64,000 nt of DNA from Candidatus Peregrinibacteria bacterium (lineage in GTDB: Bacteria > Patescibacteriota > Gracilibacteria > UBA1369 > LOWO2-01-FULL-3), in contig JACQRJ010000036.1 of NCBI GenBank assembly GCA_016206505.1, forward strand, positions 365 to 64,364, written 5' to 3'. A model generated the notes under the pieces. The model ran no database searches, was not told where the DNA came from, and was given only the letters and a program-made list of their open reading frames with translations. The stretch's first letter is position 1, and every line of letters begins with the position of its first letter. Shown here in pieces: positions 1 to 64,000 of this stretch. The position numbers were made by a program, and so were the translations under genes.

Positions 1-405
1 AATATTACCGCTACCTGTTCCCAAATCCAAAATCCGCAATTTTTTTGATGGATTGGCAGCTGAAAACTTCAGAGCTGCTTCTACCAGCATTTCCGTCTCA
101 GGCCTGGGAATTAAAACCCGCTGGTCTACAAAAAAATCCAGTCCGTAAAATTCCTTTTTCTTAATTATATATGCGATAGGTTCTCCTGACGCCAGGCGTT
201 TTATATAATGCCAAAACATATACACGCTCCCGGGATCGGCATCCCCATTGGCGTTTGCAAACAAGAACTCCCGACTTTCATCAAGGCTATAAGCCAAAAG
301 AAGCTCGGCATTTAGCGCCGACAACGCAGTATCCGACAGTTTTTCAGTGCCACCACAGTCAACCAAAAACAGGATCCCTTCATTTAGTAAATCCCTGATA
401 GTCAA
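1..405 (-). CDS. prmC: Release-factor glutamine N5-methyltransferase PrmC/HemK, N-terminal part; the gene runs off the left edge of the window
   Basis: My reverse-strand translation gives LTIRDLLNEG...SGEPIAYIIKKKEFYGLDFFVDQRVLIPRPETEMLVE...KLRILDLGTGSGNI. This is the HemK pattern up to the SAM-binding GxGxG motif. The candidate start is TTG at 405, directly after the rpsU stop and in the same frame. This ORF is not in the supplied track because it is truncated. Confidence 0.8.
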   Translation of the reverse strand, partial: MTIRDLLNEGILFLVDCGGTEKLSDTALSALNAELLLAYSLDESREFLFANANGDADPGSVYMFWHYIKRLASGEPIAYIIKKKEFYGLDFFVDQRVLIPRPETEMLVEAALKFSAANPSKKLRILDLGTGSGNI

Positions 406-414
406 AATATCTGC

Positions 415-621
415 CTAATAAAATCTGCTCTTTTCACGCTTTGAACGATAAAATTCACGCTTAATCGCTGCATCGCGAACATACTTTTTCTTTGGTACCT
501 TCAAATTGTAACGTTCGGTGCGTATCTTAAGCAATTTACGACTGGCTTGCACAGCCTTGTTAAAACGGCTTATTGCACGCTCATTTGACTCTTTTTCCTT
601 TACTATTACTGTTACTCTCAT
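415..621 (-). CDS. rpsU: 30S ribosomal protein S21
   Basis: A 68-aa, very basic protein (MRVTVIVKEKESNERAISRFNKAVQ...REFYRSKREK) with the typical S21 size and motifs. Confidence 0.9.
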   Translation of the reverse strand: MRVTVIVKEKESNERAISRFNKAVQASRKLLKIRTERYNLKVPKKKYVRDAAIKREFYRSKREKSRFY

Positions 622-637
622 GACTAAATTAATTTTA

Positions 638-696
638 AAGCCTGCGCATTATAAATAATCAGGGCTTAAATGCAAGCAATTTATCAAGTAGCTTGC
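638..696 (-). terminator. Two stem-loops between the lipoprotein gene stop and the rpsU start; possible terminator or processing structure
   Basis: AAGCCTG (638-644) pairs with CAGGGCTT (660-667) with one bulge. GCAAGC (672-677) pairs with GCTTGC (691-696). There is no strong U-tract. Confidence 0.3.
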
Positions 697-702
697 TCCA
701 AA

Positions 703-1878
703 TTATTGGCCGGCATAAAACTCAGCTTCTCCCACCACTTTGCCGTTTTTCAAAAATACAACCTTATATCCTCCCCCAAACATACCGCCAAAATTGTTCG
801 ACAAAATCTGCTCATCCAGAGTGGCATAAGCATAAAGCTCACCATTACAAGCTTCTTCAACTTTTATGCCCTTTTCGGAAGCCATTAAAACCCATTCCTG
901 GCGCTCGATTACGTTTAAATTAAAATCATCGGTTCCTTCTCCTTCGTAATCAATTTCTTCATGCATCCATTTCACATCCAGCACATCTCCTGCAATTCCA
1001 TACTGATTTATCTTTGCAAAAGCATGAAGAACACGGCCAAAATTTACATACCAACGTCCCGGATCGGATTGAGGTACTTTTGAAGCTGTTGGCGGATAAA
1101 ATGAAGTCTCGCAACGATTTGGCACATATTCTGATTTTCTTGCCTCATATCCCAAAGCATAGACAAAATCAGTCACAATAATATCTGAAACAATATCATT
1201 TGGCTTGAGCGCATTACCGGCTTTATTGTCCAGATAATATTTTTCAGCGGCAGCCGCATCACGATTTTCCACATAATCACTCCAAAAATCGATCTCCGCT
1301 ATACACAAATCCTCATATTTTGAACCGGCATAAACATCTTCAATAACAAATTTCACCGCTTTTGTTTCCTCGCCTTCAAAGTCAAAAAATTGCATTCCGT
1401 ATTTATCCGGTAAATCATAAGAAGCGAAATCCTGAAATTTACCTTCTTCATCTTGAAACTGCACTTTCAGCTTTTTTACGCGCTTGTTTTGATTGTAAAT
1501 CTCAGCATCACGAGCAAATCCTGGAACAATTCCCATTTTGCCTACTTTCACATAATCGGCAAAATTCATCACAAGCTCGGCTCCGGTTTTGCCGTCAGCC
1601 GCACACCATGCAGTTGAAAAATCACGATCAAAAGCCATTTCAGGCGCATAATTAAAGCCGATTTTTGATTTATCCTTCAAAACTGAACTGGCGGAAACTT
1701 GATAATCTTCAACTTCAACAAGCTCCGGTGCAGGAAATCTCACTTCTTTAACTTTTTCAACTTCTTCAGTACGATCAACTTCTTTTGATTTTTCTACCGG
1801 CTTCACAAGCGGATCTTTTGGAGCACAAGAAGTCAGTACAAAAACAAGAAGAAGCAAACTCAAAGACTTTTTCAACAT
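703..1878 (-). CDS. Secreted lipoprotein with a discoidin / F5-8 type C (galactose-binding-like) domain
   Basis: The signal peptide has a lipobox (MLKKSLSLLLLVFVLTSC). The central segment AFDRDFSTAWCAADGKTGAELVMNF...KVQFQDEEG...EDLCIAEIDFW matches the usual discoidin-domain pattern (D..STAW...ISE+.F). Confidence 0.65.
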   Translation of the reverse strand: MLKKSLSLLLLVFVLTSCAPKDPLVKPVEKSKEVDRTEEVEKVKEVRFPAPELVEVEDYQVSASSVLKDKSKIGFNYAPEMAFDRDFSTAWCAADGKTGAELVMNFADYVKVGKMGIVPGFARDAEIYNQNKRVKKLKVQFQDEEGKFQDFASYDLPDKYGMQFFDFEGEETKAVKFVIEDVYAGSKYEDLCIAEIDFWSDYVENRDAAAAEKYYLDNKAGNALKPNDIVSDIIVTDFVYALGYEARKSEYVPNRCETSFYPPTASKVPQSDPGRWYVNFGRVLHAFAKINQYGIAGDVLDVKWMHEEIDYEGEGTDDFNLNVIERQEWVLMASEKGIKVEEACNGELYAYATLDEQILSNNFGGMFGGGYKVVFLKNGKVVGEAEFYAGQ

Positions 1879-1899
1879 AGGAGAAAAGGTTAAAAAATT

Positions 1900-3831
<1,932 letters not shown>

Positions 3832-3896
3832 TTAGACTATGTGAAACAAACCACCGGAGAATCTAGCACAAATTATAGGGCTGTCCAAGAGGAATT

Positions 3897-3906
3897 GGGG
3901 GGGGGG
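3897..3906. repeat. G10 homopolymer tract (C10 on the minus strand) in the gyrB / HNH-gene divergent intergenic region
   Basis: Direct reading: ggaattGGGGGGGGGGaaat. Confidence 0.95.
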
Positions 3907-4107
3907 AAATTAGCTAAAAAGTCGCTTAGCGAATAGAAGATTTATCAAAATTTCATTCTCGCCGCGCCCACCACGGACATTCCCGGGAACGAAATTTGTG
4001 ATCCGGTGCAAACTTCGACTTGACGGCCTTTTCGGACAAAAAGCGAACTCGATTTGAGGGCTGTTTTGAGAGGATTTTTCGGGGTGATAAATTTGGCAGA
4101 AAGAATG

Positions 4108-4116
4108 TGTTATAAT
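4108..4116 (+). promoter_or_regulatory. Extended -10 promoter element (TGtTATAAT) upstream of the HNH-domain gene
   Basis: TG at 4108-4109 and TATAAT at 4111-4116, about 45 nt upstream of the GTG at 4159. No good -35 at canonical spacing. Confidence 0.35.
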
Positions 4117-4158
4117 CATACTTTACGGCTTGTTTAAGCTATTTTAAAGAGATGATTC

Positions 4159-5409
4159 GTGCTAGATTTTCAGCAACTTCTAACCAAAAAATCTATGGAA
4201 AAAATCACTGAAAATCAGGCGGGCAGCATTGATCTCCATCGTGAATTTCGCAAACTTACTTTCGACATTCACAAGATGAAAAATCGCCTGATGATGCTCC
4301 TTCTCGAAATTTATGAGCAGGAAATCTACAAAAAACATAATTGCACAACAATCTACGAATACGCTTTTAAATATGCAAAACTTTCAAAAGAAACAGTGCA
4401 GTTGGCGCTGCGAACTTTGAGAAACACCGAGGATAAACCGCTACTTCGAGCACAAATCGAAAGCAAAGGCATCTATAAAGTGGCGATTGTAGCCAAACTG
4501 GCAACGCCGGAAACTGAAAAATTCTACGCCGGACATGTGCAAAAAATGAGGAAAGAGGTACTTTTTGCATTTGCCAAGGAGGTGAGAAAAAGCGAAAACG
4601 AAGTGGGAAATGTGAAATTTGAGGCAAAATGCTATGCCGTTGTACCAAAAGTGAGCATCGAACTTGACGCCGAAATGCAAACAATTTTCAATCAATTGAA
4701 AAAAGAATATGGCAAAGATTTATCAAACAAGGAGGCGTTGAGAGTGATTTTGAAAAAGTTGAAAGAGAATGAAAATGCAAAATCAAAAAATGTTCCCAAA
4801 AACGTGCCGCCACAAGTAAACCCTAGGACAGAAATGCAATCAACAAGCCAAGAAATCGAAGTGGATTTCATTCCCGGGAACGGAATTTCAATCGAAAATC
4901 AAATTTCAAAAATCTCCTCTGCCAACACGACTCCACAAACTCAAAAAACAACACAATCATCAGACGCGCTCCTACCCGCTCAACCGCCAAAATTTCCATC
5001 CCACACCATTCCGCGTGAAACAAAACGCGAAATCGACATCAAACAAAATCACAAATGCGCATATCCCAATTGCGTAAAATCAATCGAAAATTATCATCAC
5101 AAAATCCCATTTTCCTTCAGCAGAAGCCACGAATCCCTGGTCGGCCTTTGCAAAACCCACCACGAGTTTTGTCACCACGGAATAATCCGCCACGAACTGG
5201 ACGAGCCAAATCACTGGCGACTCAACATCAAACCGGCAAGATCGCAATTTGACAATTTTTTTCTAAAATACAAAGCACATGAAAAAAACTCACCCGCCGC
5301 ACGCGTGCCATTCCCTAAAAAACCTCACTCCAAAAATCCTGCACATCCTGCCCCATTTGACCAACCCAACCTACAGCCTTACGCACAGGCTTTGGCACAA
5401 TTGCCCTAA
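4159..5409 (+). CDS. HNH endonuclease-domain protein (DUF222-like N-terminal region, C-terminal HNH)
   Basis: The C-terminal motif CAYPNCVKSIENYHHKIPFSFSRSHESLVGLCKTHHEFCHHG is an HNH/zinc-finger signature. The start is GTG at 4159 or ATG at 4195. The last ~95 nt overlap the convergent gene at 5315-5902. Confidence 0.75.
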   Translation: MLDFQQLLTKKSMEKITENQAGSIDLHREFRKLTFDIHKMKNRLMMLLLEIYEQEIYKKHNCTTIYEYAFKYAKLSKETVQLALRTLRNTEDKPLLRAQIESKGIYKVAIVAKLATPETEKFYAGHVQKMRKEVLFAFAKEVRKSENEVGNVKFEAKCYAVVPKVSIELDAEMQTIFNQLKKEYGKDLSNKEALRVILKKLKENENAKSKNVPKNVPPQVNPRTEMQSTSQEIEVDFIPGNGISIENQISKISSANTTPQTQKTTQSSDALLPAQPPKFPSHTIPRETKREIDIKQNHKCAYPNCVKSIENYHHKIPFSFSRSHESLVGLCKTHHEFCHHGIIRHELDEPNHWRLNIKPARSQFDNFFLKYKAHEKNSPAARVPFPKKPHSKNPAHPAPFDQPNLQPYAQALAQLP

Positions 5410-5902
5410 CAACACTTACAACACCTCGATCGACCATTCGCTTGCCCCTACCAAGCATCTTCCACCCCTTACCGGCAAAATCAATCCCTACATCTTTCAA
5501 ATCAGACAGCAAGCCAAAAGTTTTTGCTATCATCCCACCACCAACACGTCGCTTAACATAACTTTCATATTTTGTCTTAATCATCGAATTATTCAGATTT
5601 ACAATTCTTGTGACTCTCCAGAAATCTTCCAAAGCTCTATTCAATGACGCAATTTGTTCTTTATTGCCCTTAGCACGTATCGCAGCAGACTGATCAAAAG
5701 TTAATGCACAAGCGTTTGCAAAATCGCCATAAGCATCAGCATAACGCTGAGCAGCATCATAAATACGATGAGGATTTTCCTCATCCCGCAGAGCTCTAAA
5801 TTTTCTGACACACTCAGCGGCAGATCCATAGAAATATTTTGCAACTTCTATAAATTCCTGTGGCAGATCGGCCGAGGACTCATTTTTTGTTTCAATACTC
5901 AT
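5315..5902 (-). CDS. Hypothetical protein (196 aa from the internal ATG)
   Basis: The track ORF is 5315..6067. A near-consensus promoter lies inside its first 55 codons, so I place the start at MSIETKNESS (ATG 5902). No family recognised. Confidence 0.5.
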   Translation of the reverse strand: MSIETKNESSADLPQEFIEVAKYFYGSAAECVRKFRALRDEENPHRIYDAAQRYADAYGDFANACALTFDQSAAIRAKGNKEQIASLNRALEDFWRVTRIVNLNNSMIKTKYESYVKRRVGGGMIAKTFGLLSDLKDVGIDFAGKGWKMLGRGKRMVDRGVVSVVRAIVPKPVRKAVGWVGQMGQDVQDFWSEVF

Positions 5903-5933
5903 TTTTGTTTTAGTTAAAAAGAAACCTGGGAAT

Positions 5934-5962
5934 ATCATACAATAAATGACGGATGGCGTCAA
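5934..5962 (-). promoter_or_regulatory. Sigma70-like promoter, TTGACG-17-TATGAT
   Basis: The minus strand reads ccacTTGACGccatccgtcatttattgTATGATattccc. The -35 is at 5957-5962 and the -10 at 5934-5939, with the -10 ending 31 nt upstream of ATG 5902. Confidence 0.45.
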
Positions 5963-6106
5963 GTGGCCAACCTGACATTCCAGGAAAATTCCATATTCAA
6001 AGTGTGAATATTGTTTAGTACTAGCCGAACAACGGTTTCGTAAATCCTCTAACGATTTGCGTTTCACAGGTTCTTTCGCTCGAAGCGATCAAAAAATAAA
6101 TTATAA

Positions 6107-6808
6107 TTAACTGTTCCCGGGAAAAGAAATCCAATATTTATACAATTTATTTTCTTTCGGTCCCGCAATTAAAATAGCCTCAGGCTTTTTTGGCGTTACT
6201 AATACAAGAGTGGGCGCCACAGGACTTTTAACACGAGAAAAAAATCGTATTCCTTGAGCCTTCAATTTATCTTCCACAGATTGTACTCCAGCATAATCTG
6301 TAATTTCATTATGAACAATAATGGCTTTAATTTCAGCAATGTCTTCGCCTTTATTTATCAATTGAGCCATAATATTATCAAGGGCGTAATTCCTTCCTGC
6401 TTCAGAGCTATAATCAAAGGTTTTTTTGCAATAATCCAAAGAACTTCCTGTTGGAGCAGGAGTCATATGAATAAGAACATTAAAATTTTTACCTTGTAAA
6501 ACGACTGCTATGCATCCCCTTAATTCTTCCGTCTCTAAAGCAATTGAATTTTTTGCAAGAACACTTGCCCCGGCAGGCACTTGAACTAAATCTAAATTTT
6601 CACATTCAGTGCAATCACCAAATTGACCATAGTCTACAAAATTGTGACCCAAAGAATGAGACAACCGTGGGTGAAGCCACATTCTGCCTCTATTATTCAT
6701 TAAATAACTCCACGATAACCGCGGATCAGAACCAACCATCTCAATATTTTCAACCGCTTCAATTGGGGGTTGAATTGGCTCTTTTTGTTCTTGCCCGCTT
6801 TCTGTCAT
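6107..6808 (-). CDS. Hypothetical protein, 233 aa, no signal peptide
   Basis: A clean ORF with coding-like composition. No recognisable family. It contains the segment LRGCIAVVLQGKNFNVLIHMTP. Confidence 0.55.
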   Translation of the reverse strand: MTESGQEQKEPIQPPIEAVENIEMVGSDPRLSWSYLMNNRGRMWLHPRLSHSLGHNFVDYGQFGDCTECENLDLVQVPAGASVLAKNSIALETEELRGCIAVVLQGKNFNVLIHMTPAPTGSSLDYCKKTFDYSSEAGRNYALDNIMAQLINKGEDIAEIKAIIVHNEITDYAGVQSVEDKLKAQGIRFFSRVKSPVAPTLVLVTPKKPEAILIAGPKENKLYKYWISFPGNS

Positions 6809-6862
6809 TTAGATTAACTTTTTTAATAAACATATAAATCTAATTAAATCCAACTGAAAAAT

Positions 6863-9223
6863 CTACCGCGAAACCCCGCCCGAAAAATCCCCTTCCGCCA
6901 AGGCAATGCCATAAAGCTCCTCCAAAGTGTATTTCCCCTCAATAACCAAAGGAGTTTTATCAACAGTCACATAAACATTTGTAGCCATTTCGCCATTCAT
7001 CAAAAAATCAAAAGTCAAAAGCACTTTGTCATTTTCTGAAATTTGCGCACCCTTGACACGATAAACCGCATTCAATTCATTCACGACTTCAACATTTTCC
7101 ATTTCCAGAATAAATCCGGCCTCCCCAACTCTCTTTGCCACGAAACTGCGAGCGAAACGCTGGGCATAAGTCTCAACACTTGGCTCTTCCTTGCCATCTT
7201 CAGCCGTAACTTCCGGCACAATATTCGCAAATTTATTGCTCAAAATACTGAAAAGACTGGAAAGCTTCACCGCACGATCGGAAATCAATTCATCATAAGC
7301 ATAAACCTCTTTTATCAGACCAGAGTCGCGATCATACATGCCGGTTATCGGATAGCCCTGCACCGTCGCGGCAATTTTCACAAAGCGCTGACTTAAATCG
7401 GTAATCGGATCTATTTTCAAATTATCGATCCCCGAAACTTCGGCAAAAGCCTGGGTAATTTCGACGACAATTGTGGCCTCCGTAATTTCTTTCGGACTGT
7501 CTCCCAAGACATCTTCCTGAACATTAACAAAATTCCAGATACGATCTTTTTCGCTTAAATATGATTCGTATCGTGCTTTTTGAGTCAAACCGTATGTTTT
7601 TGAAGTCTGATACTCGGGAGTATTCAAAAATCCCCAAAAATCGGCAATTTCAGCCAGTTCGGATTCAAAAATTTCCACCACCGCTACGCTTGAAGAAAAT
7701 TCCGGCATCAACGCGTTGATCTCTGCAACAAGCCTGGAAACAATTTTTTTCGCCGTTACAACATTCACTTTTTCTCCAAAAAAATAAGCCATCAGACGCT
7801 TCAAAAAAGTGATTTTTGCAGTAATCAGTGTCTGTTTCAGCTCGTTTTTCATCTGTCCATCCTGATAAAGCTTAAGTAAATGCTCTTCTAGCACATTTTT
7901 CATCGCAAAATACCCGTCCTTGTAGAACAAAGGCGAAGAAAGCAGAAGATTATCAAACAACTGATTATTGAACGTAATGTAATAAAACAAATAATCGTCC
8001 GAAGCGTTTTGAACCAGACTCGCATCAAAATATTTGTAATAACTGTTAAGAACATCTTCGGCAAGCACGCTATTTTGCTCAAGTCCTTTATAGACATTGA
8101 GCCATGCAAGATTTACCACTTCAAAAACATCGCGTCCGGAAGCAAACTTGCGACTCAAAAGCTCTTTGGAAATTTTATATTGTTCATCAGCAACATCGAA
8201 AATCGCCAAGCGCTGAAGGTAAGCATCATAGCGCTGATAAAAATCCTCGGATGTCTTAAGCTCAAGCGGCAAGCTACTCAAAGCGCCGTCAAATTTCTCC
8301 ATACTAACGCCAAAATTTGCGGTATCAGCTTCAGACAAATAAAAAATCGCGTCATCCAGATAGCCGAAAAGATGCTCAAATAAAATTTCCTTCTTTTTCT
8401 GCGGTACAAAAGTGAGATTTTCCTCCGACCAAAACAAAAAACGTCCCACAAAACCGTCATTCGCAGATTTACCGCCAAAAATAACCCTGGTGGCAAATTC
8501 ACGTTTCTTGGCTTCCAAAAGCGCATCATCATCGGCCATATTTGTTTTTACCCAATCCGAAGCAAAAACCGCACCTGCAATCGCAACGTACTTAAATTCT
8601 TTAACCAACTTAGTATAAAGCAACTTCTCATAGCGCTCATCCAATTTTTTCACATTGATACTGATGGATCTGCCGCGAGGCACAAGGAGCTTATTCACAA
8701 AAATACTGTCATAAGGATCTTTTGCATCCGTCAAGCCGACACCCTTTTGCAAAAATCCCACATAAACATCCCCATCAAAAACCATCAGATTCAAATGATC
8801 GCCATCAAATTCCAGATCAAAAACGGCATGATTCGGCACAATAACGACATTTTCACCTACAAGCAGGTTTTGCCATCGCGTACTCAATTTGAAATTTCCC
8901 CACAGCTTCACACTTTCGGAAATAGCTACAGCATCATCAAAGAGCTTTTTCAGAGGTTCATCGACTGATTTTTCTTCATCGAATCGCAAAATAATATCAT
9001 CGGAAAAAAATGGGGAAAAATTCTGTTCGGAAGCCGTAGGAGAGGCAAAAACGCCTTCAAAATAAAAAGTTCCGACGACCAAAAACAAGGTAACAAGGCC
9101 AAAAACGGCAAACTTTACAAAAACGGGCATTTTTGAGTCCCTTTTCAAGTTTTTTTCTTCCAAAGAAGTCATTTGTTTACATAAAGATAATCCCTCAATT
9201 ATAGCAGAAAAAAGCCAAAGCAT
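6863..9223 (-). CDS. Large membrane-anchored hypothetical protein (up to 786 aa)
   Basis: One N-terminal TM helix (FVKFAVFGLVTLFLVVGTFYF) followed by about 720 aa with no recognised domain. Alternative starts are ATG 9172 (MTSLEEK) or 9130 (MPVFVKF). Confidence 0.7.
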   Translation of the reverse strand: MLWLFSAIIEGLSLCKQMTSLEEKNLKRDSKMPVFVKFAVFGLVTLFLVVGTFYFEGVFASPTASEQNFSPFFSDDIILRFDEEKSVDEPLKKLFDDAVAISESVKLWGNFKLSTRWQNLLVGENVVIVPNHAVFDLEFDGDHLNLMVFDGDVYVGFLQKGVGLTDAKDPYDSIFVNKLLVPRGRSISINVKKLDERYEKLLYTKLVKEFKYVAIAGAVFASDWVKTNMADDDALLEAKKREFATRVIFGGKSANDGFVGRFLFWSEENLTFVPQKKKEILFEHLFGYLDDAIFYLSEADTANFGVSMEKFDGALSSLPLELKTSEDFYQRYDAYLQRLAIFDVADEQYKISKELLSRKFASGRDVFEVVNLAWLNVYKGLEQNSVLAEDVLNSYYKYFDASLVQNASDDYLFYYITFNNQLFDNLLLSSPLFYKDGYFAMKNVLEEHLLKLYQDGQMKNELKQTLITAKITFLKRLMAYFFGEKVNVVTAKKIVSRLVAEINALMPEFSSSVAVVEIFESELAEIADFWGFLNTPEYQTSKTYGLTQKARYESYLSEKDRIWNFVNVQEDVLGDSPKEITEATIVVEITQAFAEVSGIDNLKIDPITDLSQRFVKIAATVQGYPITGMYDRDSGLIKEVYAYDELISDRAVKLSSLFSILSNKFANIVPEVTAEDGKEEPSVETYAQRFARSFVAKRVGEAGFILEMENVEVVNELNAVYRVKGAQISENDKVLLTFDFLMNGEMATNVYVTVDKTPLVIEGKYTLEELYGIALAEGDFSGGVSR

Positions 9224-9321
9224 AAAGCCCGAGATATAGAAAATTCACACTTGAAAATAAAAGCTTGATAAAAGCGCAACATGTAGTAGCATTCATCCCC
9301 AGTATTGAATTACCGCACATC

Positions 9322-12300
9322 ATGAGTACAGAAAAAAAACAACTGGAAGATGCTCCAAAAGCCGCCGCTGAAGCACCAGACAGACAAGGGCAAAGAGAAG
9401 CGCAAGACACCGTTGATTTGGACAGCATAAGCGATGACCCCGGTAAACGCATGGCTGCCGTATGCCGATTAACCGGTGGACTGGAATCCAAGGAACTTCC
9501 TGGAGTGATTCTTGAAGTAGGCCTAAAAACAAAAAAGCCCAGCGAAGATTTTGCTACAATTACATCAATAGTGCACGCACTTTTTGGTCAAAAATTAACG
9601 CCAAAATGGTCACCAAAAGGCACAATTGTCTTCCAATTTTCATTTCCAAACAGCGACCAAGCGCAAACTGCAGTTTATAGGATAAATACAGCATTCAACG
9701 ATTGTGAAGAGGGAGCTACTCTGCGATTTGGAATGACTGACGAGCCAGCGGAAATTTCAACTCACGACGGACATGTCCTGCTTGCAGGACCTGGGAGTAA
9801 AGTCGCATCAATTAAACGCAAAAATGGAAGAGACCCAAGGATCAACAGCAAAATAGAAGGCAGGGATCAAATCGTTACGCCAAGCGAAATGAGAAGACTA
9901 TCCGTCCCATTCAGAAAGGACATAAGTCCCCGAGCCGCAGAACATGCAGAAACAATCACTCAATCGCCTACAGAAACAATCAGACAAGCTACAGAAGTAC
10001 TTATCTACCTGCCGAAAATCAGCGATCATGAAATAAGAGCCAGAATGACAGCATACGTCATTGAAGCATTGTCACGCCACAACGCCCGCATACTAGACAG
10101 CACAACAGACCCAATCAGAATTTTCATTGCTGAAGAACGCGCTGTAGGAAATCTTGGTCAACGATTGGCTCAAAGATTAAAAAATTACGAAAAATACCAA
10201 ATAGGGATTATAGCAAGACATGCAAACATAGAAACGGAAATTTTGGATGATGGAACTGTCATAATTCACACAGATACACCTGACCCTTTAGACATAGGAA
10301 GACCAAAAGCAGGTCTTTGGATGGACGAAGCAACCCTGGATCTCGCAGGAAATGCGCGCAATCGCTCACTGGCAACATTCACAACAGAACGCGAGAGCGA
10401 AAGAGGCTTTACAAAAGTCAAAGCAATTAAATCGGCAGAATATAGACTAATCACTGATGCAAGTCACTTAGTAGGCAGGGAAGCTGAATCTGGAGCAATC
10501 ACAGCACTGCTTCAATCAGTCAGAAACGAAAAACGACCACGATTTATTACAGTTCTGGGAGAACCCGGTATCGGCAAAACAGAACTGGTGGCTCAAGTAC
10601 TACAAAATGCGGAACGTACGGGCTTTCGTGTTGTTTCCTACAAAATACCGGAAGATGGCACATCACAACATAGAAGCACTGTAAGTAAACTCATCTCCGG
10701 CTTGCTACCGCTATTCAGCGCTCAAGGCGGCGACACGTACGAAATACTCAGGTCATTTGCTGAAGGCCGCACACCGAAAGGAAGCCCACTGGCCACGACA
10801 ATTGAAACTTACAAAAGCAATCCGGCAAGATTGGCAAAAATATTGGCAGAAGCACTGCAAGAAGCTGCAAAAGGAGGGCCAATTGCTCTTGCAATTGATG
10901 ATTTACAATGGACTGACGAATTCAGTAAAATAGCATTAAGCAAACTGGCAGGAGAATTAGCAAACGATCAAAATCCTCTTGCTTTAATTTTTCTCGGACG
11001 TATCGCAGAACAATCTACCACAAGAGAAATCACTGAAGCGGCAATAGAAAAAAATCACACAACGCAGGAAATCAGACTGGCGCCACTATTTAATGATGGA
11101 ACAGCAGAAGCTGAAAGAACACATTTGACTGAGGAATTAATCCGATCACATCTACCACGAAGAATGAGAAGTGCAGTCATACCTCAAACATTTGTACTTG
11201 AAATGATGGCATTTTCAAGAGGATTGCCAATCATCATAACTGAAACCTTGGCACTATTAAGCCAACGCAACCAGCTAAGCTCAAGAGCCGGAAGCCTGGT
11301 GGTACCAGCCACAGCAGCACTAGAGGAACTCTCAAGAAAAGAATCCAGCGCCACATTGGCCTCGATTCTCGAACGCCGACTGCAATTGTTACCACCGAAT
11401 GAAAAATTGGTTACAAATTTGATGGCAATAGTGGGAACAATTGATCTGGAAATTTTTTATCATTTACATGAGAAAATTTATGGAGATGAACATGACCTTG
11501 ATAAAACAATTGATGCACTGGTCGAAAAAGACATTGTTCGAAAATCACCACTGGCCTTTGCCAATGACAGCATGCTGGCAATTTGCAAATCACAAGGGGC
11601 AACAAGTGGCGCTCAATCTCAAATAGCCTACGACTCATATGGGGCTTTGCGAGTATTGCAAGCATCTCGACCAGCATTGGCACCCAAGATAACTCCAAAA
11701 CTGGTATATGAACTCCTTCAAAAAGCTGGCACAGGCGGACAGGAAATGCTCGATTCGGCAACCGGTGCAATAAGATATTGTCTGGATACAAGGCAGCACA
11801 GAGCCGCTATCCGAGCAACAGAAACCTTAATTACAACTTTGGAAATCCATACGGAAAGAACATTGCGCAAACAAGAAGCAGAAGCAGATGAGGATGAAAT
11901 GAAAAGACTATCAGAATTATTAGCAACAAGCTACCAGCAAGCAGCTGAAACCTATCTCCGGGTTGAGGACCATGCAAATGCCAAAGCTGCACTAGAAAAA
12001 CTTGATGAATTGCGGGACCAAATACCTGCACTCGCATCGTTATTTGATGGGAAAAACGGATTAGGTCTTTTTGTACTAAAACTGCGTGCAGCTCGCATCG
12101 CACCACGTAGCGAAGCTGATGGGGAAAAAACAGTGGCATTAACCGCATTGGAAACAGCAATCAATACACTCAGCCCTGGTGATTCAGAATCGGCAGAAGC
12201 AGAAAATCCCCAAATCACGCTAGCAAGAGGCGAAGTACTTGCCAGAAAAATGCAAATCTTAAGTGATAATCAGGATCGAGAGGGCATCGAAAAAATAGAT

Positions 12301-13332
12301 CATGATGGCTCTGTCAACGATCAAATCTTGAAACTTATGCGACTTGGAAGAGTGGGCAATGATCCTAAAACAAAAAACGCTGCCAAGGCGTTGGCTCAAG
12401 ATTTGGAATCAAAATTAGTCCAAATTCGCTTCCATCTCATCGATCGATTAGATATTGCAGGCCCTGTTGGAGAAGAAGCGTTATACCTTCAAGTACCAAC
12501 AGAAATACAACAAAGAATTTTACGGGAAAATAATAGGAGATTTAAAGAATTAATAGAGCTCTATGCCACAAAACCCGAACTGTTGAGAGATCCCGACACA
12601 TACGGATACCTACTTGAAGGCATGGCACGCATCAAAATTTTGCTCGCCAATACCGGCACAGACAGCGAAACCCATGCAGAAGCAGAAGCGGCAATCGAAA
12701 AAGCTCTTGAAGTGGCAACCAATTTCGATCTGCCCCACATTATCTGCCGCACGCGCACGACACGAGGCAACTGGCTCATCGCAAAATCACTATCTACCTA
12801 CAATCCAAACAGAGGTTTAAGAAATTCAAGGGTAAATAAAGACCAACTGGAAAATGCCATCAGAGAATTTAACCTTGGAATCGCTGAAATGGCACGTGGT
12901 CAACAATTGGATAACGACAACGCCAAAGAAGCAATGGCATACAAAGCCATGGCAACAGCAATCTTGATTATCAGTCACCCGCCTCAGACCCCAGCAGAAA
13001 AAGATCTCCGAACTCAACAATTGCTAGAAGCATGGGAAAGGCACCGCATTGTTTTGGAATATCTATATAATTTAAGAATGCAAAATTCTGCATTTGCAAA
13101 ATACTATTACAATGAACTCTCAAACACTGGGCTCTTGATTCAAGCGGGACAAATCCTTGGAATTGCGGCCACTCTAAATCTTCCGACAAACATCCGAAAT
13201 CTATCAGATGACTTTACAGCTGCATTAAGAGGCTCGACGAGGGACATTACCAGCATGAGAGATTTGTCACCCGGCAGCCAACGCCTTCTGCACCTAAGAA
13301 AAGAAGGCATAGCAAATTGCTCTACTGGATAA
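9322..13332 (+). CDS. Giant STAND/AAA_16-type NTPase (paralogue A): two degenerate cyclase-like alpha/beta modules, P-loop NTPase, long helical-repeat (TPR-like) tail
   Basis: LVGREAESGAITALLQSV...ITVLGEPGIGKTELV (Walker A, nt ~10558-10581). IALAIDDLQWTDEFS (Walker B, nt ~10891-10911). SRGLPIIITETLALL. About 650 aa of alpha-helical repeat sequence follow. The track ORF starts at TTG 9265; I prefer ATG 9322 (MSTEKKQ). Confidence 0.85.
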   Translation: MSTEKKQLEDAPKAAAEAPDRQGQREAQDTVDLDSISDDPGKRMAAVCRLTGGLESKELPGVILEVGLKTKKPSEDFATITSIVHALFGQKLTPKWSPKGTIVFQFSFPNSDQAQTAVYRINTAFNDCEEGATLRFGMTDEPAEISTHDGHVLLAGPGSKVASIKRKNGRDPRINSKIEGRDQIVTPSEMRRLSVPFRKDISPRAAEHAETITQSPTETIRQATEVLIYLPKISDHEIRARMTAYVIEALSRHNARILDSTTDPIRIFIAEERAVGNLGQRLAQRLKNYEKYQIGIIARHANIETEILDDGTVIIHTDTPDPLDIGRPKAGLWMDEATLDLAGNARNRSLATFTTERESERGFTKVKAIKSAEYRLITDASHLVGREAESGAITALLQSVRNEKRPRFITVLGEPGIGKTELVAQVLQNAERTGFRVVSYKIPEDGTSQHRSTVSKLISGLLPLFSAQGGDTYEILRSFAEGRTPKGSPLATTIETYKSNPARLAKILAEALQEAAKGGPIALAIDDLQWTDEFSKIALSKLAGELANDQNPLALIFLGRIAEQSTTREITEAAIEKNHTTQEIRLAPLFNDGTAEAERTHLTEELIRSHLPRRMRSAVIPQTFVLEMMAFSRGLPIIITETLALLSQRNQLSSRAGSLVVPATAALEELSRKESSATLASILERRLQLLPPNEKLVTNLMAIVGTIDLEIFYHLHEKIYGDEHDLDKTIDALVEKDIVRKSPLAFANDSMLAICKSQGATSGAQSQIAYDSYGALRVLQASRPALAPKITPKLVYELLQKAGTGGQEMLDSATGAIRYCLDTRQHRAAIRATETLITTLEIHTERTLRKQEAEADEDEMKRLSELLATSYQQAAETYLRVEDHANAKAALEKLDELRDQIPALASLFDGKNGLGLFVLKLRAARIAPRSEADGEKTVALTALETAINTLSPGDSESAEAENPQITLARGEVLARKMQILSDNQDREGIEKIDHDGSVNDQILKLMRLGRVGNDPKTKNAAKALAQDLESKLVQIRFHLIDRLDIAGPVGEEALYLQVPTEIQQRILRENNRRFKELIELYATKPELLRDPDTYGYLLEGMARIKILLANTGTDSETHAEAEAAIEKALEVATNFDLPHIICRTRTTRGNWLIAKSLSTYNPNRGLRNSRVNKDQLENAIREFNLGIAEMARGQQLDNDNAKEAMAYKAMATAILIISHPPQTPAEKDLRTQQLLEAWERHRIVLEYLYNLRMQNSAFAKYYYNELSNTGLLIQAGQILGIAATLNLPTNIRNLSDDFTAALRGSTRDITSMRDLSPGSQRLLHLRKEGIANCSTG

Positions 13333-13585
13333 TATTCGGTGTCGGGGAAGGGAATAACTGCTGCTCCAAATTAGGAGTAGGAGATGGAAATATTTGCTGC
13401 TCCAAAAATCTATTGTTATAAAGATTTTTTGGAACCTTTGGATTTCTTAAGATGGATGACTCAAAATCCACGGGAACCAAAATTCTATAGAGAAAAATCA
13501 AAGAAACAATCACCGCTCCGGTAAGAAGTCCAAGCCAAAATACAACCATTGGATGCACCTGTGCCATTGAAACTGTTTTGCTCAT
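13322..13585 (-). CDS. Small single-pass membrane protein with a C-terminal tandem 12-aa repeat (EQQ[IL]FPSPTPN[LI] x2)
   Basis: TM helix VVFWLGLLTGAVIVSLIFLY. The two 36-bp repeat copies (13331-13366 and 13367-13402) differ almost only at synonymous third positions (ttc cct tcc ccg aca ccg vs ttt cca tct cct act cct). That argues this frame is translated. The start is ATG 13585 or 13567 (track: 13633). The 3' end overlaps the paralogue A stop by 11 nt. Confidence 0.6.
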   Translation of the reverse strand: MSKTVSMAQVHPMVVFWLGLLTGAVIVSLIFLYRILVPVDFESSILRNPKVPKNLYNNRFLEQQIFPSPTPNLEQQLFPSPTPNIIQ

Positions 13586-13668
13586 TTTTATTTTTGTTAG
13601 TTTTCCATCTAAACTGATTAAATTATACAACAATCACTCATCACAGTCAACAAAAGCTTGCCAGCATT

Positions 13669-13696
13669 TTGACAAAAGTCAAAAATATATTAAGAT
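13669..13696 (+). promoter_or_regulatory. Promoter TTGACA-16-TAAGAT for paralogue B, with the palindrome TTGACaaaaGTCAA over the -35
   Basis: TTGACA at 13669-13674, GTCAA at 13678-13682 and TAAGAT at 13691-13696, about 35 nt upstream of ATG 13730. Confidence 0.4.
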
Positions 13697-13729
13697 CAAG
13701 ACTCGTAGAAGACTCTGTAATCACGAAAA

Positions 13730-16700
13730 ATGGCAACAACCGGAAATCCAGACGCTACTGATCCTGACATAGAAGATCCTCTAGCGGCACCAACAAGGCC
13801 ACTACCGCTCATCAAGCCCACACAAGCCTTACCACTCAACGAACCCACACAACTTTTAGTCAAAAAGCCTAAAAATCCAGACGAAAATCCGAAAGGAACT
13901 GCAGATACAAAATTTCAGAAGGAATACCTTGCATCAAGCCCCGAAGCAATTCGGGAACCCGCCGGTCAAAAAGCCGCTTCACAAGCGGGCATCGAAAGAG
14001 ACGGCGAGCTAAAAGAAATGCCCGGAGCAATCCTGGACATTGAATTACGCCTCTCCTCTCATTTCAAAACAGATCAGTACCCAAAAAAAGCATTTGCCAT
14101 AGTTAAAAGTGCAATTGCACATTTTCAGGGAGCGTTACTTCATTTTATCCCGACGCCAAAGGGCTATTTGAGATGCCAATGCATCTTCCCAAACAGAGCC
14201 CAAGCGCACAACGCAGCAGTTTACATTCACCAGAACACTGATAACGACCCTGATCATCATGCACCCATAAAAAAAGCCAAATTCGGTCTTGCTCAAGATC
14301 AAAGCCACTTAGCAACCTGCAACGGTCATCTGCTTGTATTCGGAAACGCCGCCAGAATGGCCATGAAACTTCAACATGCAAATCCGGAAACGGCCGAAGT
14401 TCCGGTAGTGGCAACCTACGAACATTCGGCAGATACAGAAAAAGAAACAATCCTGGGTAATTCACTTAGGGAAGAAAAAATAGAGGAAAAGAAACCATTA
14501 CATTCCCGCGAAACAGAAAGGTCCAGAAATCACGCCCACGAAGCCGTACGCCTGCCAAATCCTGATTTACCGCAAGTAGCTTCCCGCGTTGAAATCCGCT
14601 TTCCAAGAAACCTTGCACAAAATCCGGCGGAAACATTAAAAATCGCCACCGGATTTATCGATGCCATCGCGCCTCACCCCATGTCAAAAGGCTCAAAGTA
14701 CAGCCCGACTCACGCAATTCTCACCGGCCAAATTCTGACTATCTATCTCCCTGAAGAACGCGCTCCGGGCAATTTAGGTGAAAGACTCGAAAGCATGGAA
14801 CAGGAAATCCGGAAAAACGGCTTGATCATAATTCTTTCCCACAGCCGATATTCAGCCGTTGCACTCGATGAAGATAATCATACATTTCAGGGAGCACTGC
14901 CGCCATCCGCAACTCTGGGGGAAGATCTTGATCTGGATACAGAAAAAGGAAGTGCCGGTATTTACCTTGATGATCATTTTAAAGAAGCGGCCAGCCACGA
15001 ACGCAATGCCTCGATAGCAGTTTTTGTTACTGAGACTAAAGCAAGTCTACAAGTGCCTAAAGCTGTACGCTTAACAGCTACCCAAAGAAAAAAAACAGGA
15101 CGGGACAGCGAACTTCACCACGAAAATCTCTACAAAGTCCAAAGAATAGAAATTGCCAAAGAAGCCGTAGTCAAAGGTAGATTTACAGTGGGACGTGAAA
15201 AAGAAATAGCAGACCTTAATGCGACATTGGAAGCGGTACGAGACGGAAAAACCGCAAAATTCACCATTATCAATGGTGAAGCCGGCATCGGCAAAACCAG
15301 ACATGCGGTAGACGCAATCCGTCTGGCCGAAGAAAAAGGCTACTGTTCAGTTTATTACAAAACGCCGGAAAACGGCAAGACGTCTTCACTTACCGGCGTG
15401 AGAAGAATGACCAAAAGTCTCCTGGCAAAACTTGGCGGCGACGCCGGAGAAACTTTCCGCGATTTACAATTTTTCAGCCTCGGAATAGTGCCTCCCGGTG
15501 AAATAGACGCCTACGGAAAAAGAGTCGAAGCTCTCAATCAAAATCAGGTTCTGGCCGCCGAAAGACTCACCGCACTGATTGTTCAGTGCGCACAGACCCG
15601 GCCGCTTCAGCTGATTCTGGACGACCTTCAATGGTTCGACGAATTATCAATCGCGATTTTAACAAGGGTAATACAGGAAATCCCTCAGGAAACTCCTTTG
15701 CACCTTGCACTTTTGGGCAGAAGCGGCGAAGAACCGATTCCGCAGGATCTTACCGATGCCATGTCCGCAAGAGCTGGACACTATCACGAAACTTCACTCA
15801 GAAGAATCGGCAACGCGGCGCAAATCAGAGCAGAATTACTCGAGGAAGAGCCTGAAATGCATGACCCCCAACTCCAAGATCGCATTGATCAAAAACGCTT
15901 CAAATTAACCAAAGATTACATTTACTCCAATCTTCCTGAAAATTGCGCGGATGCAGAAATCGCCGACGGCTTTGTGTGGAAAATCCTGGAAATATCCGAA
16001 GGATTGCCGATAGTAATCTCCGAAACGGTCGCACTGCTTTTGGAAGAAGGCAAAATAGAATTGAGAGGTTCAAGCATCTCTACGCCCAGTAACGCAGAAT
16101 TGGATACGATGAAGAAAGACAGCACAAGCGAAACATTGAGCACAATTATCCAGGCAAAATTTGATCGCTTAAGCGAAGATGAAAAAACGATTATTGATTA
16201 CCTTGTCGTACTGAGAGAAACTGATTTAAGGCTTTTTGCCGGACTGCTCAAGTATTTGAGACTTTCAGAAGAAAGAATCCGGCAATCCCTCAGCGCTTTA
16301 AGTCAAAAAGGACTGATTAGAACCAATCCGGTTGGTTTCACACACGATCTGATTCAAAAACAAAGAAGAGATCAGCTAAAGGATATTGGATCTCTTTCAC
16401 GCAAAGCAGCAGCCTGTTACTTGCCACTGGCCGCAAATCGCAGCCGCTTTGCAAATCTCATTTCTCCAAGCCAACTTTTTGAACTTCTGGAAATTGCTCT
16501 GGAAAATCCCGAAGAACATAGAATAAAAGTACGCACAAAATTACTGGAAGCACAAGTACCGCTTGGACTGGAAGCAGCCGATCACAGCCTCCAGGTTCAA
16601 AATCAATACAGAGCGCTACAAATCGTGGAAACACTTGAGTCACAACTGACCAGCGAATTTGCTCCCTATCTCTATCCGCCAAAATCAGAAGAACCCGATG

Positions 16701-18229
16701 CGGAAGCAAAAAAAACAGCCCTGGCACTAAATCTCAGTGAAATTCACCTACGAGCTGCGGAAGCCCACATCCGTCTCGGCCACAAAACCGAACCGGAAAG
16801 TGCTCTCACAAAATACGCCCGGCTATCTGCAAAAGCACCCGAGGCAAAAGTCCAGGAAGGCGAAAGAGGCTTTCGTTACAAAGTTCTGCGTCTAAAAGCC
16901 GCTTTTGCACAAAGATCCCGGGAAAAACTCGGAGAAGCGCTTACAGAATTGGAAGGCGCGCCCGAACTTGTCGCTTTAAGAACTGCCCTTAAAGAAGCTA
17001 CCGTTGTTCAAGACACAGGATTACAACCCCATGTCATGATCGCCTATGGAGAACTCATTATCGCAAAATTAAGACTTGCGGGAGCCAGACAAAGTCAGGA
17101 AGCACAGGAAGCATTGGATGCGGTTCTTCCGGAAGCGGAAAATATCATCGCAATGCTAAAAACGGATACAACATCTGCCGAAATTAAAGCTCTGCGAATT
17201 GACATCGAAAGAACAATCGCTATCAACGAAGCTCATATTTTCCGCAAACAAATTCGTGGCAACGTCGAAGATGCCTTATACATGGAAGAATTCACTACTG
17301 AGCAGCAAGCAAAAGCGGCAGAACTGGAACAAACACTGATCGGAATTTTGCAAACCTATCTTACAGACACACAATTGGTCAGAGATCCCCAAACTCTGGG
17401 CTTTCTGTACGAAAGAATAGTTGAAATGCAAATTATTCAAGACCATCGCGACGAAGCCAGAAAAACAACAGAAAGAGGTCTTCGTTTAAGCCACAACTGG
17501 GGCATTCCGGAAGCAGTCAGCGCTTTAAACATGCTTGCTGGCGATGAAAAGACAACACAGCAAATTGCCAAAATCGACCTTACACATATGGAAACCATCG
17601 ATTCTGCAAAACATTTTGACGAAGCACTGCTCATAGAAGCTCTGGAAAACTATACCCAGGGAATTTTGGCAATGGAAAGAATGGGAGCCACAAATGCCGT
17701 GCACATCCAAACCAATGTCGTAAACAGAACAACTTGCATGGCACTATATGCATTTTCAAAGCTTGCAAAAAATCCGGAATTTGACACCAGCAAAAGCAAT
17801 ACAGCAATGATAATGCGCATGCCAACAATCGAAACCGTACAAGAAATGGAAGCGTTAAAGGCACAAATCCGGGAAACCTGGAATGTGATGATTAGAGTTC
17901 TGTTACAATTAAGAGACAACTACAACCCTGCAAAACCTGCAAACGAGCCGCAAAACCAAGCATACTTGCAGGAGTTAAGCGGATTGGGACTGCTTTATAA
18001 AGCCGCGCGAAGAATAGGAATAAGCGACATTGCCATCCCGGATTTCATCGACACTTCAGAAATTTTATCCGAACGTCAATACTTACAACAAATTGACGAA
18101 AAACCACAAAAACCGCTATCACAAGCCGACAAAAAGTATCTCAAATTAAGAAAAGAAGGCATAGTAGCTCTTATACCTGGCGGCGAAGATACAACAATTT
18201 CTCTGGCAGACCTTGATGAATTGCTGTAA
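13730..18229 (+). CDS. Giant STAND/AAA_16-type NTPase (paralogue B), same architecture as paralogue A
   Basis: TVGREKEIADLNATLEAV...FTIINGEAGIGKTRHA (nt ~15275-15298). LQLILDDLQWFDELS. SEGLPIVISETVALL. Long helical tail. It is collinear with paralogue A from the N-terminal modules to the C-terminal LRKEGI motif. Confidence 0.85.
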   Translation: MATTGNPDATDPDIEDPLAAPTRPLPLIKPTQALPLNEPTQLLVKKPKNPDENPKGTADTKFQKEYLASSPEAIREPAGQKAASQAGIERDGELKEMPGAILDIELRLSSHFKTDQYPKKAFAIVKSAIAHFQGALLHFIPTPKGYLRCQCIFPNRAQAHNAAVYIHQNTDNDPDHHAPIKKAKFGLAQDQSHLATCNGHLLVFGNAARMAMKLQHANPETAEVPVVATYEHSADTEKETILGNSLREEKIEEKKPLHSRETERSRNHAHEAVRLPNPDLPQVASRVEIRFPRNLAQNPAETLKIATGFIDAIAPHPMSKGSKYSPTHAILTGQILTIYLPEERAPGNLGERLESMEQEIRKNGLIIILSHSRYSAVALDEDNHTFQGALPPSATLGEDLDLDTEKGSAGIYLDDHFKEAASHERNASIAVFVTETKASLQVPKAVRLTATQRKKTGRDSELHHENLYKVQRIEIAKEAVVKGRFTVGREKEIADLNATLEAVRDGKTAKFTIINGEAGIGKTRHAVDAIRLAEEKGYCSVYYKTPENGKTSSLTGVRRMTKSLLAKLGGDAGETFRDLQFFSLGIVPPGEIDAYGKRVEALNQNQVLAAERLTALIVQCAQTRPLQLILDDLQWFDELSIAILTRVIQEIPQETPLHLALLGRSGEEPIPQDLTDAMSARAGHYHETSLRRIGNAAQIRAELLEEEPEMHDPQLQDRIDQKRFKLTKDYIYSNLPENCADAEIADGFVWKILEISEGLPIVISETVALLLEEGKIELRGSSISTPSNAELDTMKKDSTSETLSTIIQAKFDRLSEDEKTIIDYLVVLRETDLRLFAGLLKYLRLSEERIRQSLSALSQKGLIRTNPVGFTHDLIQKQRRDQLKDIGSLSRKAAACYLPLAANRSRFANLISPSQLFELLEIALENPEEHRIKVRTKLLEAQVPLGLEAADHSLQVQNQYRALQIVETLESQLTSEFAPYLYPPKSEEPDAEAKKTALALNLSEIHLRAAEAHIRLGHKTEPESALTKYARLSAKAPEAKVQEGERGFRYKVLRLKAAFAQRSREKLGEALTELEGAPELVALRTALKEATVVQDTGLQPHVMIAYGELIIAKLRLAGARQSQEAQEALDAVLPEAENIIAMLKTDTTSAEIKALRIDIERTIAINEAHIFRKQIRGNVEDALYMEEFTTEQQAKAAELEQTLIGILQTYLTDTQLVRDPQTLGFLYERIVEMQIIQDHRDEARKTTERGLRLSHNWGIPEAVSALNMLAGDEKTTQQIAKIDLTHMETIDSAKHFDEALLIEALENYTQGILAMERMGATNAVHIQTNVVNRTTCMALYAFSKLAKNPEFDTSKSNTAMIMRMPTIETVQEMEALKAQIRETWNVMIRVLLQLRDNYNPAKPANEPQNQAYLQELSGLGLLYKAARRIGISDIAIPDFIDTSEILSERQYLQQIDEKPQKPLSQADKKYLKLRKEGIVALIPGGEDTTISLADLDELL

Positions 18230-18239
18230 TTTGCGGCTC

Positions 18240-19859
18240 ATGAAAAAATTATTTCAATTAACAACAATCGGCCTTTTTATCTTCCTGATGCCATTTGAAG
18301 CGATGGCATTTTACGAAGATGTTGCAGAAAATCATCAATACTACAATCCCATCAAAGCATTGTACGAACTTCAAAAACTGCCTGAAGACACAAATTTCAA
18401 ACCGGACGACAAACTTACCAACTCAAATTTCTACAAGCTTCTAAGCACTTTTGGAGGCACGAAAATTGCAACCGATGAAAATCTGAATCCTGCAAATTTT
18501 CCGCCAAAACATCGCATCCTCTCCGAAATGTTTTACTACCTTGGCATCGGCACCAATTATCTCTTTGATAAAGAAAATTTCTATTTCCTGGATTTGGACA
18601 AAAATTCACCCCTCTCCCCCATCGCCCAAAAAGCTTCAGAAATCGGCATTGTCGAAGACAAAGAAGATCAGCAATTTTTCAAAATGGCCCAACGCCTTAC
18701 AAATGCGCAGGCCGCCGACTATTTATACAAAATTTACCTCTACAAAAACCCCGATGCTCTGGAAGAAAAGCCCAATGCCATCAATATAATCACCATCACA
18801 GAAACCACGGAAGATACGCGGGAACTTGGCACTTTTGTCGATGTCTGGAACGTCTTAAAAAACTATTATTTTTACAAGGAAGAACTCGATGAAGAAGCGA
18901 TGATTTACGATGCCATAGAGGGCTTGCTCAAGACCGTACCCGATGATTACACCGGATTTAGCGAACCTTCCGAAGCGGAAGAATTTTTTGACAGTCTGGA
19001 AAATGAATTTGAAGGCATCGGCATTATGATCGAAATGGTCAATGAACAGGTCACAATCATCAGCCCCCTTGCCGATTCCCCAGCTCAAAAAGCCGGACTT
19101 CTGCCCAATGACATTATTTCAAAAGTTGACAATGAAAGTATCACCGGCCTAAATCTCGATGCTGTAGCCAAAAAAATCAAAGGCCCCGCACAAACTGTCG
19201 TAAAAATCACGGTTTTGAGAAATGAAAAAGAGCTCATTTTTGAAGTCACCAGACAAAAAATAACCCAGGAAGCCGTAACCGGCAAAATTATCAAGGAAAA
19301 TGGCAAAAAAATCGCCTATATCAAATTGACCACTTTTGGCCAAGATACGGCAAAAGAATTGGAAAAAACGGGCAAAGAACTTTTGCTCGACAATCCCAAA
19401 GGATTCATTCTCGATCTGCGCAACAATCCCGGCGGCTACCTCAACTCCGCCATCGAGATGGTCGGCCTGTTTTTGAAAGAAGAAAAAACAGTAGTAAAAG
19501 TCAAATCGGCAAGCGGCCTAACGGAAGAATATAAAAGCGCCGTCGATGGAACTCTTGCCGGACAAAAAATCGTCATCATTATCAACAAAGGCTCCGCTTC
19601 CGCTTCGGAAATCCTAGCCGGCGCGCTGCAAGATCATGAAATCGCGACATTAATCGGCACAATTTCTTTTGGCAAAGGCACCGTTCAAAACATCAAAAGC
19701 TACAAAGACGGCTCGATTTTCAAATACACTATGGCCAAATGGCTCACCCCAAAAGACCGCGACATCGATAAAATCGGTCTGACTCCGGACAAAATCATCG
19801 AAAACGACACTGCAACAACAGAAGACGAACAGCTAAAAGCGGCTTTGGCGGAGTTCTAA
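18240..19859 (+). CDS. ctpA: Carboxy-terminal processing protease (S41 family) with a PDZ domain and signal peptide
   Basis: Signal peptide MKKLFQLTTIGLFIFLMPFEAMA. PDZ-like segment GIGIMIEMVNEQVTIISPLADSPAQKAGLLPNDII. S41 motifs LDLRNNPGGYL and GSASASEILAGALQD. The track ORF starts at 18213; ATG 18240 avoids overlapping the upstream gene. Confidence 0.85.
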   Translation: MKKLFQLTTIGLFIFLMPFEAMAFYEDVAENHQYYNPIKALYELQKLPEDTNFKPDDKLTNSNFYKLLSTFGGTKIATDENLNPANFPPKHRILSEMFYYLGIGTNYLFDKENFYFLDLDKNSPLSPIAQKASEIGIVEDKEDQQFFKMAQRLTNAQAADYLYKIYLYKNPDALEEKPNAINIITITETTEDTRELGTFVDVWNVLKNYYFYKEELDEEAMIYDAIEGLLKTVPDDYTGFSEPSEAEEFFDSLENEFEGIGIMIEMVNEQVTIISPLADSPAQKAGLLPNDIISKVDNESITGLNLDAVAKKIKGPAQTVVKITVLRNEKELIFEVTRQKITQEAVTGKIIKENGKKIAYIKLTTFGQDTAKELEKTGKELLLDNPKGFILDLRNNPGGYLNSAIEMVGLFLKEEKTVVKVKSASGLTEEYKSAVDGTLAGQKIVIIINKGSASASEILAGALQDHEIATLIGTISFGKGTVQNIKSYKDGSIFKYTMAKWLTPKDRDIDKIGLTPDKIIENDTATTEDEQLKAALAEF

Positions 19860-22800
19860 GCATAAGCCGTATCTTTTGCGTCTCGATAACGCTCATAGAC
19901 AAAATTATAGACCTCGATCCCTTTAATGTCGCATTCCTGCTGTGAATAGGTTGGTTCCGGTAACGAATTGTAGAGAATATCGATAATTGTCGTTTTAACG
20001 CCTGCCCTTGCCGATTCTTTTTCTCGCCAATCAAGCACTAACTTTTCTTTTTTGAGTTTTGCCAATAATTCGTGAGAAGCCTTTCTAACTTTTTCAACTT
20101 CGTCAGGGTTCAGATTTTCCTTTAAGAGCAGGTCGAAAATTGCCAGTTCCTCCTCGCTCAAATTTTCTTTAACTGCTCGCTGTTCTTCTTTATCCAAACT
20201 CTTTGCCAAATCAACCAGATCATTCAAGAGTTGGTCGACATCGTGTGCTCCGCTGTTGTAAACCTGAAGTATTGCATTTAAACGATCCATGAAGCGCCCT
20301 CGCTTTTTATTGCGTTCCATCATCTCTTCTATTTTTTCTTCAAGCTCAGTTTTCATGCTCTCAGCTTGCAAATTCTTATTTTCCAGACCAGCAAAGAATT
20401 CATGGAGAGCATTGGCATCGAGACTACTCAAATCTTTAACGCGTTTATGTTGCGGGATGACATATTCGCCTGCCTGAATGGATTTATCGAGCAGGTCTTC
20501 CAAATCCTTTTGCACCTGTGAAACATCGATGCTTTCTCCAGTAACAAGACGAATCCGTTGAGCAATCGTACGAATAGCTGCTACCTGATCGTAATAATCT
20601 TCTGCGTCAGGTGCCGGCAATACAGACTGGTAGGCGCTTTGTAAATCACTCGCAAGGTTCAAAAATGCCTTTTTCTTCTCCGGTTGGCCGACAATGGTGT
20701 TTGCATATTTCTCTATCAAAAGCAATTTTTGCTCATTTGGAACCTTCAAGAGAACATTTATATCAATCTGCTCACCCTGCAAAAATTCTTTCACCGATTC
20801 GAGCAGGTTTTTTAATTGGCTCACCAGTTCATCTTTGCTCCGAATAATGTCGTTTTCATCGGCACCGTTGGCAGCATAGAGTGCAAGAGCTCGCTCAATG
20901 TTCTTGAACACGCCTATATAATCGACAATCAGTCCATTTTTCTTGCCCTCAGCTACACGATTGGCACGAGCGATGGTCTGCATGAGGGTGTGATTTTTTA
21001 GCGGTTTATCGAGGTACAGTGTTGAAAGGTTTGGCACATCAAATCCCGTCATCCACATGGCGCACACAAAAACGATGCGAAGATCACTGTCGGATTTCTT
21101 GAATTCCTCTTCAAGGTTCTCTTTCTGCATACGTTCACGCAATGGGCGCATATCAATGTCGAACGGTTCCAGATCGGCAATTTCGTTCTGGCTCTGGCTC
21201 ACCACGACGGCCATATCAACATCTTCATGTCGCTCGAGTTGTGCCTCTACCTTCGCCTGTCCCCTCTCATTTTGCGTTCTGGATAGATCCATGCGGAGTT
21301 TGGCCAAATAACGCTCCCATTCGGCCTTTACTTTGGCATACATCCGCACGGCTGTTTTTTTGTCTACAGAAACCACCATCGCCTTGCCGTCGTATCCCCG
21401 TCCGACAAAATGCTCCACAATATCACGCGCAATCGCATTCAAGCGATCTTCACGTGTTACAAGATGGTAAAAAGTTGAAAACTCCTGCTCCAATTTTTCT
21501 TCCGCATCTTCATTCAGATCATAAAATTCCATGATGTTGTTCATCTCTTTCTCCAACGAGTCATTTACATTTTTAAGGCGCGGCACACGGTTTTCGTAAA
21601 ATAACGGCACGGTCGCACCATCAGCTACTGATTGGCCGAAATTATAGATCGATACATATTCACCGAAAGTCTCCCGCGTTTTTTCTTCACCGTTGGCCAA
21701 AAGTGGCGTGCCGGTAAAACCCATAAACGAAGCATTGGGCAGGGCTTTTCGCATATTTTGCGCCATGCGATCATACTGTGTGCGATGCGCTTCATCGGTC
21801 ATGAGAATAATGTCATTGCGTGTTGAAATAGCTCCTTCAATATCCTGAAATTTCTGAATGGTGGTAAAAATCTGGCGATGATCCTGCGCCAATAGCTCAT
21901 GCAAATGAACGATACTTTCTGCTTTTACCTCTTTTTCATAAACCGCACCTACACTGGCAAATTCCTTGTAGGCCTGACGATCCAAAGCTCCGCGATCAGT
22001 CACAATCACAAAAGTAAAATTGCCCGTCAGTTTACGCAGCACTTTTTGGGAGAGATAGACCATCGAGTACGATTTGCCAGACCCCTGCGTATGCCAAAAC
22101 ACACCGAGCTTTCCTTCGTTCTCTTTGCGATGAATCACTTTCTCAAAGGCTTTATTGACACCAAAATATTGGAAGTATCGTGGCACAATCTTTTTCGTTT
22201 CGCCTTTGGATTCATCGAACAAAATATAGTTTTCAAAAATATCCAACAGGCGCGATTTATCGCATATACCGCTGATCATTGTGGCAAGGTCGGTCTTTGC
22301 AGTATCTTCTTCACTCTCGGCCTTTTTCCACTCGTTAAAAAACTCATAGGGCGAAGTAAGTGAGCCAAATCTATTCTCTATACCGTTGGAAATCATAACT
22401 CCCATGTTGTACCAGAAGAGTTTTGGGATGGTGTCTTTGTAATCACGAAGATTATCTTTATAGGCATCCACAAGGCTTTTATGTGAAGCCTTCAGCTCCA
22501 AAAGCATCAGTGGAATGCCATTCACAAACAGCACTACATCAGGGCGACGTGTATGCATTTCACCAGTGATCCAGAGTTGGGATACACAAAGAAAGTGATT
22601 ATTTTCCGGATTTTTAAAATCAAAAAATCGCACCCTTTCAGTCTCGCTCACACCGCTTTCATTTGCCGAAATTACGCTTCCACCGTCGCGCAAAATCCTA
22701 TAAATCTCATGATTGGCATTCACAAGCGAAAGATGTGACCGATCGCGTGTAAGTTCGTCCATTGCCATGGTGAGCAATGGTTCCTGTAGTGTTGGATTGA

Positions 22801-22981
22801 GCTTTTGAAGCGCAGGCAACAAAAACTTTTTTAGTATCACTTCTCCTCGATGTTCACGGCCAAGCTTGGCATCATCTTCGTCTTTGTAGGCGTTGATATG
22901 GCATGTCTTATCATTCCACAGCTTTTTGATGAGGCTGATGACGGTTTGTTCGACGAGTTGGTCTTCTGTGAATTGGTTCAT
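19856..22981 (-). CDS. hsdR: Type I restriction enzyme R subunit
   Basis: 1041 aa. N-terminal nuclease region (RPDVVLFVNGIPLMLLELK), SF2 helicase motifs (HTQGSGKS, MTDEAHRTQ, GFTGTP, MQTIARANR) and a C-terminal HsdR-type helical domain. Confidence 0.95.
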   Translation of the reverse strand: MNQFTEDQLVEQTVISLIKKLWNDKTCHINAYKDEDDAKLGREHRGEVILKKFLLPALQKLNPTLQEPLLTMAMDELTRDRSHLSLVNANHEIYRILRDGGSVISANESGVSETERVRFFDFKNPENNHFLCVSQLWITGEMHTRRPDVVLFVNGIPLMLLELKASHKSLVDAYKDNLRDYKDTIPKLFWYNMGVMISNGIENRFGSLTSPYEFFNEWKKAESEEDTAKTDLATMISGICDKSRLLDIFENYILFDESKGETKKIVPRYFQYFGVNKAFEKVIHRKENEGKLGVFWHTQGSGKSYSMVYLSQKVLRKLTGNFTFVIVTDRGALDRQAYKEFASVGAVYEKEVKAESIVHLHELLAQDHRQIFTTIQKFQDIEGAISTRNDIILMTDEAHRTQYDRMAQNMRKALPNASFMGFTGTPLLANGEEKTRETFGEYVSIYNFGQSVADGATVPLFYENRVPRLKNVNDSLEKEMNNIMEFYDLNEDAEEKLEQEFSTFYHLVTREDRLNAIARDIVEHFVGRGYDGKAMVVSVDKKTAVRMYAKVKAEWERYLAKLRMDLSRTQNERGQAKVEAQLERHEDVDMAVVVSQSQNEIADLEPFDIDMRPLRERMQKENLEEEFKKSDSDLRIVFVCAMWMTGFDVPNLSTLYLDKPLKNHTLMQTIARANRVAEGKKNGLIVDYIGVFKNIERALALYAANGADENDIIRSKDELVSQLKNLLESVKEFLQGEQIDINVLLKVPNEQKLLLIEKYANTIVGQPEKKKAFLNLASDLQSAYQSVLPAPDAEDYYDQVAAIRTIAQRIRLVTGESIDVSQVQKDLEDLLDKSIQAGEYVIPQHKRVKDLSSLDANALHEFFAGLENKNLQAESMKTELEEKIEEMMERNKKRGRFMDRLNAILQVYNSGAHDVDQLLNDLVDLAKSLDKEEQRAVKENLSEEELAIFDLLLKENLNPDEVEKVRKASHELLAKLKKEKLVLDWREKESARAGVKTTIIDILYNSLPEPTYSQQECDIKGIEVYNFVYERYRDAKDTAYA

Positions 22982-22985
22982 AGAT

Positions 22986-24485
22986 TTATTGAGTTATTTC
23001 GGGCAAATATAACTTTAAAATTTCTATCAAGCTTTGCCTTTTATCAGAAGACAAAAAACTGAGCACTAAATTTTTGTACCCATTTTTCGAGAACTCTATT
23101 TTACCCTGTATTTCATTAACAAGGCCTTTATGTGGATATGCCTTCAGTATTTCTGTAATTTCAGCATCATGCTCTGGTAAGATTACTGTTGCCAGTGCGT
23201 CTAATTCAGAGAAAATAGCATTTTTAAAATTATCATAGTCTTCGGTACTTTTTACCGCTCCAAATTTTTCACCTAAATGCCTGTGCATGCGATTTTTTGA
23301 GGCAGCAAAAACTACTTTTTCTTTATTTGCTGCATAAATTTTCTTTATTTCTGCGATGATTTCGTCTTTTTTATCTGTCTTCGACAAATGGGTACAAACC
23401 ATTTCAACTATTTCTGGTACAAGGAATAGATTCTCAACTTCATTGAGTGTGATGCTGAAAACTCCTGCTTCCTTTAACGCCGCTAGCTGTTCATCGATAC
23501 GAAAATCTTTATCCATGAGTCCATAAACTTTTTTATCATGCAGGTGATTATGGGTTTTAAGACCCTTCACTGCCTCAATAACTTTTTCGCAAGAACCGCA
23601 GGGTATAACTGTAAAGTTTTCGTAGTATGCCTGATAGATTTGAATATCGAGAGAGCCCTTATTTCCTTCAACAAATAATATTGGCTTTCTACTACCTAAC
23701 ATTTCAAGAAAAAGATTTTCTGGCACTACTTCATTAGGATCAATCTCTTTCCAATCCCATAAATTATTCTTGAAACTCTGAATCCAGATGAGCTTGCTTG
23801 AAGGCTTACTGACGGCAAAATCAAGGTCGTGAGTTATGTAAATAAAAGTACAATCATTCCTATGTTCTTCTAACTTATTCCATAAGCGCACCATTAAAGC
23901 TTTGTGTAAGTGCAACTCCGGCTCGTCGATAATGAAAATGCAATTTTTCTCAGCAAGGAGAATTTGAGAGATCAAATATAATCCAACTTTTTCACCATCA
24001 CTCATCTGCGTGCCCGAAAAATCATCAGCCCGAACTTTGTCTTTTTCAAGCTTCAGGGAGCGATAAGGAAAAATTAAATTCCACACTTCTATGACTTTCT
24101 CTTTTGTTGAGGTAGGAGTTTCCGCTTTTGTTATTTGCCCTTTCGTATTAATAGTGTTAATAACGTCTTCATTCCTTTTCGACTCTTCGGCAAACAAAGA
24201 AATTAGCACTTGCGGATAATCATTTTGAGGCTGGATGGACTCTTGATTCTTATAACTGCCTTTCAATTGGCTGCTGGCTGTCTCATAATCCTGTTTTTGC
24301 ACTACTTCATTCAGTTGCAAATATCTTTGTGCTGAAATTCTTTTGGTAGGAGTATTTATCTGCTCAAGTTTAGAACCAAGACGTGATTTACCGGCTCCGT
24401 TAGCTCCAACGAGGACTAAATTTTTCTCTATCTTGAGAGCTTCATTCCCACTCTTTCCTGATGATGGAATCTGTATGTCTTTCAT
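22986..24485 (-). CDS. Fused ABC-type ATPase + Toprim (DUF4435-like) protein, OLD/PARIS(AriA-AriB)-like, embedded in the Type I R-M operon
   Basis: Walker A LVGANGAGKS, signature-like QMSDGEK, Walker B IFIIDEPELHLH and H-loop ITHD. The C-terminal half has PILFVEGNKGSLD (Toprim Glu) and GLMDKDF (DxD). Confidence 0.8.
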   Translation of the reverse strand: MKDIQIPSSGKSGNEALKIEKNLVLVGANGAGKSRLGSKLEQINTPTKRISAQRYLQLNEVVQKQDYETASSQLKGSYKNQESIQPQNDYPQVLISLFAEESKRNEDVINTINTKGQITKAETPTSTKEKVIEVWNLIFPYRSLKLEKDKVRADDFSGTQMSDGEKVGLYLISQILLAEKNCIFIIDEPELHLHKALMVRLWNKLEEHRNDCTFIYITHDLDFAVSKPSSKLIWIQSFKNNLWDWKEIDPNEVVPENLFLEMLGSRKPILFVEGNKGSLDIQIYQAYYENFTVIPCGSCEKVIEAVKGLKTHNHLHDKKVYGLMDKDFRIDEQLAALKEAGVFSITLNEVENLFLVPEIVEMVCTHLSKTDKKDEIIAEIKKIYAANKEKVVFAASKNRMHRHLGEKFGAVKSTEDYDNFKNAIFSELDALATVILPEHDAEITEILKAYPHKGLVNEIQGKIEFSKNGYKNLVLSFLSSDKRQSLIEILKLYLPEITQ

Positions 24486-24487
24486 GG

Positions 24488-25720
24488 TTATGCTTTTAAA
24501 GTTCGTTTGCCAGTGACCAATTGGGGAACAAGAAGGTCGCGCATCTTACAGAGATTTTGATTTTCCTTTTGTAAGATCGCTATCTGCTGAAGTAAATTTG
24601 CTGCCAGCTTTTCATACCGTTCCAACACGTATTCAGTTGGTAGAATCATTTTTGCATCAACAACAGTGTCTCTGCGCAAATGTTGCATAGTGGCACCAAC
24701 GGCTTGTTTGCTCAATTTTTCAACCAGTCTTGTCAGTGCATAAAAAACAAATGATCTATAAAGATCTAACTTTGGAGAGACTAAAAATAAGTGCTGATTG
24801 AGAAGTGCATGACCAGAATTCCAGATATTTACGAGCAATGTAGCTGACCAAGAAAAAATGATATCTCCATTTTTAATACGATATTTTTCAGGGATATTTT
24901 CACCATCATTCCTTGGTGTCTTCTCGAGTATTCCTGACCGCAATTCCGGTATCTTTATTATTGGCAAACCACTATCCCCTAAGTCCTTAGGTTTGAATGG
25001 ATATCCGTTAACAAAACTAGCCATTGTCCCAATTGGAACAATCTGCCATCCCTCTGGAATCATGCCGTACTCAGTGCCACTGTCGACCATTTTTGTTGCC
25101 TCATGGCCAGGGAATTTGAATTTCACAAACCACTCTATATAGAGAAGTTGCGCCATTCCTTCCAATCCCTTGATGCGTTTTTGGTTGTTTTCGATGAGGT
25201 CGTCGTAGGCAGAAAGAACTGAGGAAATATGTTTTTGCATTTCAATATCTGGCAGTTTAATTTCAAAATTTTCAATATCACTTTTTGTTAGAGCCTCCCG
25301 TGTAGCCCCAGTTGTTGCTAAACCATATAATGCTCGTTTATACAGAGGGCTTACCAAAGCGTATTTAAGGTATTTTCCAGAAAGGTTTTTTCTATCTGCC
25401 CGAATTATTGAAACATGCTGATTAACCCGAGCAGGAATAAGATTGTCAGGGACGGAAGTGCACCTGCATACAGAAGCTCCTGTGATATTTAGCAGAACAT
25501 CATCTTTTTCAACTATAACATTGGCTAATTGTTTAGCCTGAGAATCATCGATAAAGGCCAAATTATCGTAAATAAAATTCAAATCATATATATTCAAGCT
25601 TCTGATCAAAGGTGTTCCTTCGTGATGATAAGCACCTTTTCCGCCACGCGGAGTAGCGCCACTGCCAATTTTAGTGGTTACATCCTTCAGTTTTTTTATA
25701 TTCCAAGTTGCCATAAACAT
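24488..25720 (-). CDS. hsdS: Type I restriction-modification specificity subunit
   Basis: 410 aa with two target-recognition halves. These are separated by the conserved helical spacer LIENNQKRIKGLEGMAQLLYIEWFVKF and end with LQKENQNLCKMRDLLVPQLVTGK. Confidence 0.9.
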   Translation of the reverse strand: MFMATWNIKKLKDVTTKIGSGATPRGGKGAYHHEGTPLIRSLNIYDLNFIYDNLAFIDDSQAKQLANVIVEKDDVLLNITGASVCRCTSVPDNLIPARVNQHVSIIRADRKNLSGKYLKYALVSPLYKRALYGLATTGATREALTKSDIENFEIKLPDIEMQKHISSVLSAYDDLIENNQKRIKGLEGMAQLLYIEWFVKFKFPGHEATKMVDSGTEYGMIPEGWQIVPIGTMASFVNGYPFKPKDLGDSGLPIIKIPELRSGILEKTPRNDGENIPEKYRIKNGDIIFSWSATLLVNIWNSGHALLNQHLFLVSPKLDLYRSFVFYALTRLVEKLSKQAVGATMQHLRRDTVVDAKMILPTEYVLERYEKLAANLLQQIAILQKENQNLCKMRDLLVPQLVTGKRTLKA

Positions 25721-25727
25721 ATAAAAA

Positions 25728-26009
25728 TTATTTCTTCATTCCCTTAAGCACCTTCTTAATCCTCTTCACATACTCCTCATTTTCACCAGTCTCCGTATAC
25801 CGATTCACCGGATCGCTACAAACAGCGCACTTGCCCCTAAGAATAACGTCGTTCAAATCATTCACAGTAGTCTTAAAATCAACAATCGTCACGACTTCAT
25901 TGCAGGTATGACAAAGGCAATTTGGTACGATTTTCTCCACAAAAAAATCCCAGTCTTTCCCCCAGATGGTTTTGAGTTGCGGTAACGTGAGTGGCATTTC
26001 TTTTTTCAT
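25728..26009 (-). CDS. Small zinc-ribbon protein (93 aa) inside the R-M operon
   Basis: Cys pattern CLCHTC...x25...CAVC. It is tightly packed, 3 nt after the rhuM stop and 7 nt before the hsdS start. Confidence 0.6.
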   Translation of the reverse strand: MKKEMPLTLPQLKTIWGKDWDFFVEKIVPNCLCHTCNEVVTIVDFKTTVNDLNDVILRGKCAVCSDPVNRYTETGENEEYVKRIKKVLKGMKK

Positions 26010-26012
26010 AGG

Positions 26013-27071
26013 TTATTTTTTCTTAGGCTGTTTTAAAGATTTCTTTGCTTCCGTTTCCAACTTCTTCACCTCCCGATCAAAGTCGGAAAGATAATTTTCA
26101 TCCTGAATAACACGATATTTTTCATATTCCTTTAACGCAAGCGACTCCGCGACCTCATGACTGATTTTCCCTAAGTCTCCCAATATTTGTCGCTCGTTAA
26201 ATTTTAAAAACGCATCCAGCTTTGATACCCAGTCTTTCATATACATAATAATCCCGCGTTTAGCCTGCATCTCTGCAAAATCAAGATACATGGTCACGAT
26301 CCTATTGAGGTGATCGAGTTCTTTTTCATTGAGATAGTTTTTAGCAATCACAACATCGGACTCCCTGATGCTGCCCTTTGGAGAATTTTTCCAAACAGTC
26401 AGTCCCATGTGCATCTTCGTGCTATCCGCTCTTTCATATATAATTTCAGCGGCAGTTTTGCCCGTCATGGCAAAATGAAGTTTATTTTGCACCGTTGCGA
26501 AAAATTGTTTGGTAATGTCGTTGTCGGGAGAATAGTCTGCACTGCATTGCGCGTATATGTCAGTTATCTTCTGATACATACGCCTTTCGCTTGATCTTAT
26601 GTCCCTTATTCGAGCCAGTTGCTCTTCAAAATAGTCATGCCCAAAAATAGTGTTTGGATTTTTGAGCCGCTCATCATCCATGGTAAACCCTTTGATGATG
26701 TACTCCTTGAGTCTTTCCGTTGCCCAAATACGAAACTGCGTAGCCTGCCCTGAATTTACGCGGTATCCAACGGAAATAATGGCATCCAGATTATAAAATT
26801 TCGTTTTATATTGCTTCCCGTCTTCCGCAGTTATTTCCAAAATGGAAATAACTGAATCTTCCTGCAGCTCTCCACTTTCAAAAATATTTGAGAGATGCTT
26901 GTTGATAGCAGGAATTCCGACGTCAAAAAGTTCGGCCATTCTTTTTTGCGTAAGCCAAATATTTTCATCTTTCAAGAAAATCTCGACTTTTACTTTTCCA
27001 TTTGGACTGGTGTAAAGCAAAAACTCAGTAAAGCTGTTATTTGGGACTATTTGTTGATTCTTCTTTTTCAT
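26013..27071 (-). CDS. rhuM: RhuM-family protein (Virulence_RhuM)
   Basis: 352 aa. FLLYTSPNGKVKVEIFLKDENIWLTQKRMAELFDVGIPAINKHLSNIF...YNLDAIISVGYRVNSGQATQFRIWAT...RSSERRMYQKITDIY is the characteristic RhuM pattern. Confidence 0.85.
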   Translation of the reverse strand: MKKKNQQIVPNNSFTEFLLYTSPNGKVKVEIFLKDENIWLTQKRMAELFDVGIPAINKHLSNIFESGELQEDSVISILEITAEDGKQYKTKFYNLDAIISVGYRVNSGQATQFRIWATERLKEYIIKGFTMDDERLKNPNTIFGHDYFEEQLARIRDIRSSERRMYQKITDIYAQCSADYSPDNDITKQFFATVQNKLHFAMTGKTAAEIIYERADSTKMHMGLTVWKNSPKGSIRESDVVIAKNYLNEKELDHLNRIVTMYLDFAEMQAKRGIIMYMKDWVSKLDAFLKFNERQILGDLGKISHEVAESLALKEYEKYRVIQDENYLSDFDREVKKLETEAKKSLKQPKKK

Positions 27072-27089
27072 AATAAATTACGTTAAATA

Positions 27090-27266
27090 TTATTTTTTAT
27101 TTACCGTGGTGGCATCAATAAATTCAAAGCTGTTCATTAAAAACCACTCGCATGGATCAAGCAATTTTTCACACAACGGACACTGGTAGTCAACGTTGCC
27201 AACCTGAATTGCATTTTTATAATCATGTCGGCAAATTTTTTTCTTATTTTTGAGGCGTTTAGTCAT
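27090..27266 (-). CDS. Small Cys-rich (putative zinc-finger) protein, 58 aa, inside the R-M operon
   Basis: MTKRLKNKKKICRHDYKNAIQVGNVDYQCPLCEKLLDPCEW... The track ORF (27090..27326) overlaps the hsdM 3' end; the internal ATG at 27266 lies 13 nt after the hsdM stop. Confidence 0.45.
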   Translation of the reverse strand: MTKRLKNKKKICRHDYKNAIQVGNVDYQCPLCEKLLDPCEWFLMNSFEFIDATTVNKK

Positions 27267-27279
27267 AATTTTAGATAAG

Positions 27280-28857
27280 CTATATAATCTTCTTCCAATC
27301 CTCCATGATCTTTTGTTCAAGCCCATGAGCCTCTTTTGTAAGGGAGGTGAATTCGCCCATAAGCTCTTTCATGCGTGCGTCAAAATCCACATCGCTTAAC
27401 TCTTTTTCGACAATCTCCACATAACGGCCAGGATTGAGAGAATAGTCGTTTGCACGCACATCATCGAGCGTCACAACTTTGCATCGACCTTTGATGTCTT
27501 CGTATTTTTCATAGCCTTCTTCACTTCGATAACGCCGTACAATGGCTGCAATTTCTTGTATCTGCGCATCCGTCCATGTGCTGTGTGCTCGGTCAATTTC
27601 CGTGAAAATATCTTGCGCATTAATGAAGAGGATTTTATTTTGCCTATCAGTACCATGTTTTCGCTTATCAAAAAACCAGAGCGTGCATGAAAGCGTAGCG
27701 TTTAAAAACATGTTTGTACCAACCGAGACAATGACGTCCACCGTGCCAGCCTCAATCATTTTTTTGCGGATTTCTTTCTCGGCATTTCCTGCATCACTGG
27801 CTGAATTGGCCATAACAAAGCCCGCGCGCCCTTGCTTCGAAAGTGCGCTCGCGAACATCTGCATCCAGAGATAGTTGGCGTTGCTGATTTCATTTTTGCC
27901 CGTAAGCGGCAGTCCAAGGTAATAACGCGGATCACCGTGCAAACGCGCGGGATCAATGGTCATTTGCCCGTTTTTATCTTTTCCTTTCACGTTAAAAGGC
28001 GGATTTGCCAGTACAAAATCAAATTTCCCCACACTCTCAAACGGGTCTTCATAAAAACTGTTCACCAGTTGAATTTTTCCGGAAAGGCCGTGAATTGCGA
28101 GGTTCATCTTGGCAACACGCATTGTTGAGTCTGTTTTTTCTTGGCCATAAATAGCCACTTCTTCCATAACCTGTTTTGAATTTTTCAAATGTTCGGCAAC
28201 AAAGCGAGCTGACTGGACAAACATGCCTCCACTACCGCAAGCAGGATCGAAAATACGGCCATGGTAAGGCTCAATAACCTCTACAAGAAGCTTTACGATT
28301 GATTGCGGCGTAAAGAACTCCCCACCTTTGGAACCTTCGGCTCGTGCAAAGTTACCAAGAAAATATTCGTAAATTTCTCCAAAAGCATCCCCCTCGATAT
28401 CGTCGGGAATTTGGTTAAAGTTTTTGAGCAGAGTTATGAGGATTCTGCTGTTTTCGTCTGCCTTTTTGGAGAGTTCGGTGTAATCCTGTGGCAATACGCC
28501 TGCAAGGTCTCGATTTTCGGCTTCAATCGCTTTCATGGCCTCATTAATAGCTTTTCCGATGTTTTCAGCCTCAGAAAGGCTCATAAGGTGCGAATACGTC
28601 GCGGTCTCCGGAATGTAGAGCACGCCCTTTGATTTATAGTCATCGGGCATTACGAAACGCACACGGGTCGACTGCGTTTGATTTCTCTCTTTTTCTATTT
28701 GTACTTTTGCTCTTTTAAAACGGACATCGGCAAACTTAAGGAAAATAAGTCCCAAAATCGGTTCACTAATTTCATTAAGCTTGAGGCTTCCATTGGCGCG
28801 AAGTTGCTCAGCTGCAGCCCAGAGTTTTTCTTCAAGTTGTTTGCGATGAATTGGCAT
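27280..28857 (-). CDS. hsdM: Type I restriction-modification N6-adenine DNA methyltransferase subunit
   Basis: 525 aa. HsdM N-terminal helix bundle (LWAAAEQLRANGSLK...ILGLIFLKF), SAM motif IFDPACGSGGMF and catalytic FDFVLANPPFN. Confidence 0.95.
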   Translation of the reverse strand: MPIHRKQLEEKLWAAAEQLRANGSLKLNEISEPILGLIFLKFADVRFKRAKVQIEKERNQTQSTRVRFVMPDDYKSKGVLYIPETATYSHLMSLSEAENIGKAINEAMKAIEAENRDLAGVLPQDYTELSKKADENSRILITLLKNFNQIPDDIEGDAFGEIYEYFLGNFARAEGSKGGEFFTPQSIVKLLVEVIEPYHGRIFDPACGSGGMFVQSARFVAEHLKNSKQVMEEVAIYGQEKTDSTMRVAKMNLAIHGLSGKIQLVNSFYEDPFESVGKFDFVLANPPFNVKGKDKNGQMTIDPARLHGDPRYYLGLPLTGKNEISNANYLWMQMFASALSKQGRAGFVMANSASDAGNAEKEIRKKMIEAGTVDVIVSVGTNMFLNATLSCTLWFFDKRKHGTDRQNKILFINAQDIFTEIDRAHSTWTDAQIQEIAAIVRRYRSEEGYEKYEDIKGRCKVVTLDDVRANDYSLNPGRYVEIVEKELSDVDFDARMKELMGEFTSLTKEAHGLEQKIMEDWKKII

Positions 28858-28865
28858 TTTTGCCT

Positions 28866-28894
28866 ACAATAAAATACAGGCGCATCTTAGCCAA
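28866..28894 (-). promoter_or_regulatory. Candidate hsdM promoter TTGGCT-17-TATTGT, ending 8 nt before the ATG (near-leaderless transcript)
   Basis: The minus strand reads TTGGCTaagatgcgcctgtatttTATTGTaggcaaaaATG. Confidence 0.3.
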
Positions 28895-28910
28895 AGCACG
28901 CCATCTTCAC

Positions 28911-28932
28911 AACGCCAAAACCCTTTGGCGCC
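28911..28932 (-). terminator. Stem-loop immediately after the VirB4-like stop
   Basis: The minus strand reads GGCGCCAAAgggtTTTGGCGTT: 7 Watson-Crick pairs plus 2 G-U pairs. The U-tract is weak. Confidence 0.35.
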
Positions 28933-31434
28933 CTACACCTTCTTCTCCACCGCCACCTGTTTCTGCGCCAAAAGCTCTTCGGGATTTGTGGTGACGATTT
29001 TGTCTTCCGTATAAGAAGCGATTACCTGAATCGCCACATGCTTCAAGCCGGCAAAGAAAAGCCCCTGCCCCACTCCGCTATTCAACAAAACATACTTTTC
29101 ACCTTCCGTCAGATTGAAAATCTTGGCCAAAGTATCCACGGAAGAAGGCGCCTGCTTCAGCAGCAATTGAATCGAAGAATTGGTCACAATCGGCTTACCA
29201 TAGTCACTTTTCACGAAATCTTCCACGTCTTGAGTGATGGTAGAAACGCCCAAATAATACTTTCTTGCCCTTTTCACCAAACCAAACAAAAACTTCGCAC
29301 TATCCTCATGCTGCATCATCGTCCAGGCCTCATCTATGACCAGTATGCGCTTTTTAAGCTCGCTTCTCACCCTGTTCCAGATATAATTCAAAACGATATG
29401 CATGGCAATCGGCCTCAATTCATCTTCCAAATCCCTGATACAAAAAACCATCATGCCGCTTGATAGATCGACATTGGTCGGCTTGTTGAAAATTCCGGCA
29501 TAAGAACCGGTGGTAAATTTCGAAATGCGCTGCACCAAAGAAGCCGCACCATCCATGGAATTCAAAATTTGATGCAAATCTTCCATCGTCGGCGGCGCAA
29601 ATTTGGTCGGATCAACAATATCCATTGTAATGCCCTTCATCGCATACACATCAATCAAAGCTTTGTCCATCAAAGCTTCCTCTTCAGGACTCATGCCCTT
29701 CACCATCAACTTCAAAAGCCCCTGCAAAGTTATGACATTCGATCGCAAAATATCACCCGCCTGATACTCCTCACCCTCCACAGGTTTCGGCAGATCAAAA
29801 GGATTGATACGACGATCACTGTTCAAACTCAAACGCAGATAACTTCCTCCCACAGTCGTAGCCAAGGCTTCATATTCGTTTTCCGGATCGATCACAATCA
29901 CATCGGTTCCCATCATCATCAGGCGCAAAATTTCCAATTTCACCGCATAAGATTTACCTGCACCGGATTTGGCAAAAACCACACTATTGGCATTTTCCAG
30001 CGCAAAACGATCAAAAATAATCAAACTGTCATTATGCCTGTTCAATCCATACAAAATTCCACGATCCGAAGTCAGATCCGAAGAAGTAAACGGAAAAGTT
30101 GTGGAAAGCGGCCCTGTATTCATATTGCGAATGACATAAAGCTCATCCAGACATTGCGGAATTGTCGCATTGAATCCATGTTCCGCCTGCAATTGACATC
30201 TCTTTGTCATTACAAGTTTTCCAGCCAATAAACTTTCCAGCTGCTTGGCAACACGTTCGAGTTTTTTCTCACCATCCGCATAAACCGTAAAATAAAGTGC
30301 AAATTGGAAAAATTTTTCCTGGCCTCTCTGAATCTGCGTTCGCAACCTTTCAGCATCCTCCAAAGCAGTCTCCAGTCCCGGATCCCTCACCTGTCCCTTA
30401 TCGGCCATAATATGCAAACTGGATTGCATCTGCGCGACCTTTTTCTTCAGCGTCTTCATGATCTTTTCGGAATCAATCGGATAGATAAATTGGGAAATAT
30501 CCATCGTCACATCAAAATTAATAATCGGCGCCAGCCAGTTTGTATCCAGATAGCGCGGATAAGCGTAAACATAAAAAGATCTGGCATATTTGCCATCCAT
30601 TTTCAGACTGTCATAACGAACATCCAGCGAAGACGGCGCAATCATATCTTTCACAGTCGCCAAGCCTTCATGATAAATTTTTTCCGCTTCAATAAATTCC
30701 TTGCGTTCCTGTGGGGTCAAAAGAGATTCTTTACCTGCTTTTGCAGATCCCTTGGCATCAGTAAGTTCACCAGCCTTGCCAGCAGCCTCTGCCAAAGCCA
30801 GGTCGCCAGTCGGAATGGCGCCATCCAAAACCACCGTTTTTTTCTTCCCAAAAGGCAAAAGCGCTTTCAATTTATCGAAAAAAGACATTTTAGCGGTAGC
30901 ACCCTGTGTAGCACTTTTTGCTTCGGGAACGGGCGTCGAAGAAAAAATATTCTCGCCTTTGGCAAGTTTTTTGCCGGTTTTTGGATCATATCCCGCTTTC
31001 ATCAATTTTTCCGCAGCCTCAAGATCGACTTTATGCACAACTTCCAGAGAAGGAGTGATTTCAATATAAGAATTCGGATCAATTCCCAGCTCGGTCGAAG
31101 TAGGCTTATCGGCTTTCAGATTCACCACAGGAGCACTTGCAGACACAGCGTCCACAAGAGCTGCGGGCACAGCCTCTGCAAGACCTGCCGATGCAGCTTT
31201 CAAATCTACAATTTGATCTTTACCGCCTACCTCAGCATTTGTGGCAAGCTCACTTGAAGCATCCGCAAGCCATCCCGGAGTTGCAATTTCTTCATCTTTC
31301 GGCTTGGCAAAAATTCGCCCCGTCCCAACGATACCCTGCACCGCCTCAGTAGCCTGCACGGCCGCAGGAGCTTGCACATTAGCTACAACCTGCCCTGCGC
31401 CTAACTGCGTATTTTGATTTTGATCTTCCGCCAT
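28933..31434 (-). CDS. VirB4/TraC-like type IV secretion ATPase with a ~250-aa low-complexity N-terminal extension
   Basis: SVVFAKSGAGKSYAVKLEILR (Walker A), ILVIDEAWTMMQHEDSAKFLF (Walker B), YYLGVSTITQDVEDF, and upstream YARSFYVYAYPRYLDTNWLAPII, which is typical of Gram-positive-type VirB4. Confidence 0.85.
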   Translation of the reverse strand: MAEDQNQNTQLGAGQVVANVQAPAAVQATEAVQGIVGTGRIFAKPKDEEIATPGWLADASSELATNAEVGGKDQIVDLKAASAGLAEAVPAALVDAVSASAPVVNLKADKPTSTELGIDPNSYIEITPSLEVVHKVDLEAAEKLMKAGYDPKTGKKLAKGENIFSSTPVPEAKSATQGATAKMSFFDKLKALLPFGKKKTVVLDGAIPTGDLALAEAAGKAGELTDAKGSAKAGKESLLTPQERKEFIEAEKIYHEGLATVKDMIAPSSLDVRYDSLKMDGKYARSFYVYAYPRYLDTNWLAPIINFDVTMDISQFIYPIDSEKIMKTLKKKVAQMQSSLHIMADKGQVRDPGLETALEDAERLRTQIQRGQEKFFQFALYFTVYADGEKKLERVAKQLESLLAGKLVMTKRCQLQAEHGFNATIPQCLDELYVIRNMNTGPLSTTFPFTSSDLTSDRGILYGLNRHNDSLIIFDRFALENANSVVFAKSGAGKSYAVKLEILRLMMMGTDVIVIDPENEYEALATTVGGSYLRLSLNSDRRINPFDLPKPVEGEEYQAGDILRSNVITLQGLLKLMVKGMSPEEEALMDKALIDVYAMKGITMDIVDPTKFAPPTMEDLHQILNSMDGAASLVQRISKFTTGSYAGIFNKPTNVDLSSGMMVFCIRDLEDELRPIAMHIVLNYIWNRVRSELKKRILVIDEAWTMMQHEDSAKFLFGLVKRARKYYLGVSTITQDVEDFVKSDYGKPIVTNSSIQLLLKQAPSSVDTLAKIFNLTEGEKYVLLNSGVGQGLFFAGLKHVAIQVIASYTEDKIVTTNPEELLAQKQVAVEKKV

Positions 31435-31463
31435 TTAAACTTTTAGCTCAAATATATCCTGAT

Positions 31464-31492
31464 ATTTTAGCAGAAAATCACTTTTTTTTCAA
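31464..31492 (-). promoter_or_regulatory. Promoter TTGAAA-17-TAAAAT upstream of the VirB4-like gene
   Basis: The minus strand reads cTTGAAAaaaaagtgattttctgcTAAAATatc. The -10 ends 29 nt upstream of ATG 31434. Confidence 0.45.
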
Positions 31493-31505
31493 GAAGCCGA
31501 AACGC

Positions 31506-31555
31506 AAAAAGCGGTCCAGCCGCACCCCCGCCACGGCGGGTGGAGAACGCTTTTT
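31506..31555. terminator. Bidirectional rho-independent terminator-like structure
   Basis: AAAAAGCG (31506-31513) pairs with CGCTTTTT (31548-31555). Inside are the TCCA/TGGA and CCCGCC/GGCGGG stems. A-tract on one side, T-tract on the other. Confidence 0.5.
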
Positions 31556-31598
31556 CAACTTTCTCACCTTCGCAAGAACACTTTTAAAAATCCCGAAT

Positions 31599-31620
31599 TT
31601 GTCCGTACATTGTCCGTACA
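31599..31620. repeat. Exact tandem direct repeat, 2 x TTGTCCGTACA, followed by a partial inverted copy (GGACA at 31626-31630)
   Basis: Direct reading: aatTTGTCCGTACATTGTCCGTACAaatttGGACAtt. Confidence 0.9.
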
Positions 31621-31689
31621 AATTTGGACATTACAAAAAGCTTTCCCACCGCATATAACAAATTAAAAACAGCGTTTTCCAGAGGTTCT

Positions 31690-31893
31690 TTATTGTTGTA
31701 GCGCCGCATCAAACCTCTGACGCGCCTGCTGTCTAAGCTTACCAGGATCAGGCTCCTGCCCTTGCCGAGTTTCAATACCACCAGTCTGATCCATAGAGGG
31801 AACAGCATATAAATCCTCCACTGCAACAACACCACCTTCAAAAGGATAATAACTACCTTCATCATATCCCCCTTCAATTGAACCTCCAGCCAT
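31690..31893 (-). CDS. Possible small acidic protein (67 aa), unknown function
   Basis: The ORF is visibly GC-richer than the flanking AT-rich spacer and is followed by the terminator at 31506-31555. No family recognised and no RBS. Confidence 0.3.
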   Translation of the reverse strand: MAGGSIEGGYDEGSYYPFEGGVVAVEDLYAVPSMDQTGGIETRQGQEPDPGKLRQQARQRFDAALQQ

Positions 31894-32042
31894 AAATTTT
31901 TAATTAAATAATAAAACAAACAACAAATAAAGCATCGCACCAAAAATCTCAAAAAAATCCCGACTGAACTTCCTAAAAAGAAAACTGGCAGCTTGTTTAA
32001 AAGGAAAAAAGACCATCACAAAACTTCGCCTCCAATGCTATG

Positions 32043-32063
32043 GAGGACTTTTGCAGAGTCCTC
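32043..32063 (-). terminator. Stem-loop GAGGACT-7nt-AGTCCTC overlapping the stop of the 129-aa ORF
   Basis: A perfect 7-bp stem. On the minus strand a second short CCTCC/GGAGG hairpin and TTTT follow it. Confidence 0.35.
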
Positions 32064-32452
32064 TATGAAATTCGATTTTTCTCTGTATCAATAATCCCTT
32101 TTGCCCACCAAGGCACAGGTGGATATTCATCTGAAATTCCAATATTTTGAATACCAGCCCTCACTGCCTCACTTTGTGCAGCACATTTATGCGCGGACGT
32201 GTCATCAACAGGCAAGGGCTCTGCAGAGCCCTCAGGCACATTGGAAGTATCTAAATGACCATCCTGAGCTCCAGCTTCAGATGAAATAGCAGCAGCTTTT
32301 TTTATACGACTGCGCCACAATTTTACACACCAATCAATAAATGAAACGAAAATATCGTCCTCAACATGCCGCATCTCTAAACCATCAGGTCTAGCCGTCG
32401 GCCTCATAACTCGCTCAGCCACATCATCCCCCCGAACATCTGCATTACCCAT
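32063..32452 (-). CDS. Possible hypothetical protein (129 aa)
   Basis: An ORF with coding-like composition and its own downstream hairpin. No family recognised. Confidence 0.4.
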   Translation of the reverse strand: MGNADVRGDDVAERVMRPTARPDGLEMRHVEDDIFVSFIDWCVKLWRSRIKKAAAISSEAGAQDGHLDTSNVPEGSAEPLPVDDTSAHKCAAQSEAVRAGIQNIGISDEYPPVPWWAKGIIDTEKNRIS

Positions 32453-32695
32453 AAATATTGAATTAAGAAATAAATAATTTTTCCCGCCATATCATCCGTC
32501 AATCAATTGACACAGGATTTGGCAGGACAAAAACTCTTGCAGGTCTGAAGAGAAAAGTCAAGGGTGAAAAGACAACAAAATGCAAGCAATCGACCACTAA
32601 GGAACCTCTGAAAAAATCCTCTTTCTCAAAAAAGACCTCTTGTGCTACCATTCCCGCAGTAAAATCCAGAAATTTAAAATTAACCTCCATAAACC

Positions 32696-35335
32696 GTGCC
32701 GAAAAAAGACAAGGACTCTGAAAATTCAGAAAAGCCGGAAAAAAAGAAAAAAGCCGCCAAACAAAGCGAAGAGGAACAAAACGCCTCGGACGAAAGCAAA
32801 GAAGAATCTCAAACGGCCCTTTTCGCAAACATCGGCAACGTCGAAAAAGCCAATATTTCGGACGAAATGGAAAGTTCCTATCTGGAATACGCCATGAGCG
32901 TAATCGTTTCACGTGCCTTGCCGGATGTACGCGATGGACTGAAACCCGTACATCGTCGCATCCTTTATGCCATGAATGACATGGGACTGAAATCAAGCGC
33001 ATCTTTCCGCAAATCAGCAGCCGTTGTCGGTGAAGTTTTGGCCAAATATCATCCACACGGTGATGTGGCCGTTTATGACTCAATGGTGCGTATGGCCCAG
33101 GATTTCTCGATGCGCTATGAACTTGTGCGCGGCCAGGGGAACTTTGGTTCCATCGACGGAGACAGCGCAGCCGCTATGCGTTATACGGAAGCCAAAATGG
33201 AAAAAATCAGCGACGAAATGCTCAACGACATCGAAAAAGAAACCATAAATTGGCGCGAAAACTATGACGGACGCTACAAAGAACCAAGCGTTTTGCCTAC
33301 AAAACTCCCTCAACTATTATTAAACGGAACCACTGGTATCGCCGTTGGTATGGCGACCTCCATCCCTCCGCATAATCTCGGCGAAGTTATCGATGGCATT
33401 TTGCATCTTTCAAAAAATCCCGACTGCACCATCGATGATCTGATGCAATTTATCAAAGCTCCCGATTTCCCCACCGGTGGGATTATTTACAACGAAGAAG
33501 ATATAAAAACCGCTTATGTAACAGGTCGCGGCGGCATGGTAGTGAGAGCAAAAACCGAAATTATCGAAAAAAAGGGCGGAAGAAGTGCAATTATCGTTAG
33601 TGAAATCCCCTATCAGGTAAATAAAGCCAATCTCGTCACCAAAATGGCGGAATTGGTACGCGACAAAAAAGTTGTGGGCATCGCCGACATCCGCGATGAA
33701 TCAAACAAAGAAGGCATTCGCGTCGTTATTGATCTGAAAAAAGACAGCTTCCCAAACAAAATCTTGAATCAGCTTTTCAAATACACACAGCTGCAAAATG
33801 CGTTTAACATGAATATGATCGCGCTGGTCGATGAAATTCAACCGCACCTGCTCGATTTGAAACAAGTTTTGGAATACTTCATCAAACACCGCAAAGAAGT
33901 CATCACAAGACGTACGGAATACGATCTCAAAGTCGCAAAAGCCCGCGCCCACATCCTCGAAGGTTTAAAAATCGCCATCGACAATATCGACAAAGTAATT
34001 GCCACAATCAAAAAATCCAAAACCAAAGAGGAAGCCCAGGAATCCCTTATTAAACAATACAAACTTACAGACTTGCAGTCCAAAGCCATTCTCGAAATGA
34101 GACTGCAAACTTTGGCAGGTCTTGAAAGACAAAAAATCGAAGACGAATTCAAGGAAAAATTATTGCTCATCAAAGAATTGGAAGGCATTTTGGCCGATGT
34201 CGCAAAAATTCTGAAAATCATGCAGGATGAACTCGCTGAAATCAGAGCAAAATACGCCGATGAAAGAAGAACCCAGATTGTACCTCACGGCATCAACAGC
34301 TTCTCACGCAAAGAATTGATCCCGAACGAAAGAGTGATCGTGATGCTAAGCCAGCAAAATTATATCAAACGCATTCCGGCCTCAACTTTCAAAGCCCAAA
34401 GACGCGGAGGCAAAGGCATAATCGGCGGAACTACAAAAGAAGAAGACGAAATCAAATTAATTCGCTACGCTTCGAATCATGACGAGCTTTTGTATTTCAC
34501 AAACAAAGGACGCGTGTTTAATCTTCCGGTTTACGAAATTCCCGCAACTTCCAGACAGGCAAAAGGTCAGGCAATCGTAAACTTGCTACAGCTCCAGGAA
34601 AGCGAAGTCGTGACCGCTATTCTCAACGCCAATGAAAAATTTACCGGACAATATCTCACAATGGCCACTAAAAAAGGCACCATCAAAAAAACCGCAGTCA
34701 AGGACTTCATGAATGTCAGAAAAAGTGGCTTGATAGCAATAAAACTCCGCGCCGACGACTCTCTTGAATGGGTTAAGGAAACTTCCACCGGCGATGAAGT
34801 AATGATTATTACCAAAAATGGCAAATCCATACGCTTCAACGAAGAAGAAATGCATGAAATCGGGCGCGCCTCAATAGGCGTCCGCGGTATCAGAGTCAAA
34901 CCGGATGATGAAGCCGTACAAATGGAAGTTATAAAAGACAAAGAAACTGCCGAACTTTTGGTTATAATGGAAAACGGCCTTGGCAAAATGACAAAAGTCC
35001 AGGATTATCGCTTGCAGTCACGAGGAGGCACGGGCGTAAAAACCGCTCAAATTACATCAAAAACCGGCAAAATTGTAGGCGCGGCAGTAATAGATAAACA
35101 CACCGACGCTGATCTGATTATTATTTCCAAAGCCGGTCAGGTTATTCGCCTTAACATCAAGCACATTCCAACACAGGGACGAGCAACACAGGGTGTTTAC
35201 CTTATGCGCATGAGGCCCAGCGACAAAGTAGCCTCAATGTCCTTCGTTGAAAATATTCCGGAAGAAGCAGGTCAGACCAAAAGTGAAACAGAAGAGATCG
35301 CAGAAGAACAGCAAACGCTTTCAGAAGCTAATTAA
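32696..35335 (+). CDS. gyrA: DNA gyrase subunit A, with a ~50-aa Lys/Glu-rich N-terminal extension
   Basis: [45 protein letters not shown], catalytic-Tyr region [10 protein letters not shown] and C-terminal beta-pinwheel repeats. The start appears to be GTG at 32696; the conserved E preceding the internal MESSYL excludes the first ATG as start. Confidence 0.95.
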
Positions 35336-35342
35336 AAAAATC

Positions 35343-36590
35343 ATGAAGAAAATCCTCTCATTCTTCACAAGTTGCTCAATATTGTTAGGATTAAGCCTAA
35401 CCGCTTACGCATATACCGGTGATATTTCCATCAATCAGGCAAATATCCGTTTTTCCAATTATGACTTTATGGAAGGCAAGACAGTGCGCATTTACGCAAC
35501 AGTAACTAATCACAGCGCTCAGGACCTGCTCGGAGTTGTAAGGTTTTACGACAATGATGGCCAGATTAACGGCGACCAGGCCATTTCCATCTTCGACGGC
35601 AAAACAGACGACGTTTTTATTGATTGGACGCCGAGTTTCGGCAGCCATAGAATTGGCGTCCGTATATACCCATGGCAACCGGAAATTGACGATCCGAACA
35701 ATAATTCGATAGTAACAACAGTTTTTGCAATCCAGGACACGGATCATGACGGTATTCCCAATGAAAAAGACGATGATGACGACGGAGACGGTGTCAAAGA
35801 TTCCAATGACGATTTTCCTCTAAACTCAAAGGAACAATACGATACGGATGGCGATGGGGTGGGAAATAACAAAGATGATGATGATGACAACGATGGAGTG
35901 CCTGATAAATTTGATGATCTGCCGCTTGACCCAAATGAAACTATGGATACCGATAAAGACGGCGTCGGAGATATTAATGATACTGATGACGATGACGACG
36001 GACTGCCTGACAATGAAGAGGAAAACATGAAAACCGATCCAAAAAATCCCGACACAGATGGTGATGATTACGATGATAAAACCGACGCATTTCCGTTAAA
36101 TCCGAACGAATGGCTGGATACCGACAAAGATGATATTGGAAATAACACGGACACCGATGACGACAATGATGGAATCAAAGACGAAGCAGATGAATTTCCA
36201 CTAAACAAAGGCGCAGTGATAAAACTCAAGGAAACTCCTGCAACTCTGGATGTGATGGAAAGGTACACATTTGACGCCACTCCTTCCTATGATGAAGATG
36301 GCAAAATAGTCACTTATTTATGGGAAATAGATGGCAAAACAATTGAAGGCAATGCCATAAATCATATCTTCAGAAAAACCGGCCGTTACATGATAAATTT
36401 AAGCCTGATCGATAACGCGGGACAAATCAGCAATAAAAATTTTGAAATCAACGTCACAAACATTCGTCTTTACACACAAATCTTAGCCACTTTGATCACA
36501 ATTTTGCTTGCAATACTGATATACCTCAAGTATATTTCCTCAGCCAAAAAAGCTAAAGAATCAATTAAACAAGCCGAAAATGAAAACTGA
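35343..36590 (+). CDS. Cell-surface protein: signal peptide, CARDB-like domain, thrombospondin type-3-like Ca-binding Asp repeats, PKD-like domain, C-terminal TM anchor
   Basis: Signal peptide [23 protein letters not shown]. Repeated DTDxDGxxDxxDDDDDxDG units (nt ~35740-36200). [24 protein letters not shown] (PKD-like). C-terminal helix [16 protein letters not shown]. The track ORF start (35247) overlaps gyrA, so I trimmed it to ATG 35343. Confidence 0.8.
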
Positions 36591-36891
36591 CATTCATCCT
36601 GAATATAAACAAGTGGTATTCAGCTGCGCTTGCGGCGCCAAATACACCGCAGGTTCAACTATCAAAAACGATGAATTTCACACTGAGATCTGCTCAAATT
36701 GCCATCCTTTCTACACCGGCAAACAAAAACTTTTGGATACTTCCGGGCGCGTTGACAAATTTATGGCTAAGATGAAAAAAGCTCAGGAAATAAAAGAAAA
36801 GGCTGTAAAAAAAGTAAGCAAAGGCAAAGGCGAAGGCGAAAAAGAAGCCCGGGAAACTGCGGAAGCCGAAGAAGAAAATGTGCAAAACTGA
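36580..36891 (+). CDS. rpmE: 50S ribosomal protein L31 with a Lys/Glu-rich C-terminal tail
   Basis: [27 protein letters not shown]...[13 protein letters not shown]. Confidence 0.9.
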
Positions 36892-36925
36892 ATATGTTCA
36901 AAAAATTGGCAAATACAAGGCGGCA

Positions 36926-36979
36926 GAAAAATTTTGACCGCAATGTACTTTACCTTGTACATGAGGATCAAAATTTTTC
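36926..36979 (+). terminator. Nested stem-loop downstream of rpmE (12-bp outer stem, 6-bp inner stem)
   Basis: GAAAAATTTTGA (36926-36937) pairs perfectly with TCAAAATTTTTC (36968-36979). The inner stem is ATGTAC (36943-36948) with GTACAT (36957-36962). Confidence 0.4.
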
Positions 36980-37018
36980 GACAACGCAGGATTTGTCAAT
37001 TTTTTAACATATTCTCAC

Positions 37019-38083
37019 ATGAGCGGTAATTCTTTTGGCACCAACTTCAAAATAACCACCTGGGGAGAATCCCATGGGCCGGCTGTTGGCGTAGTTATAG
37101 ATGGCTGCCCGCCAGGGATTTTTATCAAAGAAAGCGAGATACAAAAAGAAGTTGACCGCAGAAAACCGGCACGAAATTCAAAAATCAGCACAACCAGAAG
37201 GGAAGAAGACAAAGTGGAAATTCTTTCCGGTGTTTTTGAAGGCAAAACTACGGGAATGCCAATAAGCCTGATGGTCAAAAACAAAGATACAAGATCGCAG
37301 GATTATTCAGCCATCAAAGACCTTTATCGCCCGGGACATGCGGATTTCACTTATGACTTAAAATACGGCTTCCGCGATTATAGAGGGGGTGGCAGAGCTT
37401 CCGGACGCGAAACTATCGCTCGAGTCATGGCCGGAGCTTTGGCTAAAAAAATCCTGCGCCTGAAAAACAAAACCGAAATTTTCGGCCACACCTTGCAAAT
37501 CGGCGAAATCAAAGCTCAAAAATTCAACAAAAAATTTATTGAACAAAACAAACTGCGCTGTGCGGACATTAATGCTTACAAAAAAATGTCCAAATTGATC
37601 GAAAAAATCCGTTTCACCGAAGGTGATAGTATCGGCGCCATCATTGAAATAATTGTAAAAAATCCGCCAAAAGGTCTTGGCGATCCTATTTTTGACAAGC
37701 TTGAAGCGGATCTGGCCAAGGCCATGATGTCCATAGGCGCAATTAAAGGCGTGGAAATCGGCGCAGGATTTAATTGCGTAAACTTAAGAGGCAGCCAAAA
37801 CAACGACCAAATGCGCATCGAAAAAGGCAAAGTGAAATTTTTAAGTAACAATGCAGGAGGAATTTTGGGAGGAATCTCAACCGGTGAAGACATAATCATA
37901 AGGCTGGCGGTAAAACCTGTTCCATCAATCAGCAAAGAACTCAAAACAGTCACAGTAAAAGGCAAAAATTCAATCATAAAAACCCTCGGACGCCACGACT
38001 GCTGCCTGGCTCCCCGCATCATTCCGGTAGCCGAAGCGATGGCTGCCTTAGTGCTTGTAGACAAATCTTCGCAAATAGTGTAG
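37019..38083 (+). CDS. aroC: Chorismate synthase
   Basis: MSGNSFGTNFKITTWGESHGPAVGVVIDGCPPG, RPGHADFTY..., GRHDCCLAPR. Confidence 0.95.
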   Translation: MSGNSFGTNFKITTWGESHGPAVGVVIDGCPPGIFIKESEIQKEVDRRKPARNSKISTTRREEDKVEILSGVFEGKTTGMPISLMVKNKDTRSQDYSAIKDLYRPGHADFTYDLKYGFRDYRGGGRASGRETIARVMAGALAKKILRLKNKTEIFGHTLQIGEIKAQKFNKKFIEQNKLRCADINAYKKMSKLIEKIRFTEGDSIGAIIEIIVKNPPKGLGDPIFDKLEADLAKAMMSIGAIKGVEIGAGFNCVNLRGSQNNDQMRIEKGKVKFLSNNAGGILGGISTGEDIIIRLAVKPVPSISKELKTVTVKGKNSIIKTLGRHDCCLAPRIIPVAEAMAALVLVDKSSQIV

Positions 38084-38122
38084 AATAAAACACTAAAGCG
38101 AAGATTTTAAATACAAACAAGC

Positions 38123-38719
38123 ATGCCGGAAGCCGCACCAGCGCCAGCACCAGGGCCATCGGGAGCACCCATAGTCGACGTAGCCAAAAAAGCAGCTGCA
38201 TCTTTTAATGCCGGAAAAGAAAAAGTCGGTGGACATCTCGACGCAGCAGCAAAAAAAATCGCCGACAGTATGGAAGTGGACCTCGGTGAATTTGAAAAAA
38301 TGTCCGGATGGGGAATTTTATACAATGTATTTTTAAAAAGACCGGCAGTTAATATTTACAAAAGTGTTGCACCAATGATCGGCGGAGTTATGGCCAGCAC
38401 CAGAATGGCACTCAACATGCTCCTAAGTCCATTCAAAAGCATGAGGAGCCCAATAAAAAAAGTTGCCGCACCCGCAGCAGCAGCTCATACCGGCAATACC
38501 GCCGGCCTGACCAATGCAGCAGCCACACCATTTCGCACCGTAGACGATATTGCCGAAGGAACAAAAGAATTAACTTCCCGCTGGGGCCCTACCAAAATCA
38601 TTTCCTGGATTTTCGGCAAAGTTGCAAAAGTCACAGGATTCATCAAATGGACTCCGGACAAAGTAGCCGACCTCACACACAGAGCATACAAAGCTACTTC
38701 AAATTACGCTTTCGCATAA
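38123..38719 (+). CDS. Hypothetical protein (198 aa), Ala/Pro-rich N-terminus
   Basis: A clean ORF with no family recognised. Confidence 0.5.
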   Translation: MPEAAPAPAPGPSGAPIVDVAKKAAASFNAGKEKVGGHLDAAAKKIADSMEVDLGEFEKMSGWGILYNVFLKRPAVNIYKSVAPMIGGVMASTRMALNMLLSPFKSMRSPIKKVAAPAAAAHTGNTAGLTNAAATPFRTVDDIAEGTKELTSRWGPTKIISWIFGKVAKVTGFIKWTPDKVADLTHRAYKATSNYAFA

Positions 38720-38838
38720 GGAAACTATGCCCTTAGTGATCAAGCAGAAGAGGAAGTATATTTTACATATTTGCGCATCAAAGAGCAGCTTAAGCAAAGA
38801 AATAAAATATCCTTCCCCTTCTTAAGCACAAATGCTAA

Positions 38839-40077
<1,239 letters not shown>

Positions 40078-40157
40078 AGACAAAAAAAAGGAGCCGAAAA
40101 TGCGTCAATCCGGCAAACAGGTCTTCAAACTTCAAAACCTCATAATCAAAAAAAAGC

Positions 40158-40724
40158 ATGATCGCCTATCTTCAAGGAAAAATTCTTAAAAAAGAGCCAA
40201 AAGGTATCATTTTGCAAAGTGGCGATATCGGCTATTTTGTGCATCAAACAGCACTTTCACTATCGGAACTTGAAGAAAATCAGGAAATCGCACTATTTAT
40301 TCATCATAATATCAAAGAGGAACATTGGGATTTTTTCGGTTTCCAAAAATACGAAGATCTGCATTTTTTCAAATTGCTTATAACCATCTCAGGCATTGGC
40401 CCGAAACTCGCTCTGGATATTTTATCCGCACCGCAACATCAAGTCAAAGCCGCGATTCTCAATCAGGACGATTTATTTTTAAGCAAAATTCCCGGCATCG
40501 GCAAAAAAACGGCAGCCCGTATTATCATTGAACTCAAAGACAAAATCACTCTGGATAACGAAAGAGCGCCATATAAAAAATTAAACGAAGCGCATCCGGA
40601 CGCACTCGATGCCTTGCAAAAACTCGGCTATCACAGAAGAGATATCGAGAAAATTTTACATAATCTGCCTCAAGAAATATCAGAAATCGAGGACATCATC
40701 ACCTATTTCCTCAAAAACGCTTAA
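40158..40724 (+). CDS. ruvA: Holliday junction DNA helicase subunit RuvA
   Basis: MIAYLQGKI..., and the HhH motifs ISGIGPKLALDILS and IPGIGKKTAARIIIELKDK. Confidence 0.9.
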   Translation: MIAYLQGKILKKEPKGIILQSGDIGYFVHQTALSLSELEENQEIALFIHHNIKEEHWDFFGFQKYEDLHFFKLLITISGIGPKLALDILSAPQHQVKAAILNQDDLFLSKIPGIGKKTAARIIIELKDKITLDNERAPYKKLNEAHPDALDALQKLGYHRRDIEKILHNLPQEISEIEDIITYFLKNA

Positions 40725-40735
40725 ATTAAACAAAA

Positions 40736-41800
40736 ATGAAGCATCACTCCTTCCTCATCACCGACAAATCAAACATTCGCTATCTTTCAAATTTCACGGG
40801 CTCAAGCGGATTTATGCTTATCATAAATGGCAAATCCGGAAAATCTGGCAAAAAATACCTTTTCACGGACTTCCGCTATATCGAGCACGCCCAAAAAACC
40901 ATCAAAAAAGGCATAGAAATAGTAGACATCGCCAAAATGTGGCGCAACAAAGCCGACTTGAAAAAGAACTGGCAAAATCTTCTGAAATCACACAGCATCA
41001 AAAATCTTGGAGTTGAAGAAGGAGAATTGACAGTTTCACGATACAAAAGATTCAAAAAAATCAGCCCGAAAGTGAAATTTAAAGACATCTCGGGACATTT
41101 CGAAGAAATCCGTGAAATAAAAACCAAAGAAGAAATCGCTCTGATCACAAAATCGCAGCGCATAAACGAAAAAGTCTTCCTGGAAATCGAAAAAATCATC
41201 AAAAATCACAATTTTAGCCGCCCTTTAACCGAAATCGAAATCGCCTGGAAAATCAAAGAACTTGGCTTTAAAGAAAGCTCGGAGGAAGTTTCATTCGATC
41301 CCATTGTAAGCTTCGGCAAAAACTCCAGCATCGTCCATCACAGCCCCACAAAGGCAAAATTGCAAAAAAACGACATCGTACTAATCGACATGGGCATGAA
41401 ATATCACGGCTACTGCTCGGATATGACCCGCATGATTTTGCCAAAAAATGCGCCTCCCTTTATGCGGGAAATCTACGACCTCGTCTTAAAAGCGCAAATG
41501 GCCGGAATAAACGCCATAAAAGCGGGAACAACCGGCGCAAAAGCCGACAGCTTAAGCCGCAAAATCATAGAAAAATCCGGCTACGGAGAGCAATACGGTC
41601 ACAGCGGCGGCCACGGCATCGGCCTGGACATTCACGAAATCCCCTCTTTGGCCGAAAGCTACAAAAAACCCCTGCGCGAAAACTCCATCATCACCGTCGA
41701 ACCCGGCATCTACCTCCCGGGAAAGTTTGGCGTGCGCATCGAAGATATGGTTTTGGTTACGAAAAAAGGAAATATCTGTCTCACTCGGGTTGACAAATAG
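40736..41800 (+). CDS. M24-family Xaa-Pro aminopeptidase/dipeptidase
   Basis: Metal-ligand pattern DIVLIDMG...YHGYCSDMTR...GHGIGLDIHE...VEPGIY...VRIEDMV. Confidence 0.85.
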   Translation: MKHHSFLITDKSNIRYLSNFTGSSGFMLIINGKSGKSGKKYLFTDFRYIEHAQKTIKKGIEIVDIAKMWRNKADLKKNWQNLLKSHSIKNLGVEEGELTVSRYKRFKKISPKVKFKDISGHFEEIREIKTKEEIALITKSQRINEKVFLEIEKIIKNHNFSRPLTEIEIAWKIKELGFKESSEEVSFDPIVSFGKNSSIVHHSPTKAKLQKNDIVLIDMGMKYHGYCSDMTRMILPKNAPPFMREIYDLVLKAQMAGINAIKAGTTGAKADSLSRKIIEKSGYGEQYGHSGGHGIGLDIHEIPSLAESYKKPLRENSIITVEPGIYLPGKFGVRIEDMVLVTKKGNICLTRVDK

Positions 41801-41818
41801 CGAGTGGTGTTGTAATAT
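41790..41818 (+). promoter_or_regulatory. Near-consensus promoter TTGACA-17-TAATAT
   Basis: TTGACA at 41790-41795 (inside the last codons of the peptidase gene) and TAATAT at 41813-41818, 27 nt upstream of ATG 41845. Confidence 0.45.
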
Positions 41819-41844
41819 ACAAGCAATACAACTAACAAAGTCAT

Positions 41845-42582
41845 ATGGCAGATCCAAACGAAGGAAGCACGGCTCACGATCTCCCTTCTGAACCGGAAAG
41901 AAGTAAACTTAACGCAGAAGGCTGGACAGATGCGGTCGATGGAAAAAGAATGGGCGCTGCAATGATTTTGCAGCAAAACGAAAGCACTTCCGCAAGAGTG
42001 GATGCCCTAATGGCTCAAGGCAAAGATGAAGAAGAGGCCAAAGCACAAGCAATCGCAGAATTGGAACAAACAATCGAAGGCAAAACCGCAGATGTGGAAA
42101 CATACATCAGACTTTTCGCTAAAGTTGCATTAACTCCCGAAGAAGTAAAATCAGCAGAACTTAGTGATCCTACTAAAGTAGGCTCCAAACTGCCATTTGT
42201 GGCACGAGCCATGCTCTATCAAACTAGTAGCGACGGTGAGACACTGCTTCGATACGGTGCAAAAGATGGCAGCATCAAGGAAGTTACACTCAGCAATAAT
42301 GACATTGCAAGCGTAAGACAAGCCATAGCAGACTACGCTAATGAACAAACCATAGCAGGCTACGCTCATGATCCTCATAGATCGGCTAGAGAAGCCATCG
42401 CGACCTACAGACATATCAAGGCAAGCCTAAAGAAATTAGGCTTTCGCTTTGAACATCCCCCTTACAAAGAAGAACATGAACCCACAGGTTACGACATGGA
42501 TATAACTGATGCTATACATCAAAAAAGACTGAAAATGCAGCGACAAGAAGCAGATCAAAAAAGAGCAGGATTCGACTTCTAA
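41845..42582 (+). CDS. Hypothetical protein (245 aa)
   Basis: A clean ORF with its own promoter. No family recognised. Confidence 0.6.
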   Translation: MADPNEGSTAHDLPSEPERSKLNAEGWTDAVDGKRMGAAMILQQNESTSARVDALMAQGKDEEEAKAQAIAELEQTIEGKTADVETYIRLFAKVALTPEEVKSAELSDPTKVGSKLPFVARAMLYQTSSDGETLLRYGAKDGSIKEVTLSNNDIASVRQAIADYANEQTIAGYAHDPHRSAREAIATYRHIKASLKKLGFRFEHPPYKEEHEPTGYDMDITDAIHQKRLKMQRQEADQKRAGFDF

Positions 42583-42687
42583 ATCGCGCTGACCACGCAA
42601 CGCCTTTTTGTCAACCAAACCTCCTCCCCAAAATCTCCCTTTTGCACTAAACTACCGGCACAAAAAAATAGCGAAAATCTATCATAT

Positions 42688-44487
42688 ATGTGCGGAATTT
42701 GTGCTTATCAGGGTCCGGAAACCAAAGCCGTGGAAATTGTTATTGAGGCTTTAAAAAGGCTGGAATACCGTGGCTATGACTCCTGGGGCATCGCCTATAA
42801 ACCGGCCCACCTCGACCAAAACAAACCACAGGAAATCGAAATCTACAAAGAAGTCGGCAAAATCGGCGATTTCAAAAGCTCCTACGACCAATTTGGCAAA
42901 TCCAGCTTTGCCATAGGCCATTCCAGATGGGCCACGCACGGCGGAGTGACAAAAAGAAACGCTCATCCGCACATCTCTGAAAACAAAGAAATCGTTCTTG
43001 TTCACAACGGCATTTTCGAAAATTATCTGAACTTCAAAAAATATCTCGAAAAAAAAGCCCACACCTTCAAAACCGAAACCGATACCGAAGTGATCGCGCA
43101 CCTGATCGAGGAACATTACAAAACTCATTCCTTTGAAGACAGCGTCAAACTGGCCGTCAAAGAAATCGAAGGCAGATACGCAATCCTCGTCATCAACAAT
43201 AAAGACAATACCATGATCGCCGCCCGCAAAGGTTCGCCGCTGATTATCGGCGTCGGCAAAAGCAAAGGAGAATATTTTATCGCCTCCGATATTCCTGCCT
43301 TCCTGCCCTATACGAACAAAGTTGTCTACCTGGACGACAATCAAATGGTGATAGTGGAAAATCAAAAAATCCGCTTCTTCGACAATTCAACGCAGCAAGC
43401 CATCGAAAAACGCATTATTGAAATCGATTGGGATATCGAAAGTGCGGAAAAAGGCGATTTCGACCATTTTATGCTCAAGGAAATCATGGAGCAAAAAGAC
43501 ACGCTTTCACGCTCGATCAATCAGGACCCAATAACCATAAATAAAGTCGCCAGAGCGATTGAAAACGCACATGGAACATACCTCGTTGGCTGCGGCACGG
43601 CCGGAAAGGTTTGCATGGTCGCAGAATATCTCTTTGCCAAAATCGCCCACAAACATATCAATTTTTCCTTTGGTTCCGAATTTCCCTATCATCAACAATT
43701 TATAAACAACAAAACCCTGCTGATCGCAGTTTCTCAATCCGGTGAAACCGCAGATACCCTGGAAGCGCTTGAAGTAGCTCAAAAGAAAGGCGCAAAAATC
43801 ATTTCCATCGTCAATGTCGAAGGCTCCACCATGGCCAGAATGTCCGACATAGTTATTCCCATCAAAGCCGGCCCGGAAAAGGCCGTAGCCTCGACAAAAG
43901 CCACCACTTCGCAACTTGCTATCCTCACCATGCTGGCCTACGCCTGCGACGGAGGTGTGGAAAAAGGCAAACAATTACTAATCGCAACAGCAGGACAGAT
44001 CAATGACATGCTAAATCCCCGCTACGAAAACCACATCAGAAAACTGGCCAGAAAAATCCGCAAAATAGAATCCATGTACATCATCGGACGCGGCGCAAAT
44101 TTCCCCATGGCTCTGGAAGCGGCAATAAAACTGCAGGAAGTCTCATATATCCATGCCGAAGGCTTTGCCGGCGGCGAATTGAAACACGGACCGATTGCCT
44201 TAATATCCGAAGGCACACCCGTAATAGCCCTTGTCCCAAACGATGAAACCACCAAAGAAATCATCTCAAACGCCACCGAAATCAAAGCCCGTGGCGGCTA
44301 TATCATCGGCGTTTCCTCGGAAAATCACCCTGTCTTTGATTACTGGATCAGAGTACCGGATACCGGAGCTACTTCTCCCATCATCAACATCATTCCAATT
44401 CAGATTTTGGCTTACCAACTGGCAGTTCTCCGCAAAAACAACCCCGATATGCCGAGAAATCTGGCAAAAAGCGTCACTGTAAAATAG
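42688..44487 (+). CDS. glmS: Glutamine--fructose-6-phosphate aminotransferase
   Basis: MCGICAY start (Ntn Cys), two SIS domains and the C-terminal NLAKSVTVK. Confidence 0.97.
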   Translation: MCGICAYQGPETKAVEIVIEALKRLEYRGYDSWGIAYKPAHLDQNKPQEIEIYKEVGKIGDFKSSYDQFGKSSFAIGHSRWATHGGVTKRNAHPHISENKEIVLVHNGIFENYLNFKKYLEKKAHTFKTETDTEVIAHLIEEHYKTHSFEDSVKLAVKEIEGRYAILVINNKDNTMIAARKGSPLIIGVGKSKGEYFIASDIPAFLPYTNKVVYLDDNQMVIVENQKIRFFDNSTQQAIEKRIIEIDWDIESAEKGDFDHFMLKEIMEQKDTLSRSINQDPITINKVARAIENAHGTYLVGCGTAGKVCMVAEYLFAKIAHKHINFSFGSEFPYHQQFINNKTLLIAVSQSGETADTLEALEVAQKKGAKIISIVNVEGSTMARMSDIVIPIKAGPEKAVASTKATTSQLAILTMLAYACDGGVEKGKQLLIATAGQINDMLNPRYENHIRKLARKIRKIESMYIIGRGANFPMALEAAIKLQEVSYIHAEGFAGGELKHGPIALISEGTPVIALVPNDETTKEIISNATEIKARGGYIIGVSSENHPVFDYWIRVPDTGATSPIINIIPIQILAYQLAVLRKNNPDMPRNLAKSVTVK

Positions 44488-44556
44488 TCGGCGTTGCTGG
44501 TTTTTCAGCCTCCCTTTTGCTATAATAAACGGGAATTATCCTCAAAATTCCTATTC

Positions 44557-45933
44557 TTGAAATCGTTAAATCGGAAAAAAACGAAAATCGTTTGTACACT
44601 TGGACCTTCCTCTGATTCTGTCAGCGAAATCGTTTCTTTGATTCAGTCCGGAATGAATGTGGCGAGGCTGAATTTTTCACATGGCACTTATGACCATCAC
44701 AAAAAAATCATTGAAAATATTCACAAAGCCGAAAAATTAACGGGCAAAACCATTGCCATACTTCAGGATCTTCAGGGGCCAAAAATCCGCATCGGCAAGC
44801 TGCCGGATGAAGGTATCAAAGTTGTAAAAAATCAATTCATCAAACTTACGGGAGAAAAAATCATCGGTTATAAAGGAAAAAAAGAAACGGTCATTTCGCT
44901 CCAGCACAAAGGCATTATCAAAGCGGTAAAAAAAGGCGACACCGTACTTTTCAAGGATGGCCTGATCGAGAGCAAAGTAGTTCGAAAAAGTGCCGATCAT
45001 ATCATTTGCAAAGTGGTTTTTGGCGGACTGCTGACCAGTAACAACGGTGTCAATCTGCCAAATTCATACTTAAGAATCCCTACGATCACGGAAAAAGACA
45101 GACAAGATTTAAAATTTGGCCTGAAAATGGACGTAGATTTTGTGGCTTTGTCATTTGTAAAAAATGCGAAAGATATTGAAAATCTGCGCAAACTGATTGA
45201 AAAATCAGGAAAAAATCCCGATATCGTTGCAAAAATTGAGCGACATGAAGCCGTCAAAAATCTGCAATCGATTATCAAGGCAACCGATGCGGTCATGGTG
45301 GCCCGCGGAGATTTGGGCACGGATATCCCACCGGAACATGTTCCGATTGTTCAAAAAAGAATCATCGCTTTAAGCAACAAATATGGAAAACCGGTAATCA
45401 CCGCAACTCAAGTTTTACAATCAATGATTACGGAATCCATAGCAACTCGGGCCGAAATTTCCGATGCTGCCAATGCGGTTTTTGATCATACAGATGCCAT
45501 AATGCTCTCCAATGAAACAGCGGTCGGACGCTACGCGGCAAAAGCTGCAAAAACTTTAACAAAAGTGGCTTTAACGATCGAAGAAGCATTACAAGAGGAC
45601 TCTGCAAAAGCGCTGCAATTTCCTCAATATGAGGATACGGATTTAATCGTCGTGTGTACAGAAAGTGGACTGAAAGCCAAAAACATTGCCAAACACAGAC
45701 CTATAAAACCCATAATTGTTGTGACACCGAATCAAAAAACTATCAGAAAACTTCAACTGGTCTGGGGAATAAATCAAATATATAAAGCCAAATGTCCCAA
45801 TGACAACGAAAAAAGAAATGCCGTAATTTTGAAATTGCTCAAAAAAGAAAAAATCTTAAAAAAAGGCATAAAAATCACAATTATTGCAAACAACAGCCAA
45901 AAAGAAAGCCTTATTTCCACAATTAAAATTTAG
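44557..45933 (+). CDS. pyk: Pyruvate kinase
   Basis: KTKIVCTLGPSS, MNVARLNFSHG, DFVALSFV, MVARGDLG, ATQVLQSM. The track ORF starts at TTG 44494, but its first ~20 residues look non-native. The in-frame TTG at 44557 gives the usual short N-terminus. The start is uncertain. Confidence 0.9.
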   Translation: MKSLNRKKTKIVCTLGPSSDSVSEIVSLIQSGMNVARLNFSHGTYDHHKKIIENIHKAEKLTGKTIAILQDLQGPKIRIGKLPDEGIKVVKNQFIKLTGEKIIGYKGKKETVISLQHKGIIKAVKKGDTVLFKDGLIESKVVRKSADHIICKVVFGGLLTSNNGVNLPNSYLRIPTITEKDRQDLKFGLKMDVDFVALSFVKNAKDIENLRKLIEKSGKNPDIVAKIERHEAVKNLQSIIKATDAVMVARGDLGTDIPPEHVPIVQKRIIALSNKYGKPVITATQVLQSMITESIATRAEISDAANAVFDHTDAIMLSNETAVGRYAAKAAKTLTKVALTIEEALQEDSAKALQFPQYEDTDLIVVCTESGLKAKNIAKHRPIKPIIVVTPNQKTIRKLQLVWGINQIYKAKCPNDNEKRNAVILKLLKKEKILKKGIKITIIANNSQKESLISTIKI

Positions 45934-45937
45934 AGAC

Positions 45938-46426
45938 ATGAGAATTATCGGCATCGATCCCGGCACCGCAATTGTTGGCTACGCTATCCTCGAAGAGAAC
46001 GGCGGCAAAACTAGTTTGATTGATTTTGGCACAATCAGAACGCAAAAAGGTCTGCAAAATAGCTTGAGATTAAACCAAATCAGACAGGATATCGAAACAT
46101 TGATTGTAAAATTCAAACCGCAAATGGCCTCAGTCGAAAAACTTTTCTTTCAAAAAAATATTAAAACGGCGATGTCGGTTTCGGAAGCAAGAGGCGTCAT
46201 AATTGAAAAACTATCAGAAAAAGGCATAGATTTAAGCGAATATACCCCGTTGGAGATAAAAACGGCGGTCTGCGGAAACGGCAAAGCCGACAAAAAAATG
46301 GTCCAGCAAATGATAAAAATTATTTTCGGCTTAAGAGAAGTTCCAAAACCCGACGACGCCGCCGATGCAATCGCAGCGGCACTCTGCCTCAGCAATTCCT
46401 ACAAACTACAAAGTAAAACAAGATGA
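45938..46426 (+). CDS. ruvC: Crossover junction endodeoxyribonuclease RuvC
   Basis: MRIIGIDPGTAIVGYAIL..., ASVEKLFF..., PDDAADAIAAALC. The track start (45884) overlaps pyk, so I trimmed it to ATG 45938. Confidence 0.9.
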   Translation: MRIIGIDPGTAIVGYAILEENGGKTSLIDFGTIRTQKGLQNSLRLNQIRQDIETLIVKFKPQMASVEKLFFQKNIKTAMSVSEARGVIIEKLSEKGIDLSEYTPLEIKTAVCGNGKADKKMVQQMIKIIFGLREVPKPDDAADAIAAALCLSNSYKLQSKTR

Positions 46427-47895
46427 ATAAGAAAATTTTAACCTTTCTTTGGCTGATAATTGCCGGCGGATCAATCTTCATTTTCAGTCATTACTACAAA
46501 CCAAAAGCGGAAAAAGAGACGAGTTTGCCCGTGATTTCAACCGCAACGGAACTGCAAACAAAAACAGCAACTGAAACATTGGAAATTGAAAACAAAACTT
46601 ATACCAATTCCATCAATCAGGGAGATAAATTTTTAAACAATGGCGACATAAAAAATGCCATTATACATTACAAAAATGCCGTCAGACTAAATCCGCAAAG
46701 TGCTGAGCCCTTAAATCGACTCGGAGAGGCTTATATCTTGAACAATGAACCAAAAGAAGCAGAAGAAATTTTTACCCAGTCTCTAAAGTTTTCCCCGCCG
46801 GAAAATTTCACAAATCTAAAATTACGCATCATCCAAAGCAAACTCGATCAACGCCAAATTGAGCAGGCCAAAGCGCTTTTAACCGAGCTTGATGCCAAAA
46901 ATCTAGAAGTAAAATACTATAATGGCCTTCTCGAAATTCTTTACAAAAATTTTGATAAATCCAAGGAAATTTTTGAGGAAATCGCAAAAACCGAGGAACC
47001 GAAGGACAAAATCTTGGAAGAAAATGTACAAAAATTTCTAAAAAACTATCAGGTTTTCTCATATTATCAGGAAGGAGAAAAGATTTTTCTGGAAACCATG
47101 CTGGCAAAATCTTTTACTGACACGGGACAATATCAGGCTGCGATTCCTTTGCTTTTTGACGTCATAAATCAAAAAAACAATTACGCGGACGCCTGGCTGA
47201 TTTTGGGCTACTCCTACCTCAACATTAATAAAATCCCCGATGCAATCGATGCGCTTACAAAAGCCCAAAATTTAAATGATCAAAAATCCGAAATTTTTTT
47301 CTTTTTGGGTCTAGCCTACTTTGCAAATAACGATCTTGACCAGGCAATCGCCTCGATAAAAAAAGCCGATGAATTGGGATTTGAGCCCAAAGAGCAAATC
47401 AAACTCAAACTTGGCGATATGTATTTGCTGAAGGAAGATTACAAAAATGCCGAAAAACTTTATGATGAATTGATCTCATTGAACACCGACAATATCGATT
47501 TATTTGTCCGCAATGCCTGGCTAAACATTGATAAACTAAAAAGCCCTTTCAAGGCCGTAGATGTAGCTTTCAAAGCGGTCGAAAATCATCCTGACAATGC
47601 CATGAGTTACAATCTCGTCGGCTGGGCGCTTACTGCAAACGGCAACTATGACGAAGCGAAAGGCTACTTTCAAAAAGCGTTAACAATGAACCCAAGACTG
47701 GATGCCGCTTATTTGAACTTCGGCTGGCTTTATGAAAAACAGGGCGCGGAAATTTTGGCAAAAGAGTACTATAAAAAAGCTTTTGAAATCGGTTCCGGCA
47801 ATTCCGTGGCCAATCTTGCAGCCATCCGCTACAATAATCTTTCAAAACCTGAACTCAAAAGTTACTATTCAAAAGTAAATATTTCAGAGCCATGA
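46423..47895 (+). CDS. Membrane-anchored TPR-repeat protein
   Basis: N-terminal TM helix (ILTFLWLIIAGGSIFIF) followed by multiple 34-aa TPR-like units (A..Y..A+.++P....A...LG). Confidence 0.8.
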   Translation: MNKKILTFLWLIIAGGSIFIFSHYYKPKAEKETSLPVISTATELQTKTATETLEIENKTYTNSINQGDKFLNNGDIKNAIIHYKNAVRLNPQSAEPLNRLGEAYILNNEPKEAEEIFTQSLKFSPPENFTNLKLRIIQSKLDQRQIEQAKALLTELDAKNLEVKYYNGLLEILYKNFDKSKEIFEEIAKTEEPKDKILEENVQKFLKNYQVFSYYQEGEKIFLETMLAKSFTDTGQYQAAIPLLFDVINQKNNYADAWLILGYSYLNINKIPDAIDALTKAQNLNDQKSEIFFFLGLAYFANNDLDQAIASIKKADELGFEPKEQIKLKLGDMYLLKEDYKNAEKLYDELISLNTDNIDLFVRNAWLNIDKLKSPFKAVDVAFKAVENHPDNAMSYNLVGWALTANGNYDEAKGYFQKALTMNPRLDAAYLNFGWLYEKQGAEILAKEYYKKAFEIGSGNSVANLAAIRYNNLSKPELKSYYSKVNISEP

Positions 47896-48695
47896 GTCCA
47901 ACAACCATCATTTTATCTTTCTTTTTTGGAGCCATCATCGGCAGTTTTTTAAGCGTCGTGGTTTATCGTACTCACAAAAAGCAAAAAATCGGATTCAAAA
48001 GCCGCTCAATCTGCCCTTATTGCAAACAAAAACTCAAAGCGAGATATTTGGTGCCTTTTTTTTCTTATCTGCTTCTGGGTGGAAAATGCGGATATTGCAA
48101 AACCAAAATCTCACCAAATTATTTTCTGATCGAACTTTTTACCGCAACAATCTTTCTTCTAAGCTTTATGAAATGGACTTTTATTGAGATCAAGCCGGAA
48201 CTGAATTTTCATCTGGATCCACTTCTGCTTTTTCTTTTCCATATCACTGTTTTCAGCTTCCTGATCGCAATCTTTTTCTATGATCTCACGTACAAACTTA
48301 TTCCCGACCGTTTTTCGCTTCCGGCCATCGTCATAGCATTAATAGGCAGTTTGCTTTTAAAAACTATGCCGCCGCTCGAAATCCTGCTCGGCGGATTTGG
48401 CATCTTTTTGTTTTTCGCAGCACAATTCTACTTTTCAAACGGCAAATGGATCGGCGGCGGCGATCTGCGCCTGGGCGCCATCATTGGCTTTCTGCTAGGA
48501 TGGAAATTGGGAATCGTAGCGCTACTTTTGGCTTATGTACTTGGCTCTCTATTTAGCATTCCGCTTCTTTTAACCAAGAAAATAAATCGCAAAACCCAAA
48601 TAGCTTTTGGCCCGTTTTTAATTACCGGAACTTTCATCAGCGTATTTCTTGGCGAAAAAATACTCAACTTTTATCTGATGAATCTGGCGATATAA
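47892..48695 (+). CDS. pilD: Prepilin peptidase (A24 family, PilD-like)
   Basis: CPYCKQKL...GKCGYCKTKI zinc-binding pairs, a polytopic membrane profile, and the active-site regions FFYDLTYKLIPD and GGGDLRLG. Confidence 0.85.
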   Translation: MSPTTIILSFFFGAIIGSFLSVVVYRTHKKQKIGFKSRSICPYCKQKLKARYLVPFFSYLLLGGKCGYCKTKISPNYFLIELFTATIFLLSFMKWTFIEIKPELNFHLDPLLLFLFHITVFSFLIAIFFYDLTYKLIPDRFSLPAIVIALIGSLLLKTMPPLEILLGGFGIFLFFAAQFYFSNGKWIGGGDLRLGAIIGFLLGWKLGIVALLLAYVLGSLFSIPLLLTKKINRKTQIAFGPFLITGTFISVFLGEKILNFYLMNLAI

Positions 48696-48718
48696 AAAAT
48701 CCCTTATCTTAGGAAACA

Positions 48719-48740
48719 CCCCATGCATAAAAACATGGGG
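48719..48740. terminator. Bidirectional terminator hairpin between convergent genes
   Basis: CCCCATG-cataaaaa-CATGGGG, a perfect 7-bp stem. Confidence 0.5.
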
Positions 48741-48758
48741 AGTTTCATTATCTTCCGA

Positions 48759-49475
48759 CTAAAATTTGATGGACTCGATACCAGGTTCCACTGCATCGAG
48801 CAACTCGACACTACCAGGTTCCACCTCATTTTTTAACTTTATATCATCTGTTCCTACCCTTTGCTTTTCGGTAAGAGATAGATTTTCACAATACACATCT
48901 CCCTTCTTTGCTGTTCCGTCCTCGAAAATTGTAAAAACAAACGATGCCTTATTATTGTCTTCGTTAGATTCAGGATATTCATTTTGAGGATCTATTACAG
49001 CAACAAATTCATGTGGCTTACATGCCGTATCTAAGCCGGTTCCTGATAATTCATCAATACGAAATGAATTATAATCCGCACCGTTGCTCCCACTTATACC
49101 ACTATTTTTGAACTTTATAGGAATTTTTACGGTTTTTATAAATTTATTATCAACAAAAAAATCGACTTTTGTCCAAATACTGTAATTATATTTTTTAAAT
49201 TCTTCCCAATTGACATTTTCAGCCGTTAAAACGACGCCAAAACGGGGATTAATATACGTATATTTGGGCTCAGTTAGATTCCCTGAAAAGTGGATAGGGA
49301 TTGTTTCTTTGAATTTCAAATCCAACAATACTGTTGTTGGCGCTTCCAATTCATTCACACCCTTATCATTTAACTTCAGTCTTCCCTGAAAAAGAGAGCT
49401 ATCACTAAAATAAAAAACTGCTGCTAAACCAAACAAAACAAGTAAACCGACTATTACAAATATTTTTGTTTTCAT
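48759..49475 (-). CDS. Secreted hypothetical protein with a CARDB-like domain
   Basis: N-terminal signal/anchor (MKTKIFVIVGLLVLFGLAAV). C-terminal segment EFVAVIDPQNEYPESNEDNNKASFVFTI, which resembles the CARDB E.NE.NN motif. Confidence 0.6.
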   Translation of the reverse strand: MKTKIFVIVGLLVLFGLAAVFYFSDSSLFQGRLKLNDKGVNELEAPTTVLLDLKFKETIPIHFSGNLTEPKYTYINPRFGVVLTAENVNWEEFKKYNYSIWTKVDFFVDNKFIKTVKIPIKFKNSGISGSNGADYNSFRIDELSGTGLDTACKPHEFVAVIDPQNEYPESNEDNNKASFVFTIFEDGTAKKGDVYCENLSLTEKQRVGTDDIKLKNEVEPGSVELLDAVEPGIESIKF

Positions 49476-49560
49476 AGTTTTATAGATTAAATTTTATTTT
49501 TAGAAAACATTATAATTATTCCACATAATCACTTTTTCGTCAAGGGCGGGGCGCATCATC

Positions 49561-50274
49561 TTACACCCTGCCCTGATTTCTCACCTGCTCGGAAGCCTGT
49601 GCAACTTTTTCCTCATCGCCAAGATAATAATGCTTAATAGGTTTCAAATCCTCATCAAGCTCATAAATCAAAGGAATCCCAGTGGGAATATTTAATTCCG
49701 GAATATCCGCATCCGAAACATTATCCAAATATTTCACCAAAGCGCGCAAACTATTACCATGCGCCACAACAATCACCCTCCTGCCCTCTTTCAGATCTAC
49801 AGCAATTTCCTCATCCCAATAAGGCAAAAATCGCTCAACCGTATCCTTAAGACATTCAGCAACCGGCAAATTTTCCCCGGGATACCTCGGATCCAATTTA
49901 TCCAAAGCCGGAGGCCTCACATCATAACTCCTTCGCCAAATCATTACCTGCTCAGACGAACAATATTTTGCCATATCAGACTTGTTAAAACCTTGCAACG
50001 CGCCATAGTGCCTTTCATTCAGCCTCCAGGAACTTTTCACCGGCAAATCATGCACATCCATTTCCTCCAAAATCAAATCGAGCGTACGCGTAGCACGAAG
50101 CAAAACCGAAGTATACGCCATATCAAATTCAAACCCTTCATCCTTTAGCAAACGACCCGCCTCTTTGGCTTCATCCTCGCCCTTATCGGTCAGGCCAACA
50201 TCAGTCCAGCCGGTAAACAAATTATCCCTGTTCCATACACTCTCTCCATGGCGAACCAAAACAAGCTTAATCAT
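49561..50274 (-). CDS. gpmA: 2,3-bisphosphoglycerate-dependent phosphoglycerate mutase
   Basis: [32 protein letters not shown], ...[11 protein letters not shown]. The track start (50283) is a TTG three codons upstream. Confidence 0.9.
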
Positions 50275-50353
50275 GTAAAGCAATATAAAGACTCTGAAAA
50301 AACTTGCAACTTTCTTTTTGAAAGAAGCCGCTCAAAATGCTAACATACCGCCT

Positions 50354-51379
50354 ATGAAAGCAGTAATTTTGGCAGGCGGATGCGGAACAAGACTTTGGCC
50401 GCTCTCCACAAAAGAAAAACCCAAACAGTTCCACAAACTTTGTTCAGACAAAACAATGCTTGAAGAAGCTGTTTTACGCGTAAACTTTTTGAAAAATGAA
50501 GATATCTACATTGCCATAAACAGAGATCATCTGGAATTGACAAAAAAACTCTGTCCGCAAATCCCCCGGGAAAACATCATTATTGAACCGGTCCTTCGTG
50601 ACACTGCTGCGGCAATCGGCTACAGCACAAAAATCATCGAAGACAAATTTCCCGAAAGCGTTATGGCCATCATCTACGCCGATCAATGGATTAAAAATAC
50701 CGAAAATTTTCAGAAATATCTGAAAATCGCGGCAAAAATCGCCGAAAAACAAAACACTCTAAACATTATCGAAGTGCCAGCAACTTCGCCACACACAGGC
50801 TACGGCTACGTCAAACTTAGCCAAAAAACCGACACGATAGATGGCACCGAAATTTATCAAATCGACTCTTTCAAAGAAAAACCCGATGAAGAAACGGCAA
50901 AAAAATTCGTCAAAGAAGAAAATTACCTCTGGAATACGGGAATTTATGTCTGGAAAAGCAGCGTACTTCTTGAATATTTCAAAAAATATCAGCCGAAAAC
51001 GCATGAAGCACTGATGCAAATGACTTCTGAAGAAAAAGTGGAAGCGATATATCCCACTCTTGAAAAAATCTCTCTGGATTATGCGATCATGGAAAAAGTA
51101 CCGATGGAAAGCATCAGAATCATAAAAGCGGAAAATCTAGGCTGGTCGGATATAGGCGATTTCGAAGCGCTGCACGAAGAACTGCCAAAAAATGATGATG
51201 GCAATATTCTTCGCGGCAATATCAAGTCACACGAGCTCAAAAATTCCCTGGTAATCGACGAAGAAAATAAAGAAATAAAAATTCTCGGATTAAGCGACAT
51301 TGTAATCATAAATACCAAAGACGGCCTGCTTGTGAGTAAAAAATCTCTAACCAAACAGCTCAAGATTCTCGACAAATAA
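50354..51379 (+). CDS. manC: Mannose-1-phosphate guanylyltransferase (nucleotidyltransferase domain only)
   Basis: MKAVILAGGCGTRLWPLSTKEKPKQF, ...GYGYVK..., FKEKPD, WNTGIYVW. Confidence 0.85.
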   Translation: MKAVILAGGCGTRLWPLSTKEKPKQFHKLCSDKTMLEEAVLRVNFLKNEDIYIAINRDHLELTKKLCPQIPRENIIIEPVLRDTAAAIGYSTKIIEDKFPESVMAIIYADQWIKNTENFQKYLKIAAKIAEKQNTLNIIEVPATSPHTGYGYVKLSQKTDTIDGTEIYQIDSFKEKPDEETAKKFVKEENYLWNTGIYVWKSSVLLEYFKKYQPKTHEALMQMTSEEKVEAIYPTLEKISLDYAIMEKVPMESIRIIKAENLGWSDIGDFEALHEELPKNDDGNILRGNIKSHELKNSLVIDEENKEIKILGLSDIVIINTKDGLLVSKKSLTKQLKILDK

Positions 51380-51438
51380 ACCCCTTCCATAATCAAAAAT
51401 TATCGCGTATATTTGCGCCGGTTTAATTTTGAAAAACA

Positions 51439-51846
51439 ATGTTTGACGAAAAACCGGTTCAGATCAAAAACAAGCCATGGGGACGCGAGATCTGGTTTGC
51501 ACATACCGATAAATACGCCGGCAAAATCCTAGAAATCAAAAAAGGTCACCGCTATAGTCTTCAATATCACGAGAGAAAACATGAAACTCAATATGTTCAA
51601 AGCGGACAGGTAAAGCTGATTTACGGTACGGAAAAAGACAATTTGCAGGAAAAAATCCTAAATCCCGGTGACAAAGTGGAAGTCAGTCCTTATACTATCC
51701 ACCGTTTGGAAGCTATGAAAGACAGCCAGGTTTTTGAAGTATCCACTCCCGAGCTCGATGATGTCGTAAAACTTGACGACGACTACGGTCGCAGCGGCAA
51801 AGGAAACGACGAACAGCTCGATCATCAATTACATAAACAATCCTAA
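51439..51846 (+). CDS. Cupin-domain protein (type II mannose-6-phosphate isomerase C-terminal-like)
   Basis: KPWGREIWF...KKGHRYSLQYHERKHETQYV..G......PGDKVEVSPYTIHRLEA...DDVVKLDDDYGR. Confidence 0.75.
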   Translation: MFDEKPVQIKNKPWGREIWFAHTDKYAGKILEIKKGHRYSLQYHERKHETQYVQSGQVKLIYGTEKDNLQEKILNPGDKVEVSPYTIHRLEAMKDSQVFEVSTPELDDVVKLDDDYGRSGKGNDEQLDHQLHKQS

Positions 51847-51857
51847 CACCCTAAAAC

Positions 51858-54800
51858 ATGAAAAGATTTCTTTCCTGGAAAATTTTAGCAGTTTTGATCG
51901 TAACAGTTCTTCTCGGTTTTTTTGATCTCTCCCCCGCTTTACAGGAAAAACTACTCCCATTCCTGCCAAAAGAAGGAGATATCACGGCGGATGGAGAAGT
52001 GGTCACGAAGACGAAAATTCTGCTTGGACTGGACTTGCAGGGAGGCTCACAACTTGATTACAAAATTGACCTTAGAAAAGTTCCTCCGGAAGATCAAAAA
52101 GAAATCATCAATGGTGTAAAAGAAGTTATCGAGCGTCGCGTCAACGGCCTGGGTGTCAGCGAACCAAATATATATACTTCGGAATTGGCCGGAGAAACGC
52201 ATCTGATAGTGGAATTGGCGCAAAATACTAATTTAACGCAAGAAGATGCTGAAAATTATTTTGGCAAAGATAAAAAACTCGAAGAATTGACAGAAGATGA
52301 ACGCAAAACAGCCAGTCTAGAAAAAGCTAAAGCAACAGTCGGAAAAACCATTCAACTCGAATTCAAAGAAAAAAAAGATCAATTGGATCCTCAGGAATTG
52401 GATACGGTGAGACAAAACGCCGAAGCGGCATTGCAAAAGATAAAAAGTGGCGCAGATTACAGCATTATCGGCCAGGAAGAAATGCAGGCTTTCCCGGGAA
52501 AAGTAAAATATGACAAACCGGAATATCAATTCCTGGACAACATTCCTTCAAAAATTCAGGAAGTTATAAAAAGCCTTGAAATAGGAGAAATTCGCAAGGA
52601 GCTGATTGAAACAGGCGGCAATTTCACTATCGACACAAACGGACAAGCCGTAGAAGACACGGGACTTTCCATTATAAGACTCATAGATAAAAAGGAAGAA
52701 AAGAAAACCGATCTGCAGGTTTCTGTAAGCCATATTTTAATCAGCTACAAAGGAGCCGATAAAGCCGATGCCGCGGTTACCAGAAGCGATGAAGAAGCAT
52801 ATGCGCTGGCAAAAGAATTGAAAGTAAAACTCCAAGCCGGAGAAGATTTCGGCACCTTGGCCGAGGGCTATTCCGATGATGCCGGCTCAAAAACCGCAAA
52901 AGGCGTTTTGCCCGCCCCCGTAACCGGAAAAGGAGATTATGTTTATGACTTTGAACAGGCGGCGCTTGCACTGAAAAATGCGGGAGATGTAAGCGAAATA
53001 GTCAAAACGCAATTTGGTTATCACATCATTAAAGCAGATAAAGTCGATAAAGATGTCAAGGACATTAAGTATAAGTATGAAGCAATTACTTTTTCGACAG
53101 TTCCAGATCCCTGGCAAGAAACCGGCCTAACAGGTAAACAATTTATTCATGCCGATGTCCAGGTGGACAATCTTTATCAGCCATACATTCAGATTCAATT
53201 CGACGAAGAAGGCGCCAAGCTTTTTGAACAGATTACGGAACGCAATGTAAACAAACCTGTCGCTATTTTTGTTGGCGGACAGCTTATTTCTTCACCAAAT
53301 GTTCAGGAAAAAATCCCCGGAGGCATCGCCAGAATCACCGGACAATTCACGCAGGAAGAAGCGCAAGCTCTTGCCAGAGATCTAAATACAGGTGCAATCC
53401 CCGCCCCCATCGTTCTAACCGGCGAATACACCATCGGAGCCACCCTCGGCCAGGAAGCATTAAATCAGAGCTTAAAAGCCGGCCTGCTTGGACTGGTTTT
53501 GGTGATTGTCTTCATGATTCTTTATTACAGATTATCAGGCGCAATCGCCGCTTTGGCACTTTTGATTTACACAATTATTTTCATTTTCTTAATTAAAGCA
53601 CAATTACACCTTGGCCTGGCGATTTTGGTCTCGCTTGGAGGCTTCAGCTTTATGATCAGTAAAACACTGCAAAATCAGGATTCGGGATGGGAAAAATTCA
53701 TTACATTCATCTTGAGTTGTATCGCCTTCTTCTTTCTGGCATTCCTGCTCAAAACAGGAGTTGTCATCAGTCTTGCGGGTATTGCCGGTATCGTTCTCTC
53801 AATCGGTATGGCCGTGGATGCAAACGTCCTGATCTTTGAAAGATTCAAAGAAGAACTGAGAAACGGTAAAACTTTCGCCCAAGCCGTTGATATTGGTTTC
53901 AATCGTGCCTGGACAGCTATCCGGGATTCAAATTTTTCAACACTGATAACATGCGCGATTTTATTCTACTTTGGCAGCTCAATCATACGCGGTTTCGCCT
54001 TCAATCTGGCCACGGGTATCATGGTTTCCATGTTCACGGCGATCACAATTACCAGAATGCTACTGCAGAGTTTTGTCGGCAAAAAAATATCCGAAAACCT
54101 CTATCTCTTCGGCATGCCGAAGAAGGAAAAACAAGAAAGTAAATTCTCTTTCACCAAAAGAGCAAATCTTTTTCTGGGCACATCGGGAGTGGCATTTATC
54201 ATCGCCATGATCGCGATTTTCACTTTTGGCCTAAATCTTGGTATCGACTTCAAGGGTGGCACTTTGATGGAATTTAAATTCACAGATAAAGTAACCAAAG
54301 AACAACTTCAGGAGGAAATAACAAAGGCCACTGGGGAAATTAATGAAGCAACTCCGGAAGTAACTCCGGCAGCAGCTCCTGAGGCTCCAACAGAATCTGC
54401 AGCTATAGCAACACCGCAAATCCAACCGGTCCCGATCGAAGGCCTTAGCGCAGAAGAAAACAGCAAAATAAATCTCAAAGGAATGCAGATTTTGCCTGTA
54501 ACCGAAACAAATTACATCGTCAAAACCAAATATCTCACCGCGGAAAATCATGGCAAACTTGTTGCCAGACTAAAAACAACACTCCCGGCATTCACAGAAC
54601 CACGCTTCACAACAATCGGACCGATCATAGGCGAAACATTGCTGCAGAAAGCCATAGTAGCTGTCATCTTCGCTTTGATTATGATTATCGTTTATATCGG
54701 TTTCGCTTTCCGCAAAATGCCAAAATCCGTCAGTCCATGGCGTTTTGGAGCAACAGCGATTATCGCGCTTGTACATGATGTTGGAATTGTCACGGGAATA

Positions 54801-55169
54801 TTTGCAATACTCGGATATTTCTTAAATGTGGAAATCGACGCGCTTTTTATCACAGCAATGCTCACAGTCTTCGGCTATTCCGTAAATGATACCATCGTCA
54901 TCTTCGATCGTTTGAGAGAAAATCTGCTAAGACATGCGGAAAGTAAAGATTTCGGTGAAATTACCGATCAGTCCCTAAATCAAACCATTGCACGCTCAAT
55001 CAATACTTCATTATCTACAATCATTGCTTTGCTTGCTGTACTGATCTGGGGAGCTTCTTCGATTTTCTATTTCGTGCTGGCGCTTACCCTGGGCACTTTT
55101 ATCGGTACCTATTCATCAATTTTCGTTGCCGGCCCGCTTCTGGTAAAATGGAAAGAGTGGCGCTCATAA
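51858..55169 (+). CDS. secDF: Protein translocase SecD-SecF fusion carrying an inserted parvulin-type PPIase domain in the first periplasmic domain
   Basis: LGLDLQGGSQL (SecD N-terminus). Parvulin segment VSHILISYKGA...EDFGTLAEGYSDDAGSKTAKGVL...FGYHIIKADK (nt ~52720-53045). SecD TM bundle (GMAVDANVLIFERFKEE). SecF start (GIDFKGGT) and SecF TM bundle (GYSVNDTIVIFDRLREN). Confidence 0.9.
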   Translation: MKRFLSWKILAVLIVTVLLGFFDLSPALQEKLLPFLPKEGDITADGEVVTKTKILLGLDLQGGSQLDYKIDLRKVPPEDQKEIINGVKEVIERRVNGLGVSEPNIYTSELAGETHLIVELAQNTNLTQEDAENYFGKDKKLEELTEDERKTASLEKAKATVGKTIQLEFKEKKDQLDPQELDTVRQNAEAALQKIKSGADYSIIGQEEMQAFPGKVKYDKPEYQFLDNIPSKIQEVIKSLEIGEIRKELIETGGNFTIDTNGQAVEDTGLSIIRLIDKKEEKKTDLQVSVSHILISYKGADKADAAVTRSDEEAYALAKELKVKLQAGEDFGTLAEGYSDDAGSKTAKGVLPAPVTGKGDYVYDFEQAALALKNAGDVSEIVKTQFGYHIIKADKVDKDVKDIKYKYEAITFSTVPDPWQETGLTGKQFIHADVQVDNLYQPYIQIQFDEEGAKLFEQITERNVNKPVAIFVGGQLISSPNVQEKIPGGIARITGQFTQEEAQALARDLNTGAIPAPIVLTGEYTIGATLGQEALNQSLKAGLLGLVLVIVFMILYYRLSGAIAALALLIYTIIFIFLIKAQLHLGLAILVSLGGFSFMISKTLQNQDSGWEKFITFILSCIAFFFLAFLLKTGVVISLAGIAGIVLSIGMAVDANVLIFERFKEELRNGKTFAQAVDIGFNRAWTAIRDSNFSTLITCAILFYFGSSIIRGFAFNLATGIMVSMFTAITITRMLLQSFVGKKISENLYLFGMPKKEKQESKFSFTKRANLFLGTSGVAFIIAMIAIFTFGLNLGIDFKGGTLMEFKFTDKVTKEQLQEEITKATGEINEATPEVTPAAAPEAPTESAAIATPQIQPVPIEGLSAEENSKINLKGMQILPVTETNYIVKTKYLTAENHGKLVARLKTTLPAFTEPRFTTIGPIIGETLLQKAIVAVIFALIMIIVYIGFAFRKMPKSVSPWRFGATAIIALVHDVGIVTGIFAILGYFLNVEIDALFITAMLTVFGYSVNDTIVIFDRLRENLLRHAESKDFGEITDQSLNQTIARSINTSLSTIIALLAVLIWGASSIFYFVLALTLGTFIGTYSSIFVAGPLLVKWKEWRS

Positions 55170-55182
55170 AAAGCACAGAAAT

Positions 55183-55259
55183 GCGCCCTTAGCTCAATTG
55201 GATAGAGCGCCTGGCTTCGGACCAGGAGGCTGAAGGTTCGATTCCTTCAGGGCGCACCA
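55183..55259 (+). tRNA. tRNA-Arg, anticodon TCG, with genomically encoded CCA
   Basis: A hand-folded cloverleaf. Acceptor GCGCCCT/AGGGCGC. D arm GCTC-AATTGGATA-GAGC. Anticodon arm CCTGG-CTTCGGA-CCAGG. Variable loop AGGCT. T arm GAAGG-TTCGATT-CCTTC. Discriminator A, then CCA. Confidence 0.9.
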
Positions 55260-55293
55260 TTAAGTAGCGAGATTTGCGATCCGTAGCCGAAAC

Positions 55294-55379
55294 GTCACGC
55301 GAATTTAGCGTGACTGAAGGCGCAGGAGAACTTTCGAGAAATCTGCAAACGAACGTGAAGCAAATTTCGACGAAAGTTC
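55294..55379. terminator. Two strong stem-loops between tRNA-Arg and the convergent 195-aa gene
   Basis: GTCACGC (55294-55300) pairs with GCGTGAC (55308-55314). GAACTTTCG (55328-55336) pairs with CGAAAGTTC (55371-55379), and the stem extends inward by 5+3 more pairs. Confidence 0.4.
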
Positions 55380-55398
55380 AGCAAATCCCTATTGAATA

Positions 55399-55986
55399 TT
55401 ATATCAACCCCTGCTCATTGATCCTCCTCTGCACTCTTCCCGCATTTATTATTTGTGCAAAAGCCCTCAGTCCGTGATCATAGGTGTTCTCTGAAAATAT
55501 ATCATCGCAAACCGCATGCAAAAGAAAGTCCAAAGTTTCCCTCCAATGCTCCTCATATTTTGGCTGGGCTATACCGATCACCTTCCTCACAAAATCACTG
55601 CCGCGTTCACGCAAAGCCTTCACATATTTTTGACGATGCAAAGTCACATGGAGCCTCAAGCCTTCACTGCAAATTGCCAAATAATCAAAAGTAAGGCTCC
55701 AAATCCTGTCATATTTTTCATCATCAACATCAAAAATCTCCCTCAAATGAGCCATTCCATGCTTTATATACAAATCTACGAAAAAATCACAATTGGCAGT
55801 CACGCACTTCTGCAATAAATTATGTTCAAAAACCAGATAATCAAAGATCACAAGCCATTCTTCATCGGATAAATTCATACTTTCCTGCAAATGCGTAGGC
55901 CCATCCTGAATATACTTTTCGACCAGGCCGCTCTCGCGCCCAAAAGCATATCTTTCAATCGTCAAATTTTGATCTGTTGGATTCAT
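55399..55986 (-). CDS. Hypothetical all-helical protein (195 aa), divergent from the efflux operon
   Basis: A clean ORF with its own promoter. No family or HTH recognised. Confidence 0.6.
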   Translation of the reverse strand: MNPTDQNLTIERYAFGRESGLVEKYIQDGPTHLQESMNLSDEEWLVIFDYLVFEHNLLQKCVTANCDFFVDLYIKHGMAHLREIFDVDDEKYDRIWSLTFDYLAICSEGLRLHVTLHRQKYVKALRERGSDFVRKVIGIAQPKYEEHWRETLDFLLHAVCDDIFSENTYDHGLRAFAQIINAGRVQRRINEQGLI

Positions 55987-56010
55987 GGGATTTTTTAAGT
56001 CAAGCAGGGA

Positions 56011-56076
56011 ATTATATATAAAAACCGCGATTTGTCAATATATAATGTTGACAAGAGCCATCTTTCTCACAATAAT
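56011..56076. promoter_or_regulatory. Divergent promoter pair whose two TTGACA -35 boxes form an inverted repeat (TTGTCAA-N9-TTGACAA)
   Basis: Plus strand: TTGACA 56048-56053, 17 nt, AATAAT 56071-56076. Minus strand: TTGACA (complement of 56033-56038), 16 nt, TATAAT (complement of 56011-56016). Confidence 0.4.
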
Positions 56077-56105
56077 TGCACCTTATCCAATCGAAGGGAA
56101 AAATC

Positions 56106-57461
56106 ATGAAAAAAACCTTTATTTTAAGCCTAATAATTAGCATCACCTTTTCCGGATGCAGTCTTTGGAGTACAAAAGATTCGGACACAGACCTTATTGA
56201 CCGAGGCATTCCAGACAAGCTCAAAGAGATAGAAATTTACGATTTAGGCACAGAAAAACCCGAAATTACGATTACTTCCAGTGGATTTATCGCCTCCGAC
56301 ACCGAAGTGAACATTGCACCCCAAATCGTCGGCAAAATAAGCGAAATTCACGCACAGGTTGGCGATTTTGTGCAAAAAGATGACTTACTGGTCACACTTG
56401 GCGACTCCTTAAGTACAGATTTGCTCCAATTACAATACGAAACAGCTTCACAAAGCCTGGATTTAAGTGATTATGCGACTTATCTGACGGATTTTTCCAG
56501 CGAACAAAGTCTCGATCAGGCAGACCTCAGTGTTCAAATTGCTGAAGAAAACTATTACAACGCCATTCAGGCACGAAACAACGCGGAAGAACAGTATGAA
56601 ACGCAACTGGAAAGCCTCGAGCTGCAACTGGAAAATGCCGAGGATCTAGCTGAAAAAGCCATAAATCAGACAGATTATCCAGTAGATCAAGCCGATGTCG
56701 CCATTGAAATTTTGGAAGCCAGTCATCAAGCCCAGATCGACCAACTGAATTACGCAATCGAAATCGCTTATCTTCAATGTCTCGCCGCTTTAAACCAATT
56801 GGAAATGCAAAGCGCCACCACGGAACTTCAAAAACTCCAGGCACAAACGCAACTTTTGCAAGCTGACTCAAGCCAAAACGCAGCTGAAAAAAATTATCAA
56901 CAAAGATATATCCGTGCCCCTCAAAACGGCACTTTGACCGCCATCACAGTCAAAAAAGGCAATCTGGTAGCGCCAGGACAGATAATAATCCAAATACAGG
57001 ACACCGATTCTATTAACGCCAAAACCGCAATTTCAAAGGAAGAAAGCAGATTTATTGATCTATCAACGAAAGTATATGTAGACACTGACGAAGGCGAACA
57101 AGAAGGAAAAATCACATTTTTAAGCCCAAGCCTGAATCCGCTAAGCAAAAAAATCGATCTAGAAATCGCGCTGCAAGAAGAAAGTGAAACTTTGCCCGGA
57201 TCATTTACAAAAATTTATTTCAAACCAAAAGCAGATGATTTAATCATCATTCCGCTCAATACAATTTTCATCGAAAAAGGCGATAAATTTGTAAAAATAG
57301 TCAATGGAGAAAACAAAATCGAACACAGAAAAATCCGCATCAAAGAAGTCATCGGCGATTTCGCCATAGTCAAATCAGGGCTAAACGGCAACGAAAAAGT
57401 GGTTTCAAACGTAGAAATTTTCACTCAGGAAGGAGAAGAAGTTAGCATAAAAAATTCATGA
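56106..57461 (+). CDS. Efflux RND periplasmic adaptor (HlyD/MFP family) lipoprotein
   Basis: Lipobox MKKTFILSLIISITFSGC. Lipoyl-like half-motifs (VGKISEIHAQVGDFVQKDDLLVTL; IRAPQNGTLTAITVKKGNLVAPGQIIIQI) flank a long coiled coil. The track start (56076) was trimmed to ATG 56106. Confidence 0.8.
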   Translation: MKKTFILSLIISITFSGCSLWSTKDSDTDLIDRGIPDKLKEIEIYDLGTEKPEITITSSGFIASDTEVNIAPQIVGKISEIHAQVGDFVQKDDLLVTLGDSLSTDLLQLQYETASQSLDLSDYATYLTDFSSEQSLDQADLSVQIAEENYYNAIQARNNAEEQYETQLESLELQLENAEDLAEKAINQTDYPVDQADVAIEILEASHQAQIDQLNYAIEIAYLQCLAALNQLEMQSATTELQKLQAQTQLLQADSSQNAAEKNYQQRYIRAPQNGTLTAITVKKGNLVAPGQIIIQIQDTDSINAKTAISKEESRFIDLSTKVYVDTDEGEQEGKITFLSPSLNPLSKKIDLEIALQEESETLPGSFTKIYFKPKADDLIIIPLNTIFIEKGDKFVKIVNGENKIEHRKIRIKEVIGDFAIVKSGLNGNEKVVSNVEIFTQEGEEVSIKNS

Positions 57462-60400
57462 AAAATTCTTTTTTCATCAATAAAAGAGCCATTTCCTGGC
57501 TGATGATCCTCACCATCATTTTTTTGGGATATTTCGGCTTAAAAGAAATTCCTCTTGAACTGCAGCCGGAGATCACAATCCCAATCGCTTCAGTCACCAC
57601 TTTCCTGCCCGGCGCAAATCCCGAAGATATCGAAACACTCATCACAAAACCCCTGGAAAAAGAAGTCGCCAATATTTCCGATATCAAAGAGCTTTCATCC
57701 ATCTCGGGTCTTGGACTTTCACTACTTATTGTCGAATTTGAAGCGGAAAGCGACCTTGACGAAGCAGTATCGGAACTGAAAGACAAAATCGATATCGCAA
57801 AAACGGATTTGCCCGAAGATGCCACAGAGCCGCTTGTAACAAAAGTACAATCAAATGCTCTTCCAATAATCAGCTTTTCAATTACAGGCGACTTTGTGCT
57901 CAAAGATCTCACAAAAATCGCCGAAGACATGGAAGAGGAATTGAAAAAAATTCCCGAAATTTCAAATATCACCATCATCGGCAATTTAAAAAAAGAAATC
58001 CTGATCGCAGTTGATCGTGAAAAAGCCGCAAATTACGGCTTAAGCTTAAGCCAAATAGCCCAGATCATCAAAGCCTCGTATTTAAACTTTCCCATCGGCA
58101 TCATCACTACCGATCGCATAAATTATTCCATCACCTTCGATAACCGCTTCAAGGAACTCAAAGAAATCGAAAATTTACCGCTTTTCACCGCAAACGACAC
58201 GCAGAATACGCTCATATTACTCAAAGACTTTGCAACGGTAAAAGAAAATCTACGCGACACAGGTAAAATTTCAAAACTATCCATCAAAGGCGAAACTTCA
58301 AAAGAAACAGTCACATTAAAAATTTTCAAAAAAGATAACGCGAACATTATCGATCTGGTCGAAAAATCAAAAGCCAAAATCGAAGAGTTGAAAGGCACAA
58401 AAATCCCTTCAAATGTTGAAATCGCCATCACCAACGACAATGCACAGTTTATCCGCGACGACCTTGGACTACTAACTTCAAGCGGCATCCAGACAACAAT
58501 TTTAATCACTATTGCTCTATTTCTGGCTCTCGGACTGACAGAAGGCATTTTAGCCGGCTTAAGCATCCCTCTCACGCTTTTAAGCACAATCGCAATTTTA
58601 CAGGCCTTTGGTATGACCATAAACGGCCTTACGCTTTTTGCCATGGTCATTGCGGTCGGAATAATGGTAGATACCGCAATCGTAGTGATGGAAGGCATCC
58701 ATGAAAACATCAAAAAAGGTTTAAGCGCCAAAGAAGCGGCAATCGCTTCTATCGCAACTTACAAATGGCCGCTCATTGCCGGAACAGTGACCACTGTCTT
58801 TGCTTTTTTGCCAATGCTACTTGTCAGCGGCATTGTGGGACAATTTTTAAAAGCCTTACCAATTACAATTTCAGCGGCATTATTAAGTTCATTATTCATC
58901 TCTCTTACAATCATTCCCGCCATCACAGTCAAATTTCTTGAAAACAAAAATTCAGGGAACAAAAAAAGCCTGCTTGCAGGTGTCTTCAATTTTCTCGGCG
59001 TATTTTTTGAGAAAATTATCGGAAAAATAATTCATTACCGGCCTGGACGGGTTTTTGTCGTATCGGTTACACTTATATTTTTTGCCTTAAGCATGCTGCT
59101 GCCAATAACCGGCATCCTAAAAGCCGAACTTTTTCCAAAAACAAACATGCAGTTTTTTATTATCAATATCGAAACTTTAAACGGCTTAAATCTTGAAGAA
59201 ACCGAGAAAATAGTGGAACAAGTTGAAAATGAACTTTATCAGATCAAAGAAATCGACAATTTTTTGACAATCATCGGCGACCAACAATCGCTTGCAGCTA
59301 CAGATATTGTCCAATTCACTTCCGCCGGAAATTCCAATCAGGCCAACATCACAGTCAACCTTGTACCGAAAGAAGATCGCACAAAAACCAGTTATGAAAT
59401 CTCCTCTGAACTCAGAGAAAAATTGAAACCGATCAGCAATGCGAAAATCTTTGTCAGAGAAATCTCCGAAGGGCCGCCATCCGAATCACCTGTCACGGTG
59501 CGCATCACCGGAGAAGACCTGAAAATTCTTGAAAAAATCGCCGATGACATCGTTTCAGTAACCGAAAAAATTCCCAAAACGGAAAACGTCAGAAGCAGCT
59601 TAAAGCCAGGCTTAAATCAATTCAAATTCACTCTCGATCGTGAAAAACTGGCATTTCATGGCTTATCTCCTGTCAATGTCGCTGTTGAAATCCGAAATCT
59701 GATCCAGGGAACCAAAAGCACGGAAATCTTTCTCAGATCCGAGGATCTGGAGATAAACGTAAAATTCACCGAAACCGCAGCAAAAAATCCGCCGGAATTT
59801 AATATTGATGACTTGCAAAATACTGGAATTTTTTCTCCAAAAGGCTACAAAATAGCGCTCAAAGATATAGGTTCATATAGCTTTGAAGAAGCGGTTTCTG
59901 AAATCGAAAGAGAAGACCAGAAACGCATTATCAAAGTTCAAAGTGATATTACAAAAAATGCCAATGCGGTTGAAATCACAGCAGCAATCGAGAAAAAACT
60001 CAAAGACCATGATCTGCCTGAAGGATATGAAATCAGCTACGGCGGCGACCTCGAAGAAATCAATAAATCCTTTCAGGAGCTCTTCCGTTCCATGGGACTC
60101 GCGATCGTCCTGATCGGCTTCTGTCTTGTTTTAATGTTCAATTCGCTAAAACAACCCTTCATCATCCTTTTGACCTTGCCAATGGCTCTGATCGGCGTTT
60201 TGCCCGGACTGTTTCTAGTCAATCTGCAATTATCCTTTCCAGCCTTTCTCGGAATTGTTGCTTTAGCCGGAATCGTCGTAAACGACGCCATCGTCCTCAT
60301 CGACAGTATAAATGAGAATATCAAAAACGGCATAGAGTTCAACAAAGCGATCTGCGAATCCGCAAGCTCCAGACTACAACCAATCATCATGACTTCAATC

Positions 60401-60559
60401 ACAACAATCCTCGGCATTCTACCATTGGTATTCACAAACGAATTTTGGGCCGGCCTCGGATATGCTCTCATTTTCGGCCTGATGGCATCGACATTTCTTA
60501 CACTCTTAGTCGTGCCGGTGCTTTACTACATGTTTGAAAAGAAAAAAGCCACTTCATAG
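57458..60559 (+). CDS. RND-family efflux transporter permease (AcrB-like)
   Basis: 1033 aa with 12-TM/two-loop pseudo-symmetry. Conserved segments VIAVGIMVDTAIVVMEGI and LAGIVVNDAIVLIDSI. The start overlaps the adaptor stop (ATGA). Confidence 0.9.
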   Translation: MKNSFFINKRAISWLMILTIIFLGYFGLKEIPLELQPEITIPIASVTTFLPGANPEDIETLITKPLEKEVANISDIKELSSISGLGLSLLIVEFEAESDLDEAVSELKDKIDIAKTDLPEDATEPLVTKVQSNALPIISFSITGDFVLKDLTKIAEDMEEELKKIPEISNITIIGNLKKEILIAVDREKAANYGLSLSQIAQIIKASYLNFPIGIITTDRINYSITFDNRFKELKEIENLPLFTANDTQNTLILLKDFATVKENLRDTGKISKLSIKGETSKETVTLKIFKKDNANIIDLVEKSKAKIEELKGTKIPSNVEIAITNDNAQFIRDDLGLLTSSGIQTTILITIALFLALGLTEGILAGLSIPLTLLSTIAILQAFGMTINGLTLFAMVIAVGIMVDTAIVVMEGIHENIKKGLSAKEAAIASIATYKWPLIAGTVTTVFAFLPMLLVSGIVGQFLKALPITISAALLSSLFISLTIIPAITVKFLENKNSGNKKSLLAGVFNFLGVFFEKIIGKIIHYRPGRVFVVSVTLIFFALSMLLPITGILKAELFPKTNMQFFIINIETLNGLNLEETEKIVEQVENELYQIKEIDNFLTIIGDQQSLAATDIVQFTSAGNSNQANITVNLVPKEDRTKTSYEISSELREKLKPISNAKIFVREISEGPPSESPVTVRITGEDLKILEKIADDIVSVTEKIPKTENVRSSLKPGLNQFKFTLDREKLAFHGLSPVNVAVEIRNLIQGTKSTEIFLRSEDLEINVKFTETAAKNPPEFNIDDLQNTGIFSPKGYKIALKDIGSYSFEEAVSEIEREDQKRIIKVQSDITKNANAVEITAAIEKKLKDHDLPEGYEISYGGDLEEINKSFQELFRSMGLAIVLIGFCLVLMFNSLKQPFIILLTLPMALIGVLPGLFLVNLQLSFPAFLGIVALAGIVVNDAIVLIDSINENIKNGIEFNKAICESASSRLQPIIMTSITTILGILPLVFTNEFWAGLGYALIFGLMASTFLTLLVVPVLYYMFEKKKATS

Positions 60560-60627
60560 GCGACAAAGCATTGCGCGTCTTTCGGCATTTCCCTATCATC
60601 CATTGGCAAATTAATCCTGCCTTTCAG

Positions 60628-62613
60628 ATGAAGTACGCAGAAGTTCTATTCCAACAAAAAATCGGTACGAAGGAAACTCTTACATATGAAATTCCTGCTA
60701 ATTTTCAGACCGAAATAGGTCAGGCGGTAGAAGTCAAAATCCGCAACCGCATAAAACACGGAATGATCCTGAACATTCACGGAAATCGCCCCAATTTCAG
60801 GACATCTCCAATCACAAGCATCATTCAGCAAAAACCAATACTAAGCTCTTCACAAATTAAGCTTTTGAGATGGATCTCAGACTACTACTTTTGCCCTCTG
60901 TTTCAAACGTTCAAATTATTTATACCAAAGCGCATACTTGAGAACAAACCGATCAAAAATCGCGTCAAAGAAATCCCAAAAAAGAAAAAGGAGAAAGCCA
61001 GAAAACTTACAAATGAACAGCAAGATGCCACAGAAACAATCATCAATTCAAGTTTGAACACTTTTTTAATTCATGGCATCACGGGTTCAGGGAAAACGGA
61101 AATATATTCCCGCCTTGCAGAAAATATCATCAACAAAAACAAACAGGCATTGATACTGGTTCCGGAAATTTCGCTTACACCTCAAACAATTCAATATTTC
61201 GAAAAATCCATCGGCATCAAAGCCGCAGTCATTCATTCAAAGCTCTCCGAAGGACAGCGCCACAAGGCCTGGATGGACATTTACAACGAAGAAGCGAAAC
61301 TTATTATCGGATCGCGTTCATCAATTTTCGCCCCGTTTCAAAATTTAGGTCTGATAATTATCGACGAAGAGCATGAAAATTCCTACAAACAGGATTCTTC
61401 ACCGCGCTACAGCACTCACAAAGTCGCAGAAAAAATCCAGGAATTCAATCCCGACACCAAACTCATCTACGCCTCGGCAACACCTTCCATTGAAACCAAA
61501 GAAAAGCTCAAAAACAGCACAATTGAATTGAAAAACCGCATCGGCAAATCCACACTTCCGGAAATTGAAATCGTGGATTTACGTGAAGAATTCAAAAAAC
61601 AAAATTATTCCATTTTCTCAGAAATACTGACAGAAGCCATCACCGAAGCGCTGGGGAAAAAAGAGCAAATAATTCTCTTTCTAAACCGCCGTGGAAGCGC
61701 CTCCAGCATAGTCTGCCGTGATTGCGGCTATACCCAAACCTGCCAAAATTGCGAAATACCACTGACCTATCACGTAAAAACACTTAAAAAACCAACTCTT
61801 ATCTGTCACCACTGCGGCCTTCTTGAAACACCTCCCCAAAATTGCCCACAATGCAAAGGCATAAACATCCGCTATCTCGGCATCGGCACTCAAAAAATCG
61901 AGGAAGAAGTGCATAAAGCCTTTCCACAGGCAAAAACTCTTCGCGCAGACAAAGACACAACTTCAAACAAAAATAGCTTCAAAGAAATCTACGAAACTTT
62001 CAAAAAGCACGAAGCCGACATCCTTATCGGCACTCAGATGATTGCAAAAGGATTGCATCTGCCAAAAGTAAATCTTGTAGGAGTTATCCTTGCGGATATC
62101 GGACTCAATATGCCGGATTTCCGCAGCCAGGAACGCAATCTGCAAATCCTGATGCAGGTCGCAGGACGTGCGGGCAGAAGCGGCAACACGGGAAAAGTCA
62201 TCATTCAAAGTTACAATCCGGAAAATATTTCTCTAGTCCACAGTAAAAATCATGATTACATCGGATTTTTCAATTACGAACGTAATCAAAGAACTCTCCT
62301 GCAAAATCCTCCTTTCAGCCATCTCGCCAAAATAATCATCGAAGACGACACCCTGCAAAAAGCCGAGTCACGTTCAAAAGAAGCAGAAAATCTGCTTTGG
62401 CGATTTGCCAGAGAAAATTCACTTACCGAAAACTTGGAAATTTCGATCTACCCCGCCTTCCTTACACGTCTTCGAAAAAAATATCGCTACATCATTTTAA
62501 TCAAAGACAAAAGCCAAAATCAGATCATTCACCAGCTACTCAAAAAGCTGCCTGAAAAAATTCTCCAGGACGCTTCCTTCAAAATAGACATCGATCCCTT
62601 AAGCGTTGTATAA
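60628..62613 (+). CDS. priA: Primosomal protein N' (replication restart helicase PriA)
   Basis: MKYAEVLF...; FLIHGITGSGKTEIY; IIIDEEHE; Cys-rich zinc region CRDCGYTQTCQNCEIPLTYH...CHHCG...CPQCK; QVAGRAGR. The track start (60571) was trimmed to ATG 60628. Confidence 0.9.
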   Translation: MKYAEVLFQQKIGTKETLTYEIPANFQTEIGQAVEVKIRNRIKHGMILNIHGNRPNFRTSPITSIIQQKPILSSSQIKLLRWISDYYFCPLFQTFKLFIPKRILENKPIKNRVKEIPKKKKEKARKLTNEQQDATETIINSSLNTFLIHGITGSGKTEIYSRLAENIINKNKQALILVPEISLTPQTIQYFEKSIGIKAAVIHSKLSEGQRHKAWMDIYNEEAKLIIGSRSSIFAPFQNLGLIIIDEEHENSYKQDSSPRYSTHKVAEKIQEFNPDTKLIYASATPSIETKEKLKNSTIELKNRIGKSTLPEIEIVDLREEFKKQNYSIFSEILTEAITEALGKKEQIILFLNRRGSASSIVCRDCGYTQTCQNCEIPLTYHVKTLKKPTLICHHCGLLETPPQNCPQCKGINIRYLGIGTQKIEEEVHKAFPQAKTLRADKDTTSNKNSFKEIYETFKKHEADILIGTQMIAKGLHLPKVNLVGVILADIGLNMPDFRSQERNLQILMQVAGRAGRSGNTGKVIIQSYNPENISLVHSKNHDYIGFFNYERNQRTLLQNPPFSHLAKIIIEDDTLQKAESRSKEAENLLWRFARENSLTENLEISIYPAFLTRLRKKYRYIILIKDKSQNQIIHQLLKKLPEKILQDASFKIDIDPLSVV

Positions 62614-62621
62614 TCCACATC

Positions 62622-63599
62622 ATGGAACGCAAACGTATCCTCTCCGGAGTTCAGCCCAGCGGCAAACCTCATCTTGGCAATTACTTTGGCGCCTTCCGCC
62701 AACACATCGCCCTCCAGCAGGAATATGAAACTTTTATCATGATCGCAGATCTACACGCGCTCACCACTATTCGCGACGCAGAACTTATGCGCTCACTGAC
62801 TTTTGAACTCGCTCTGACATATCTCGCCCTAGGGCTTGATCCTGAAAAAACGGTGCTATTCAAACAATCCGAAGTCCCAGAACATGCAGAACTATGTTGG
62901 ATTTTTGACTGTATCACCACAATGCCTTTTCTACAAAGAGCCCACGCTTGGAAAGATGCTCAGACAAAAGGCAAAAAAGAGATCACCGTCGGACTTTTCA
63001 ATTATCCCATTCTTCAAGCCTGCGACATCCTCCTATACAAACCCTCACTCGTACCGGTCGGCCAGGATCAGAAACAACACGTAGAAATGTGCAGAGATAT
63101 CGCACAGAACTTCAACAACATTTTCAAATGCAAGGTTTTCAAAATTCCAGACCCATACATCCCAAAAGAAGTAGCGATTGTCCCCGGAACCGACGGCCAA
63201 AAAATGAGCAAATCTTACGGCAACACCATTGATATTTTCGCGGATGAAGCGGACTTAAAAAAACAGGTTATGAGCATAGTAACAAGCTCTGTACCGCTTC
63301 AATATCCAAAAGATCCGAATTCCTGCAATGTATTCAACCTCTACAAACTTTTCGCAAATCCGGAAGAACTGAAAAAGATGGAAAACAATTATATCAAAGG
63401 CGGTTTCGGCTATGGTGATGCCAAGAAAGCACTACTTGCAAAAATCCTCGAGTATTTCAAAGAAGCCCGTGAAAAATATCTCAAACTGAAAAATCAAAAA
63501 GCTTTCATCTACGAAGTTCTTTCAGAAGGAGGGAAGAAAGCCAAAAAAGTTGCCTCAGCAACGCTAAACGAAGCCAAGAAAAAAATCGGCTACATATAA
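62622..63599 (+). CDS. trpS: Tryptophan--tRNA ligase
   Basis: SGVQPSGKPHLGNYFGA (HIGH-type), GQDQKQHVEMCRDIA, KMSKS. Confidence 0.95.
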   Translation: MERKRILSGVQPSGKPHLGNYFGAFRQHIALQQEYETFIMIADLHALTTIRDAELMRSLTFELALTYLALGLDPEKTVLFKQSEVPEHAELCWIFDCITTMPFLQRAHAWKDAQTKGKKEITVGLFNYPILQACDILLYKPSLVPVGQDQKQHVEMCRDIAQNFNNIFKCKVFKIPDPYIPKEVAIVPGTDGQKMSKSYGNTIDIFADEADLKKQVMSIVTSSVPLQYPKDPNSCNVFNLYKLFANPEELKKMENNYIKGGFGYGDAKKALLAKILEYFKEAREKYLKLKNQKAFIYEVLSEGGKKAKKVASATLNEAKKKIGYI

Positions 63600-63662
63600 A
63601 CTTGCACTTTAAACAGGCATAAATTAAATTGAATAAGTTAGGGAGATTTAATCTTTGAAAAT

Positions 63663-64000
63663 TTGTGTAAATATATCTTTGTCACCGGTGGTGTATGCAG
63701 TTCATTAGGTAAGGGAATAACTACGGCTTCGATCGGAGCATTACTAAAAGCTTCGGGCCTAAAAGTCTTCACACAGAAGCTTGATCCTTACCTTAATGTC
63801 GACCCCGGAACAATGAGCCCTTTTCAGCATGGAGAAGTCTTTGTCACCGAAGATGGAGGAGAAACCGATCTGGATCTCGGACATTACGAGCGCTTTATCG
63901 ATACAAATCTAACTCAACTTTCCTCAGTCACCACGGGAAAAGTCTACAGTGAAGTTCTTTCCAGAGAAAGAACCGGAAATTTTCTTGGACGCACAATTCA
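63663..64000 (+). CDS. pyrG: CTP synthase, N-terminal part; runs off the right edge of the window
   Basis: My translation gives (L/M)[79 protein letters not shown]. The only plausible start after the in-frame TAG at 63639 is TTG 63663. Confidence 0.85.

What the first reader, a model, noticed from the sequence alone, without database searches (positions are those of the whole stretch)
52360..53100. Parvulin-type PPIase domain inserted into the periplasmic head of a SecD-SecF fusion
An inserted region lies between the SecD N-terminal motif (LGLDLQGG ... VELA) and the conserved P1-base sequence (QPYIQIQFDEEGAKLFEQIT...VAIFVGGQLISSPNVQ).

Its core reads VSHILISYKGADKA...EEAYALAKELKVKLQAGEDFGTLAEGYSDDAGSKTAKGVL...[36 protein letters not shown]. 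This matches the PpiC/parvulin rotamase signature (SHIL..., DF..LA..YS.D..S...GG.L, FGYHII).

In model bacteria, periplasmic or extracytoplasmic foldases of this family (PpiD, SurA, PrsA) act next to the Sec translocon as separate proteins. A covalent fusion inside SecD would place a foldase directly at the exit of the channel. I am not aware of a description of this architecture.
Basis: partly seen in the sequence, partly recalled or inferred. Interest (0 to 1): 0.6.

Follow-up and report, generated by a model that had tools for sequence, protein, structure and literature searches.

The report
SecDF translocon subunit with built-in foldase
A groundwater Peregrinibacteria genome encodes the protein-export motor SecDF with two parvulin-type folding-helper domains (one degenerate, one apparently active) built into its mobile outer "head", a design conserved across this candidate phylum but, as far as I could find, never described.

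Summary
ORF 51858-55169 (+) encodes a 1103-aa SecD-SecF fusion. Its periplasmic P1 domain carries a PpiC/parvulin domain (aa 271-394, Pfam E 6.5e-25) between the SecD N-terminal P1 motif and an intact P1 head.

It is a tandem: a degenerate parvulin-like fold without catalytic histidines (aa ~173-280), then a PrsA-like parvulin with the His/Asp/Thr/His tetrad conserved. It replaces a short variable loop just after the conserved LEF hinge strand, so it decorates the head rather than replacing it.

It is not a chimera. Independent contigs from four groundwater runs cross both borders. At least 120 protein clusters and about 60 GTDB species representatives, essentially all Peregrinibacteria/Peribacteria, share the colinear architecture.

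Relatives include unfused SecD with the same insert, and TM-less lipoprotein or SLH-anchored copies of the whole P1+parvulin ectodomain.

Most likely function (inferred): an in-cis PrsA/SurA/PpiD-like holdase/foldase riding on the PMF-driven P1 head at the SecY exit. Reported in-trans parvulin-SecDF contacts in E. coli and Mycoplasma fit this reading.

No paper describing the fusion was found. Verdict: new variant of a known kind; interest about 0.6.

The parts
51858..55169 (+). secDF gene: 1103-aa SecD-SecF fusion carrying the insert
   Evidence: ORF list; Pfam and NCBIfam; the AlphaFold model's best PDB matches are SecDF 5xan, 5yhf and 3aqp (3aqp TM-score 0.74 normalised to the target)
51876..51926 (+). 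TM1 (aa 7-23), which places the following P1 domain outside the cytoplasmic membrane
   Evidence: Helix 7-23 in the model; hydrophobic peak
52023..52220 (+). P1 base, N-terminal part (aa 56-121: LGLDLQGG...VELA)
   Evidence: Pfam SecD_1st aa 86-125; aligns to T. thermophilus SecDF residues 31 onward; 83% column conservation
52221..52319 (+). Small helical insertion (aa 122-154) between VELA and the hinge motif, relative to T. thermophilus SecDF
   Evidence: Helices 128-135 and 146-161; comparison with the 3aqp sequence printed
52320..52373 (+). Canonical SecD hinge motif EKAKATVGKTIQLEFKEK (aa 155-172). It is the most conserved stretch of the ectodomain and marks the true upstream border of the insert
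   Evidence: 15 of the 17 residues aa 155-171 are invariant and column conservation is 94%; it corresponds to 'dralkligqravlefrivkeg' of 3aqp
52374..52697 (+). Insert domain 1 (aa ~173-280): degenerate parvulin-like fold lacking the catalytic histidines
   Evidence: No Pfam hit on its own. Isolated model pLDDT 82. The top 17 Foldseek PDB hits are all parvulin domains or parvulin-containing chaperones (SurA, its isolated P1 and P2 domains, 3gpk, PEB4, CBF2), with prob 0.63-1.0 (0.92 or more for the first 16) and E 6e-3 to 0.5. A weak hhalign match to helix 1 of the second domain. At the strand-4 position aligned with FGYHII the residues are non-catalytic (L270/I272/K274/L275), and no His appears in the surveyed strand-1 and strand-4 columns
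52698..53057 (+). Insert domain 2 (aa 281-400): PpiC/parvulin PPIase domain of PrsA type, with H292, D341, T384 and H389
   Evidence: Pfam Rotamase_3 and Rotamase; the best solved-structure sequence matches are PrsA foldases 6vj6, 5htf, 2jzv and 1zk6; tetrad conserved in 63-69 of 69 homologues
53058..53120 (+). Linker strand (aa 401-421) returning from the parvulin domain to the head
   Evidence: Long strand 387-413 in the model; conserved YKYE..YST.PDPW
53121..53417 (+). P1 head (aa 422-520), intact
   Evidence: Pfam SecDF_P1_head, profile positions 19-114 of 114; aligns to 3aqp residues 160-318; 82% column conservation
53448..54137 (+). SecD transmembrane bundle (aa 531-760) with invariant D654 in GMAVDAN
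   Evidence: Pfam MMPL/SecD_SecF_C; invariant columns
53601..53753 (+). Extra 51-aa hydrophobic two-helix insertion (aa 582-632) between TM3 and TM4, specific to this fused subfamily
   Evidence: Gap in pairwise alignment to the unfused SecD relatives P0295 and P0356, plus hydropathy; helices 585-605 and 610-633; conserved in 69 homologues
54138..55166 (+). SecF half (aa 761-1103) with invariant D1011, R1018 and R1046
   Evidence: TIGR00966 at 303 bits against a cutoff of 160; Pfam Sec_GG and SecD_SecF_C; invariant columns

Best explanation
This is a genuine, functional SecDF, the PMF-driven accessory motor of the Sec translocon. Its extracytoplasmic P1 domain has acquired a tandem parvulin module at the base-to-head hinge. 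The first unit is a catalytically dead parvulin-like fold, which probably binds peptide in the way SurA P1 or the PpiD parvulin domain does. The second is a PrsA-type parvulin with an intact catalytic tetrad.

The module is threaded between the first hinge strand (…TIQLEFKE) and the first strand of the head (…TGLTGKQF…), so it must travel with the head as the head swings. The proposed mechanism is as follows. A polypeptide emerging from SecY is captured by the P1 head. It is then held, and its prolyl bonds isomerised, by the attached parvulins. This couples pulling, prevention of backsliding and first-step folding in a single polypeptide. The module would perform in cis the work that PrsA, PpiD/YfgM, SurA or the Mycoplasma Mdp dome perform in trans.

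Shown here: the architecture, its topology, its conservation, retention of the catalytic residues, and retention of the proton-path residues. Inferred: PPIase and holdase activity, proximity to the SecY exit, and coupling to head movement.
For: Domain identity: Pfam and NCBIfam; nearest solved parvulins by sequence are PrsA foldases; the whole-model Foldseek search returns SecDF 3aqp/5xan.

Insert position: the alignment to 3aqp resumes at query 424 = Tt residue 160, and the LEF hinge motif is retained. About 250 aa therefore replace a loop of about 42 aa. The P1_head profile is matched from position 19 onward.

Domain 1 is parvulin-like by fold.

Purifying selection: H292 is kept in 63/69 sequences, D341 in 69/69, T384 in 66/69 (S in the other 3) and H389 in 64/69. 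The insert's column conservation (0.62-0.67) is comparable to the SecF P4 region (0.54).

The motor is intact: D654, D1011 and R1046 are invariant.

The feature is real and old. At least 120 clusters at 55-100% identity share the same Pfam set. 62 of the 80 GTDB loci returned are colinear SecD(F)+parvulin. The insert is also found in unfused SecD. Independent contigs span both borders.

Biological plausibility from papers. The SurA parvulin domains are predicted, and supported by low-resolution EM, to dock on the SecDF P1 head (PMC9987972). PrsA-like Mdp444 forms a dome on the SecYEG-SecDF translocon, and its PPIC domain contacts substrate density (10.1101/2025.04.25.650208). Mpn444 cross-links to SecD and shows PPIase activity (10.1101/2024.09.05.611430).
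Against: There is no experimental or expression data; no RNA runs hold the stretch. The full-length model has only moderate confidence (pLDDT 74, pTM 0.57), and I could not inspect coordinates. The position of the parvulin active site relative to the head's substrate groove or the SecY exit is therefore unknown.

Five of 69 homologues have replaced both catalytic histidines (H292R/N, H389N, with F386N) yet keep the domain. This suggests that catalysis is dispensable in at least one sublineage and that binding may be the main role.

The fold assignment for domain 1 rests on weak Foldseek E-values (6e-3 or worse) and on no sequence-profile hit.

Some of the same genomes also carry a free lipoprotein copy of the ectodomain, so the fusion is not simply a replacement for every stand-alone foldase.
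Confidence: 0.68

Rival explanations
1. Holdase-only or substrate-capture extension. Both parvulin units act mainly as extra peptide-binding surface that enlarges the P1 head's capture range. Prolyl isomerase catalysis would be incidental or lost, as in the PpiD parvulin domain and SurA P1.
For: Domain 1 lacks the catalytic histidines throughout the family. A sublineage of 5/69 has H292R/N + H389N in domain 2 yet retains the domain. The top structural neighbours of domain 1 include SurA P1 bound to peptide (2pv1, 2pv3).
Against: In 63-69 of 69 sequences the complete tetrad, plus S339, G349 and G387, is conserved. That is more than a pure binding role would need. The closest sequence relatives with solved structures are PrsA foldase domains.
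Confidence: 0.2
2. Structural spacer or docking module. The tandem domains lengthen the P1 arm or dock SecDF to another envelope component (cell wall, S-layer, pilus assembly proteins) rather than handling Sec substrates.
For: This position in P1 is a known size-variable site. E. coli SecD has about 328 residues before the equivalent head strand against 160 in T. thermophilus, and NCBIfam holds SecDF models of 993 and 1403 positions. A paralogue is anchored by SLH cell-wall-binding domains (P0266).
Against: A spacer does not need a conserved catalytic tetrad. The same ectodomain works as a free lipoprotein with no TM motor, which fits a chaperone better than a spacer.
Confidence: 0.07
3. Artefact: an assembly chimera or mis-joined ORF that fuses a parvulin gene into secD.
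For: None found. One Logan unitig in run X1 ends at 52233, but it ends in sequencing-adapter sequence and overlaps the next contig by 30 bases.
Against: An X2 contig of 6040 bp spans 51400-53663 with no differences. X3 and X4 contigs cover both borders. Depth is flat and there are no joints. The same colinear gene occurs in at least 120 protein clusters and about 60 species genomes from many studies. GC content is continuous across the borders.
Confidence: 0.01

Closest known systems
Canonical SecDF (Thermus thermophilus 3AQP/5YHF; Deinococcus radiodurans 5XAN/5XAP)
   Same: It is a single-chain SecD-SecF fusion with TM1, a P1 domain made of base and head, TM2-6, a P4 domain and TM7-12. The LGLDLQGG and LEF hinge motifs are present, as are the head sequence and the charged TM residues D654, D1011 and R1046. 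Foldseek E is 7.6e-38 to 6.6e-33, with TM-score to target up to 0.74.
   Different: About 250 aa (two parvulin-type domains) replace a loop of about 42 aa between the first hinge strand and the head. There is also an extra 33-aa helical insert before the hinge motif, an extra 51-aa hydrophobic hairpin between TM3 and TM4, and a disordered P/A/T-rich stretch in P4.
PrsA, the lipoprotein foldase of Firmicutes (B. subtilis 4WO7/1ZK6, Listeria 5HTF, B. anthracis 6VJ6, S. aureus 2JZV)
   Same: PrsA parvulin domains are the closest solved-structure relatives of insert domain 2 by sequence (E 5e-14). The location is extracytoplasmic and membrane-tethered, and the presumed clients are Sec substrates.
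   Different: There is no PrsA NC chaperone domain, no lipobox and no evidence for a dimer. NCBIfam PrsA models score 39-62 bits against cut-offs of 303-361. Here the membrane tether is SecD itself.
SurA (E. coli 1M5Y) and its reported docking on the SecDF P1 head
   Same: Both have tandem parvulin units with the first inactive and the second active. SurA and its P1 domain are the top structural neighbours of insert domain 1. Troman et al. 2023 (PMC9987972) report AlphaFold models in which SurA P1 and P2 contact the SecDF P1 head. That is the same partnership which is covalent here.
   Different: No SurA N- or C-terminal chaperone core is detected in Pfam. SurA is soluble and periplasmic, and it serves outer-membrane proteins.
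PpiD/YfgM at SecYEG (E. coli)
   Same: A membrane-anchored parvulin-fold chaperone positioned at the translocon's periplasmic face (PMC9643414, listed).
   Different: PpiD is a separate single-pass protein with a SurA-like domain and an inactive parvulin domain. It contacts SecY/SecG rather than being part of SecD.
Mycoplasma pneumoniae 'dome' translocation-folding complex (Mdp444/436/489 + SecYEG-SecDF)
   Same: It occurs in a genome-reduced bacterium. PrsA-like parvulin proteins are stably assembled on a SecDF-containing translocon, and only one PPIC domain keeps its catalytic residues while the others are degenerate. Substrate density touches the active PPIC domain (10.1101/2025.04.25.650208; 10.1101/2024.09.05.611430).
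   Different: The association there is non-covalent and involves large lipoproteins that form a chamber. Here two small parvulin domains are inserted into the SecD chain itself.

Membership tests
SecD/SecF (SecDF) protein-export membrane protein | Sequence-profile membership for both halves | tested here: met
   TIGR01129 secD scores 347 bits (cutoff 244), TIGR00966 SecF 303 bits (cutoff 160) and TIGR00916 335 bits (cutoff 148.6). Pfam SecD_1st, SecDF_P1_head, Sec_GG and SecD_SecF_C are all above their gathering scores. The full-length SecDF equivalog models score below their cut-offs, as expected given the insertions.
SecD/SecF (SecDF) protein-export membrane protein | RND-like 12-TM fold with P1 (base + head) and P4 periplasmic domains | tested here: met
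   The AlphaFold model (pLDDT 74) has SecDF 5xan, 5xap, 5yhf and 3aqp as its best PDB matches, followed by RND pumps.
SecD/SecF (SecDF) protein-export membrane protein | Conserved charged TM residues of the proton path (Asp in TM4; Asp and Arg in the SecF TMs) | tested here: met
   D654 (GMAVDAN), D1011 (SVNDT) and R1046 are invariant in 69 homologues. Their equivalence to Tt D340/D637/R671 rests on motif position and on my memory of Tsukazaki 2011. It was not checked by structural superposition.
SecD/SecF (SecDF) protein-export membrane protein | PMF-dependent stimulation of translocation | not testable with these tools
   Needs biochemistry or genetics.
Parvulin (PpiC-type) peptidyl-prolyl isomerase domain: insert domain 2 | Profile match above the curated threshold | tested here: met
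   PF13616 at 88.4 bits (cutoff 22.5); PF00639 at 76.6 bits (cutoff 21.7).
Parvulin (PpiC-type) peptidyl-prolyl isomerase domain: insert domain 2 | Catalytic His / Asp(Cys) / Thr / His network (Pin1 H59, C113, T152, H157) | tested here: met
   H292, D341, T384 and H389 are present in the window protein and in 63, 69, 66 and 64 of 69 homologues. The match to Pin1 numbering uses the HMMER alignments together with motif positions recalled from memory.
Parvulin (PpiC-type) peptidyl-prolyl isomerase domain: insert domain 2 | Measured cis/trans isomerase activity | not testable with these tools
   Needs an enzyme assay.
Parvulin fold: insert domain 1 (aa ~173-280) | Four-stranded sheet with flanking helices in parvulin topology | tested here: inconclusive
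   The secondary-structure order fits and the top 17 Foldseek hits are all parvulins or parvulin-containing chaperones (prob 0.63-1.0), but E is only 6e-3 to 0.5. There is no Pfam hit, and hhalign aligns only one helix. Strand 1 may be shared with the SecD hinge strand.
Parvulin fold: insert domain 1 (aa ~173-280) | Catalytic histidines | tested here: not met
   The aligned strand-1 and strand-4 positions are Q/L/E/F and L/I/K/L across the family, so any parvulin domain here is a non-catalytic one.
PrsA foldase lipoprotein | Lipobox plus NC chaperone domain flanking the parvulin domain; full-length profile match | tested here: not met
   NCBIfam PrsA and PRK models score 39-62 bits against cut-offs of 303-361, and only over the parvulin domain. 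The N-terminus is SecD TM1, not a lipoprotein signal peptide.
SurA | SurA N-terminal chaperone domain (PF09312/PF13624) plus two parvulin domains | tested here: not met
   No SurA_N hit in Pfam. Only the inactive-then-active tandem parvulin arrangement is analogous.

The most novel reading that the evidence does not exclude
The fusion is a natural 'Rosetta stone'. It would show that the partnership between parvulin chaperones and the SecDF P1 head, so far only modelled or cross-linked in E. coli and Mycoplasma, is an ancient and selectable functional unit.

In Peregrinibacteria the whole P1+tandem-parvulin ectodomain has also been released from the motor. It occurs as a stand-alone lipoprotein of about 465 aa and as an SLH-anchored protein. 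That implies the SecD P1 head is itself a portable, PMF-independent substrate-binding chaperone domain, which would found a new family of extracytoplasmic chaperones.
Probability: 0.35. Interest if true: 0.72.

Novelty: new variant of a known kind. Interest (0 to 1): 0.6.

Why it matters
How proteins leaving SecYEG are handed to folding factors remains an open question. The evidence that parvulin chaperones work at SecDF is recent and indirect: low-resolution EM and AlphaFold for SurA, and cross-links and in-cell tomography for the Mycoplasma Mdp proteins.

A phylum-wide covalent fusion of parvulins into the moving P1 head is independent evolutionary evidence for that coupling. It also offers a compact, single-chain system in which translocation-coupled folding could be studied structurally.

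It shows how a genome-reduced candidate-phylum lineage consolidates envelope proteostasis into the translocon. Finally, it corrects an annotation blind spot, because these genes are deposited simply as 'protein translocase subunit SecF'.

Tried and rejected
1. Second parvulin or PrsA/SurA/PpiD gene in the window. A tblastn search with both insert domains found only the secDF gene itself. This covers 64 kb only and says nothing about the rest of the genome.

2. Sequence-level proof that insert domain 1 is a parvulin. BLASTP against domain 2 found nothing. Global hhalign found nothing, and local hhalign aligned only a 29-column helix at 35% probability. Pfam gave no hit. The case for domain 1 rests on the fold search alone.

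3. Assembly chimera. Rejected.

4. RNA evidence of expression. No RNA run holds the stretch.

5. Literature. Six full-text searches (SecDF+parvulin; SecD+PPIase+fusion+CPR; Peregrinibacteria+SecD; SecD+rotamase+domain architecture; Patescibacteria+SecDF+peptidyl-prolyl; SecD+PpiC) returned no description of the fusion. The library lacks most subscription journals, so absence is not proof.

6. Taxon names for the unfused SecD+parvulin representatives. The cluster look-up gave no organism names. Their placement next to Peregrinibacteria loci L058, L070 and L072 comes from tblastn.

7. Promoter and terminator scan around the gene. Promoter-like sites were at background level; terminator-like sites were about two sd above it (13 against 7.0 ± 2.9) and were not followed up.

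8. Position of the parvulin domains relative to the head groove. The tool returns no model coordinates, so this could not be analysed.
Full report
OBSERVATION. The window carries one uninterrupted ORF at 51858..55169 on the + strand, 1103 aa. Pfam places these domains along it:
- SecD_1st, aa 86-125
- Rotamase_3, aa 271-394 (E 6.5e-25), and Rotamase PF00639, aa 292-394 (E 3e-21)
- SecDF_P1_head, aa 422-516 (E 2.8e-26)
- an MMPL/SecD TM region, aa 627-743
- Sec_GG, aa 785-811
- SecD_SecF_C, aa 905-1100

NCBIfam's secD (TIGR01129) and SecF (TIGR00966) models are both passed above their curated cut-offs. The PrsA and PPIase full-length models are hit only weakly, and only over the parvulin domain. 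GC content is continuous across the borders.

NOT AN ARTEFACT. Logan contigs from four groundwater-metagenome runs in two studies carry the sequence. When laid on 51400-55400, one 6040-bp contig (X2) crosses 51400-53663 without a single difference. Contigs from X1, X3 and X4 also cover both insert borders. Depth is flat and no joints are reported.

A search of 5.8 billion proteins returned at least 120 clusters at 55-100% identity and about 100% coverage, all with the same Pfam set (Rotamase plus all SecD/SecF domains). Where named, they are Peregrinibacteria, Peribacteria, 'Gracilibacteria' or Patescibacteria MAGs, plus a few labelled Nitrospirota or Nitrospirae, labels I did not check.

ANATOMY. 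The alignment to T. thermophilus SecDF (3AQP) covers query 52-168 and resumes at query 424 = Tt residue 160. The motif EKAKATVGKTIQLEFKE (aa 155-171) has 15 of its 17 residues invariant and is the most conserved stretch of the ectodomain. It is the counterpart of Tt 'RALKLIGQRAVLEFRIV', the strand that leads from the P1 base into the head.

The true insert is therefore aa ~173-421. It replaces a variable loop of about 42 residues in Tt. The P1_head profile is matched from position 19 onward. The module decorates an intact head (82% column conservation) and does not replace it. This site is size-variable in other SecD proteins too: E. coli SecD reaches the same head strand only at residue 328.

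THE INSERT IS A TANDEM. Domain 2 (aa 281-400) is a canonical parvulin. Its nearest relatives among solved structures are PrsA foldases (6vj6, 5htf, 6xd8, 2jzv, 1zk6; E down to 5e-14), ahead of Pin1 and SurA.

Domain 1 (aa ~173-280) has no Pfam hit and only a one-helix hhalign match to domain 2. Its predicted secondary-structure order matches the parvulin topology. A separate AlphaFold model of aa 143-283 (pLDDT 82) finds only parvulin domains or parvulin-containing chaperones among its top 17 PDB neighbours. These include SurA, isolated SurA P1 with peptide, SurA P2, 3gpk, PEB4 and CBF2, with probability 0.63-1.0 (0.92 or more for the first 16) but weak E-values of 6e-3 to 0.5. Domain 1 lacks the catalytic histidines throughout the family. 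I read it as a degenerate, probably peptide-binding, parvulin-like domain, with moderate confidence. The arrangement 'inactive then active' parallels SurA P1-P2.

CONSERVATION. In 69 aligned homologues, the domain 2 residues are conserved as follows:
- H292: 63/69
- S339: 69/69
- D341: 69/69
- G349: 69/69
- T384: 66/69 (S in the other three)
- G387: 69/69
- H389: 64/69

Five sequences (P0059, P0084, P0086, P0101, P0114) share H292R/N + F386N + H389N yet keep the domain. This hints that binding, not catalysis, can suffice.

The motor part looks functional. D654 (GMAVDAN), D1011 and R1046 are invariant. The full-length model (pLDDT 74, pTM 0.57) is matched best by SecDF crystal structures (5xan, 5xap, 5yhf, 3aqp; TM-score to target up to 0.74).

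DISTRIBUTION AND RELATIVES. I scanned one genome per GTDB species with an alignment of the insert. It confirmed 419 parvulin relatives and kept the best 80. I then mapped six segments of the protein onto those loci.
- 59 loci are colinear SecD(F) genes with the insert (L003-L058, L062, L063, L067).
- Three more (L070, L072, L074) are divergent SecD/SecDF with a parvulin.
- Nine (L059-L061, L064-L066, L068, L069, L071) encode a TM-less protein comprising parvulin plus a P1-head-like domain.
- The remaining nine are unrelated stand-alone parvulins.

Organism titles are overwhelmingly Candidatus Peregrinibacteria or Peribacteria, which NCBI places in the phylum Peregrinibacteriota.

An exhaustive HMMER search of 1.84 billion representatives with the insert profile added unfused SecD proteins of 776-812 aa with Rotamase between SecD_1st and P1_head (P0295, P0329, P0335, P0356, P0376, P0304, P0292). 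It also found P0266, which has two SLH domains + Rotamase + P1_head and no TM region. By tblastn the unfused forms sit next to Peregrinibacteria loci L058, L070 and L072.

The TM-less proteins (for example P0140 and P0147, about 465 aa) mostly begin with lipoprotein-type signal peptides (…SGC, …TGC). They align with the SecDF ectodomain from the hinge motif through both parvulin units and keep a weak but detectable P1-head domain. Their N-terminal region also resembles the P1 base by eye. P0140 is a stand-alone gene, convergent with a Trypsin_2 (HtrA-like) protease gene. Two MAGs (AUK087, SW.3.65) carry both the fused SecDF and the lipoprotein.

CONTEXT. The neighbouring genes are housekeeping and unrelated:
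- a His_Phos_1 phosphatase/mutase on the opposite strand
- an NTP_transferase and a cupin/mannose-6-P isomerase C-terminal protein immediately upstream on the same strand
- tRNA-Arg(TCG) 14 nt downstream
- a hypothetical gene on the opposite strand
- an HlyD-type adaptor and an AcrB-type RND pump
- PriA and a class I tRNA synthetase

Further upstream lies a type IV prepilin peptidase. No other parvulin is encoded in the 64 kb.

MECHANISM (inferred). TM1 (aa 7-23) places P1 outside the membrane. In canonical SecDF the head binds the emerging preprotein and swings on the two hinge strands, driven by proton flow. This is established knowledge for T. thermophilus and D. radiodurans SecDF; the PDB titles 'I form' and 'Super-membrane-facing form' appear.

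Here the tandem parvulins are threaded into the chain right after hinge strand 1, so they must move with the head. The most economical reading is a built-in holdase/foldase. Domain 1 and the head would hold the unfolded chain, and domain 2 would isomerise prolyl bonds. This would limit backsliding and start folding at the exit.

Three papers make the reading plausible. SurA binds the holotranslocon, and AlphaFold docks its two parvulin domains on the SecDF P1 head (PMC9987972). In M. pneumoniae, PrsA-like Mdp proteins form a dome on SecYEG-SecDF, and substrate density touches the one catalytically intact PPIC domain (10.1101/2025.04.25.650208). Mpn444 cross-links to SecD and has PPIase activity (10.1101/2024.09.05.611430). 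The Peregrinibacteria protein is the covalent version of that partnership.

WHAT IS NOT SHOWN. The following remain untested: enzymatic or chaperone activity, expression (no RNA runs), and the spatial relation of the module to SecY (no coordinates available). I also could not establish whether these genomes lack stand-alone PrsA/SurA/PpiD, since only the window could be checked. The envelope type of the organism is likewise unknown.

NOVELTY. The architecture is present in public databases with precomputed Pfam hits, under the name 'protein translocase subunit SecF'. I found no paper describing a parvulin inserted in SecD/SecDF. It is a new variant of known kinds (SecDF, parvulin foldases), not a new kind of system.

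The free P1+parvulin lipoprotein and SLH paralogues are, to my knowledge, also undescribed. They may be the more original lead.

VERDICT. Confidence in the architecture is about 0.97. Confidence in the in-cis foldase/holdase function is about 0.68. Interest is 0.6.

Noticed in passing
L060 (OY969931.1, 1.37-Mb chromosome), L059, L061, L064-L066, L068, L069, L071; proteins P0140, P0142-P0144, P0147-P0149, P0152, P0157, P0170: This is a family of stand-alone proteins of about 465 aa, mostly with lipoprotein signal peptides (…SGC/…TGC). Each reproduces the SecD P1 ectodomain with both parvulin units and a diverged P1 head, but has no TM motor. P0140 lies convergent with a Trypsin_2 (HtrA-like) protease gene. 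Two MAGs carry both this protein and the fused SecDF.
   Followed up: partly
P0266 (709 aa; representative library, no locus): This protein has two SLH (S-layer homology) domains followed by the parvulin + SecDF_P1_head module, with no TM region. It is a cell-wall-anchored version of the same ectodomain.
   Followed up: partly
P0295, P0329, P0335, P0356, P0376, P0304, P0292; loci L058, L070, L072: These are unfused SecD proteins (776-812 aa) with a parvulin between SecD_1st and P1_head and a longer, different upstream insert. The parvulin insertion is therefore not tied to the SecD-SecF fusion. P0292 also has a large additional insertion with hydrophobic and low-complexity sequence inside the head region.
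   Followed up: partly
window 53601-53753 (aa 582-632): There is a 51-aa insertion of two hydrophobic helices (a predicted extra TM hairpin with loop KTLQNQDSGWEK) between TM3 and TM4 of the SecD half. It is conserved in the fused subfamily and absent from the unfused SecD relatives; absence from T. thermophilus SecDF is from memory, because the alignment stops at this point. Its function is unknown.
   Followed up: partly
window 54351-54461 (aa 832-868): A Pro/Ala/Thr/Glu-rich, length-variable stretch lies inside the SecF P4 domain. It is predicted disordered (pLDDT below 50) and is poorly conserved across homologues.
   Followed up: no
proteins P0059, P0084, P0086, P0101, P0114 (homologues, not the window): A sublineage of the fused SecDF has co-ordinated substitutions at both catalytic histidines and a neighbouring residue (H292R/N, F386N, H389N) yet keeps the domain. 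The Arg at the first-His position mirrors the His-to-Arg change reported for Mycoplasma Mdp444.
   Followed up: partly
proteins P0126, P0131 and many 3-stretch hits: Secreted proteins of about 370 aa consist of three tandem parvulin domains. All three have the same SHIL…Y/WKGA…TR(S/T)KEEA extended loop after strand 1 that is seen in the SecDF insert. They are the closest stand-alone relatives of domain 2.
   Followed up: no
window 56076-60559: An HlyD-type membrane-fusion protein and an AcrB-type RND transporter lie together, with no adjacent outer-membrane factor; the next gene is PriA. This bears on the open question of the envelope architecture of this lineage.
   Followed up: no
window 55152-55285: Contig depth jumps 10- to 30-fold over the tRNA-Arg(TCG) gene in all runs, and many contigs end there. 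This is expected for a sequence shared among many community members, and it is a natural break point for assemblies.
   Followed up: no
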